Part shown: piece by piece, positions 1 to 64,000 of the stretch
Layout: the number at the start of each line of letters is the position of its first letter
Numbering within the stretch: position 1 is the stretch's first letter
Assembly (NCBI GenBank): GCA_047495785.1
Contig: JBLDXI010000042.1
Location: forward strand, 3,968,001-4,032,000
Direction of reading: 5' to 3'
Source: Lepidodermella squamata
Lineage: Eukaryota; Animalia; Gastrotricha
Length of the DNA stretch: 64,000 bases
Notes under the pieces: model-generated
Seen by the model: the letters and a program-made list of their open reading frames with translations, nothing else
What the model was told of the DNA's origin: nothing
The model's database searches: none
Program-made: the position numbers and the translations under genes

Positions 1-371
1 CCCGTCTGAACTAAACAAGGAAATATCAAAAAAGCAAGACATGAAAGTGATAGCGCTCGTTATACGTAAATCACACATTCTTCAAATGGAAATAAGCGGT
101 TGAACAATTCATAGAAGTATTCAAGTAAATACAGCCTTATCAATAAGCCGTCAGGTAGTGTAGGGACTATATCTGGAAGTTACTACCAATTGTTTGGAAG
201 TAGCAATCTTTTCCAAACTACCAAACAAGAGAAAAAAACTGAAACCCCAAATATTTCGATAGAAAAAATGAATCATAAAATAACAAAATAAAAGACGTGT
301 TAATTTATCTCGTCAATGGGATTCATTTTATTCGATAAATTCAATACGAAGTCGGGGTTAGCACAAACAGC

Positions 372-1772
372 TTAGAAATGCGTGACCTGAGGGTGCTCTT
401 TGAAGTACAGCCGTTCAACGTTTGAGTAAAATGTCCACCGTTTCTCTGCAACCTTTGAAAGCACGTTTGCTAAAGTCATTCTATTTCCAATAGATGCAAT
501 CTCTTCGACGTCGACATAAGTACCGCCATTCTTCAGATGTAGCTCAACATCTTTAACGGTGCAAACTGACTTCGCATCTGTGCATTCGAAAATGGCTTTG
601 ATGACAATCTCATCTTGGAGACACTTCCAGCACTGCGCGATGTGATTCTTCACCTCTGAAAAGAGCGTATTCTTCACGTCTACGAAAAACCAAATATTCA
701 TCAGTTTTAAGAGAAAAAGAACAAAGACGGGCAAGTACCTTCAAACTTTTTCCTCTTTATCAGGGACTCGGATACGTTTCTCAGCTGATTCAAACGACCA
801 CCGACAAGCGCGAAGACCCGTGAGTAGAGAGTACCATCCGTGTTCGCCACACCACGTTTTTGAAGGTAATCGAAAACTTGATCTTGGTCAATGTCACCAA
901 TGCGATACAATTCCCCACGTGAAAAAGAATTTCTACCTATTGAATAAATATGATGATTAGCAATTACTGAATTAAGTTGGCATGAAACCAACCGGTAATT
1001 TGCTGAGGCGCCGCTCCATCGGATGAGACAAAAATAGTGACGAATAGACGATCATCAATCGCATCTTTTGCGCCTTCTTGAAGCACTTCCAAAATGTCGG
1101 GATTCTTCTCCGCAAGCCGGTTCACGTTGTCAATGACCAGAACAGGCATTTTATTGTGTTTCGCCTTGTACCACTTAGCCATTTCTTTGAACCGAAAGTA
1201 CACTGGAAACCAATTTCCTTCATTAGCTTCAGAGAACAAGTATAGAACAAGCAGAGAAGAAAGGGCAAATTCTACTTACATGGCTTATCAGCGACAGGCT
1301 TTTTAAAGAAAGCACTAATACGATACTTGTAGCCGGTAGCATTGGCGAACTCCGATGCAAATAGAGAGACTTCCGCAGGGACATCCACGTAAATCACACC
1401 GCTGCCAACAGTTCGACACGCTTTCATAACAGCTGTCGTCTTTCCTGTACCATGACTTCCAGTAATTAGGCAATACCATCTTTTGATATTCAATGGTGAT
1501 GGCGTGAGCATGTGTAGCAAATCCTTCTCCAACTCTGGGCGGTCAACCGACGCTATTTCTTCCATGTCTAGAAATTCACCAGAGCCTCGTTCCAGGCGAA
1601 GTTTCAAAGCTCTTTCATCCTTATATCCAACGTAAGCCACATAGATGTAGTAGGCGACAGGTAGAACGACCATCGGGAATCGCATGAGCAATTCGAAAAA
1701 ATCGCCGACAAGGAAACATAACGTTTGCAGAATGCCCAGGGCTTCTTCCTCGGCGAAGCCATATGCGCCCAT
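372..1772 (-). CDS. Membrane-anchored P-loop (AAA/ATPase_2-like) ATPase. 4 exons (~1772-1280, ~1227 or 1202-993, 936-739, 679-372); true N-terminus uncertain.
   Basis: Four ORFs join in frame through short GT-AG introns (e.g. 992-937, 738-680). Walker A is ITGSHGTGKTT and Walker B is PVLVIDN. An N-terminal hydrophobic segment VVLPVAYYIYVAYVGY is present. Confidence 0.8.
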
Positions 1773-2955
1773 ATCAATAAGGGTGCAGAATACAAAAGCT
1801 CAATTAATCCTCAACAGGACAGCACTGCCAACTAGCCTTCCATTTCCATTCATTTTGGTTTCTACTTCTACCTTAACTCTATCAATAACGACAAATAATG
1901 ATCCACCCACATATGAAACAAAGAAAAGAGAATACAAGTAGCATCGGTTTTGATTTCGAGAAGGGTCAATGTTGGAATTGAATAGCTCATTGCATTCGCT
2001 GAAATTAGCGCGAATAGGTGTTACAGAATAAGTAAAACTTGAGCAAAATAAACACTGGAAGCAAAGAAGCAAACAAGTGTGCAGTTGTTGAAATTGTGGC
2101 AAAAATGCAACTTTAATTGAGGGGGCCTTGTTTTCTCCGCCCTCCGAAGAATGGAGAGGGCCTGGAAAGGACCCCGGCACTGTGGCCACGCAGCGCTAGG
2201 AATTTTGTAGGAAAACAAGCGGGGAGGTGTAGGAAACGGAGCCAGTCCAGACGATTCGATTATCTTAATTGCCAATTAATAACATCAGCAATCGATGATG
2301 AAGATGTGGCAAATGGCAATAATAGTTTTTCTACTTTTTCGCTTATTTGCGACCTAGCTACCCTCTCCATAATTTGTTCAAGCCCAATTAGTGTCTTCTT
2401 GCTTAACGAAAGGTAGCTCATCCATCTCCATAGCGCATCCTTCCAATTAACATTTTAAAGTCAAAGTTTCAGGTGTTCAAACTATGGTTCCGTGCCTTTC
2501 CTACAAACCCCGGCCAGCTTTCCTACAAAACGATCCCGGTTTCCTAAGAACGAACCGTCATTGCCGTGCAACAGGTTTGCAAGCGCAAAATCAAGCAGTG
2601 TCGATCGGCTTACTGACAAGACAATTTTCACATTTTTTTGAATGAAATAAAAATTTATATATGAATATATTATAACATATAAAAAATTTAATTTAAAACT
2701 GCATATTTTAAAATTTTCGCGGGGAAGCGCGCTAAAAGAAGAGAGCTTTGGGTGAAACGCGGAGGTCGGAGGTGCGCTTGCTAAACGGCCGCACATGAGC
2801 TGTTTCTCGTTTTCTGTTTCTGCTTTATGTTCAAGAGAGGGAGAGTTCTGGACGGCGTGGGTCTTTCGTCTAGCTTGAGCTTTGGGTTTCAGTAAGTCAG
2901 CTGCTCTTTGCTCCATAGTCTCTCATCATATCATATCGCATATCGCGATATATTG

Positions 2956-3154
2956 CATATCGCGCCTTCCGCGCCAGAGCAGTGTGCCGGAAATAGAAAC
3001 AAATGGCGTAAAACTAACTTTTTGCATCTTCGCCAAGCCAGTCGCGTGCCTGATCGCTGGAAAAAAGTTGAACGTCAGTTTTTTGCGCATCAAATGCATT
3101 ACGCCATTTGTTTCTATTTCCGGCACACTGTTCTGGCGCGGAAGGCGCGATATG
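2956..3154. mobile_element. MITE-like foldback element with 56-bp terminal inverted repeats
   Basis: 2956-3011 (catatcgcgccttccgcgccagagcagtgtgccggaaatagaaacaaatggcgtaa) is the reverse complement of 3099-3154 with one mismatch. The spacer is 87 bp and non-coding. Confidence 0.75.
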
Positions 3155-3977
3155 GCCTCTATAGCCATAGCCTCTAGCCTCTAGTCAACGGATAACTTTA
3201 TCGGTGTGATGAACTTCATGATGAACGTAGATCCCTCAACTATAAATATGTGATTTCTAGTGAAAACTGAAATATGATTGAAATGAACGTTCATATTTTA
3301 CACAATTATTCATAACAGCAAACAGAACACTAGCTTGCTGTAATAATAACCTGACTGGTCATCTTTGTTGTAATTTGGATCCTTTCATTTATCAATTCCA
3401 GCAATACGTAAGCAGCACTAGTAATATATCGATTTTGGACCTCCTCATATCTCCCTAACGAAAGTTCATTTTGGGACGGAATCCGGCATTGGCGTTGATC
3501 TCTCAGTAATCCAAAGAAAAACAAAGATCTGACTATTGGCTTTTGCAGGGCAATTACCTGAAATTCAGGTGAAACTCGGCAATCGGAATTGCGGACTAAA
3601 AAATATAATCGTGTTGCGTTGGAATGGAGCCATTATCATGCTTTATTTTTCATGCTGAACAAATAATAACTGGGTGAATTCTTTCGCTACGTGCTACGTG
3701 CGCAAAAAAATTATTTCTCATTTGAAAAAATAATGATTCGCCATTTGCTCATCATTTTTGAAATCTGACCCAAAGGCCGATAAAAACTGAAAACTCATAA
3801 CGCCATTCCGCATGCAAATGGGTTAGCCCGAAATAAGTACCGTTACGCTAAGAGCTTCGAAGCGTCGTGAAGTTGAAATTCGACAATATAGAACAGAATA
3901 TTATTCGTCAAACTACACCCTCTCATTTTATTCAACATTCAAGATCACGATAAATCACAAATTGTTCTATAATATCC

Positions 3978-4932
3978 TCATTTGGTGGCATAGCCAGACG
4001 CCGTTGGAGTGTAAATTTTGAAAACCAGTCCTTTTAAAGGGGCTCTGAAATTCGAATAAAAAAATCTCACGATGCAAGAAACAATGAGAAAAATTGACCA
4101 ACATGAATTTATTCACTTTGACATCAGTGAATCCGACCGATTTGAGAACTTCGAAAGGTCGACGGCTGGGGTTGCAGTCGGTGAAATAAACCAACAGTGG
4201 ATTAGCGATGAAGCGTTGAATCAGCTCCATTAGCCAATTTTCCGACCGAATGTGGTCCCAGAAGTAATACCTTCCATTCTATATAAAAATCGGAATAATT
4301 ATTTTAGCAAATTTATCTAAAATAAGATTTTATACCGGTTTCAAAACGCGATAGATCTGCTTGAAGGTGGCCGTGTTGTCAGAAACTGAGCAATTAACAA
4401 GCCTCGATAGAGCAACATCAACCGAAGCGTCAGCAAGTTGCGACGAGTCGAGGTCCTCGATTTTGCAGTTGATCAGCGTAAATTTGCCATCCCTTGAATT
4501 AATCTTTAAAAATTTTCCAAAATTTTTGAAATTCAACCTTTCAAGGTGAGATTTATTCCACGCCTCTTGCAAGAACGGGTTGAAGTCAGGGCACGGTTCA
4601 ACAACGATCAGATGAATGCCGGCTGGATAGGCCTCGAACGCAGGCTCAGGTCCTGCGAAAATCGATCAAAAATTCTCAAAAATATAAAAAGGATCCTAGA
4701 AATAACCTGCTCCATATTCCAAAACAGTTGGTTGATGTTTCTTTCCAACTTCTTCGATGCTTTGGCGAATCTCGTCGTTGAAAGGCTTCAGAATTTTGCC
4801 GCAAGCTGCACGGTATTGAGGCCCGACGTGGCTTATCAATTTCAGGTGAAGGAAATGGCGAAATTGTTCGAGAAAAAACAAAGGCGGGAAAACAACCTTC
4901 AACCAGAGAGGAAAATCATAAGTTACAGCCAT
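3978..4932 (-). CDS. METTL7: METTL7/TMT1-like SAM-dependent (thiol) methyltransferase, copy 1 (5 exons)
   Basis: The spliced product has an N-terminal hydrophobic anchor, motif I VLEYGAGP, DVALSRLVNCSVSD, RVLKPNGRYYFWDHI and the C-terminus ASGYATK*. Introns are 4706-4653, 4537-4493, 4335-4279 and one near 4100-4046. Confidence 0.8.
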
Positions 4933-5548
4933 TTTATTCAGCTGGATTTTAAAGCAACTACTCAAATATCAAAATGACCGAATACTAAAAAAAAGTCTTG
5001 TAAACACGTGCTCGCATGCATCAGACGTTTTTTCGGCTTATCTCTGTCCTTTCAAACCACAGTTTTCTAATCAGACAAAAGCGACGTGAGCTCATTAAAG
5101 ACAACTGATTGTATTGCGGTACAATTTCCCCACAATTTTGTACATTAGCTTGCCTATTAAATTCGGGAAAAATGTCAGAAAAATCGCCGGTCTCATGTAA
5201 TACAAAAATATCGATATTATTGCTTCAATCATCTATCGGCGATTTTTCGGAAGGAGACGCTCCAAATTGAAGCTATGGAGCTGAATATTATGCCCAATAT
5301 CAGAAAAATAGGCAATTTGACTTGCTGTAAAATTACCATTTAATCACCTGTCATATTTACCTGTCAGGTTTATGCCAAACTAAAGATTTACAAATCAAGA
5401 CCTCAAAAACTCCAATATTCACATTTTATTTTCCATAGAAAATTAATAAGATAATTGAAATGTATCAATTTTAAATTGAGTTTACATAGGAAATTTAGAA
5501 TTTGAGAAATTCTCAGTAGCAGCAATACTGTGCGCAAACGGTCTAACA

Positions 5549-8500
5549 TTAATGGTAATGGAAAGCTTGACCGTTAGCAATGTCGGGGAAGCGAGGTGAG
5601 TGAGGCGGCGATGCCGAATTCGTTTCGACTACTGTTCGCCGGCGAAGATCTGGGCTGCTGCGGATGATGGCTTCACCTAATTGGCGAACCTCAGAGCCCT
5701 GCTGGTACCCGGTTACGACCTCGACCTGTCCGCCGTGATAACAGCCTTGATGGCACTGATGCATGACAGGCATCGATTGATGCAAGATTTGAGTTGGAGT
5801 TGAGTCGACGCAAACGTATTCCTTCTTTCGGATGGTTGGAGGTGATATCATGCAAGTTTGGCGAATTATCTGCGGCTCCGGCATCGGGCCGGGTGGGCCA
5901 GGAGGACCAGGAGGGCCAGGCCGACCAGCGGGACCAGGGGGGCCAGTGGGCCCTGAGACACCTGGAGGTCCCGGATTACCATCACGACCTTTCTCGCCCT
6001 GTGGCCCTCTCGTCCCGTCTTTCCCGTCTTTTCCGGCAGGTCCAGGCGGGCCGTCTGGCCCTCGGTCACCCCGATCACCTGGTGGACCTGGAGGTCCCAT
6101 CGGTCCGTCTCGGCCTTGCGGCCCAGGGGGGCCGGCTGGACCCCTTGGGCCTGGCGGTCCTTCGACGACTCTAACTGTGCCTTGTCCCATTGGTCCTGAG
6201 GGGCCTTGATCTCCCGGGTCCCCTTTTTCGCCCTTTTCGCCAGGAAGGCCTCGAGGACCCATGTCACCCTTGTCGCCTTTCGGCCCTGGCGGACCCGGAG
6301 GGCCAGGAGGCCCAGGTGGTCCTGGAACGCAGACATGTCTCGGCGGCTCAACGCATACTTTTCGGACTTGGGGCGGTGAAATAACGCAGCGGCGTACTAG
6401 CTGAGGTTCCGGAATTGGACCTGGAGGCCCCATTGGTCCATGTGGGCCCATTGGCCCAGGTGGGCCAGGTGGTCCTGCTGGTCCACGATCACCCATTGGT
6501 CCGCGATCTCCCGGTTTTCCTGCAGGACCCGGTATGCCGGGGACACCCGGTGGACCATTTTGACCATCCCGACCAGGCGGACCGGGAGGTCCCGCTGGGC
6601 CCGCAACACCAGGAGGCCCAGGAGGCCCTGGAGGTCCCGGAATTCCTTTCCCCGGGGAGCATGGTGGTCCAACGGGCCCCTGGGGACCAGTCGGCCCGGG
6701 CGGGCCCATCTTGCCATCTTTCCCATTCTGACCGGGGCACCCTGGCGGTCCCATGGGGCCAGGAAAACCTTGTGGTCCCGGATCCCCTTTGTCACCTTTA
6801 ACCCCTCGCTCGCCTTTGGGACCAGGTGGTCCAGGGTCACCTTTCGGTCCAGGGTCACCATCCTTGCCATCCTTACCATTTTTGCCCCTTTTACCTTTCC
6901 TGCCCTCTTTTCCACGACGGCCACGAGGACCTGGACGACCTGGCGGCCCTTCGATTACCTGAAACGGACCTGGACAACCTATGGGGCCCTGCGGACCAGG
7001 AGGGCCGATCGGACCGATGTCTCCACGCTCCCCCTTTTCTCCTTTCTTACCTTGAGGACCTTGAGGACCCGCGTCACCTTTGTCGCCTTTCGGCCCTGCC
7101 GTACCACCAGGTCCTGCTGGTCCAATCAAGCCTTGCTCGCCCTTTGGTCCCTGTGGCCCGTCATCCCCTTTGGGACCCATCGGACCCACTGGTCCTGCGA
7201 TTGGCTCAGGGATCCAAGCCAGTATTTGCTCTTTCGTAAAACATTTACAAGCTGGTCGAGCCATGCGTTTCGTAAATAACATGGCAAATAAAGCCGCGAA
7301 TAGAATCGCAATAATGGCCGCGACGACGCACGATATGACAATCATTTCGGCTAAGTTTAGGGATGATTGAGTGATGGGTGGTGGCTCAGACACTTGGGCT
7401 CCAGGCCCAGGTTGTGTTGTCGAAGGGGGTGGCGGTGGCGGTTGAGTAGGTGTTATAGTAGATGGCGAGGGATTTACAACTGTTGTCGGAGTTGGAATCT
7501 GATCGCAGACGAAGGCTTGTGACTTGCAGTCATGAGTGGACCATCTAAAAACAGAGCTTGATTATCAGTGTTCAAAATACTATAATAATCTCGTACACAT
7601 ATCCTAGGGACCGCGGGTCTTTAACCAACGACACGCAGTCTCCACAAGCTGTTCCACTTGTTGCAGCTAGTGGTGGAAATTCACGAGGTTGCACCACGCT
7701 GCCATCTTGCCAAGACATTCCAAAGTTTTTCGTGCCCAGCCAGTAGTAAGATGTGCCTGGTATTGCGCTCTTCAAAGCTGTCCTCGTTGCTTCGACATCC
7801 GCGACGCTTTTCAGCGAAGCCAATGAATTACTGCACCGCTTCTGAGCCTCATCGAAGTTCAAATTGTCTTCCTCGGTGAGAGTCACCCGGTTGTTAGATG
7901 CTTGGCAAAGAGCAAAGCTGACAGCCGAGCATGGCCTAGGAACCAAATCAACAACAGGATCGGCGTTAGCTCGCGAAATGACTCGCATTGATAAACACAT
8001 TGGACATGTCTTCGCATCGGCAGCTAGAGTCCAATTTTCGCAAGCTGCATACGACGCAGCAGCTGTGGCGTAGATTGATGAGACTATCGAGTCCCTGCTA
8101 CTCGAGGACCTTGAAGCTAACTCAATTGCTGAGGAGCAGGTCATCCGCTTAGACCAATCGATTTCATCTGAGCAGTTGCATTTCGGCGTACCCTTGCTCT
8201 GGAACAGAAAACAAACAATATAATGATCATTTTAATATGCAATGGTTGACATACCAAGTCTGTTTCGAGGATATCGTAGAGCATTGCATATCTGTAGCCA
8301 GCTCGTGAGCAGTATGTCGTACACTCCACTCGAGTTTTATCATCATCCAACCTCCTGAATTGTTGAAATTGTGGGCGCCCCAAAATTGGGCCACTGCCTT
8401 CTTGGAAGAAGCAGCCCTGCCAATAGAGTGACGATCCATCGTCTAACCAGGCCCATGGCTGTGGGGTAACTCGTAGCCCAGTGTGAGCTTCATTAATATT

Positions 8501-8758
8501 GCCACGAATCAGGGCGGCTTCCACTATGGTTTGGTCATCAATCGATTCGATTTTCGCCAACTTCGGGCAGGTCTGGCTGATATCAGTGTAAGTTACCGGC
8601 TGAGGGTATGAGAGTACGTCGAAGCACTTTCCGCTTCCGGTTGTGGAGCATGATTTATAAACCGTAGGCTTGTTGTTGTCATTAGGGGCTTGTTGTGAGG
8701 AAATAAGAATACAGTTGACGAGGCATAAGATGCCGAGTGAGTATTTTAGTCTCGGCAT
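5549..8758 (-). CDS. Signal peptide + C-type lectin-like domain with inserted WSC domain + second CTLD + Pro/Thr stalk + TM helix + long Gly-X-Y collagen region. About 1033 aa; exons 8758-8255, 8198-7597, 7544-5549.
   Basis: ORFs 8141-8797, 7572-8144 and 5549-7393 join in frame through 56-nt and 52-nt GT-AG introns. The second junction restores the CTLD end ([16 protein letters not shown]). The TM is [24 protein letters not shown] (~7345-7274) and the GXY repeats span ~7195-5880. Confidence 0.85.
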
Positions 8759-9265
8759 GGCGCGCAATGCCTGAGAAAAAGGGGTCGTCAAAACCAACTG
8801 AATTCAGACTGCCAACGGTTGATAGGTACAGGTTCTATCTCTCGCTTGCAATTATTTAGTCATTGCGCGTTGCCAGGGTGCCATGGACGCGCGAAAGCTA
8901 AAACGCAAGCGAACTGAATGGCGAATCATCGATCATAAATACCAGCGGCGTAACCAAGACCACATCCTCCCATTGTTCGAGCCGCATTAATGATCACCCA
9001 TAGCGCTGCGAGGTGTCAACGCGCACCTAGTAGCAGGTAATGCGGACGACGGCAGTGCTAAAAAAAACGATCGAACAACTTCTGTTATCGAGCCATTCGT
9101 TGGTGCGAATATTCTAGAATAGCTAAGTTCAACTCGTGCCGCTATATCGACAGGCGAAATAACTGGTTATTGCAGTGGGCTAAAATAAAAAATTCGGGTA
9201 CGTAATAACACAAGAGTGTTAAAATATTCAGTCCTATAGGACTTGGATGAATGATTTGACTGACG

Positions 9266-11808
9266 ATGTCCTTGGTAAAAGTCAAAATGTTCATGTTCAG
9301 TGTTTTGATCGTAGCAAGGTTGGCATCGCTATCTAATGCTGCTTCTTATGAAATTCATAATCTAACAGCAGCTATTGACAGAAGCTATTGCTTGGATCCT
9401 GGCTGCATAGAGGCTGCAGCTTTGATTATTCGAACTGCTAACCTCTCGCTAGATCCCTGCGAAGACTTCTACGAATTCGCTTGCGGTAAGTTCATTACTG
9501 CAGCGACCAAGCAATTTGCGATTAAAAGGAAGTCGGTCATCAACATCTACGATAGCTATTGTAATCTAGTTGAAGACTCCATTCAAGAGGCACTGATTCT
9601 TGGGGATCGCCCGGGACAGCCGATCGAGGAGAGAAATGCTGCATTTTTCTACAAGGTTTGAAACACTCGATAAACAACAACCTTAGCAAGGAAAATTGCC
9701 TTTATTAGTCATGCGTTGATTTTAAGAGTTACGGAGACGATGGTGGAGTTCTTCAGGCGGTCGAAGTAAGGTTTCTACGTCAACTTGTGAGAAAAGTGGC
9801 GGGAGATTCTGATTCGGGAGATATCCCTTCGTTCTTTAATTCATCTTCTATCAGCAACGGAAATTTCAGCATTGAGGAGCTCTTGGTCCGGGGGTTACTT
9901 TATTCCCCGAACACAACAACCGCCTTCTTTCAAATGAGCATCGACCGAGATTTGTTGGATGCTTCCAAATTATCAATTTTCATCGCGCAAAGCCAGACAT
10001 TCTTCTTCCTTGACCAATCTCTTTTAGCTTATTTACGACAACAGCAAGAATTCAGCGGAGTTGATGCCCTTGAAGAAGAGCTAATACCTAGATATGAAGC
10101 CTTCCTGAGGAATTTCTCCTTACTTGTTGATCCTTCTATGAACGGAAGGGCAAATGAGACAGTGTTGATCCGAAGGATGATTGACTTTGAGAAAGGCCTC
10201 GCTATGTTGACTCCAGCTATAGCTGATATCCCAGCTCATGTTTTTGGACCTGATGATGAAGGTAATTTAACTTTCCATGAGCTACAAAAGCTGTCACCTG
10301 CAGTCAATTGGATAAAACTACTGCGAGCTATAGGAATTCAATACAATGTCTCTACTCTATTGACATCGGATTGGGAGAGGATTTCGTTTAATGTCTATTC
10401 GAAGTCTTACTTCCGAGATTTATCTTCATATTTGAAAGTATGGATGAATTCTACGGATGGGCAACTTGTCCTGAGGAATTACGTTATATTGCAAAGTTTG
10501 CTCAGTTACTTACCGGAGTTTCGATCATCAGTTCTGACAGATCTTATCAATGCGTTGACATCTACACAGAGTCGTGAATCAACTTCGTCTGAAATCCAAT
10601 GTTTGAAACTAGCAAAACGTTATTATGGCAAGTCTATGTCACGCCGTTTTATCGCTAACTACTTCCCATTACAATCGAAGGAAAGATTGGAAAGGATCTC
10701 TGAGCAAATCAGGACGACTTTCGCACAAAAGTTGCGCGCGAAAAATTACGGTTGGCTTGACAGCCAATCGAGAAATAAGGTGTTGTTGAAAATTGGCAAA
10801 ATTTCTTATTCGATTGGATACCCGGACGATCTCCTCGAAGACAGGAACTTTGGATTGGTTTCGCCAGCATTTTCCGACTACTTCGAGAATATCCAGAAAC
10901 TTAGGAATGGTCTGAATTCAGTTGCGTTCAAACTTTTGGACAAACCCCCCGAGCGAGAAAACGAGTAGGTGATTTGTTAGCTTAGAATCCTTGAATGAAC
11001 TTGCGCATTTTTAGTTGGGGATCACTGTTGCCGATAGATAACAATGCGGCCTATGACCCCCTTAATAATGCTGTGCATATAGCTGCAGCTATCTTGGTCG
11101 AGCCTTTCTTCCGACCGGACTTCCCATCATCATGGAACTGGGGTATAGGACAAACCATCGGTCATGAAACGCTTCACTCTCTAGACCAACTCGGCGGCAA
11201 ATATGACGAACTCGGCCGAAGGATGGATCTGATGAGGAATGAAAGTTTCTGGCTGTTTACGAATGAGACTCAAGCTATCTTCAAGAACTTGACTCAATGC
11301 ATGATTGACCAGTACTCAGCGACGGATTTTCAAGTTCTGCCAGGCTACACAACGGATGGTCAAGCGACTTTCAACGAAAATCTTGCTGATAATGGAGGTC
11401 TGAATTTGGCATTTGAGGTAAGAATTTGAAACGGGAGTCTTCCATTTGTTCACACTTTTTCAGGCCTTCAAAAGCGAAGCCAACGATACGTTTGATCAAT
11501 TAGAATTAGCTGTGAAACATCCATCTCTGAACAACGGCAAGGGTTTGTCAAAGAGCCAAGTTTTCTTTCTAGCAGTTGGTATTGGTTACTGCGAAGCTCG
11601 AACGCCGACCAGTTTGAAAAAGCAGTTGGACACTGATATTCACGCACCAAATAAACAGCGAGTTAACGTGATGATGGCAAATTCTGAAGTTTGTTTCAAC
11701 GTTTTATTGTTCATCTCTCTAAATTAGCTATTTCAGGATTTTGCACATGCTTTTCGATGCTCGAAAGGTTCCAGAATGAACCCTGTGAAAAATTGTCGAG
11801 TTTGGTGA
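9266..11808 (+). CDS. M13 family zinc metallopeptidase (neprilysin/ECE-like), probably secreted; 5 exons
   Basis: Motifs are DPCEDFYEFACG, IGYPD, NAAY, zinc motif GHETLHSLD, ENLADNGG, HAP and the C-terminus MNPVKNCRVW*. An N-terminal signal-like peptide is present. Confidence 0.92.
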
Positions 11809-11896
11809 CATTTACTTAATGAAACATGTTTTAATTCAATGATCAGCTTTATTTCCTGCTTCAATAATGCTGATTAACAGGCATGGCATCACTGTT

Positions 11897-12815
11897 TTAC
11901 TTCGAGGCATAGCCAGTAGCAGTAGGGGTGTACGGCTGGAAGATGAGCGGGTCCAAGGGAGCTCTATTCAAGCAATTAAAAGTTATCAACCCAAAAAATA
12001 GATAGCACTAATGACTCACCTGAAACGGTTGACCTTAACGTCTGAAAATCCAGCGGCTTTCAGTTTCTCCCAAGGCTTGCGAACCAAGCTGCAATCGGAG
12101 AAAAAGGCGATCAGCGGGACGCTCATGACGTACTGAACCGATTGCATCAGCGGATTGTCAGACAAAACATGATCCCAGAAATAATAGCGACCATCCTATT
12201 AGAAAACAGTTTCAGCTGCAGAAAATTCAGTTTCAAATAATGAACTCTCAACAAACTTCCTTGAGAACGCGACGAATGTTTGAGAAAGTGGCATGAGCGT
12301 CTGAAACCGAGCAGTTGGCACATCGGGATAGAGCAACGTCGACTGAATTATCCGCAATCATTGCCGAAGTAATATCCTCAACTTTGCAAGTAAATAGAGT
12401 TAGCATGCCATTTCTTATAAAAACAAAATCGGAAAATGCTTTAAAATTAAAAAATGAACTATGAAACTCCTCACCCGGCTAAATGAGACTTGTCCCAAGC
12501 TTCGCGAAGGCGTGCATCAAAGTCTGGACAAGGATCGACACAGATGAGGTGAGTACCAGGTGGGTAGGCTTCCAAGGCTGGATAAGGGCCTGATCCGTAT
12601 TCCAAGACTGTTGGGCCCCTGGTATTCTTGCGAGACGTCAAAAATTCTCGTACTTCGGCGAGAAAAGGTTCGCTAAGCTTGCGGCATGCGCCGTGGTACA
12701 GGTAGCAAATGTTGACGATGAAGTGAAGGTGGATGAAACGGCGGATCCATTCGATGATAAACAAAGGTGGGCAGATAATTTTCACCCATAGAGGAAGATT
12801 TATCATAACTGCCAT
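11897..12815 (-). CDS. METTL7: METTL7/TMT1-like SAM-dependent methyltransferase, copy 2 (4 exons)
   Basis: Collinear with copy 1: MAVMINLPLWVKIICPP, VLEYGSGPYP, DVALSRCANCSVSD, GRYYFWDHV and the C-terminus ATGYASK*. Confidence 0.8.
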
Positions 12816-14888
12816 TGCTCAGCTTCGTTATACTTCTACAAAATTAATGATTATGAAGTTTTGTGTCGGGGATTCAGAAACTAAAAAAAATAATGTGGAC
12901 ACGCGTTTTAGGGAGAATAACGGCGTTATGAACCAAGAGATTGGGGACCTCGTTAAGCCTGTGCAGCAAATATTTTCTATTGCGTAGTCACTCAATTTTT
13001 TTTGACGCCACGAAATGCATTTAATTTATTCGTTCGCGTGAGATATCATTGTCAGCGCTGCAAAAGTAACCTCTAGGCTTGTTCAATTTTTTTGTCAAGG
13101 ACGATGGCCGGTTGGCAGGTAAAATTCGTGTGAAAGAGCTGAAGCTAATTTTAGAAATTACAGAATAATCAAAATGATGGATAGAAAAAAGTCCAAGTGC
13201 GATAGGAGGCTCAGGGGGCGCTTCAACATTCCGAGAAGTTGATACTATTTTGCGTTGTTCACAAGAACGCGTACAAATGTCACAAACTGCGCGAAATTCA
13301 AAACCCGTTCAAGCCTCGAAGTTTAAAACGCGGTTCCATGCGGCAAAAGTGTCAAAAAAAAGAATTAGTATTTGTTAATCATTTTAATAATAATTTTGAA
13401 TTAAAAGAATTAGGTGAAAAACTTGCAAAAATCTGAATTGTTTTTTATGAAACACATCGCGATCGTTTTTTTTTATTTTTTTATACTTTGCCGTCGCCGA
13501 ACCTAGTACATTTTCTTGACGGATTTAGATTCCTTGTTTGATGTAAAAATTTCGTTGACACTCAATTTTAGCCGCAAAGTTGACAAATTCGAGTCGAAAA
13601 TGGCGTTTTGCGCTTAGGCACACTTTTCAGGAAATTTTTACACCTGCTCCAAAGAGCCCTGCCACATCTCTGACCACTAATTCTGAAACTTCAGACTGTT
13701 ATAATTTTCAATGAAAATTAGTTTCGCTCGTTTTCAATCATAGGCCGATTTAGCCCCTAACCGGCCCTCAACGACGTTGCACTCAGTCCGAAATATAATT
13801 TTTTATAATTTTTTTATTCAAAAAAAACGCTCAGCTAAACATGCTTCAAGACGCTTTCCGCTTTCCACAATCACTACTTGTTGAAGAAACGTGTGCATTA
13901 GGGCTATGAAGATTTTTATTTTCATCGTTACTGACTGCAGTAGAATTCATTGCCATGAATCCGTGTAATACAATGAGTAAACATGAAAATAGCATTAATA
14001 TGCATATTTATTACATATGACCGTTATCAATTGAAAAGTGGGGTTTGACGAAATGTTTGACATCGCGAAGTTTTGAGGCTGCTTTCAAAATTTAGATGGA
14101 ATCAAGGTAATGCTTGCACGTCAACCTAAATCGATTAGCCATTTCAGTGACACTTTGGGGTCCCACTTCTTTCGATGTGGATGGGAGCCTCTTAGAGGAC
14201 TTATTTTTTAAAATTCAGAATGCTCAAGAAAAACGAAGTAAAAGGACATCTAGGAATCCAAGAATCGTCTCTCTTCAAGTCAGCACACTTTTTGCCATTT
14301 GCTGGAAAATGCAGGAATTACGCCAAACCCCAATTCACTTGTTTCGACCGCATTGACTTTTACCACCTGATAAACAAGCCTAGAGGTTCTATCTTCCGCG
14401 CTGCCAACTAGGACCGAAAGGCGATTTTCGCACCAAAGTTGCTATTTCCTGATAATTAAAAAATTGAGGTAGTTGCGCAGCAATTATGGAAACCGATTTC
14501 ATATCAAAATAATGCAGAATTGAAGCGTAATTATAATCTTATTCAACACGGACGCATTTATCGCTGCGCACATTTTTTAAAGCCAAGACACGCGTTCACG
14601 TTTTTTCACGCGCATGTGGTGCTGTGGTGTCGAGTGATTTGGATCGCAAAAAAGTACTCGCATCAATATCGAAGCCGTATTCACACTGAGCCTACTAATA
14701 ACGAATTTTTACGCGACCGCATGTGCATCAGGTGACTAAGTATATTCGAATGGTACGAATAATTTTCTATATTCTGTAACCCGAACATGGAATTTTACGA
14801 AAATTCTTGGGCATAATTAACCCAAGTAGGATATAATGTGTAGTTATTAACAACAGTAACTATAGCCACTATATCGTTTTTAGGTGTG

Positions 14889-15181
14889 ACTTTTTTCATC
14901 TGACCAATGTCTTATTTCATCCGACAACCAAAAATGTGACTAAAATCATCCGACATGAAAATATCGATTTTCTAGATTTTCCCGAGTTCGATTTTTCCGT
15001 AGGGACATACCCTAAAAACGTTGGCCCCTGAACCGGCAGATTTTATGGTGAAAGATTTATGGCGATCCGAGTTGTCACTTTTTTACTGTAATTTTTTGAA
15101 AATATGAAAAAGCAAGTCGGCAGTTTTTAGTCACATTTTTGGTTGTCGGATGAAATAAGACATTGGCCGGATGAAAAAAGT
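14889..15181. mobile_element. MITE-like element with ~57-bp terminal inverted repeats
   Basis: acttttttcatctgaccaatgtcttatttcatccgacaaccaaaaatgtgactaaaa (14889-14945) is the reverse complement of 15125-15181 with about 2 mismatches. The interior is non-coding. Confidence 0.7.
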
Positions 15182-16923
15182 GTTCCCCCTTTTTAGCTAG
15201 TCAGAGGTCGCGAGTCATATTGCCCCAACTTGCAGTCTTCGAAAGCTTGCCCCAAAATGCCGAGGGGAAAAAAATAAAAATACCTATTGCGAGAAATTCA
15301 TTTTCTTAGCCCATAGCCTACATTTACAGGGAATAAAAACCGAAATGCCATAATTTGTGACATAAATTATTTCTACATGTTATAATTTTACGAGAAATCT
15401 TCAGAAATATGACGATAATTCAGGATAAAAATCGAATGCAATTCAGCGATATCTTGCGGCTTTAGGAGTTATGCTTAATACGCAGATTGACCCTATTATA
15501 GCGCATTTGGCGCATTAAACAAAATTAAACAGAAAATTGCGGCGACTTTCAAACCTCCGCTCTCGATGGGCCTCGGGCCTCAGTGTTATGTGCGCATTTT
15601 GGCCTTCGGTAATTCAAAGTTGGGAAATATTTCTTAATGCGCCAAGAGAATCGGAATACCCCGGGCGATTTTTGAGCGATCAATTAATAATATTACAGCA
15701 ATTTTGGGTGGGAAAACAGTCATACGAAATACCTTGAAAATGAAAATCTGTTTCTTGGTTTTTTCAAGCATGTGATCGCTAAAAATAATTTTAAATCTGT
15801 AAGGGGGCCAAGGAGGTTTCTGCCAGTGCTTTGTTACCGTAAGCATCAGAGGTTCATGCATCAAGTCCTCAAGGAAAAAAGATAAACAGGTAAATCAACA
15901 AAGGTGAGCTTGCCGAGACGGTACCATATTTGAAGTATTATCGCACCTGGATGGGGTGGCCGAAATTAGGGCACGGCTCCCTAATTACCTAGGAGTCTAG
16001 GTGACAAAATTAGTCATAAATCAAGGACAAGTAAAATCAAGTGAGTACCAAGCAAAATCGTCTGGACTAGCGGAAACCAGCATTCGATAGCCCGAGAACT
16101 CCTCTATAATTTTACTTTTTAAAATTCACATGGCTGAAAAAGTAGGAAGATCCCGAAAAGTGGCCGAATTTAGGGCGCAATGCTCTAAATGAGACAAGAA
16201 GGAAGTTGAAATGTTCTTCTAACCTCTCAGCCCAATGCAGGAAAATGTTAAACTAGCTTAGCTCGAAAAGCTCGTGGCGCAAATATCGATCAGGAGAGAG
16301 AAACGACGAAATTAGGACACTGGAACCTCAATTGAAGTTTGTTGCAAATATGTGGGAGCAATTTCTAGAATATTGGAATTCATCTTTATTTTTTATTCAT
16401 TTACAGTATGCCGGCGTGACTTTTCGGCTTCGCCATTTCCTAGCCTAAATTTCTCCATATTTCTTGTCTGTTTTCAGCATCAGGAATTTTTTTTTCGGAT
16501 CCGCCCATCCCTATTCCATACCAAAAAGAAGACGAAATAACAAGAACTCCGCTTTTTATTTCAAATAATACAATTCCTCAATTATTAGCAATGATAGGAA
16601 CCTGTTTCGTTTCATTTTCGTATGAGAGGCGGTGAAATTACAGTATTACGTGCTTTATCGATTACCCGAAACCGCGCAAATTTTAAGACACAAAAGAGAA
16701 ACCTGCAACAACCAATGCTCACGATAAAGCGCATCTTTCATCAGAATAAAATGTTGGAAATATTAATAAGAATAATACCATTCGAAATTAGTGGTAGATT
16801 TTTATAGAAGGAGAAAAAGAGGAAAGAAAAAAGTAGAACCTGAAATCGCGATGATATACAATAGCGAGAGAAATAATTGATATTTTTTCAAGCAAAACAA
16901 CAAAATAATATTATTTAAATTCG

Positions 16924-18646
16924 TCAAAACATAGGCTCGTCGGCACTTGTGGTGAAACAGGTCCATTTGGCCTCAACGGGAGCAGCAGGTTGAAAGAGTC
17001 CGTCGTCTTCGCTATTAACGAACACCTTGTTGCACGATGAAATGAGCCAGATTTGCTTCTTTGGCTCTGAAGCCGAGGATGTCGATCGACTGCCACGATT
17101 TACCAGCCAACGGTCGTAATCATTTACAGGCGGGAAGACAATGTTGTCCTTTTCGGTGATTTTCGCCTCAGGTTCCGGTTCCGGTTCATTTTTCGTAGTC
17201 GAGCTCGACTTTAGCCAGTAGTCGAAGTCAAGAGGGCGAGAAAACTCGGCGAATTCCGGTTGTTTCGGGGGCTGTAGCAATTGCGCTGAACAATTTGGCT
17301 CGCAAACACATTCCGACATGGTACAACAAGGGTCAGAAGCTCGGCAGATCACTTTTAACCAGGAGGAGTTGTTTGATCGAATCGTTCGAACAGAAGCTTG
17401 CGTTCGGGGGGTCGACGAATAACTGCTTGCAGGAGACATAGGTCGATTTTCGGTTATCATGGAAGCTGAACAAATTGCTAGCTCTTCAATATCAGGCACC
17501 AAATCGCAGGATCGCACGCTGCTAGAACGTTCGAACCGAGAAGCAGCCATGATAAAATCGGATGAGTCACTTTCACTAGTTCGCGGCGATGAGCGCTTCG
17601 GTTTAGCCAGCCAGTAATTGGCATCGCTACTCAACGCGGAGAAGAAGTTGAATACGTGCGATTCGTTTGAATTCGGCATTTCACCAGGGTTTAATTTAGC
17701 GCCATTGCCGCCGTAAAATTCGGCTTGATCAGCTGTGCTCGTGGCAGTGGAGGAAACCAGCCACTTCGTAAGCAGCTCATTGCTTGAATCTTGATCGCTC
17801 TCAATCACGTGATACTCCTCCTCTTTGTAGTGGGTATTACTCCCCTTTTTAAACAGCCACTTATCAGTATCAACTACCAGCGGTTTGTTCGGCTCAGATG
17901 TTTCCATTGATTGCGCTACTTTGCTGTCAATCGAACGTAGCGCTGATGGCAAACCGGCGACAAACACAGAACAATTTGTGGCGTCGGCAGAGCACAGCGA
18001 TCCCATAGCAAGTCCTAGAACGAATTCAGCATCGCTGTTTCGCATGATTGCTGGGATAGATACAGCGGCGATCGCAAATATTTTGCCCGACGTGGGCGCT
18101 ACAACTGACAGCGCTGAAGTTAAAGTTTTCACGTGTATCGGATCAACAGTCAACAGCATACGGCGCTGCTTTGCATTCAGGCATGTGGTAACGACTTGGT
18201 CGATAGCCTCGGGTGAAGATAACTTCCCGCTTGATCGCAAGTCAATAGTGTGAATCGGGTCGGAGCAATAACGCTGAATGATTAGGCTAGGTAGATTGGA
18301 TTGGAACCCAGCAAGCCCATCTTCAACATATTCGTCGAAGCCGTAGCTATTGTCAATGATGCTGTCGAGTCGAACAACCACCAGCTCGTTAGAATTGATC
18401 ATGTTTGGAAGGTAAAAGGTAAACAATCCTAATCTAGCGTATAATTACCACCTAAGCAACAATAAAAAATAAAAAATAAATAACAGCTTCCAAGCTGAAT
18501 GAATTAAAGTACTACCCGAAACTAATGTCATCCTCAAATGATGCCAGGGGTAGGAGTTTTTCAATTTTATGACTTTCTTTCTCCGTGGGCCTGTAAACTT
18601 TCGTTGCTGAGTCGTGAGTCGAGCATTCGAAAACAATAAATTCCAT
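16924..18646 (-). CDS. NCOA4: NCOA4-like protein (ferritinophagy receptor family); 5' exon structure uncertain
   Basis: The 500-aa ORF 16924-18426 carries CRASDPCCTMSECVCEPNC, matching the NCOA4 motif CRANEPCTSFAECVCDENC, and repeated xWL motifs (DKWL, TKWL, NYWL, SSWL, DYWL, DRWL, QIWL). A possible upstream exon is 18646-18516. Confidence 0.65.
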
Positions 18647-19552
18647 GGTGTTTAATACGGGCAATAGGTGAGATGACGCCAATGTCAAGAAGTCGGAAAT
18701 TGCTTTTAAATTCCGCCAATAGTGTTGATCTAACACGCGTGTCACACCTCCATCAATCAGCAATCAGCAAGCTAAATATGTCGAAAAAATCATCTAAAGC
18801 TATTTATGTTATTCCATACTCTAAAATACTAGCAAAGATCAAGTGGTGCGTGGGCGTATAAATCGCCATTAAACAACTGGGTTACGTAAATTGTTATGTG
18901 GCAGTGAGCTGTGATCAGGCGTATGAGTTGAAAGTGAGAACATTTTGAAGGTCATAGTCTCCATTCGAACTTGCAATAGCACCTAGAGAGAAGATAAGAG
19001 ATAAAGCCACACGAGAACGTTTGGCAGAATCCTCTTGCTAGATACCAGATACCAGATGAACCTTTGCTCTCATTTCGACCAGCTCTGATGTTGAGAACCC
19101 GCGTTTTCGATGCCGCCAACGCGTCCTACTCGTGGCTGTTACCCTTTTAATTTGCTAATTATTACTGATCGGGGTAGTATTTTGATAAAGATGAAAAATA
19201 AAACCATAATTGATAATCGAATATTATAATTGTTGTGAAAATTTAATGGAATTTTCTCTTTGCTACGCAACAGCGGCATTTGGCCGCGTTGAAGTTGGCA
19301 TGCTGATGTAATCTACTACTTAGCTAGTCTAAGGTTTGAAGCCTCTGAGTAATCCTCTGAGCAATGCTTTATTCGTTACTCTGTAGTCCTTCAGCTTATA
19401 ATTAGTTGTTGATTTGTGTACAAACGTGACTCAAGGGTACATTGAAGCCTCTCAATTGAAATTAATCGTAACTTTGCGCATAGCCACAAACCGCAAACTT
19501 GTTGCTTTTATTTTTAGATTACTTAACAGCGATTTGATCACAATTTTGGATA

Positions 19553-21541
19553 ATGCCCAGTGTTTGTAAGCACTGCGGTTCTTCTGAGCTCGACAAAGAT
19601 CCTGCTAGATGCGATGTAGTATGTACTCGTTGTGGTGCTGTTCTTGAGGAAGGAGCTATCGTGTCGGAAGTGCAATTTGAGGAGGGAGATGGAGCCGGTC
19701 GTGTTATCGGTCAATTTGTTTCATCGGATGGTACAAATTCAACTCATCTTCAGGGCTTTGGTGGTATGTATTTCGGCGAGTCGCGAACGGCAACTCTTCA
19801 AAACGGAAAGCGCCACATCGAAGAGCTGGCTTCACGCCTCCATTTGAGCAATCACTTTGTCGAAATTGCCTACAATTTCTACAAGTTGGCCGTTGTAAGA
19901 CGTTTAACGCGCGGTCATCGTCTAACTCATATCGTGGCAGCTTGCCTTTACTTGGCCTGTCGTTTAGAGAGTACTCAGCACATGCTACTTGACTTCAGTG
20001 ATGCATTGCAGGCAGACGTGTATGCTTTGGGTCACGCTTATCTTTACCTCACAAACCGTCTCGCCATCAATCCACCTGCAATGGATCCATGCATTTATGT
20101 CTCCCGTTTTGCGCATCGCCTGGAACTCGGCGATAAGACTCATGAAGTGTCTTTGACCGCACTTCGTTTAGTTTCTAGAATGAAAAAGGACTGGATGCAT
20201 ACTGGCCGACGGCCTTCTGGCTTATGTGGCGCTGCGCTATTAATAGCAGCCCGCATTCACGGCTTCAATCGTGGCGTTGAAGACGTTATTCGCGTAGTGA
20301 AAGTTTGCCAACAAACTGTGATGAAGCGATTGCTGGAATTCGCTAACACGGAATCTTCCAATCTTACTGTCGAAGAATTCAATCGCGTCGATTTAGAGCA
20401 AGAAGAAGATCCGCCAGCCTATGCAAAAAGTAAAGCGGAAGCTGAGCAACCTCCTCCGCCACCTAGTCTTGTAGACCTCGCCAAATATGAAGCAGACTTG
20501 GTCGCTGTCCATCGTGAAATCGAAAGAGTCCTTAGCGAGACCGAAGTGAAGCGACGTCGATTTATGTACCGGAAATTTGGCCTGAAAGAGGAAACTGACT
20601 TCGAAAAAGTAATCGACGAGTGCGGTCAGGTGCTTGAATCCGGCGCTTCAACTTCGAAAGATGACGAGGAAATTGATTTGGACGAAACAGTTGCAATGCT
20701 AGAGAACGATATTGATGAAATAATGAAACAAGAAGGCGGTGCTTACAAGCTCAGGCCAACTCTGCAATCCCTCGGCTTAGCTCCGGATGAGACGGCTAAG
20801 GAAAAAGAGGATCAATCAAAATCTGCTGAAAATGTGCCGTCAACCAGTGCTGAGAAATCGGTTAAAAAGGCCGAGGAAAGCGAAGATGAAGAAAAAGAAG
20901 CATTGCCCGAAAATTGCGAATTAGATACTGCGGATTTAGACGACGGCGAGCTGGACGGTTATTTGTTAAAACCTGCTGAAGTTAAAGTTCGTACAATTTT
21001 GTGGACGAAATTGAATTCGGAATATTTGAAAGAACTGGCAGAGAAGGTGGCGAAGCAACGCGAGGAAGAAGCGGAACGGGCGAAAAATCCGCAAGAACAC
21101 GATGCAAAAGCAAAAGCTGCGGCGAAAAAGCGCCGGTCGCGTAAAATTCAACCGCAAGCAACGCCTGGTCAAGCTATTGAAGTTCTAGTTCAACGTAAAA
21201 AACTCAGTTCGAAAATCGATTACGAAAAACTGAAGAGTTTAATGCCGGGTGGGTCTAATCTCGTCACGCCTTCGACCCCGATCGCAGCTTCTGAAGAAAC
21301 TAGCCGAAAGCGGGCTGGAATTTCATCTCCTGAGCTAACTCCAGCTGAAAAATCGGCCCGCTTAGTGGCGAATTCAGTGCTTGCCTCGCGATTCGGTGCT
21401 CAAAGTGACGAAGAAGATGAGGAAGAGCTGGACGAAGATGACGAGGAGGGACCGGATCGAAACGCTGGGTTGAGTGCTCGTGATATGTTGGCTCAATTCA
21501 GCGGCGGTTCGTACGCGGCCGGGGACGACTACGACTCCTGA
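19553..21541 (+). CDS. BRF1: Transcription factor IIIB 90 kDa subunit; single coding exon
   Basis: TFIIB zinc ribbon (CKHC...CTRC), two cyclin-fold repeats (DPCIYVSRFA, GRRPSGLCGAAL), EQEEDPPAY, and the BRF1 C-terminal blocks (LDDGELDGYLL, KKLSSKIDYEKL). Confidence 0.97.
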   Translation: MPSVCKHCGSSELDKDPARCDVVCTRCGAVLEEGAIVSEVQFEEGDGAGRVIGQFVSSDGTNSTHLQGFGGMYFGESRTATLQNGKRHIEELASRLHLSNHFVEIAYNFYKLAVVRRLTRGHRLTHIVAACLYLACRLESTQHMLLDFSDALQADVYALGHAYLYLTNRLAINPPAMDPCIYVSRFAHRLELGDKTHEVSLTALRLVSRMKKDWMHTGRRPSGLCGAALLIAARIHGFNRGVEDVIRVVKVCQQTVMKRLLEFANTESSNLTVEEFNRVDLEQEEDPPAYAKSKAEAEQPPPPPSLVDLAKYEADLVAVHREIERVLSETEVKRRRFMYRKFGLKEETDFEKVIDECGQVLESGASTSKDDEEIDLDETVAMLENDIDEIMKQEGGAYKLRPTLQSLGLAPDETAKEKEDQSKSAENVPSTSAEKSVKKAEESEDEEKEALPENCELDTADLDDGELDGYLLKPAEVKVRTILWTKLNSEYLKELAEKVAKQREEEAERAKNPQEHDAKAKAAAKKRRSRKIQPQATPGQAIEVLVQRKKLSSKIDYEKLKSLMPGGSNLVTPSTPIAASEETSRKRAGISSPELTPAEKSARLVANSVLASRFGAQSDEEDEEELDEDDEEGPDRNAGLSARDMLAQFSGGSYAAGDDYDS

Positions 21542-21695
21542 AGAAATACGTTGTTAAAGCTTCAAAAAGCATCTCAAAAATGCCACAAGTGCTTTTTCTA
21601 TAGCCATAAATATTTGCTTAAAAAATGATTCTGAGAAACATAAATTCACGAATTTTATAACAATTCTGATTTTTTTTAGATTTTTTTGTATTAAA

Positions 21696-22780
21696 ATGTC
21701 TAAGATGGGCCGTCGACCTGATTCAGCATCCCGCACGCCTTATGCGACCCATCCTTCTTATGATGATGATTACGAGCCGTACAATGAAACTGCGCCTCGA
21801 CGTATAAAATCAGCGGCTGAAAGTAATTATATCCGGAATCGCGGAACGATGAATTTTTACCTCGACCATTCCTTGAATGACGGCTACGAAACGCATCGCC
21901 CGGCGCCGAAAGCGCGGACAGATCTTGCGATGAATATTTTGAATCGGAGTATAAACGGGTCTGTTGGTGCTGTTTTAGGCAAATCGCAGGATTCCGAGGA
22001 CGATTATTACGAGTCTCAGCCGCAGCAACGCGTCAAAGGCGCGGCAGTTGAAATTGCAGCGAAAAGTCGAGGAGTGATGGGTGAGAATTTCTCAAAAAAT
22101 TCAAATCATTTTTTTCAATAAACAAAATATTTTTTGAAATCGAAATTAATTTTAGCATATTTTGCATCTTTCCTCGGGAAATTTGAAATTTACCGCATAA
22201 ATTATGGAAAATCCTGATTTTAAATAATTCGCTAATTTTCAATTTTTCCTATTCGATTTTCAATTCTCAAGTAAAATCGAAAATTTATGATTGTTCAGAT
22301 GACGTCATTGGAAATGGAGCCGCATTTTGGCCGTCACAGCCGCCTAATTCGAGAACATCCGCGCCAAGAATTAAGCAAGCGGCTTTAGATACGGCAACTA
22401 TGAGTCGTGGTGGAGCTATGGGCATGTTGTTTCATAATTACGGGAAAATGGAACTTGATCCGAAGCCCGCGCCTCGTGTCAAACCTCAAGCTGAAGAAAT
22501 TGCACACAAATCAACCGGAAATATAGGCAGATTATTGTAAGTTTTCAGAGAATTTTACAAATAATTAATCAATTAATTTATTATAATTATTTTCAGCCAA
22601 GGAAATTTAACACCCCCTGCTCAGCCGCAGCCTCGAATTCGAGCAGCCGGCGAGGAAGCATTCCGTAAAAGCCAAGGTGCCATGCAACACTTGATGAGAA
22701 ACGCTGGTTATACCCCGAAAGGCTACAGCTATTACAATCAAAATGGCAGCGCATCTGGACGATCTTCATCAATGGCCTGA
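21696..22780 (+). CDS. Uncharacterised protein of six ~35-45-aa repeats (exons 21696-22080, 22299-22536, 22597-22780)
   Basis: The exons splice in frame via GT-AG introns. The repeat core P-x-P-R-[VI]-x3-[AG]-x6-[SN]-R-G-x-M recurs across all three exons. Confidence 0.75.
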
Positions 22781-23505
22781 GAAAATCCTGATTTTTTTTT
22801 AATAATTTTTGTATTGTCATTGGACAATTAAATGTTGATTGTTTTAGCCATTTTTTAATAATAATAATAATCCGAATGATCTCAAATTTTGAATTGATTA
22901 TAAAATTATACCGATTCGATCGCTTTTCTGTGATACTTTTTCTGCGTGGAATACATAGTGATAAATATTCTCATTTTTTTAGCTCTATTCTTGATTTCTC
23001 ACCTAATTTCCGTAATATTCTTTGACACCAAGAGTGTTATAATTTTTATATTAAACGTGTTTTATATATGAAATGTTTTTGAATAAAATAACGAAATATG
23101 TGAGCAAAAGAGTGACTCAAACCTAATCATTGGATTTTCAAATTTTATTTAAGATATTTTTCTACCTGGAGAGATATCAGGTTTTACTGTACCTGACAAA
23201 ATTGTACCTCTCCCCGGTAATACTTAATATGCTTTTGAATTTCAGGCAGGATTGCGTTTTCAAGGCAAAGAACGTTTCTTTTCGACAGCTGCGTCATGTT
23301 GCAACGGATGGTGTCCATCGAAAGGCACGTGCTGATGACTCTGGACGGAAACTGAGGAAGAAGAGATTAAGTGAAAGCAGCGTTAATGAATCTGAAAAGT
23401 TCCCTGTGATAGAATGTTCTGACGTTTTATTTCCTAAAAAAACTAGGTATTTCTTATTTCAGAAATAAACCCTAGACTAATTTGCTGTTTTATTACTTTA
23501 TTTAA

Positions 23506-24075
23506 ATGTCTCGTTCTTCGGCCTTTGAAAAGCCGATAAAGGAATTGCCTGAAGAGTTTGAATTGCCTATATTGCAAACTTTTCCAAAACTTGATGACAA
23601 GAAACGCAAAGAAATCCAGGATCAATTCGAACGTCTAACGCAATACGAGACAAGCGTTTCTCATGATCAATCGGCTGGTAGCTACTACGAGCGTATAGGG
23701 GTATCGATTGCCCGCCTGGTACTAGCTGTGACGATTGTTACGCCGTGACATTCTGCTGTTTGCCAGTTCCGCCCATCCTAGCAGTCGACTGTTCCTGCGA
23801 TGAGTTGGATCAAGCCGGCATAAGTGCGGCTGAGTACGACAAACCGCCGACATCCTGCATCTCGCTCGGCTACAGGTACCAGGTACCAAAGGCACGCATC
23901 AGTGCTTCATGGTGCTGACCACTATGTTACACTCGTCACTAAAGATCAGCGAACTTATCTGTTTGACGACCTTTACCACTTGCCTAACGGCGTTGTTCCT
24001 TTCATGGAGGTTCACGATGAAGCAGCCAAAATAAGACTACAAAACAAAACAATCGATATTATTTTGCTGATCTAA
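23506..24075 (+). pseudogene. Frameshifted fragment of a USP/peptidase C19-like cysteine protease (C-terminal half)
   Basis: One frame gives CDDC...LPVPPILAVD...GYRYQ and another gives RHASVLHGADHYVTLV...YLFDDL (His box). Removing a 7-bp tandem duplication (caggtac, 23873-23886) joins them. Confidence 0.5.
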
Positions 24076-24647
24076 AAGACGGACATTTGAAACTATGACT
24101 TGAAGTTGTTATCAAGCCGATTTTTTCTTCCTTTTTCTTCAAAACCGTTTTGCGCGCGGTTAATCAGCCTGCATTGAGCAATTTAAAAAAATATATCTAA
24201 TTGTAATATCATGTTGAAATAAACATGCGCCTTGTTCGAAAAGAAGAAGAATGAAGTCATTTGCGCTGGCAACGGAGTTTCACTGCACATAGCTTTATCG
24301 CGCACGATCGTGCAATGAATATTCACTTTACATAGCCTAAGCACCGCACCTGGTAAGAGATACACGTTTATCTACGAAAAATTAAAAAAAAAACTAGAAT
24401 CCCCGCCCAATAATTTCTTACTGCGCAATTGTCGTAGCTAAAAAATGTCGCTAGGCACTATGATTTGACCTGCATTTGCTGGAAAGTGCCTGCTGAAAAG
24501 TGGAAAAACCCCTCGAGAAATCTGACGAGAAATGGAGATTTTATTTACCTTATAATTTACTTCAAAATAACCTGTAATAAAAAATCCTCCTTAATCCGTC
24601 GGGTTAACGAATTAACGGTTCTTGTGATCGAAAAGCCATCGTTTTCG

Positions 24648-25918
24648 ATGGCTGAAAACTGGTCATCGTCCAACTCTTACGGCCGCGTTTTGTCGAACAG
24701 CAGCAACATAATCTATGTGAAGAAGCTGCCGGACGAACAGGCGGCACAGGCCTATCTCGCCGAGTCTGTTCTGTGCAACGGCATCGCGGCCACGACGCAA
24801 AACGGCGAAAAGTTTGAAGTTCTCGACTTCAAGGCCTACATCGACCACTCAGAAATAATCGTCACCGAGGAGGAAGAATACGTAAAATTTAACACTCCAA
24901 GCTTCAAGTTAGCGTGGTTCAATTTAAAAAAAAAATTTAAAATTGAGCTAAAATTAAAATTGATTAAATTGTAAATTAAGTTTCAACTAAAATTAAAAAA
25001 TTGATTACAATTAAACATTTGAGCAGGTGCAGTGCAGTTGTGAAAATTCCAGCTTTAGAAGAGGGGGAGGGTTGGATAGTCGGTTTCATCCAAGCTGTCG
25101 AAAAAATGCGGTTCTTCAACACGTACTCGACTGGTTTTTCCAGCTGGGAATTTCCCGACATGGTATTCGGCGAGCGGCACTTGATCTCTGACTCGGACGG
25201 CATCAACCACCCATTCTACAACACAAGCATCGAATTCACCGGACCGCAACTGGAACCGGTAATCAAATCATTTCAAATCGAAGACCATTTTTACCCCCAT
25301 GTTTCGTGGAACGCGCCGAAAAATGACAGTGAAAACGACTTGCTACAACGCTGCGAACGTCGCCAGGGCTTTTTCGCCTGGCTAGTAGCGTTTGATTTGA
25401 AAAACAACGCCTTCTACCCACTGCGAGCTGTTTACTTCGAATTAGGCGCTGTTTTGAGAATCGATACGAAAAAGCCGGTTGGAAGCCGGGCGTCGGTTGA
25501 GCCGAAACTTTTCGCCCAGCCTTACACGTTCAAAAGCGATCAAATGCCGCCGTTAACCCACGACGCCCTCATGCCACCTAGTGCCAATCTAGGCCAGGCT
25601 TTGATTTTCCGCTCGACTGAGCATCCTTCGACTAGGGTGGCCCTGTTCCCACGCGCTGGAAAGTATCACAATTTCGAACCCGAGGCGCTGGCTGATTTTG
25701 AGGGCAAAGTTAGGTCGAGTTACAACCCGGTGGTTGCGAAATTTCTGAAGCCGGACGTTCTCCCTATCGATGCTCCCCTCGGCCCGGCTAAACCGCCCGT
25801 TCCGGACGATGAGAAAATGCGGCGGGGTGGATGGCTCGGAATTTTACGACCACTTTTCACCAAAAATAAGAAGAAATTCAGAGCTTTTCAAAACTCGATA
25901 AAACGGCAAAAACAATAA
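24648..25918 (+). CDS. FAM78: FAM78-like protein (exons 24648-24907, 25027-25918)
   Basis: WIVGFIQA...FFNTYSTGFSSWEFP...ISDSDG..PFY, DHFYPHVSW and PPSAN..QAL match FAM78A/B motifs. A phase-2 intron joins the two ORFs. Confidence 0.85.
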
Positions 25919-25929
25919 ATAATTTTATT

Positions 25930-27360
25930 TCAAACTTCCTCGTAATTTGACGATGAAATACGTTTTTCTGTTACGTTTTTCAGCCCTAATTTTCCAGGTG
26001 ATGATTCAACATTATGAATAACAGGTTTTTCGCTTTCTGCAGGCCTTGGTAGAAATTGGAATAGTTCGACGGGTATTGGGAATATAATAGTTGAGTTTTT
26101 CTCTTGTGATATTGCGGTTAGGGTTTGAAGGTATCGAAGATTGAGGGCGGTTCGGGATTCATTTATGACGTCGGCTGCTTCTTTCAGGGCCCAGGAGGCC
26201 TTGTGCTCACCCTCGGCTGCTATCACCTTAGCTCTGGCCTCACGAGCTGCCTCGGCTTCCGTCGCCTAAGAATAAAATAATAAAAGAATAATAAATTTGA
26301 ATAAATATCGGAAAAATCACTGATTTATAAAATCAATACTTAAAATCGATATCGACTCTTTAGGTTGAACTTTGAACTATAGGTAATTTCAGTGATCTTG
26401 CTAAATGGGAAACCAACCATAGATCTCTGCAGTTGAATCGGTAGTTGGACGTTCTTAATTTCGACGCGTTCGACCTTGACGCCCCATTCTTCACTCGCAT
26501 CATCGAGCAAGCTTTGCAGATTTCGGCTAACTGTTTCCCGCTCGGCGAGAATTTCCGTCAACGTTCGCGTTCCGAGAACATTTCGTAGTATCGAAACCGA
26601 GACTAGATCAATCGATTTTTCGTAGTCAGCCACGCGAACTATAGCCCAAACTGGATTAACCACCCTATAGCTTTAAATCGATTTAAATTTTAGCAAATTT
26701 CGACGTGGCTTCATGTTATTATTACTAGATAACAGCATCAACTGTGACCGTGACCGAATCTTTTGTCAAAATTTCTTGAGGTTCGACATCGTGAGTGTGA
26801 GTGCGAAGATCCACGAGAACGTATTTGTCGATGCAAGGCAAGATGAAAAAAATTCCTATATTTCAATGTCTTAGAAACAAATTTTGATAATATGGATCCC
26901 AATTTTTCAACCTGGCCCTCTCGCAACACCGGCAACTAAATGGCCCAGGCGGAAAATGACAGCTCGTTCGTACTCCTGAACTATCTATAAACGGAGATCT
27001 TGATATTGTAAATGAAATTTTTGGCAAAATTTGACCCTTATCGAGACACAGATCGCGACGGGAAACGTTAAAATGAACATGATGATGGAAAAGCCCATGA
27101 GGAAAATTTCGCAGAATTTGTTCGTCGACGAGCGTCGTGATGATGAAACTGCAAGAAAATTGTTGAATTCTAAAGTAATTATCGGTGATAATTAAAGGCT
27201 AACTATCATCGGCGTTTGAAATGATGGAAAATTGCCGGTTCCGCCGGTTGTTCATCATTCCGAGGACAGCATTTTCCGGCATCTCGCTGACCTGGCGATC
27301 GGGCATGCCTCGTGGAAATGGCATAGCATTTGAGTACGTTCGATCGCGCTCGTCCGTCAT
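25930..27360 (-). CDS. STOM: Stomatin / band 7 (SPFH) family protein, about 6 exons
   Basis: Motifs are a hydrophobic hairpin with FPV, VQEYERAVIFRLG, GPGIFFILPCID, PQEILTKDSVTVTVDAV, LRNVLGTRTLTEIL, WGVKVERVEIK, AAEGE, LRYLQTL and STIIFPIP. Confidence 0.93.
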
Positions 27361-27803
27361 CGCAAATCCTGAAAAACCTTAGTAATGTAGGAAATAAAAA
27401 ATTCAGGAGTTCAAATATCGATCGATCCACTTAATCAAAGTGGAAAGACGGCTCATTTGGAATCTGATTGGTTGATTTTTTTTCTGCCAGTTGATAGATG
27501 AATCCCAAATCAGCTGTGACCTTAGGGATTCACGAACATTTTTTTTGAAGTTCCGGACCCTAATGCATTGGCCTTGGAAGAACCAATTTAACCAACAAAG
27601 GGTCCAAATATTTCTACCACTAAAAATGAGATTCAAGCACTAAATTTGAGCGTCCTGGCACTACATTTCTCAGATCCTATGCGATTTCGGCGTTTTCGGT
27701 TTTTGATCGATACTGATGCCTTCCATGATCCTATGATTCCATGATCCTATGATTGCCCTGAGCTACGTAGAAAAATTATCGATGTTGGGTTCCAAGACGG
27801 CTA

Positions 27804-27860
27804 ATATCGGAAAAATCGCTGATTTGTAAAATCGATACTTGGAATCGATATCGTCTCCAT
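27804..27860 (+). repeat. Short dispersed repeat; a second copy lies at ~26305-26359 in a stomatin intron
   Basis: atatcggaaaaatcgctgatttgtaaaatcgatacttggaatcgatatcg aligns with atatcggaaaaatcactgatttataaaatcaatacttaaaatcgatatcg. Confidence 0.7.
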
Positions 27861-28024
27861 AGGATAAAGTATAATTCGTAATCTGACCGCTCATAGTGCG
27901 AAATGCGCGTAATATGAAGGTCCATCGATCGGGCATGATAACAAAAAAATGTGAGATTCTAGTGAAGACTGAAAATTCGAAAAACCATATCCAGGGGGGA
28001 TCCTGTGCTGGAGCCTCAAATTTA

Positions 28025-28066
28025 GTGCTGGAACCCTAAATTTAGGGTGCGCAGTTGGCACACCCA
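28025..28066 (+). repeat. Short dispersed repeat; a second copy lies at ~38635-38676 in an arrestin intron
   Basis: gtgctggaaccctaaatttagggtgcgcagttggcacaccca aligns with gtgcagaaaccctaaattcgggctgtgcattaggcacatcca. Confidence 0.6.
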
Positions 28067-28987
28067 CTAACAAATTGACCTCACTTTGTGCGCCTACCTG
28101 TGAAATTTCAAACTTAGCTCTGAAAAATCGCGAAGCTGTGTTCACCCTTCAGTAAAAATGGAACTTCTTTGTCGAATTAAATAGCACAATTCAGGAAAAA
28201 TTTCGGAAAATGAAAGGCTGGTTTGAGGATTGAATTTTCCAACTTTGAATACGATTGGCTGGGATTATCTTGAAAAATTCGCAAATCAAACCTTCGTTGG
28301 CATTGCCAGGGCCGGGTGAAGCTGCCCTCGAATTTCGCGGCATTTCCCGAAAATTAATAAGTACGAATTGCGCGCTAGTTTACACCCGCAGCGTGTAGGT
28401 GGTGACAATTACCATTTTACTACGTCAACCGGAAAAACGGGCACGGGTTTTCTACGCCCGCCAGGTCAAAAACAAAACAAAACCCGTATCATGATAATAC
28501 CAAGGCAGGTTTATTTTCGGCAGTAGTTATGTATCGAGTAAAAATTAAAAACAACTCAGGTCCACTCAGAACACCGCACTTGATAAAGCATGAATTCGAA
28601 TAAATAAAATTATACATTAGTTTTAAGCAAAACAGGATGAAATGTCAAGTCCGCGACAAAAAAATTGCATATGAATAGAACAAACTCGAGATACTGCTGT
28701 TTTTTCATTGAGCTTCATGCGAGAGATGACTACAATAACAGATCGAGCAATATTAATATCAAACATAAATGAGTTATTAATCGAATTGGCACACTCATGG
28801 AAAAAATTCGTTAAATTTTCGCTCACTAGCCGGAAGATCTTTTCGATAGTTCACACGAATGGAGAAATGAATCACTCGATTTTCGGCGAAATTAATAGAT
28901 AAAATATCATGTTAAAGAGCAGCATGGTAAAAAAACACGGATTTTTAGAACACAATCATAATTTGAAATTATAATTATTTCTGTCAA

Positions 28988-31900
28988 TCAAAGAGCGCCA
29001 ATATCGGCCGATGACGTGATTTCAACGGTCAGAACTCCAGATCTCGGCTGGTTGTTCTCCCAGCGCCGTCTTCCGTACAGCGAGACTGTGATCGGCCGGC
29101 CAGTTTCTTCGTAGGCTTGGAAAATGTGTTTGCCCAGGTACTGATCGCGCCACAATTTAGGCGCCTGGTGCCATATGACGACCTTGACGCACAGCGTGGC
29201 TGACCAGCGGCGGTAGAAAACGGCCGACTGGTTCCATTCCGGGTCGGTATTGTGCCACAGTGTTTTTGTTCGAACCCAGTGGCGCTCGCACCAAATCATG
29301 CAATACGCGTTGATAGCTAAAATTCAACACAAAATGACGTTACTAAGTTGTTAAGGTGGCTTGAGAAAATAACGCAAAATCAATATTTTAATATTAACAT
29401 TAAGGTTTTATGCCAATTAAAGTCCCACATCTTAGCCCTCATTAATCTAAATTTACGCCTCTCCAAGTTCTATAATTTTGAATGGTAGAATGGTAGAAGT
29501 CTTTAGGAGACAGGTTGATTGCCTTGATTTAGGATGGAGCCGCTGGCTTTCTACTATGATCTCAACTTCAAACTTTTTTTAAACTTTTTTGAAGTATTAT
29601 CTACTATGATATCGCTATACCATCAAAAAATCCGCTTCAAATGATCTCAACTTTTGTAAGGAAATGCTTTGCGTGATTCCGGAACGTGATTCCGTGGTTG
29701 AGTTTGAAGGCATCGCAATTTTACTCTACCATTTATCATTCATTTTCCGAAATGCCTTTCGTCGCTCCATAATGCCAAGTTTTTTGCTTACGATTTCTCA
29801 GTATGCAGATTTCCTGCTCGAATTACTGATGAATTATTCGCTATCTATACTCGGAAGAACCGTTATAGCTGTTCCCAACCACATACCATGCGATCGGAAG
29901 TTGCAAACTTTGCGACTGGTAAAGTAGATTTTCACAAAACGAATTGCCATGTATATCAAGGACCACGACGGAATAAGCGAGACACCTTTGCGCGACCATT
30001 TCAAGCCTTCTCCTTCGACAAAAACGAAATCGTATGCAGTGGCCGATTTGTTTCAGGGCCCAATTGTGATATGGAGCGAAATCAGTCCGCTGACTTGCAC
30101 GAAAACAACGATTCCTTCCTCGAGATATGCAGTTCCTGCCGTCGCAAGGACCAGCGCAAAGGTCTACAGTGCCAGCACTATCGCGTGATGGACTGCGCGA
30201 CTTGCTGCCCCGGTGGTACTCATGCGAGCTTTGCAGGGACATTTACGATTAATTTCAAGTTTTAAACTTGTTGTTTATATCCTGTAATATTCAGTGTGGT
30301 GAAATGTTGCGAACAGACAGAAGCTTTTTTGAGGCAACGTCTGTCCGCAACGTTGTAATTTTTTAATTGATAAATGCGGTGCTAAGCCATCACTCGAATG
30401 TCGTTCCCTAACAATGTTTAGAAAACTAAACTAGAACTGCTGATCGCTGAATTTTTTTATATCTTCTCATAGGGACAAGATTTGCCTGCTTAGTAACTAA
30501 AGAAGACATTTCGAGACCACCACGTCAGTTTTATTAAATTCCTTAAATTTCTTCAAAGCGAAGTATGTGGGTGAAACAGGGAGAAGAGCGGAGGAGAGAG
30601 AATGGAAGAACATGTGGGAGGGGGCTGCGAAATTGGACGGCTCACCAATGACACGCCATTTTGTGCTCAACCATCCGGATTATAACCAAAAGCCTAACAC
30701 GAGAACAACCCATGTTTGCGGGTGAGGTGCTTTGGACTTATAGAAACGTAACAGAAAAAAGATCAGCTGAACAACTATTTATTCGAAAGACCAACCTTCG
30801 ATTAGCATTATGATGAATAAGCTTGAAAATGAGAAGAAACTAGCTAGACTGCTCAAATCTAAGGTTGAAGAAAAATGAATCACCTCTTATATTTTATTAA
30901 TCTGTCGCTTTGTTGGCTTTGTTGGTTTTTACTGATTCGCCCACTTTTGTTTCTAGCCTTGATAAAGCCGAAATGTCAGCTTTATTAAGGAATAAAAATA
31001 AAACTACCGTGGTGGTCTCGAAATGTCATCTTTGGTTATTTGAAATCTCACGATCAAACAACCGATGGTATTAACCATCAACGAAGAAGAACAAATCGCA
31101 GCAAGCCTGCGAGAACGAGCACCTTCGACAGTCTTCGGCTTCAAAAAGTTGGTTTTCACTTATTTGAAATGACATGTTGCTATAATATTCTCAATTTTAG
31201 GCATTCGCGATTCGGATTACTGGGATGAATTTAAGGAAGAAAGGGTGTGATACGGTACCAACGGGAAGAGACCCCGATTCTTCCCAATGTAATGGGCGCA
31301 TGCGTAAAAAAGGTTCTTATAAAACGTCATTTGGCGATTTTTTCTCGCGATTTTTGAACGACTTTACGACACGATTTTTCAAACGTTTTTTTGCGTCCAG
31401 AAGCAAATGGAGAGAGGCTAGCAGTGTCGAGTCCATACAGTATTAGTTCCAAGGAAGCAGCCTGGCCGGGAAGATGTGTTAATCAAGCGTCCCACACGTG
31501 GCACGCCGGGCCGTCGACAGACCCTGCGGCTGTTGTGTGTAAACAACCACTACATGGCCCTTTGCGTGCAATGAACGGAGGCATCTTCACTTTGAACGAG
31601 AGTAACGTTCTTTTTTCTTTTATCTTTTTTCTCTTTTATCTCTTTTTCTGAGTGAAATAAATTTATTGGCAATTTAGAGTATCAATAGGCTTCAATAGGA
31701 AAAACCAGGGCATATTCCGACTCCGAGAGATCGAAGACGATGGCGATTTCAAAAATATTTTTTTCGAGACCATCAGATTTAATTTGAATTTAATGGAATA
31801 AGAGAAAAAAAGTTTTATGTAAAAAGAAGGAATTTAATGGCAAAAGAAGTGAATTTAATGTAGTTAAAAGTAAGGTTAAACCGAAAATTAATGACCACCG

Positions 31901-34900
31901 AAAATTTGTGGATATACAGTATAAATAAAAAGAGTCTTGTTGCTGTAATTTCCTGCTGATACTGCCGAGCCAAGAATACTTGCCAATATAACGAGCAATA
32001 AGTTTCAGAATCCCAATGAGCTTTCAGAATTCTTAACCTTACTTCAATTCGACTGGTGCTATACCGTTGCTGTCACTGGCTACAATTCCTTCGCAGATGG
32101 GTTCATAAACTAGCAAAAATCTAAGGAAATAGCGAAATAATAGCGATCGAAGGCCCGACTCAGAATTACATGTTGATAACAATAATTGGACTAATTTGAC
32201 TTTGAACCCAGTAAAGAAAATTGATTGAAAAATTAAGTTTTTTTGGTAATACTAAATGTTTTGTTTTCATCGAATTTTTTCCAAAATTACGGTTTTTCCC
32301 GCTATTTAACTATTACTTACTTCCGGTGGGCCGGTCCAGTCGTTGCAAACTCGACGCGCGGATGACGCGAACCCGGGTGACGCAAGTCGGGTACGGCATC
32401 AACAGGTGCTGCGGCGGTATGTCGTGGCTCAAGTACCGCAAATAGCACTGCGACGAGCTGATCAACCGCAGTAAGAAATTGCCATTCTTATTCGGCTCGT
32501 TCGTCGTTGGAATGATCACGTACCGCCCGTGGTACAGCAAAAGCCGCACAAAAACCGGCCCGGTATGGCTGTACTGGGTGGTGACAATAATCGGCGAATA
32601 GCCGCTCTCGGGGGTCGGAATGTGGTGAACCCGGTAGACGCGATTCTCCTCGACGTGGAGTATCGTAAAACCGATCGAATGCCGCTCTTGCGACGGGTCT
32701 TGCCTGATGTACAGCTGCGACAGCTCGATCATAACATGAGCGTGATGCGGCTCGACTCGGAACATGTATTGCGGGTTTCGAAGGAATGTTTCGCGGTTGT
32801 TTTCAAACGAACCGCCAGCCATGCGTGACGCCGTTCGCCACGATCCCTCTTGCACGTTGTCCCAGTACGTCCTTCGAACCGTCCAGTAATTTGTGTTAAC
32901 GATTCGGCAGAACGTGAGTTGAGTGAAACGCGAACAAAACGCGTCGATCGGCATCCAAAAATCAGACTCCGTGTCACAATTTAGCCCGATTCTGTACCGT
33001 TCGATTGGCGATATTGCCAGCCATTCTGGAGATCTGGAAATTGATACAAAAACAAAAATTAGCGAAAAATTAGGAATTGAATTATAGCAGCGAAGGTGAC
33101 GAATAAAGCAAACACAACACGCGTTAAATATTCTGTATTAAATAGCAAAACAGGTGGTTTTAAAACGTTTAAACCATGCGCTGGACGGACAGCACGGTTC
33201 AACAAGGATAGAGACATTGAGTTCAAAGCGCGACATTTAATATTTACTAAGAGACACTTCTCGAAAAAGATGCCAGAATTTCAAATTTAATCGAAAATTG
33301 AATTAAATAAATAAATATTCCAAAAATTTAGAAAATTAATTAAATTCGACAAAAAATGTGAAAAATATATTTTTGGGTGGGATTCTTATTTCTTTAATAT
33401 TTTCGGACATCTTTTTGATCAAGAAGCGCCTCATTTTGTAAGCAAGGGTGGACGCAATATTATTTCTATATTTTCTAATTATTTAGTCAAAGGACAGAAG
33501 GAGACGTCACAACGTGAATAGTATTATAGGATTATGAAAAATAATCCATGTTTTGTTTAGGTGTTGTTACCCGCGACTAAACGGGCCGTTCCAGCCGGCC
33601 GGGCCGAATGGATCTCTGAGGCGCACCATCAGCAGAGTATGGTTGTTGGGTGCAAACGCCTCAACCTTTTTACACATTAAATCAGGCCAGCACAACAAGT
33701 CAAAATAGTTTCAACATATAGGTAAACAGGGTGTTTTTGCTGTATAAAGCTACAATTAACGGGAATTAAAAGGCTAACAACAAAATTACTACTGGGTTAA
33801 GTTTCGTCAGAAATTGGTAGACAGGCCTTACCTGAGAGAATGAAATTTCTCGAACATCTGTGATAGGATAAGCTCGGCCATAGACCAAACCATGTTGGCA
33901 CGTTTGGCCCTCCTGCTTCGGGTTGTGGGGCTCGTTCATTGCCATTAGGAGTGAGTAGAATCCTGGATATTTGCCACCCATCATCCTCTTTTTACGACCC
34001 TGATAGAATTCGGTGCGCATACGGTGGCCGAGCGATGCCTAAAAACACATTTTATTAGTTGAAATGACACCATATAAGTATTTAAAATGTTAAATCATCT
34101 CCGGAATTTTCACAAAATTCCCCATTCCTATTGCTATAATTTGCCCGAAGATCGGAGATTATTCTGAAAATAGGAAAAAATAGCAAAATTTGCGGAATTT
34201 CCGCAACAAATTTACAGTGTGATTCAGAAAGGCCGCCCCAGCCACGATTGGTATTATTTCTTCTTGTTTTTTCTCTAAAACTTTTCCGCGCGTGCCGACT
34301 CAACAAAAAGTTTCGCAAAAAATAATAATAGCCAAGAATTAAAATAATAAATCTAAAACAACAGATAAGACTATGATGAAATGGCGCTGACAACAATAGA
34401 TAGGCAGGATGAAGAAAAATCTGAACAAGGAACAGTTTACCTTTTGACATAAGAAACAAAACTAGCATTTCGCACTTGAAAATTCCGAAAAACTTCCGTG
34501 GGAAATTGATAATTAAATGCGGACTATAACTCTAAAAGCTAAAACTTTCGTAAACAAATAAGTGAAATGCATGGGAGCAGTGCTTGCTGTTCTTGAAAGC
34601 ACTGAAAAAGCTGTGGAGAAACCTGAAAACAGCTTAAAATAGGACCGAAATTTGATTGATTACTGCAAGCTTTTTTGCTATCGGTCGTGGTTGGCGTGAT
34701 CGAGTTGATACTCATGATCGGCGTGATCGGCATGATTTGTGTGATCGTCATGAAAAAACGCAAAAATTAACGATAATAACACGCGTTCATTCATCGCAAA
34801 AAACTGGAAAAACTGATGAATCCGATCCAATTTTTTCTACGGCCGTGTCAAACACGTGCCTGTTTATGATGCGCTCGGGCGCCCTTTCTGAATCACACTG

Positions 34901-36247
34901 TAGGTTAAATTCACATTTTCAAATATTCCTCTTAGAATTTCAACAACAACAAAATAACTAATTGACCGTTCGAAAATTTTCGGCAGAATTTCAGCTTAAT
35001 TTGGATTATTTTGTTCACCACGTTGAAACTAATGCTTAAAATTTGCTTAGATTTCAACATAAATCCTTCGCAGATATCAAACGAAATATGCTCACCTGTA
35101 GGCCAAAATCATTTCGATGCTGCGAAGTTCGTAAATGAATCGTTTCACACATTCCACCGCTCAAATCCGTGAGAAAATCTTCGATACAACCGCCCGGAGA
35201 TGACAAACACTCGTAACGCCCTAGCATTTTTGCATACGCTTTTTCCAGCAAAGGCAGCCACAAATCACGAACGGGCTGGCCATTCATATCGACCGCACTT
35301 AACGAAAGTGGCTCAACTAATTCCTCCTTATCGCTATTGGCATATGGCAGCAATTCATCGACCACAACTTCCGCCCATTGGCCGTTGTTCCAGAACCGGA
35401 ATCGGAATATTCCAGCGAATTTGTTCGCGATAACCGGACCGGTCGGGATTGGAGACGGTGTTTCATGGGCATACTCATAATGAGGTTGATAATCATTCGC
35501 TCCACCGTCAGTTATTGCTAAATACTCGGTTTTTCTCGCCACATCCTCCGATGAAGAGTACGTATCAGAGTCCCAAAGCCCTAATTTTTTCGATTTATTC
35601 TTCTCCTGGTAACTTTTTCGAAACAAGCCATAGGTAGCTGGCTCGTTCTTTTCGTCCTCGTAATCATCCCCACCTTCGCCCTCGTCGCAGTGGTCGTAAC
35701 TCGAAATCTGGCCGTGTTCTTCGTCAAAAGGCCGATTTTCCTCGATTTTCTGACTATTTTCGTCCTCGCTACACAGCGAATCTTCATCGTCATCCTGCGG
35801 AATTTCGTACTGATCCGAGCAGTTCTGCTCGTGGCGAAACGGTACGATTTTCTGTAGCAGGCAGCTGTGTTGAGAAACGCACGATAACGCCGAAATAAAT
35901 AGATGACCGGACCAGCGGCCGGGTTTGAACGTGTATTTCGAGACATTATCAATCGAATCACTGAAAAAAGTCGCTCGCGGCGGCAATTCGCCAGTCTCCG
36001 GGTCTAAGGCGATCGGTCTCTCAATCGGAATCCACAGAATGTCCTCATCATCGGTTACTACGACGAAATCACGGAAGGAAAAATGGCCGGCTTGAAGCCA
36101 TTGTTTAATGGAAACGTAGTCCTGATTTCGAAATTGGCAAATCCGTTTCGCTCGTTCTTTCGATTTTACGACATAATCGATGTCTTTGAAGAAGAAATTG
36201 GCCTTCTCGGCAAGTGCGGTTATGCCGGAAAACGTCAACATCTCCAT
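28988..36247 (-). CDS. Calpain-5/6 (TRA-3)-type protein, CysPc-CBSW-C2, with a substituted catalytic triad. Exons 36247-35096, 34038-33832, 33665-33571, 33033-32321, 29316-28988.
   Basis: Motifs are AGIFRFRFW..GQW.EVVVD, WLPLLEKAYAK, GG...D.LTDLSGG, GWNGPFS, FWMP, AGG..NN.ETFLRNPQY, GRYVIIPTT and a C-terminal C2 domain (TDPEWNQSAVFYRR...DQYLG). Confidence 0.88.
30495..31037 (+). mobile_element. 5'-truncated Penelope-like retroelement remnant (GIY-YIG fragment between inverted terminal repeats), inside the last calpain intron
   Basis: From 30561 the sequence reads KYVGETGRRAEER/(frameshift)MEEH...RHF..NHP. 30495-30547 is a near reverse complement of ~30984-31037. A hammerhead-like motif lies at 30955-30981. 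Confidence 0.7.
34215..34900. mobile_element. Tc1/mariner-type non-autonomous element (MITE) in calpain intron 1
   Basis: The ends are TA|CAGTGTGATTCAGAAAGGCCGCCC and GGGCGCCCTTTCTGAATCACACTG|TA. These are 24-bp TIRs starting CAGTG (1 mismatch) with a TA target duplication; there is no transposase ORF. Confidence 0.8.
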
Positions 36248-37393
36248 TGTTTCGCCATAAAAATTCTAAAAATATTAGCAAAAAAATCGTAAAATTTCAA
36301 CAGCACTATAAAAACTTTGTTGTCTTTTGTTGAAGCATTTTTTGGCATTTTTCGTGGCGCTCCGTCGAAACCAGACGCCAACAAAAATTCATCAAATAAT
36401 AATTGACGGAAATAATAATAATAATAATATATAGGTTTTTAACGATCACCAACCAGCCAACACCAATAATTATGTTATATCAGTGATTATTTCAAAGAAC
36501 ACGCTATACCTATATTATTTATAGTTTTTAACACAAACTTTCCGCGCCACGATTCAAATTGATGAAATAATAATTGTCGCAAAGAAAACTCAAATAATTT
36601 TCGTCAATAATTTTCCGCGTTAAACATATAGTTGAATAAAAAAGAGAGAAAGAAAAACGGAGAATTTTTATAAATGTTTTTATCATGATTTCAAAAGAAA
36701 AACACGAACACAAAAACACACACAGGTTTTAGTAGAGAGAATGTTTTAGTATGGTAATATTCCTTACAGGATTCCGTAACAATGTTCAATCTACGAACCC
36801 AAAAACGAGTAATACTGCGGCAAATAATGTTTTTCTTTAGTTCGCGATCAACGGAAGGATGGAGATGAAAAATCAAAGATAGACCCGAGAAATAAATGTA
36901 ACAAATAATTATAGGGAAAGAGAAAGCAAAAGACACGACTTCATATTACGACAGATGATTTTTTCAGATTCATCGCTCTATGACTAAATTCGTGACAAAA
37001 AAACAGATCGAGCTAGGCTGTAGATTTAAAACAAACGGTTATTATACTGACGGTGGATTAGTTTCTTCATCAAATATCGAGTAAAAAAACATGGACGGGA
37101 CACAACTTGAATAATCAGCCATTTGAAGGTATTCGTTGGATGGCAAGGTCAGGAATTATCATTGCTATGAATCAGTTCATGTTTCTTCCTATAGTTTTCG
37201 AGCAATTGTTAGCAATTTTGTACTTTTCGTAAATTTCGCGATATATAAGTTTTAAATAGATTCAAGACCACAACACGATTTAATCAGCGCCTTAACATTT
37301 GTGCAAGGTGTGTATAAAAAATCCGCCTTAAAGCTTGTTTGTTTCTCCGTTTTTGATTCGAGAACTGTTGATATTTTTTGGTCCTCTCTGCTA

Positions 37394-40300
37394 TCACGCC
37401 GACGAGTCGCCGAAGGGTTGAAGGTGCGAGGGCGCGGCAGCAGGCGCGGGTGGAGATGAGATCAAGGCTCCGAACGGGTGACTCAACGGGTTCGCCGCCA
37501 GCCCGGTGAACGGGTTCGTCGAGTACGTCGGCGGTGATACGATCGGCTCGACAAACGGATGCCGCGGCGCAATGGGTAGTTGAGCTGCGATCAAAGGCGC
37601 CGGTGGTAGGGGCTGCGGCGGCGGGACGTAGACCGCAGTTGGGAATAGCGCGGGTTGGGGCGGTACGGCTGCGATGGGTAGAGCCGGGCCGGAACGAGCG
37701 GCGTGAGCTTGCAGGCGCATTCGCGCGAAATCATCGAAAATCACGTCATCGTCGAGGTGCACCGAAACCGGCTCGGGTTCGTCCTCCAGTTGGATCAAAT
37801 TGTGATCAGCAACCGGCAGCGATGTTCCCATAACATTAGGCGGTTGGTTCGAACCGCCGTTCTCGCACACGGACACAGAGCCCTGGCGGGGTGGGGCGGT
37901 TTGCGGCGGCTGTTGGCCGTTTTTGAAAGAGTTCAAATTCGAGCCACTCCTCGAGCCGCTCGCCGACTGACTGTGGTGGCTCGACGACTGAGGCAACGGG
38001 TGGGTGAGAACGAAAGGCAACTCGACAGCGATATCGCCGGCGCCAAACGCCAGGTAAAGCTTCACCTTCACCTTGTACGTTACAATTATGCCGAGGTTGT
38101 CCTTCGACACAACGTTGTCGAGAATCGTCGACGAGGCCAGGTTGGTTTCTTCGTGCTTCAGCTTGCCGTCCAACGCCAACCCGCGCTTGTCGCGATTCGC
38201 CGACAAAATCGGCTGTAATGTGTACACTTTGCACCACCCAGATTGGTTTGCAGCGATGAAATCCCTATTAAATAGATTATCGTTAATATTCTACACATTC
38301 AGCTCAATCATTGAAAGGTTCTTTCACAGGGGCGTGATTTTTTCGAAAATTTGAGAGATTAAGAATAAAAAAGGAAATGGAATACGGGGAATGCGAGGAT
38401 TTTCCACAATTAATATTCTTTCGAATGCATTAAGAAAATCCAGCTTTCTAGAGGGGTCTAAACATTTTCTTTGCTAAAATCGAGGTTCCAGTACTAAATT
38501 TAATCATTTCAGCGCTTACTTATCCCAATTTTTCTGCGATTTGTGCGAAACAATTTTTCTCAAGCTGACCTCTCCTAGCATAAAATACGCGAAGGGAGGC
38601 CTTTCGGTTATAACTATTTCTCTGAGAAAATTCGGTGCAGAAACCCTAAATTCGGGCTGTGCATTAGGCACATCCAACACTGCATTCAGAATAAATTTTG
38701 CTGAGTTACGATGGGTAAGCTTTACAATTTCATGTGATGCCATTTCCATAGGAAAAACGAAGGGTAAAATCGAATTTATAAAGGATGACGTGGAAACGTT
38801 TTAAGAAAATCCAATTATTCATGAGCTAACCATTACTTATCAGAAATTTTTGCTTGAACAAGTATAGTAATTTTGGTAAGAAAAAATGAATCAAATATCA
38901 GCTTACTCTCCCTCTAAAATGGCGACTGGACAGACGTATTGCGCAGTGGAAAATAAACAAATATCAGCATATTGACGAACTGAAACATAAAGAATAAAGT
39001 TAGATTTTCGGCCTTTAAACTTAGGCGATTGACTCACTGGAAACTTTGTATCGCTTTATAGGTTTACTGGTATTATTGTCGACCAGGACGTTTATTGAGA
39101 TAGGCTCGCCGTGGTAATACTTTTGCCGGTCGAGCGTCGCCTCGAGTCGAACGATGCCAGAGTGCGGAAACGTCAGCTCTTTCACCTGTTCGGCCGTCGG
39201 TTGGGGGCCAGCGTCCGGCGGCGCGTAGATCAGCTTGCGAATAGCGAGGCGGATCGCATTTCGCTTGTGCGGCCGTTCGTCGGCGCTACTCGCCGCGTAC
39301 GCCTTCAACTCGTAGTCGACACCGCACGGCTTGCCAGTGTCGTTTTGAGCAGGCTGCAGTGTGACTGACGCAGGGGAACTATGTGGTAACTGAAAACAAC
39401 ATAATTTAATGAAAGTGAAATAAAATTATATAAAAAAATGAAAATTTCATAAGGTCAATTGGTCTAAAGCAGAAGCTTTTGATTTACTAAGATTTCGAGT
39501 TTAAAATTTATAACAGATTTCTAGGAATTTTTCAATTTAACCAACCGATACCTCTCGAGAGGCATCTCAAAAAGTAAGAATTGTGGCATTCAATCAGAAA
39601 TTGAATCAAGTAACGTTTTTAGGCCTCTAATCCCAAAGGAGCCACACGCGCAATATTATTGAGTGCTATTGATCAAGAATAAACTGAGAGCAAAAAAGGA
39701 AGTGGGCCTCGATAAGCCATATTTTCAGATTTTCAGGGTGTTCAGATTTGGACAATTTAAAATTTTCGGTTGGCTCTTTTCTCAGTATTTGAAGTATAAA
39801 ATGGACTCAATGGTATGGAAAAATATATAAATTATATAGTTTCTTTAGCCTGACCCGGAAATTTTTTCAAATATTTGCGAAAATATTTGCTCACCGGTCA
39901 TATCTGTTAATCGCAAAAGTACCAAACCAAACAACATTCCCGCAAAAGAAAAATTGGCCAGCTCAAAACTTATAAAAAAAAACCCAATGCGCGAGGCGAA
40001 GCGTGAAAATCTAGACCAGCAGGCGATAAGTGGTCAATCAATGTATTCCAGTGAGAGCGAAATGGACTGAGCGAGTGCACAAATGTTCGCATTAATATTT
40101 ATTTGATTAACAGACATTTCTAATTTCGACGCTTGAAAAACGTTATGAATTTCTGATTCAAAATTAAATTTATTCTCACCTCGAAGTAGAATGGATACGC
40201 ATTCGGCCCGAGCTTTTTCATGAGCCGCTCCTGCAGCTTAGTCAACGGGCGTCTGTGCTCGGGCAGCGGCGGGAAGACCTGGACGTTGTTGAGAAATAGG

Positions 40301-40704
40301 TCCTTGCGAAATGTCAGACCCAGCACATCGAGGTCCTCACGACCGTAACGAAAGGCCGCTAATACGTGGACATATACTTTGTCACTGCCAATCCGTTCAG
40401 GATCCACCAAAACAACCCCGTCTAAATTAATGAATATTTTCAAAAAAAATAATGAAATATCGCGATTTTCCATACCTATAGGGTCGCAATATGATAAATG
40501 GTCTATGAAGTCTCGTTTGCCGAGATAGCACGTGATATAGCCGCTAGGACTTGTCTTTTTAAAAACACGAGTCCCGCCAACCATTTGCACAGTTCCGCCA
40601 TTGGCCTTGTTCGAAGAATTTTCTTTCTCTTCGTTATTTCGATTCTGATTCGCTAAATAAGCCGCCGAGCCAGGTTGCGGCGCAGCCCCAAGTTCAGCCG
40701 CCAT
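37394..40704 (-). CDS. ARRB: Beta-arrestin (non-visual arrestin) with an extended Pro-rich C-tail. Exons 40704-40476, 40421-40180, 39389-39038, 38979-38907, 38264-37394.
   Basis: Motifs are [65 protein letters not shown], the clathrin box LIQLE and the AP-2 motif [14 protein letters not shown]. Confidence 0.96.
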
Positions 40705-40860
40705 TTATCTATCGCCGTATAATACCGTATCACGAGAATTTGCGAAACATCTTTATTACGAAATTAATCCTATAAATCAAGGAAAAAAATCATCGTAAAA
40801 ACTCAACCCTATTCATTAAAAACGATGAAAAAAGATGATGATGAGATATTATTGAAAGAA

Positions 40861-42254
40861 CTAATTTTTCGCCTCTTTCTGCATAGCATCGGCGTGAATT
40901 TGCCGCAGCATTTTGAAAGCTTGAAGATTTGCATACGGCAATTTAGTAACCGGGTCGAAATATTTCGCAGTCAAGCCCGTCAACGGGCAAATTTTCCTCG
41001 CAACAGACAGCGAGCGCTGTGAATGCGGCCGGAAAACTTCTTTGAACATCGCTTTATCACCGAATGAAATCAGCGTTTTGCTGGTTTTATCCGGCGTGAT
41101 GGTGATGGATGAGTAGCGAATGCAGAGGTGGGACAAGATTTTGCGTTGTTTAACAACACGCTGTGCAGCTCTCTTCAACTCTTCGCATTGGCGGAATTTT
41201 TCGAGAGATTCAGTATTAAGACGTTCGGTAATTTTTGCTTCTTCCAACAGTTCCGCTTGAGTTAACCTACGCCGACGTTGTTCACGCTTTTGTTTCGACT
41301 GAAATAATCCATTAATTATTCATTTTAATGAGTGGGCTGTCTTTCTCGGTTACTTACGCGGTTGCGTTGGTCTTGCTTCTGCGCCCAAATTTGACGCTCA
41401 ACTTGGCGACGAGCTTCGCCCAGTTCTGATCTAATTTGAGTCGAGGTTCGAAGGGCTGCTCGCTTTTTAGAATTATCTCCAGCCCCGGCAAAAGATTCAT
41501 CCATCGCATCGTTAGAAACATCCTAAATAACAGAAAAATTGGTACTAATCATAGGGATCTTAAAACTGCCTTGATCGGTTAAAAAATAAGTCTCAGTAAA
41601 AATATTTCTAGTCCCATTATAACTAAAAATGAGCTTAAAATAAAACTAGAAAAATTTACAATTTTAGCAAAAAATAAAAAATCCTGCTTACTTTTTAATT
41701 TTGTAAAATTGCCCCACCCTTCAGGTCGTCTTTTGATGAGCTAGCGCCAAAATTTTCCATTTTCGACACCAAAAACTAGCGGAAAGTCAAATACTTACAG
41801 GTTTTTCAATATCAGCCGGTGCAGTCGGGACTTTTTTCGATTTTTTACTCTCAGTCGGCGCATTTTGTGGCAATGAAAATCGTTTCCGCTTCAGAGCTTT
41901 GCGCCGCCTGGCCCGTTCTGCCTCCTCCTCGTCATCATCCAGGTCCTCATCACGTTTCCGTGACCGCTTCGGGGCTCCCTCGGCGTTGTCGCCATCTTCC
42001 CCGCCGTCCTCGCTGATTTCAGCGTCGAAATCTGAATCTACTACATCGCCATCGTCCGATTTCGCCTCGTAATCGTTGTCGTCTTCCTCCTCAACGAAAC
42101 CGCCGTAGGTCGTCGCGTAAAATGCATCGCCTTTGTCCTTGTCCTCGTCGTTCAACAACTGATTCATTTTCGCGCCAGCATTCGCCCGCCGAGACCGCGT
42201 CAGGGCCAACGGCGATGGTGGTTGCAGCTGGCCGGCATCGTTTGATTCGCTCAT
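40861..42254 (-). CDS. VPS72: VPS72/YL1, H2A.Z chaperone subunit of SRCAP/TIP60 (exons 42254-41799, 41522-41358, 41298-40861)
   Basis: RSRRANAGAKM..LL, FY.TTYGGF.EEEDD.DY, LTQAELLEEAKITE.LN.ESL, and the YL1-C domain CPLTGL.AKYFDPVTKLPYAN. Confidence 0.95.
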
Positions 42255-45200
42255 TTGATTTTTTAATAAACAACACTTCTACATCATATGAATTTGTTAT
42301 CATCATTATTATTTTTAGGCTTCGATTTCGCGCATTAACGGAATAATCGATATCGGATAAATACATCATAACGCCTGCTCTCGACAAATTTTCGTCATCT
42401 CACCGCACTTTGCTACGCTCTTATTACTATACATCATTATATACAGACAAAGAACACGGGCTTTGATGATAATAATAATAAATAGGAAATCGATCGATAT
42501 TAGCAGCATGGAGGGCTAGTAGTAGTCGCAGCGTTAATAGAAGAAGTGGGAAATAGCCGACCTTCTCCGCCCCATTATTTCGCTCTGCCAAAGATCTCCC
42601 TCGCGGCCCTTTCTATTCATCCGATTGCGAAAATATGTTGTCACTAGTCGGCATCAGAAGCAACGACAAAGGCTAAATAACAACAGTAACGTTACTACTA
42701 ATAACCAAATACCGCGGCGAAAAAGAGACACAAATATCATGGGTATATCCAGAACAGAAAAATTACAGGAATGTACATCAATTAATATAGCGCGTGTGTG
42801 CGTGTGTGGTCAGAAAAACATCCCCAGCGCGAGATGATAATGTTTTACAGACATGGAAAAAACACACTGCGTTTAATCACATCGGTAATATCAAGACAAA
42901 TACAAGTCTGCTGTTGCGCACTAGCCAAGGTGAGGTGAAAAAAATTGCAGGAAATATAGGCGGCTAATCTATAAGCGATGATCTACTGCTACCATTATCA
43001 ACTAGCTCGACGTGTATCTGATAAAGGGCGAAAAAATACCGTGCAATCAGCGTCGCAATCTTAGTTGGAGGCTAATTAACGGCCGACGGCGTCTATCGAA
43101 TACTTGATATAGCGGCAATCAATAAATTTGAAATTTGATGCTCCTCAATGAGTTAAAACTGAGATCTCAAGTAAATTAAGCATTAGGACAGACCATTAAC
43201 ACCATGCTGATGTCAGCATAAGTATGCGTCGTTCCGATTAAGATCTACGTAACGTCTAATGGTTGGGACATCATTAGCAAATAATTGAATTCAGCGAGAT
43301 AACCTTAATAAATGCATGACACCTATTTTATGAGTAAATATCCTTGCTATGAGTCAGTTCCACTTTGATTAATAAGAAAGCAATCAAAACATGCATTTTT
43401 GCGAACGTCTGATCGTGAAATCAAGCAGATCAACTTTTACGGATCCTTGCTGAATAACATGGAATGTCCAGCGAAAAAAAAACAAATAGCTCGTGGAGGC
43501 AGCAATGAATGAAATTTAATCTCAACATGAGTGTTCCAAATTACGTGGCTGAATGAAATTACAATGCATCGGGTACTATTCGTCATTGCCAAAATATTTC
43601 ACAGGACAACAAACAATCACCAATGATCATTAAAATAAAATTAGATAAGAACGTTAATCAGCGGTAAGTGAAATGGAGTGGGACATGGTGATGAGAAAAA
43701 TCCCATCACCACCACGTTCTCAGATTCAACGAAAATGTATGCCTAGGAATGTGAGAATGAAGAAGAGTAACGAATGCGGATTTTTTTGTATTGATCGATT
43801 TGAATGAGCCGAGAACTACATTCGATTGCTCAGGGGTGAAAGGAGTACTAATTCAAAAACAATAATTTCATACAACGTGTTGCAACAACGTATTCTAAAA
43901 TATTTTCAATATCAGCGCCCCTTCATGATTTTGATGAATGCAGTCGTTACATATTCAATCATTTGCTGTGTTACGCGCTGACTTATGGCATGGTATGAAA
44001 TATCAATTTAAATAGAGCAAACGAGAAAGCAGAAGGGAAACAATTTGTTAGCATACTTAATTGGGGATGAGAATTCCCATATCGTAGCTCATAGGTGAAG
44101 AGGTCATTTGTTGATTTTGTATAACATAAAATCTCAAAGCAAGTTTATAACGCAACGAGAGTTGCCGAGCTCATTTACTCGTTTCTATTCGTGATTCGCT
44201 CCATACAGCACGGTGGGCGGAGCATCCCCTACAAGAAAACGAGCATAGATCCTACGGCAAATTTGTACCCTGCACCTTGCGCTCGTTAAAACCCTTGATC
44301 CCACAGATTCCATATTTCCTGACTTTATAACAGCAATTTTCACACAACGGAGTATGGAGACTGACACGTAGGCTGCCAGGCTGCCCCTGTCGATCATAAA
44401 TTGTTGCGATCGAAGTTGAACTGTAGCCCCAATTCGACGTCTGCATATCAAATTTATCCAAGACTACCTAGTATTTACTCAAATAGAGTCTTTTTCCTTG
44501 AAAAAAAACCAGTGGTGACCTCCGCGTAAATCACGTATGCATAGCTGCTCCGCTCCCTAACTTCAAACGAGACAATTGCAATAAAAACCCAAAAAGGGCA
44601 AGGAAGCGATATGGCTAAATGTAAATGAGGGTAACATCAATGAGCATCAGAAGCATCAATTATCAGTGTAACGCGTCACGCGTCACTTAACTTTTGGCAT
44701 TGACTGACAGTTTTGGCGCGGCTCAACAAACGCTAAAAACAGAGACTCCCGACCTTGAAAACTATCGGTTTCGCAATCTATGCTCGTTAAAACATTTTGA
44801 ATTTAATTTGCAACTTCGGGGTATGCTAAAATATTTATTTGGGTAAAAACAAAATAGGAGCAAAAATCACCAATCCCGCGTTTTCTTGCGGTGTTTCAAA
44901 CGTTTTATCTGAGTCTTCTCGCACGAGAATGTCGCTTCCTTCATTTAGCAGTTGGCAGTTGGTCCTGAGACTAAATCTTAAGTCTTGAGTTGCGACCTAC
45001 TTTTTCCTATCTTTTTTCTGACTACGCGCGACACACGGCTCGCAGATATTAGGTTTTAATCGCCGACATTCAATGAGCGCCGGGAGTGAGACTGAACTGT
45101 TAAGTGATTGAATTAGCCCGCTAGCCCTTTATGATCCTTTATGCGGACTTGGGCTCTGGCCGAATGAGGGGCTAGTGAGATAATCGCGAGTACACTTTAC

Positions 45201-45366
45201 ACTTACGTGGCAAAAATGTCTCAGGTTTGCTACTCCCTACCCCAGGCTACTGTCTGCTGAAAACATAGATGATCTCATTTTGGTTGCCAACATCATGAAT
45301 TATCACATTTTTCCTGTTTCCTCGTAGAATATCCTAAATAATTTACTCTCACATCGACTCTATGGT

Positions 45367-46518
45367 ATGGTTCTATTCTCAAGCGCAGTACAGCTTCCTC
45401 TTGGTGCTGTAAGGTTTTTTATTCTGGGTGCCGCATCTGCGACAGTAATTTCGCTCATTCTCGGACTGATATTCTACCCAGATTTACAATGCCTCGATGG
45501 CAATGCAGCAAGCAAAAATACGCAAATTTCAGCCGTGAAGACGCAAGAGAGAACTAGAGTGCTGATAGCTGGATATTGGCGCAGTGGTTCAGGATTCCTA
45601 GGCGAATTATTTAACCAACATTCTGAGGCATTTTTCTTGGTCGAGCCGTTGAATGGCTACATATACACGCCAAACATAGCGATGCCCGAAAATCTTGACG
45701 CTAGTAGCAATCCGAAGGCTAAAGAAACCTATAATGTCAATGATTTTTATGAGCAATATCAGAGTCGCTCAAATGTCGATTTGGCCAAGGTTTTAAAACA
45801 AGTCTACGAGTGCGATTTTGAAAACATCGACGCCGGTGTTTTAATGCACCGAGTGATGCGCCTTTCACGGTCCAGCTATCAATTCAACTTCTGCCTACAA
45901 TGGAATGGTGCCAATTTAGGCCATTGCCGCCCAGTGTTAACGTCTATGTGTAAGGAACAGTCGATCACTGCTATAAAAGAAGTTTACGCCAGAGCTGAAA
46001 CTGTCAGAGAGTTGCTCAAAGCCTTGCCTGATGTTCGCGTAATTCATTTAGTTCGCGACCCGAGAGCTGTAGTATTATCTCAACGTGATCGAAATATGCT
46101 TGCATCTGGATCTTCATTAGAGGAATCATCACACGAGATTTGCGACATGATGGTGAAAGATCATGAGAAATTGACGCCATTAATCGAGAAGGGTTCAGTT
46201 TTACGCGTGTTTTACGAAGACATTGCCACCCAGCCGGAAACATGGGCTGAGCGTGTATACAACTTTCTTGGGCTTCCTATCTCGCAACAATTGCTCACCT
46301 GGATTCGATCAGGGACGAATTCAAAAGTCAACCATTCTCATAAAGGTTGGCTTTCATCGACACGGAAGAAAAATTCGACAGCCACAGCTTTTGCGTGGAA
46401 AACTCGCCTTCGCCCCGATGAAATTGCGGCCATCGACCGAGGCTGTAGTAAGCTGTACCAAATTATCGGCGGAGACCGATACAAGCCGGTTAAATCCGAG
46501 AAGGATCTTGGTAACTAA
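45367..46518 (+). CDS. Golgi carbohydrate sulfotransferase (CHST Gal/GlcNAc-6-O type); single coding exon
   Basis: Type II TM anchor, 5'-PSB WRSGSGFLGELFNQH, EPL, 3'-PB VIHLVRDPRAV..S, YEDIA and AFAW. Confidence 0.92.
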   Translation: MVLFSSAVQLPLGAVRFFILGAASATVISLILGLIFYPDLQCLDGNAASKNTQISAVKTQERTRVLIAGYWRSGSGFLGELFNQHSEAFFLVEPLNGYIYTPNIAMPENLDASSNPKAKETYNVNDFYEQYQSRSNVDLAKVLKQVYECDFENIDAGVLMHRVMRLSRSSYQFNFCLQWNGANLGHCRPVLTSMCKEQSITAIKEVYARAETVRELLKALPDVRVIHLVRDPRAVVLSQRDRNMLASGSSLEESSHEICDMMVKDHEKLTPLIEKGSVLRVFYEDIATQPETWAERVYNFLGLPISQQLLTWIRSGTNSKVNHSHKGWLSSTRKKNSTATAFAWKTRLRPDEIAAIDRGCSKLYQIIGGDRYKPVKSEKDLGN

Positions 46519-46649
46519 TCAAAGTGGCTGTGACTCAGTATTTATATTCCAATGAGTTTTAATCTCTTTCAATTTTACACGCTTTAATACAGTTGCAATA
46601 AATTGTTGGGATTTTTGGTTAATCATCATGTTTTCTTTCCATTTAGAGA

Positions 46650-47864
46650 ATGAAAATTACTGATCAGGTTGTAAAATCATTCGGCGTTGCGAAGGTTTTT
46701 CGTGACAATACCGATTTGATCAATTCACTCGATTTCAGTGATAACGGCGAGCTTTTAGTGACATCGGCTGACGATGACCAAATCATAATTTACGATTGCA
46801 ATACTGGAACGTAAGTCTTGAAATAGCCTTGATTTTACTCGCTAAAACCAAAAATTTCGTTATTTTAGGACGAAAAAGACGCTCAATAGTAAGAAATATG
46901 GTTGTTCTTTGATTCGGTTTACACACGCTCCTAATACTGCCGTTCATGGCTCGACAAAAATTGATGGTACGTTGCAATTTGTTACCCAAAGCTCGTTTAA
47001 ATATTATATATTAAATAGATACGATTCGATATCTATCGCTCCATGACAACAAGTACATTCGTTATTTCCCGGGCCACACAAAGCGTGTGGTTTGCCTTTG
47101 CATGTCGCCAACAGACGACACATTCCTCAGCGGTTCGCTCGACAAAACCATTCGACTGTGGGATTTACGATCACCCAACTGCCAAGGCTTGATGCACTTG
47201 AACAGCCGACCTGTTGCTGCTTTCGACCCTGGTTAGTTATCATGTTTAAAAAATAAGTTGTTTACCTAATATTTGAAAGGTTGAATTTAATTTACTTGAA
47301 TTCGTAAAATTTGGGATTAAGAAAATTTCTAGCATTTTAGTAAATTATCGGAATTAATTCTCTTAATTTTTTCCCACAGAGGGATTAATTTTCGCTGCTG
47401 GAATCGGCTCTGAAAGCTTGAAACTCTACGATTTGAGGTCATTCGATCGTGGTCCATTCACTACCTTCAAAGTCACTGGAAACGATTCTGGCCCACAGCC
47501 GCCAGGTTTCGAATGGACCGGCCTGCGATTTAGTCCCGATGGCCGGTCTATGCTCATCACCACAAACGCAAGCACTATTCGCGTAGTGGACGCGTACGAC
47601 GGTAAACAAATCGCGCATTTCGGCGGTTTTACGAACAACAAATCGGTCCCGCTAGAGGCGAGTTTCACGCCCGATTCGCAGTACGTGTTCGCCGGGTCGA
47701 CCGATGGCAAAATGCATGCGTGGAGCGTTGAAGGCGGCAAAGTCGCGGTTATGGACTCGCAGCACCAGAAACCGATTCAAAACGTGCTATTCAACCCGAA
47801 ATACATGATGATGGCTTCGGCTTGTCAAATCCTCTCGTTGTGGGTGCCGGAAGTCGACGAATAG
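46650..47864 (+). CDS. WDR82: WD repeat protein 82 (Swd2; SET1/COMPASS), 4 exons
   Basis: [72 protein letters not shown] and [12 protein letters not shown]. Confidence 0.96.
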
Positions 47865-48497
47865 TCCAATTTTTTGAACTTATCTTATGAGATGTAAAAT
47901 GTGCGAAAAACCCGCTCAAATATACCGTTTTTATTAATTAGAAAAATCTCTTGAAGTTTGATTGAAATAAAAGGATTTTTTGTGTGATTTTTCGCCCATT
48001 TACCAGCTCATGTAAAAATAGTGTATGTATATCGTTTTTTCTGTGAATCGCGTAAAAGAGCGACAAAATTGTGTTTCGCCATTCGAGTCAGTTTTTGTTT
48101 TCATGTTTTTCTTGTGGAAAAAAACAATCAATGATCACTTTGGTCTGCTCAGTTTTTTCCTGGCGCGAAATTTGTAACAGCAACGTTTTTACTGTTGAGT
48201 CGAAAAACTTGGAAGAAAAATAATAAAATTGATAATGAAAACGCGTGTTGATTCATAGTAGGCAGTGTTAATCGGTACCAGACCAGTAACCTCGAAGTTG
48301 CATAACACGTGCGATAAAGGAGAAGCCGCTATATATTTAGCATTCCATTGGGGTGTGTTTATTTTAGCGCGCCAGGTGAATGCGCGGTTCGGTGATCACA
48401 GTGCGCCGCCACGGGCCAATCGGCGATTTGTTTTGATTCCAGTCATATCACATCAGAACATCAACGAGATAGATTACTTCTTATCATTTCCGCAATC

Positions 48498-49865
48498 ATG
48501 ACCTCAAAATCAGCGAGCAGTAAGGTGTCTAAAAAAGCGTCGTCCAAGGCGAAAATCGAGGAGCAGCCAGGTGGGGAGCTGAATGATCAAGAGGACCCAT
48601 CGGCTCTTTCGGCGCGCACTCCAAAATGCGCAAGGTAATTTTTTTTAGATTGAATCTAAGGAAAACATACGATTAAATTTTTCGGATTCAGGTGCAATAA
48701 TCACGGCGTTGTCAGTTCGTTAAAAGGCCACAAACGATTTTGCAGGTGGCGCGATTGCAAATGCACGAACTGCATTCTCGTTGCGTAAGTTGCAGGAAAT
48801 TTTGAAAATATGAAGCATCGATTGTCTTGATTTTTTTAGGCGAAGGCAAAGAATTATGGCCGCTCAAGTTGCCCTTCGAAGGTAACATTACAAATTGATT
48901 CTTTACAGATTTTCCCCAATAGCAGAATGCGATGTTGGAATCGATCCTCGCTTGAACTAATCCGAGGTCATAAGGAGCAAGCCTTTCAATTCTGACATTA
49001 AAAATTCGATTATAAAACCGAAAAAATTAGTTAAAGAAGTGTTTAATGCGCCGCGAATGCCCATAAAGCCGCAGCCATTTTTAAATTTTAAATTTTTTTG
49101 GAAATGCCTCAGAAATGTATCTATTTTCTGGGATTGAACCTATCGCGAGAATCCTCTATGCCTTATCCGCGATTCTACCGAATTAATTGACAGAATTAAT
49201 TTACTGGAAAAAACCGGAATGCGGTAACTGACTCCGTAATTTTCCGTATTTTACCGAATTTCTTCGTTTTTAAATTGACTTTGATAAGTTATGGACCATA
49301 CAACATGCATGCTTTGATTCTGTGTTATTTATGTAGGCAACAAACGCACGAGCTTCAAGGACGGCCGATGAAATCGCGCCGCCCGTTGAATCTTGACATT
49401 GACGCTTCCGCAGCCGACCCGGCTGCAGATCTAGCCACCAACACCAACAGCCAAAGCAGTTCAGTCGCCGAACCGCCGGCTGAAGTAGCCGCCAAAATTC
49501 TGCTAGATTCATCGCATCTACTCCGAAAACGCCGGGCATTTGCTGATCGCGACCTAATGGACTGCACCATCAAAGCTATGATAGCAATGCGAGCTGCTGG
49601 GGCTGCGACTTTCTCATTTTCATCGCGCCATTTTTGGATTTTATCGCAAATATTTCCGCAAATTCCAGCGCCGCAACTTGGCACGTTGTACCAACAATTT
49701 GCCTATGACACTGAATCGCTCATTCGATACCTGGTCGCCGCGAAAATCGTCGCGGAACGGGCTGAAGATGGGGCGGAAATCGACACGGAACGGGAACAAA
49801 CCAGCCCGGCAAACTTGTCAAAACGACCTCGGGTGTCATCGTACAGAATCGAAGATTTACTCTGA
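48498..49865 (+). CDS. DMRT2: DM-domain transcription factor, Dmrt2/Dmrt11E-like (exons 48498-48634, 48692-48784, 48840-48881, 49337-49865)
   Basis: The spliced DM domain reads [54 protein letters not shown]. The C-terminus has an eh1-like YRIEDLL. Confidence 0.88.
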
Positions 49866-50043
49866 ATTTAAGGCTCATATTTTTCTGATTTAATTTCAAG
49901 AACAATTCGGAAAAAAATCACATTTTTATTGAAGAAAATCCAAGTATGCTATTGTGCATAATATAATATCGGCTATGTTGGAAATACAGAATTTTAAATA
50001 AAGCTTTCGTGTGCTGTTGATTGTTTCTCAACTTCAAAATAAG

Positions 50044-51311
50044 TTATCTAGCTCCATTTTGTTCCTTCGAGTGCATGAGATGGTCCTCCTCGGATCTGAA
50101 TTCCGGGTTCGGGTCGAAGAGCGGCTTCTCGCAACAGGCACCCTGAACACATAGAGCGTCTGGCATGCCGCCTTCGTGTTCGTGGTGGCAGTCTGAGTGC
50201 TTCTGGCACCGTAACTGGCAGCCGTAGTAGCTGGTCAGAGGGACGCCCTCGTAAAACGGGTCGTTGGTCAGAGTAACGCAGGGGTTGCGGCAACACCCGG
50301 CGAAGTTGAAAGCGCGAACACAGGCGAATCGGTTGGTTTTCGTGCAGAAGCCAAGGTGGTCGATTTTGGCCAGATCTTCCTCGGCTAAATCTTCACGGCA
50401 TGCTTTGTAAGGGTGAGCCCGGCCAGTGGCACATGGATCTAGAAAGAATGATAGTTCCGTTTTAGAAAATTCGAGATTTGTGAATTGTCCTAAATAATTG
50501 GGTTCAATTTAAGGAAAATCTTAATTGAAACTTTTGAAATCATTGAATTGGCAATCGATTCTGCGGCTGATTTCCCATTTTTTTATTTTTTCCTATAAAA
50601 TATATATTTTCGAAGTTCGGACTGTTTCCCAGCTTTTCGGAGACCTGAGATAGAATTCCTTAGATACTATTAGATATTAAAAATAAAAAAAATTATATAA
50701 ACCTCTAAAATTTATGCTATGACTGAAATCAAGGAGAAAGGAGGAAGGAAAAAATTATCAAAATAACTATCCTAAGTATTATCTAAAAATTCTACTAAGG
50801 ATAGTTAAGATGAAGTCTAGTTTCGCGATAGTCTTTATTTCACGTTACCTTGGCCATTAAACAATTGTGAAATTTTACCCTTGACTGGCCGAGGATCCAT
50901 ATTCTGTAAAAGGTCCCAGGTCTAGTAAAACGTCATACTCCAAGGAATTTTCCCGAAAAAGCTGGAGATCTAGCTTTCCAATAATAACAAATTCCTTTAA
51001 TCGGTTCCAATTAAACAATATTAGATGCAGCAGTGAGGTACTTAAATTTGTTCTGTAAAAAGTCAGATTTTCTGTAAAAAATGAATTATTTGCTTACTGC
51101 GATGAGGGCATTCATGCGGAGCTCGGCCAGCAGTCATATTCTTCGAGGAATCCATCGGGCATTTTCGATTTCCAACAGCACAGCCAAGAGGTGCGGCACT
51201 GGCTGCCGCTACCAGGGCGCACAGAACAAGACCCCAGTTAATCACACCTGCACAACCAGAAAACAAATTTGCCCCAATAATTCATTTTTAACGACAAAAC
51301 TCACTCGTCAT
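50044..51311 (-). CDS. Small secreted Cys-rich protein with two Lustrin-cystein/WR1-like repeats (3 exons)
   Basis: Signal peptide (GLVLCALVAAASA). The last exon (~50438-50044), in a frame not shown in the ORF track, encodes PCATGRAHP...C...C...C...GCCRNPC...GVP...C...C...C...GACCEKP. Confidence 0.7.
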
Positions 51312-52781
51312 TTATTGAAATTTTCACGATTTATTTCAAAATTTTTCGATGTTTACGAGGTTGAAAAATCGGGCGAAAAACGCGCGCCATTCATTTTTCT
51401 CATATCCAGACGGTGTCTTGCGTGTATTGCGCAACGAATTATAGGCACACGCGCGTTTTTGTTCGCGCGCGCGCTCACCAAATTTTTTACACGCTCAATC
51501 AACATGTTTCCTTTTTACTCATTTTATTTACTTGTTATTTCATCACGGCGTCGAGTGGGGCTACTACCTATACCACCTAATTGGTGTAGTGTTGGTTCCG
51601 CTGCGTTGTAACAAGCCGCTGGCAGAAATTGAGTCCACTCACTCACTCTCCATTACAGGCTCGTAATAATAAACCGATGATGATTGAGCTCACAGGTTGC
51701 CAAATGGAGATCAGACATTAAAACTGAAGCCGGCGTGTAATAAAAGCAGGTAAATAATAATATTAAGAAAGAGGCCCGCTGTAACAAGGCCTACAGGTGT
51801 GTGCGAGATACCCGACTACTACGTTTGGCGGCATGGCGAAAAAGTTTTTATGCTACCTGAGAGAGAGAGAGATGCGGCGGTCGGGGGCGTAATAACTCGC
51901 AGCACACTCGAGTGCTTACAACAACACACAACAAATGAGAACAATGCGCGCGCGCAACAGTTGCGCTTAAGCCTGCTGCTCTTCAGAGCAGGCGAAGTAT
52001 ACCTAAGCACAATGATGGCGCCAACCTTGCGATTCGCCAGGGTCAACAAGGCAACAAAATTTTCCGACTGCGTGAACTCACACGGTAGCTACCGAAATGC
52101 GACGCAGAACTTGTTGAATCAAATTTCTTTCTCGGTCAAACTCATTTATACAGGCTTTCATGTTTTACACTGTTTCACTGCTGTCATACCTATTAAATTA
52201 TTCCTGATTTGATACCATTTCGATTTCATTATAACTTGCCTGTACCGCTTTTCGATATTTCAGGTTTAATTAGGCATTATCCAGTCGAAATAAGCCGTTT
52301 TTTAAACCGTTTATCATGAAATCAGCATGACTGGAAAATTAATTGGTCTTTCAGCTCTCCTCCTCCTCCTCCTACAAATCAATACCCACAAAACTACCTT
52401 AATTCTCAACGAATTGAAAAATTCTAGAAATTAGAAATGAACACTTATTTGTATAATATTCCCACGCGCAGGTATCATCGAAAATAAGTATCGAGTTTTC
52501 GGTAATTTTTTGGTTTTTTCCCTGAAAATTCGTGGAAAATTGAAAGGCTTTAATTTTTGCAAAACTGATTCGGTTGATGAGAATTAATTTTGTCTTTATT
52601 CAAGTTTGTATAGTTCAAATTTTTCGTAATTTTTTTATTTTCTATAAAATTGTCTTTAGGTAACTTCAATTGAAAAATTATGTTCGACATTTTTGAGAAA
52701 TATTAAAAAATTTCACGCTTAATAATACATGAGTTATTATTTCACCTGAAAATTTGACATTTCTCTCTAGATTTTTTTATA

Positions 52782-53911
52782 ATGAGGCTTCTCATAATAA
52801 TATTAGCCGCTTTTATATCGTCGACAATTTGCCAAAAATCAGCCCAGAAACAGCGATGCGGCGAAATGGTTAAGCGATTCGAAAACTGCATCATTTCCGT
52901 ATTCAGCAACAACGATCTCGGCCAAACGCCTGCCGAATATTTAACAGAAAATTTTCCCCTATTCTTAGATTCACTCAGGTAAAGATTCTTTCCCTATTGG
53001 AAAATTGAAATTTCTTTATTAATATTTACAGTGGTGCAAATTTAACGAATTTGGTTCAGCCCGAGTCTGCTTTCAGACAAGAAATTTATCTTGGCTCAAA
53101 CGTTTTCCGCCATTGTCACGATTTCAATCGATTCGAGACTTGCCTGGACTTTAAATTCGACGAATGCTTTAAAGGCAATTTTTCAACCGCGGATATTATG
53201 ACCCAAGTTCGCCGATTGATTCGCCACTACGGCGGCGAGCGTTACCAAGCTCTGAAATTTTCGGATAAACGAATTGCTGACGTCACTGCTGGGATGGGTT
53301 ACTTTTGCGGGTCGAAAATGGGACATCTCGAAAAATACCGCGAATGCTTACTCAGTGTTTTCCAGCAGAATAAGGCCCTTGGTTTCGACGCCTTGGCCCT
53401 GTCCGAGGCCACTAATAAAGGCGTTGAATGGAACGCTAAATTATGCAATCAAACGCAGCGATTTTTGAATAGCCTCACGTTTGCGGTAAAACGAAGTTGC
53501 GAGGCGAAATTTCGCCAAAATGGCGGAAATTCAGCTGCGAATGAAGTCCTGGAAATTTTGAACAAATTATTCGCAATGGCCATCGAGGCGAATGAAGGAT
53601 TTTCGGCGCAGAAATGCCGCCTTTTCGGCACATCGCCGAAGCAGTCAAGCGTGACGGCTCCATCAGCGATTCGGGGTAAAAGTAAATCGCCACCTGTTGT
53701 TGGCAATAAGCAGCAGCTGGGAAAGGCTGGGACGAAAATGGAGAAAATCAACCAACCGGAACTTCGAGCCAAGTCGGCATATCGGCCCGGTTTTTCGGTC
53801 GACTACGGCGTGGATGATTTCGAGCAATCAAGCGAAGCGTCAATCAATGATCAACAGATAGTTTTATCGATTCTAATCAGTCTGTTTTCACTTCTTGCCG
53901 TTATTTACTAA
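52782..53911 (+). CDS. Secreted, probably GPI-anchored helical Cys-rich protein (DUF19-like spacing); exons 52782-52978, 53032-53911
   Basis: Signal peptide MRLLIIILAAFISSTIC, spaced cysteines in amphipathic helices, and a C-terminal small-residue site followed by the hydrophobic tail IVLSILISLFSLLAVIY. Confidence 0.75.
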
Positions 53912-54361
53912 AAAATTAATTGTTGTCGATTGAATAAAAAGAGAAAATTTTCAGTTTTTCAAGTTTTATTTCAATCATTCTTTCCGCGTGACTGTAAAAT
54001 GGGCAAGATAGAGCTAGGATTCCATATCGCACATCCATACAAAATTCGCTGACAATAATATAATACGCAATTTACAACAATATTACAAGGTTAATGGTTA
54101 ATTTTCATCGCCTGGCTTTTCAATTGCACAATTCAGACCCCGAAATTAAACGAATTGGGTAAGAGATAAAAATGAAAATCCGCAGGCGACAAAAAATGAA
54201 CTAAAATTCACCGAGAAATTCAGCTGGCATGTATTGGGTATCATCTATTTTTTTGGATTTTTTCCGCATTTTTTTCGAATTCGGAAGCCCTTTGTTCACG
54301 ACCTCACAACGCTTATGACAATAAAATATGGCTAAATACTAAAATTGATATATTATAATCG

Positions 54362-56866
54362 CTATACGACTGCTTGGTTAAAAGAATGGCCGATTCGGTA
54401 AATCTGAAATAAAAATTACAAAAATTTAGGAAAAACTCCCGAGCTCGAAGTGAAACTAACCAATATTGAAATGAAAGCAAGAGATGTAGTTGAATGGCAT
54501 TGTTTCAGGAAACTGTGAGCACTCGATGTTTTGCCTGTTCGATAAGCATCGATGGCCTCTAGATCCCAGCCAGAAGCTTTTTTATTAGCTTTCAATTAAA
54601 AGAAAAAACAAAACATAGAAACAACGCTCGCTTGAAATTTTTCAAAAATTTGATAGTTTACGTATAGAGGGAAATTAACTTATTTTAGAAAAAAATTCAG
54701 AAATAAAGGAGGAAAAAATCAGGAAAAAACAAAATTGAAGGGTGACACAAGTGCAGACATTGTTTCTATTGTTTTGCTATACAAAAATGGGGTCGTGACC
54801 TTACCTGGAGTTGTCGTTATTTTCGCCGGTGCCGCGATGGGACCACCACCGCTGGTGTAGTTTGATGACGATGAGGCGTTGACAGGCGATGACAGCGTCG
54901 CGTTAATTGCCACTGTCACATTGCTGCTTGCATTGACACCAGCCGCGGAACTTGTTGTAACTACAGGACTAGATGTTGTTGACGGCAATGATTGCCGTTG
55001 TTTCTCTGATACAGCAATAGCCGTGTCATCCGTGGCAGTTGACACAACTGATGTCGTCGTCGTTTGTTGTTGCTCACTTGTCGTGGAAACGGACGCGACA
55101 ATGGGCGTGCTCGACTCGGTCGTAGTTGTTGATATTGTTGTTGATGATGTAGGAGTTGATGGCTCTGTTGTTGACGTAGGGGATTCATCCGTTTTGGACG
55201 AATCGCTTGGTACTATCAGACCTTGGTTCCGAGTGGTTGTTGTAGGCGTGGTAGTAGTAGTTGTTGTTGTAGTAGTGGTTGTTGTTCTAGTGGTTCTAGT
55301 AGTAGTCGGTGAAGTTGTAGAAGGACGCGATGTAGTTCGAGTGGGCGATACTGCCTCAACTGGGCCAATCATATCGGGTTTTTTAGGAGTGGTTCGAGTT
55401 GAAGAGGACTGAAAAATATAGAATAATTGAAATTAGGAAAATGGGAGAAAAAGAAAAATCTAAATGTTACCACTCGGAGGAAAATTTTAACCATAAAAAT
55501 GAATTGTTACGAATTTATATGTCTTATTTGCGCGTTTGACGCTTGCGCTAATGTTGTGGGAAAAAATTCGCTTATCAACCAGCCAGCTCAAATTAAACCT
55601 ACCGAGAAAATAAACCGAAGACAGAAAAAATTTACTGGAGAAAACCCGGAAAACCCTGATGATAACTGGTTCGGTAATTTTCGGTATTTTACCCGGTTGG
55701 ACCAAATTTCTCCGGAATTTTTTGATCCCACTAACAAGTGACTTTCTTAATTACTATTCTCGGGATTTTTTAGAATTTTCCGAACATTTTCTGGCCATGA
55801 AATGTGACTTCGTCTCTCATTTTAGAGTTTCTGAACCCTTCCCCGTGTATTTTCTTTCCTTGCGCTACTTATGGGACACGGGATATTACGATGAATAAAG
55901 AAATTTTAGAAAATCGGACAATGAAATAAAAAAATTATTCCATAATATCTGCAGCAGCTACAGGATTGGCCGGTTTCTAACCTTAAACCATCAACAGCTC
56001 GTTTTTGCTTCAAAAATGACAGAAAATCGCTTGAAACCAATAATTTTATAAAAATTAAATATTACAGCCCAGCGCGACGTGAAAAACGGGGAAGGGCAAA
56101 TGGTAGGGGAAACTATTAAAAACTCTCAAGTGAGGTTCCAGAAATAAAAAAATTGGTTGAAACGGAAAATTATACCCTAGTAACAGGTCTCGGCGTAGTT
56201 TTCGTTGTTTGGACTTCATCATCGGTTGATCTCGCATTAGGAATCGTCATCCGAGTAGGAGTTGTTCGAATGGTTTCCCCCGATTTCCCCTCCGAAGAAG
56301 TTGATATCGTGGCGGGTTCGACCAGCTTTAAAGTTCGACCTAGGTCATGGTAAAAAATTAGTAAAATCAATTTCGGTATTATTTCGGTATTATTTTCTCA
56401 ACATTTGGGCGTGAACAATTATTTCTTATTATTTTTCAAATTTTTTTTGCCAATTTTCTCATTATTTATTGCTTAAGAATTTACCATTTATGATGATGAC
56501 GGTGTCTTTTTTCGTAGTCGAGGTGCCGGTTTTAATAGGTTTGCGGTAGAAATGCGACGTTTCATTCGCACTTTCAACGCACGCATCACCCACCAGCTCG
56601 CAGTAATTATTCGTCTCGGGTATATTAAACCCGAAACACGTCGCATACGTCGCGTAGCGACACAGCGAGGCGCATTGTTTTATCAACTTTTCCAACGCAG
56701 TCGGCTTGGCGTAGATGCGCTGACCCTGCCGGCCACCGGCTACGTCAGGCATCGCGCATCGAACATCGACCATCGATTCGTAATCGGCTAGCTTTATCCG
56801 CGTATCGATCGCCCGGCCGATTTCGAGGCATAGGAAAATTACGATTAAAAACCGGCTCGACAGCAT
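54362..56866 (-). CDS. PAN/apple domain + mucin-like Thr/Ser-rich cell-surface protein (about 5 exons; 3' end uncertain)
   Basis: Signal peptide, the PAN motif CASLC....TCFGFN.....CEL, poly-Thr exons (56341-56176, 55409-54804), and a moderately hydrophobic C-terminal exon (SLAFISIL). Confidence 0.72.
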
Positions 56867-58902
56867 TGAGCCGGAAAATGTCCGAAATCTTATAAATGAG
56901 CTCTAAAATAGATGATTCAGATAACAAAAATATTAATTGGTTATCATATGACAAGGTAAAACTCTCTCACGTGTTTTAGGTGGCGACAAAAAACACGATT
57001 GTTTATCATCTAAAAGGCCCCTATTAGTTATCATTTACCATCGACTCGCGGTGATGATGATGATGATTATTGCGTGCATGTGCCGGCCGTATAATAGCGC
57101 TTTTTTGGCAGCAATTGACGCGCCCCGAGTTATTAACCTATAAGGTCATAACTTACACGCGTGCGTAATATAATGATATCTTGTAGTAAAAAAAGGTGCG
57201 ACAAAAAAATGGCAACGTTTTGCTGTAGCTGAGTGCATAAGGTGTTTAAACGTAAAATCAGTCAAGGAAAAAAATCGGGATATTACTGTAATGTATAATA
57301 ATTATGTTACATGTTGTAATAAAATGTTATTTAAGATAACAATTAACTCAGCAATTTTAATTGCGCCAAGTGTGTGAATGCAATTATTGTCGCGACAAAT
57401 CTGCGGACAAGAAGTGATGACATGGAATTATTTGGCACATCTAGCAGCGCTAGTGCTGTTATTGGCGGCGGCGTTAAGCTGTTGGCTCGCGGTAGTAGGT
57501 AGTTGTATAGGCATTTGAAAAGGAACACACAATCTTCTCGCGCGTCGCCAGTCGCGAAAAACGCCGCTGCAGTCGCCCGTCGCTCACGAGCGAGCAGGCA
57601 TATAAATACATTGCTAGTCGTATTTTATTATATACTTACGCGCTTTTGCTAATAAGCATCACAGCGGCAACAGGTGTAAAGTGTCGCTACTCGAGCGCTT
57701 TCCCGCACTACTACACCTGTTATAGCAGGTAGCGGACACTTTTCTGCGTTTTTTCACCTTTTTCCGCGTTTGTTATAGCGAGACTATAAAAACCGGTATA
57801 TAAAATTATTTTTCTTGCTCTTAAGGAGTGTCGTAACTTGCATAAAAATATTGTTATTTCAACTAAATAAGTAAAAATGTAATAATATTAGGACGAAAAA
57901 TGCAGATATTATTATACCAGTGCGAAATTCTCGGCTGAAAAAGCCGAAAAAACAAGACGGTAATAAAAAATGGGCCTTTTATTGTCTTGCAGCGGCATGT
58001 CTTTGAAATATTGAGACGCGTTTTTTTATTAACCGGCAACAATGCGCGTTGAAATGTCAGACGCGCGCAATTAATCAAAAAATGTGGTGTAAAAAACACG
58101 GTCGGTAAAAATAAGCACGAAACACGGAAATCTTCGATAAGATCATGAGCTGAGATTAAAAATCGTAATGAAAACATCGCGTGAGAATTTTTCTAACCTA
58201 AAATATGAAAAAAACGGGACATTTTTCAGGGATATTTATTTCCAAGATCTGTTAATGATAAAGCAATCACAGGTAAACAAAAAATAATTTTCGCAAAATC
58301 AGTGGGAGAAAAATTTTGCATAAATTTTTGATGAATGCATCAAGAGCGATAAATAATTCACCTTTAGGTTGTTTTTGTTTGTTGAAAATTCATCAGCCAT
58401 ATAGCGTAAGTATATATTTGAGGAAGTGTTGGGATGCATGCGATAATTCGAATATTTTTATATACTATAACAGAACGCTTTAATTGAGGGCGATGGTGAA
58501 GACAAAGCGCGCAGGAGGAATACATAAACAATAGCTGACAATGGAACCCGTCGCCATACGCATAAACAGTCAATTTATTTTAAACAAGGTGGAGAGCGCA
58601 CGGGGCATAGTCTGAAAATATTATATGCTATATGTTCTAATAATTTGTTCTAACACTCATCTACGCATCTCGTTAACACTTGACTGAAAAACACAACATC
58701 GAGACATTCTCATCCTGCGAGCAAGTAAAAGTCAACACAGAAAACATTGATGCCACCTTTTTTCCCCGCACGAATCTCAAAAAGGTCAAAGGTAATAAAA
58801 TACCGCCATTTTTATGCCATTTTTTTCGTGACTATGCGTCACGCGGTGAATAAGCCTGGAATAAGCCTGAGGCTGATTCATCTTGCCCATTTTATTTGCC
58901 GA

Positions 58903-58923
58903 ATATATATATATATATATATA
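58903..58923. repeat. (AT)n microsatellite
   Basis: About ten consecutive AT units. Confidence 0.9.
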
Positions 58924-60550
58924 GGTATCGCTAAAAGGAGTGCTAGTTGAAAATAAACATTCCACGACTGAGTTTTTTCTCAAGATTTTTCACCCGCGCA
59001 CCGTCAGTCAGCAGGGGGAAGGCGGTGTATGGCCCTAGACACATAAAAGGCAATAATGTCACATAATTATAAGGTGATGCGGAATGAACAAAAAGAAAAA
59101 TTATAGCGCGTATGCAATTATCGCGTTATTATATAGAAAATGTGTGCGCGCGCACAAATTTAAAGGTGCGCAAATTTTGTTTATTTGTACCTGGACCGGC
59201 GCTACACCCGGGGCAAACGCAGTTAAAGATCAGATACAATTATTCATCGAAATTATTAAAAAAAAATTCAGAGCAAATACCAAATCATGAATTGCACCAA
59301 TTTCAGGGCAAATTTTTTAGAATCGCAAAAATGAAAAGCCAACACAATTTGTTTGATGAAACTTGACGGCTCGTCAAAAAGTCGCTAGAGCGCGAGTAAA
59401 CAGGACTCAATAAGCCTGGATCCCTCCATATTTTCTCTAAATAATGATAATAGTGACCACACGATGAATACGAGGAAGATGACTATAAATGATAAAAATG
59501 GACTAGCAATTTGAAATGATTAGGATATAGAATAGGACAGCCGTTGAAATTTGCGCTCGATTGATTTTGGTTAAAAAGCCATCAATTATATAAACAGGAA
59601 AAGCCTCTTTCATATTTAGCTCATCGCCAATGATGATGACCGCTAAATAGCTGAAGATTTACTGGTACTAAATAATATGCGGTTACAGCCCGGTCCTGAA
59701 GTTCGAAATTTTTTCGACTCGGAAGTCCTGAAAAATTGGAAACGGATGCTGGCTAATTTGGCTCCTTCTGGTACAATGTCTGGTGCAATTTTTCCCCCGA
59801 CAGGTTTAAGGACAGATGTAAGGCTGAAATCAGCTTATATAAAAATCTGTAATAATAAATGCAAATGACGATTAAATAGCCCATCAAACTGCTCTCTGGT
59901 GAATAGATACCCCTTGAATGGCGTCGAGTCATTAGCTGAAAATGATAAAAAATATCTTTGAGAGAATCACGTGTGAGACATGTCCTTTGAAAAGTTTTTT
60001 ATTTATTATTTACAGGCCTCTCGAGAAATATTTATTTCGATTTTTCGCCGTTCCGTGTTATTTATTGCCAAGTTGCGATACAAAAATTATCTGTACATAT
60101 TAGTTTTAGGTGAATTGTTTATAATAGAGTGGGTTCATATTTTACATACCTCAAGGCGGAGATCATGACGTGAACGTTTTTTTTTCAGTGCGAGAGAAAA
60201 ACAAAGGAAGTAAATAATTAATTCGATTTTTCACAATAAAATTGCCCTTAACGATTTTCAAGTACTTCAAGTAATAAAACTCTGGTATATTAACAATTTT
60301 AGAAAACTAAATTAATATTTGCGAATTAAAGGGCAGTTGTTTATTTTTTACAATTCCAGCAATTGCGATTCGTAGAAGAATAAAACGCCGGGTATTAGTG
60401 TAGATACATGTAGAATCGAACCTATTTATAGTACAACAAGAATTGAGAGACGCAAAAATTTCGCGAAAGCGTCGGAAATGAAAAATCGCTCACCTTTTGC
60501 ATTCGCAATTTTATTTTGATGCTTTCAGCCGTCAGTCTTATAGTTGCAGG

Positions 60551-63500
60551 TCACATTTTGATTTCGGCCGCTATCAACAGGTGCAACATCGAAAAGGCGA
60601 CCAACGCCAAGTTGAGTACAGAAATTAGGAATGGCGAGTGACCTAGAAAAATTTAACAAAATTTCACTTTAAAATTAAAAAATTTGAAATATGACCTAGA
60701 TTAGGACACGCATTTTTTCAAATTTCATCTTTCAGCTTTCAGTAAAATTTGTCATGATTTCTCGTAAATTTAAAAAAACTTACGACTGGCCAAATTTGTT
60801 TTCTGCGCACTCGGTGCTTGCGTAGAATTATTAGCCGGGGTAGTAACAGCATCGAATGCTCGAACCGTTGTACTTAAATTGGAAGGCGCCACAGTGGTAC
60901 CGACTGAAACAAAAGAAATTAGCAATTATTATTACATTACGAAGCAATAGTGCCATGGCTACGCAAGTGTAAATGAAGGCAAGAAGCAAATGATAAGAAA
61001 TTATAACCAAAAACCGAGTGAGATTCATGCAGGGTGCATCCAGGTGTAAAAAAGCAAACATCAGAGGATTTTCATTATAGTGTCCTTTTTCAACCACCTG
61101 AGGTCGCTGTAGTCACAGAAGTGGTGGTGGTAGTTGCTATTCTACTCCATCCTGGCGGTATTTCACTGGTCCAAATCCAAACCAGCGGCTCTTTAGTAAT
61201 TCTTCGTGTAAGTGGTTGTATCGGTATTCTCGATGTAATAAACTGCTGCCAGAAAGACGTTGTACTCTGCTCCGATTGTTTCGGTGTTTGACGCGGTGTG
61301 GTTGTGAGAGAGTTCAAGTCAGACAAAAATGTGGAGAAAAGAAGGAGTTTGGAAGATACTGAGAGTGGAGAAAAGCTAGTGAGATTTTCAGACTCTGTTG
61401 TGATCACTGGGGGCACATTAGTAACCGTATCAGGGAAATTACTTGGTCGAGAACTCGAAGATGATGAAGAAGAAGAATTTATCGTTGTATTAGTGGAGCC
61501 AGTCGAGACGGTTGCCGTGACTGAAGATTGGCCACTTTGGGTGGAATTAGCCACGGCATCGATTGACGTCGAGCCTACTGACGTAGTAAAGCTTTCAAGT
61601 CGCTTTGTTGGAGATGCAGTAGTCGGAAGGTCGTCAGAGACTCCTTTGGTGCTGAAATTTCCTGAACGAGCCGAGGTTGGAATTGTCTCCAAGGAAATAC
61701 TCTCATTTTTCGTTACAATCGGAGCGCCACTACTTGTCTGTAGACCAGCGAGAGTCGATGTAACTGTTTCAACTGAACCTCCAACAGTGAGCATAGTTGT
61801 GTTGAGTTGAGACATTTGGGTTGAGGAAACTGCCATGGTTGCACTGGTTGGAATCGTGTCGCCTGTGACAGTATTCTGGCCAAGAAGAGTAGATGCTAGA
61901 CTTGTAGCTTTCCATTCTTTAGCGCTTGTAGTTGGAGCGCCAGATGTTGCATCAGGTTCACTTTTAATAGTTGTGGGGCTAGCAACAGTCGGTTCCGTAA
62001 CAAGTGACGACCCAACGGAACTAGGGGTTATCGCCGAAATCGAAGTAAGTATAGAAGATGATTCATTGCTCATCATTGCGGTAGAGCTGGTCCAGTTCAA
62101 AGATGAAGTAAAAACATCTGTTTTAGGATTGCTGGCAATCGTAGTGCTCTCAGCTTTGCTAGTTGTAGCTTCAGAAAGGACAATCGTACGAGGGGTTGAC
62201 TCGCTGAAGCTTGCAGATGCATTACTGACAGCTTCTGAAACAGGACTCTGATTTGTGAAGTAATCCGTCATAGGAACAGCCGTTGAGCTTGTAACAGTCG
62301 ACGGTGGAGCGGCATCGATGATAGTGGTCATTTCTTGCCTCGTAGTAGAACTTATCGTCGAGCTGGCAGTGATTTCCGCTATAGAGCTAGTAGTTGCTTT
62401 AGAATCAGTTGCAGTCGTAGAAACAAGGTCCGATGGCGGAAGGGAACCGCCAGTATAGGGATTCATTATCGGTGTCGCGGTATTAGATGAAGTCGAGGCA
62501 ATAGGTTCCACGGTAGTTGAAAGCAGCAGCCCCGCGGACTTATTCGAAGAAACCATCGACGAAGTAACTTCCGTCATTGCTGGAACTGTAGTTGTAGCAG
62601 AAGGCGAGGAGCCTTTGAAAGCGTCTTCCTCGATAACCTTCGCGCTTTTTGAAGCTGTGACTCCAGCCTCAGATTCCGAAGTCGTGCTGCCAACGACTGT
62701 GCTTGGCGCTGGTTTAGTTGACGATACCTCAGAAGGTATCGTACGCTCTGGAACAGAATAACTTGAGTTAGTCAGAATGACATTACTAAACAGGGTTGAA
62801 GTTAGCACACGATCCGTGGTTGCAGTGGTTGTGATGAAAGAATCAGTGATTGACAGTGAGGTAGTGTTATTTGAAATAATATTAGAAACAGTTGTTTCGG
62901 TGATTGGTGACTCAGCAGTCGTTTCTCTTGACGGAGCACTTGTTTCCGGTTGGGAACTAGAAAGGGTAGATGGTAACAAAGTTGTGATCACAAAACTGCT
63001 TGGTGAGCTGACATCGATTGGGCGGCCCGATGAGCTAATAATATCAGTGACATGAGCGATTTGTGAGGTAACAATAATATCCGTTGATATCTCAGATTGC
63101 GAGCCGTGCTGTGTTGAGCTTGAAAGTTGTACATTCGCCTGACCTATCTCAGACGGCCTGGTTTCTGTAGTTTCATCCGCTGCAGGAGAAGTATGTGAGA
63201 CATTTGATCTCGAAGCAGGCCATCTACCTGTGGTACTTGTATCTTCAGCTGCGGTAATATTCATTGAATCTTCCACAGTGGTCAAATCACCGATGCTTCG
63301 CTGACTCGTAACGCCTAGTACAGATGGCGCAATAGTGATATCAACTTCTGTTGCGTTCAGAATTCTTCCTTTAATTGTCGACAGAATCCTAGATGAAGGT
63401 TTTGTAGTTAGGTCAGACGACGAAACAAGCACAGCTTTTGTGGTCAAAATATTAGCATTGTCAATCAGCGTAGTTTCGGTTGCGTTTATAGCTTCCTTAT

Positions 63501-64000
63501 CAGTAGTAGATGCTTCTCTTCCATAAGACATTACAGTTGTAAGTATTAGATAGTCAGCTGTTGTAATTCCGAGCGAATAGTCAGTTGTCCTGGAATCCAG
63601 GTTCGTTGCAGTTTCGGAAGCGTGCTTTGTAGTGAAGCCCGCAGTTTGGTCGTCCAAACGCTTTGCGGTCATGTTACTTCTTCCAGCAATCTCTGTCGAT
63701 GTCATTTCAGACATTTTCTCGCCAGAAACATCAACAGCTGATCCTGACGTCGATGATACATACAGCTCTGAGGGTTTAGTTATAGCTGAAACTTCCTTCC
63801 CGCCCTGGCGGCTGGTCGACTGAGCTTCTGCTGTTTCGTTCTGCCTGTTAGTTGAAGCTTCACCTGGAATAGCAGTGGATCTCTGAGTACCGATCTCAAG
63901 CGTTTCGTTCGATACATTCAAATCACTGGTGAAATTTTCCCGAAACGTAAATTTGTCGGTGACCTGAATTTCAGGCGCATTGGATGGTTCTGTTTCAATC
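60551..64000 (-). CDS. Large mucin-like Ser/Thr-rich protein with a C-terminal hydrophobic anchor; 5' end lies beyond the window
   Basis: The frame is open from the window end to ~61097 (>960 aa, S/T-rich, many NxS/T sites). It splices to ~60903-60784 and ~60641-60551, ending PFLISVLNLALVAFSMLHLLIAAEIKM*. Confidence 0.8.

Follow-up and report, generated by a model that had tools for sequence, protein, structure and literature searches.

A gastrotrich gene that joins CTLDs, a transmembrane helix and collagen repeats in one open frame, with the collagen predicted on the cytosolic side

To our knowledge, all known animal collagens fold in the secretory pathway with prolyl hydroxylation, disulfide knots and dedicated chaperones, and all known membrane collagens and collagenous lectins are type II proteins that carry the helix outside the cell. 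The gene described here, from Lepidodermella squamata, is predicted to have the reverse layout. Among the closest known systems are the MACITs (collagens XIII, XXIII and XXV, and COL-99 of C. elegans), in which a single transmembrane helix likewise precedes, by no more than a few dozen residues, a CxC-type cysteine pair and several collagen blocks with short non-collagenous linkers. The MACITs, however, have a type II orientation, in which a short N terminus stays in the cytosol and collagen makes up the ectodomain, and they carry a furin site, whereas here a signal peptide and two C-type lectin-like domains (CTLDs) lie N-terminal to the transmembrane helix and the positive charges stand on the collagen side. 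Membership of this family was rejected because the protein is not type II, as judged from the signal and CTLDs ahead of the helix and from the charges of its flanks (-2/+4), and because only the Gly-X-Y repeats align with a collagen XXV chain.

A collagen trimerisation rod and lectin-type recognition domains are also found in one chain in the collectins, CL-P1/COLEC12, SR-A/MARCO and ChCL, and in such collagenous lectins the rod makes a trimer and therefore gives avidity. ChCL, a collagenous lectin of choanoflagellates, has collagen and lectin on the same extracellular side (bioRxiv 10.1101/2021.10.08.463732). Throughout the collagenous lectins and scavenger receptors the collagen is N-terminal to the lectin, both are extracellular and the membrane-bound members are type II, whereas in the gastrotrich gene the order is reversed (CTLD, transmembrane helix, collagen) and the helix separates the two. 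This order sets the gene apart from the collectins, CL-P1 and the class A scavenger receptors, and a search with the whole of exon 3 returned generic collagens, with Lectin_C in none of the best 120 collagen matches. The only precedent that we know of for an inward-facing collagen repeat at a membrane is the STP oncoprotein of Herpesvirus saimiri. STP, the subject of a paper by Choi, Ishido and Jung (J Virol 2000; ref. 52 in PMC4517127), is reported to be membrane-anchored, with a cytoplasm-facing Gly-X-Y repeat that serves as an oligomerisation module needed for signalling. STP differs from the present protein in being viral, tiny (about 18 triplets), tail-anchored and without an ectodomain, and the two have no sequence relationship.

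Nematode cuticle collagens offer a further comparison, as they too have a hydrophobic segment, then a basic RxxR-like motif and then cysteine-flanked Gly-X-Y blocks. In the gastrotrich protein, by contrast, the basic motif stands 2 residues from the membrane, too close for cleavage of the furin type, and there is no charged N-terminal flank. A nematode-cuticle-collagen-like product was the outcome that the original prediction had set against its own reading of the locus. We reject it, since Col_cuticle_N (PF01484) is absent from exon 3 and from the genome, whereas P4Ha_N searched in the same way matches, and since no SL1 RNA was found in the genome.

The gene lies on the minus strand of a window of 64,000 nucleotides (contig JBLDXI010000042.1, positions 3,968,001 to 4,032,000), and its features are listed in Table 1. 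The window also contains a BRF1 gene, which over most of its length shows 40-46% identity to its counterparts in molluscs, ticks, Priapulus, an annelid and fishes, with no group standing out, as for a bilaterian. Three open reading frames, which had been proposed to splice into one frame of about 1033 amino acids, were rebuilt as a joined frame of exactly 1033 residues with no internal stop, in three exons separated by two GT-AG introns, and the position of the exon 2 donor was the sole correction. That donor is the GT at 7596, the only one that restores both the frame and the CTLD end motif W-x4-C-x6-C, while an alternative later GT at 7580 runs into a stop. All the parts that the original prediction had listed, namely the signal, the Cys-rich lectin region, the Pro/Thr stalk, the transmembrane helix, the Gly-X-Y blocks and the SP-rich tail, were found in this frame. 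The unpaired acceptor-like site TTTTTCTCAG ahead of the start codon is a candidate spliced-leader addition site or may be the end of a 5'UTR intron. Because a divergently transcribed M13-peptidase gene begins 500 bp upstream and this strong acceptor lies just before the ATG, we regard Met1 with its signal as the true N terminus.

Table 1. Coordinates of the gene and its encoded parts, in positions of the window; aa numbers refer to the joined protein
Feature	Position (nt)	Strand	Description
Unpaired splice-acceptor-like site TTTTTCTCAG	8771..8780	(-)	12 nt upstream of ATG; resembles the gene's two internal acceptors
Start codon ATG	8758	(-)	
Exon 1	8255..8758	(-)	Met1, signal peptide, N-terminal half of CTLD1, beginning of nested WSC-like insert
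Signal peptide	8758-8693	(-)	Hydrophobic, aa 1-22
Intron 1	8199..8254	(-)	56 nt, GTATGT..CCAG, phase 0
Exon 2	7597..8198	(-)	Remainder of WSC-like insert, C-terminal half of CTLD1, most of CTLD2 (aa 268 on)
CTLD1 C-terminal end	7904-7902	(-)	Ends at CQ, aa 266-267
Intron 2	7545..7596	(-)	52 nt, GTACGA..TTTTTAG, phase 2
Exon 3	5549..7544	(-)	Single open frame: CTLD2 end, stalk, transmembrane helix, collagen, tail
CTLD2 end	7505..7543	(-)	aa 370-382, WSTHDC...FVC, canonical C375 and C382
Pro/Thr/Ser-rich stalk	7346..7504	(-)	aa 383-435
Transmembrane helix	7271..7345	(-)	aa 436-460, 25 aa; starts at first Met codon of exon 3
Juxtamembrane segment	7196..7270	(-)	aa 461-485: KRMAR stop-transfer charges, C468-K-C470, short amphipathic stretch
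Collagen region	5882..7195	(-)	aa 486-923; five Gly-X-Y blocks
Non-collagenous linker NC-A	6323..6412	(-)	aa 747-776, three cysteines; repeated as NC-B
C-terminal tail	5552..5881	(-)	aa 924-1033, 110 aa: NC-B motif, HQCHQGCYH Cys/His cluster, YVCV, RRRT, Ser-Pro motifs
Stop codon TAA	5551-5549	(-)	
AATAAA polyadenylation-signal-like hexamer	5425..5430	(-)	About 120 nt past stop codon

The ectodomain had been described as a CTLD, a WSC domain and a second CTLD in succession; two CTLDs are indeed present, but the middle part is better read as a WSC nested in a loop of CTLD1, with CTLD2 after it. The WSC match in exon 1 is weak (PF01822, 14.6 bits, E 0.04, against a cut-off of 27.8), and the position of the insert corresponds to that of the nested WSC domains (52-54 bits) at two paralogous loci of the animal's own genome, L006 and L007. 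With these the N-terminal 230 residues align as CTLD halves flanking a WSC insert, together with the final C..F.C motif. The paralogues differ in that they are secreted or contain multiple CTLDs and in that their WSC is a good match (E 1e-14), whereas the WSC here is degenerate, and a transmembrane helix followed by collagen was seen at neither locus.

CTLD2 is recognised in exon 2 by Lectin_C (PF00059; exon residues 113-191) at 24.5 bits against a cut-off of 22.6, and since this match halts at position 85 of the 107 of the profile, the domain is completed in exon 3. It has four canonical cysteines (C290, C356, C375 and C382), two of which are supplied by the first 13 codons of exon 3, and, as its WIGL-type core motif, the sequence YWLGT at aa 320-324. 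From the end of CTLD2 the frame runs stop-free through the stalk, the transmembrane helix and the collagen, so that C375 and C382 share one exon frame with the helix and the repeats, and the link between lectin and collagen is independent of a guessed splice, as had been claimed for it. A unitig from a public DNA run spans 7029-8329, and this junction is therefore not an assembly chimera. The proposed role as a glycan sensor fared less well. Sugar-binding CTLDs carry EPN/QPD and WND motifs, and LOX-1 and NKG2D are CTLDs that do not bind sugar; CTLD2 has QPR (aa 338-340) and WST (aa 370-372) in place of these motifs, and among solved structures it comes nearest to LOX-1 and NKG2D, at an E of about 0.03 only, which makes the reading as a glycan sensor a weak one. 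Both N-glycosylation sequons of the protein fall in the ectodomain.

Beyond the transmembrane helix, whose Kyte-Doolittle mean over 19 residues reaches 3.11, the roughly 400 residues of Gly-X-Y in several blocks that had been noted at this locus were found as 131 triplets (393 aa) in blocks of 26, 32, 26, 16 and 31, separated by QVIE, CSPGK, a 30-aa Cys linker and TVRVVE, and they match Pfam Collagen (PF01391) at E 4.6e-60 over 7 stretches. Proline fills 56% of the X and 34% of the Y positions (45% of both together, with 29 GPP triplets), compared with 8-26% and 0-23%, respectively, in other sampled collagens of the same genome. The Cys linker, NC-A, recurs at the start of the tail from nt 5881 as NC-B, which is 71% identical (E 1.7e-5) and shows an internal tandem duplication; further copies were not found elsewhere in the genome. 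The tail also contains RSSPDLRRR and SPPHSPR. Of the 12 cysteines after the helix, only C559 and C638 fall inside a Gly-X-Y run; the other ten either mark or adjoin the end of a collagen block or belong to non-collagenous segments. A homotrimer prediction with three copies of aa 429-669 scored 0.09 against a mark of 0.32, a score that is no evidence either way.

The statement that no protein with this architecture has been described was borne out, as neither a search of 1.84 billion cluster representatives nor the animal's own genome yielded an orthologue or paralogue with the same layout, and no paper on cytoplasmic collagen domains was found in the literature. Among the cluster representatives, exon 2 gave five weak CTLD matches, all to multi-CTLD proteins, and residues 1-125 of exon 3, which include the juxtamembrane region, gave no match. 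A language-model search with exon 3 led only to collagen clusters (score 0.87), and one with the tail found no look-alike. The genome likewise holds no paralogue of the transmembrane region, the tail or the Cys linker, apart from the gene's own internal repeat of the linker.

A hydropathy count finds exactly two hydrophobic segments in the 1033 residues, aa 1-22 and aa 436-460, and the net charge flanking the second is -2 on its N side and, over 15 residues, +4 on its C side. By simple hydropathy and charge rules the protein thus has the N-terminal signal, the single transmembrane helix and the positive-inside flank of a type I single-pass protein, from which the collagen is predicted to be cytosolic. 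Ordinary insertion rules would place the lectin-type domains outside and about 400 collagen residues inside the cell, and a cytosolic collagen is favoured even if translation starts at M436. Juxtamembrane cysteines, like motifs of the YxxPhi, RRxT and Ser-Pro types, are characteristic of tails that lie in the cytosol.

Our best explanation, which we hold tentatively and with somewhat less than even confidence, is a type I receptor with a cytosolic, probably trimeric collagen rod. The gene would be lineage-restricted and would encode a single-pass membrane protein whose cleavable N-terminal signal directs two disulfide-bonded CTLDs, the first with its nested degenerate WSC, together with a mucin-like stalk, through the ER lumen to the cell surface. 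The hydrophobic helix and KRMAR would stop transfer and leave the remaining 573 residues in the cytosol, made up of the CKC pair, the Gly-X-Y triplets in two tandem modules and the Cys/His- and Ser-Pro-rich tail. The imino-rich repeats may then form a homotrimeric triple helix without hydroxyproline, and an imino content far above that of the sampled collagens of the genome would be expected if stability cannot rely on hydroxyproline. Such a rod, about 110 nm long when fully extended, would hold three ectodomains together, and through its tail the receptor would be linked to some component of the cell cortex. We know of no cellular protein with a cytosolic collagen helix. That the present one is the first such membrane protein encoded by a cell, with its triple helix reaching from the cytoplasmic face into the cortex as an unhydroxylated, trimeric rod of about 110 nm, we consider rather doubtful.

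The topology argument of the original prediction is therefore sound as far as the signal, the two hydrophobic segments and the flanking charges go, but the placement of the collagen in the cytosol is less secure, since its boundary cysteines and its 34% proline at Y look like those of a secreted, hydroxylated collagen. Secreted collagens have their interchain disulfide knots arranged in the same way, with cysteines at the block boundaries as well as a conserved Cys linker here, and this speaks against a cytosolic site; such an arrangement would be of no use in the reducing cytosol, except for metal binding or acylation. The proline at Y, together with the several prolyl 4-hydroxylase alpha genes found in the genome through Pfam P4Ha_N matches, would fit a hydroxylated luminal collagen, and the succession of transmembrane helix, CxC and collagen seen in type XIII and XXV collagens also counts against the cytosolic reading.

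These same features, with the Cys linker kept between the repeats, support the view that the mature product differs from the full-length type I protein and has its collagen on the luminal or extracellular side, an explanation to which we give a lower probability than to the cytosolic rod. One route to it would be a separate mRNA, arising from an internal promoter or from spliced-leader addition at an AG five nt before the Met436 codon, which would give a 598-aa membrane collagen of N-in/C-out orientation like XIII and XXV. It draws on the fact that the transmembrane helix begins precisely with exon 3's first Met codon, which has CTTAG just before it, and on the nearest language-model clusters, which include the transmembrane collagen XXV at a score that lies below 0.9 and is a lead only, although no non-collagenous homology to collagen XXV was found. 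A type II product from this MIVISC start, which the original prediction had named as a competing outcome, is nevertheless disfavoured by the same charge bias, as a protein with no N-terminal flank, a C-terminal flank of +4 and a core of 25 residues would by the charge-difference and length rules be more likely to insert N-out/C-in, with its collagen again in the cytosol. The other route would be a splice that deletes the stalk and the helix to give a secreted lectin-collagen, and one in-frame GT..AG pair around the helix does exist (from the candidate donor GTAAAT at 7477 to an acceptor at 7205, spanning 273 nt). However, the candidate acceptors have no T-run such as is seen in the gene's three good acceptors, the intron would be five times as long as those known in the gene, and a hidden intron that removes the helix was rejected because none of the 91 GT..AG pairs around it combines a good donor with a T-rich acceptor. 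It also weighs against an extracellular collagen that CTLD2 needs the beginning of exon 3 in order to fold, after which nothing stops translation.

Two other explanations are best weighed against the variation between haplotypes. The one public run that covers the locus is of DNA, with the introns retained and two haplotypes at about half depth each. Within the collagen and tail the second haplotype shows 21 differences from the assembly, 19 of them synonymous where 27% would be expected by chance (p about 2e-9); in the collagen region alone the figure is 17 of 19, and three synonymous differences lie in the tail. The four indels in the coding sequence (18, 18, 6 and 3 nt) are all multiples of three: two 18-nt deletions preserve the collagen triplet register, and the 6-nt insertion lies in frame at 7498 in the stalk of the other haplotype. 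Directly past the stop, by contrast, indels of 7 and 1 nt break the frame, and the adjoining 3'UTR is about 4.6% divergent. Because of the excess of synonymous differences and the in-frame indels, we conclude that the gene is real and is maintained by selection, with purifying selection acting on its frame. That it is a young gene fusion lacking function, or an open frame that is not expressed and plays no biological role, as its single copy with no orthologue or paralogue might suggest, is thus highly improbable, and its splice sites, start context, stop codon and AATAAA, all of them intact, also count against this. Somewhat less improbable, though still unlikely, is a type I protein in which the cytosolic Gly-X-Y is not triple-helical and instead forms an extended, proline-rich, partly disordered tail that recruits partners of the SH3, WW, EVH1 or profilin type or phase-separates under the membrane. 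Its topology evidence is identical to that for the best explanation, hydroxylation and collagen chaperones are established as absent from the cytosol, and the homotrimer prediction fell below the mark, uninformative as such a score is. Yet glycine stands strictly at every third residue across runs of 16-32 triplets, and a proline-rich linker would need neither the triplet register that the indels keep nor the predominance of synonymous substitutions in the collagen region. Triple helices free of hydroxyproline are, moreover, formed by collagen-like proteins of bacteria and viruses.

Should the type I reading with a cytosolic collagen be true, it would show that animals can assemble and use a triple helix that lacks hydroxyproline, and collagen would gain an intracellular structural or signalling role in an animal. 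The sequence would then also be of interest for biomaterials, as a natural collagen that is very rich in proline and does not depend on hydroxylation. Were the collagen extracellular instead, one continuous open frame would encode two products, a lectin and a membrane collagen, which would also be unusual.

The lectin-collagen locus is one real gene. When its three exons (table) were rebuilt from the sequence, the joined product came to exactly 1033 aa, as the original prediction of three ORFs splicing into one frame of about that length had anticipated. A donor for intron 2 at GT 7580 was rejected because it reads into a stop, while the donor used here restores the frame and recreates a textbook end of the second C-type lectin-like domain (CTLD2). 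Exon 3 opens with 13 codons that supply the canonical cysteines C375 and C382 needed by CTLD2, and the frame that completes this domain is stop-free through the stalk, the transmembrane (TM) helix, the collagen and the tail, so the link between CTLD2 and collagen indeed requires no guessed splice. A unitig of X1, a public DNA sequencing run, covers 7029-8329 (exon 2, intron 2, stalk, TM helix and collagen start), and the junction is thus not an assembly artefact.

The flanks are consistent with a complete gene. An AATAAA lies about 120 nt 3' of the stop codon, a strong unpaired splice acceptor (TTTTTCTCAG) lies 12 nt upstream of the ATG, and a divergently oriented M13-peptidase gene begins about 500 bp from that ATG, leaving no space for more upstream coding exons. 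The peptidase has its own N-terminal hydrophobic segment, and the interval between the two genes could be a bidirectional promoter region.

Features of the lectin-collagen gene, its neighbor and its paralogues (plain coordinates, window positions; G000:C, contig of the L. squamata genome)
Feature	Position	Strand	Details
Start codon ATG	8758	-	rebuilt from sequence
Exon 1	8758-8255	-	
Intron 1		-	56 nt, GT..AG
Exon 2	8198-7597	-	
Intron 2		-	52 nt, GT..AG; donor GT at 7596
Exon 3	7544-5549	-	stop TAA
Pro/Thr stalk	aa 383-435		
TM helix	aa 436-460		25 residues; Kyte-Doolittle 19-residue mean up to 3.11
KRMAR, then C-K-C	after TM helix		
Post-TM cysteines			CKC pair before block 1; CSPGK interruption; NC-A, three; NC-B, two; tail Cys/His cluster, two
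C-terminal tail			110 aa
Neprilysin-like M13 peptidase gene	9266-10968	+	Peptidase_M13_N E 6e-30
CTLD/nested-WSC paralogue L007	G000:C9:4934778-4938020		complete WSC inside long-loop region, E 1e-14; Lectin_C halves either side
CTLD/nested-WSC paralogue L006	G000:C42:4194679-4197933		complete WSC in long-loop region; further CTLDs downstream

Over 5338-5603 and over 6003-6598, X1 contains two haplotypes, each at about half depth. Between 5570 and 6674 they have 21 single-base differences, of which 19 fall at third codon positions and leave the amino acid unchanged (27% synonymous expected for random changes; p about 2e-9), three synonymous differences lying within the C-terminal tail. The four indels inside the coding sequence measure 18, 18, 6, and 3 nt, and in the 3'UTR immediately past the stop codon there are indels of 7 and 1 nt and a divergence of about 4.6%. 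Taken together with the unitig and the frame that completes CTLD2, this pattern shows that the frame is translated and under purifying selection, tail included. Two stretches of 18 nt (six residues each), near 6438 and 6519, are missing from the collagen of the second haplotype, and helix length is therefore polymorphic in whole Gly-X-Y pairs.

The ectodomain was originally described as a glycan sensor with the order CTLD, WSC, CTLD. Pfam places Lectin_C in exon 2 at 24.5 bits (cut-off, 22.6), and its WSC match in exon 1 is only weak (E 0.04). The genome also encodes two distant paralogues, L006 and L007, with a good WSC (E 1e-14) between two CTLD halves, an arrangement of which we know of no earlier description, and the first 230 residues past the signal peptide align with them end to end. 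Lectin-type domains and a WSC-like part are thus present, but the alignment indicates that a degenerate WSC is nested within CTLD1 (aa 37-267), with CTLD2 following (aa 268-382). All four canonical cysteines are present in CTLD2, as is a WIGL-like motif, and the nearest solved relatives of this domain are LOX-1 and NKG2D, at E of only about 0.03. The domain is lectin-like, but QPR and WST stand at the sites of EPN/QPD and WND in sugar-binding C-type lectins, which weakens the glycan-sensing part of the description.

Exon 3 matches Collagen (Pfam) in seven stretches (E 4.6e-60), and its 131 Gly-X-Y triplets are divided over five blocks (26, 32, 26, 16, and 31). Block 3 is followed by a 30-aa cysteine-bearing linker, NC-A, and the tail opens with a second copy, NC-B (71% identity; E 1.7e-5); the collagen part is therefore an internal tandem duplication. 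With proline in 56% of X and 34% of Y positions (8-26% and 0-23% in sampled collagens of the same genome) and 29 GPP triplets, this is by far the most imino-rich collagen among those sampled. The genome also holds giant single-exon collagen frames (G000:C31:1667000-1688000, loci L014-L040, and G000:C1:349000-364500; up to 4503 aa open), with Y-position proline at 0-2% in the C31 set, which presumably has almost no hydroxyproline, and about 20% in the C1 set.

The claim that no described protein has the lectin-TM-collagen order held up in searches of databases and of the organism's own genome (121 Mb, 151 contigs). Exon 2 gave five weak matches among 1.84 billion cluster representatives, four of them ordinary multi-CTLD proteins and none with this layout; the stretch from the CTLD end through the stalk and TM helix to the juxtamembrane region gave no database match; and exon 3 as a whole retrieved thousands of generic collagens, with no lectin domain in the best 120. 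Within the genome, the nearest collagen paralogues are similar through Gly-X-Y only, and the TM region, tail and cysteine linker have no second copy. The animal is not a nematode, and a nematode-type cuticle collagen was rejected, as neither Col_cuticle_N (P4Ha_N, searched likewise, does match) nor SL1 RNA was found in the genome. Elsewhere in the window, an intronless BRF1 gene (TFIIIB 90-kDa subunit; 19553-21541, +; 662 aa) is about equally similar to its counterparts in molluscs, ticks, Priapulus, an annelid and vertebrates (fishes), with 40-46% of residues identical across most of the protein; the searched protein collection therefore holds no close sequenced relative. For two long open frames of 500 aa (16924-18426, -) and 943 aa (61090-63921, -), Pfam gave no match at E 1e-5.

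Exactly two segments of the chain are hydrophobic, namely the N-terminal signal and aa 436-460, and the 15-residue flanks of the latter carry net charges of -2 before and +4 after the helix; both N-glycosylation sequons lie within the ectodomain. As the original topology argument held, hydropathy and charge thus predict a type I protein with cytosolic collagen. Juxtamembrane cysteines are typical palmitoylation sites, Cys/His clusters can bind zinc, and the RRRT, Ser-Pro and YVCV motifs are of a kind typical for cytosolic tails. On the cytosolic reading, the high imino content would be what a helix stable without hydroxyproline needs. That the region is both cytosolic and triple-helical is our tentative preference, held at slightly less than an even chance, and that it is cytosolic yet not helical seems improbable.

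It is rather unlikely, though to be taken seriously, that the collagen is extracellular and comes from a different transcript. Ten of the 12 post-TM cysteines lie at or beside a collagen block end or in a noncollagenous segment (only C559 and C638 are inside Gly-X-Y runs), linker cysteines are kept between both internal repeats, and secreted collagens place interchain disulfide knots at such positions. The frequent Y-position proline is the hydroxylated site of animal collagens, and the genome has several prolyl 4-hydroxylase alpha genes. Those with the alpha N-domain lie at G000:C32:3879020-3889558, C38:627700-663433, and C112:21317-21761; some form near-identical pairs across contigs and could be haplotigs or recent duplicates. 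The order of TM helix, CxC and interrupted collagen is reminiscent of collagens XIII and XXV, and collagen XXV is among the language-model neighbors of exon 3 (0.87, below the level at which such matches carry much meaning). In a BLAST comparison with a collagen XXV chain, Gly-X-Y alone aligns. A start at MIVISC (Met436), giving a type II product, had been named as a scenario that would refute the cytosolic placement. In its favor, no Met codon of exon 3 comes earlier, and CTTAG stands immediately upstream. Such a product would nevertheless lack an N-terminal flank and combine a long hydrophobic core with a C-terminal flank of +4, and the charge-difference rule favors N-out/C-in for it, with the collagen again cytosolic. 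Among 91 GT..AG pairs examined for an intron deleting the TM helix, one alone is in frame and has a donor of passable quality (7477 to 7205, 273 nt); its acceptor is without the T-run of the gene's three good acceptors, and it is five times the length of the real introns. A gene without function is very improbable indeed, given the 19 of 21 synonymous haplotype differences and the coding indels of 18, 18, 6, and 3 nt.

The only functional precedent known to us is the STP oncoprotein of herpesvirus saimiri, which reportedly has cytoplasm-facing collagen repeats at the membrane for oligomerization and signaling, inward-facing as proposed here. The work on STP is reference 52 of PMC4517127. The collagenous lectins and membrane collagens known to us have collagen outside. 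The same holds for the choanoflagellate collagenous lectin ChCL (bioRxiv 10.1101/2021.10.08.463732). The protein described here would be a type I receptor with a cytosolic Gly-X-Y region, which may form a homotrimeric rod without hydroxylation; at full extension the rod would measure about 110 nm. It would bring three lectin-like ectodomains together, and the tail may connect them to cortical partners.
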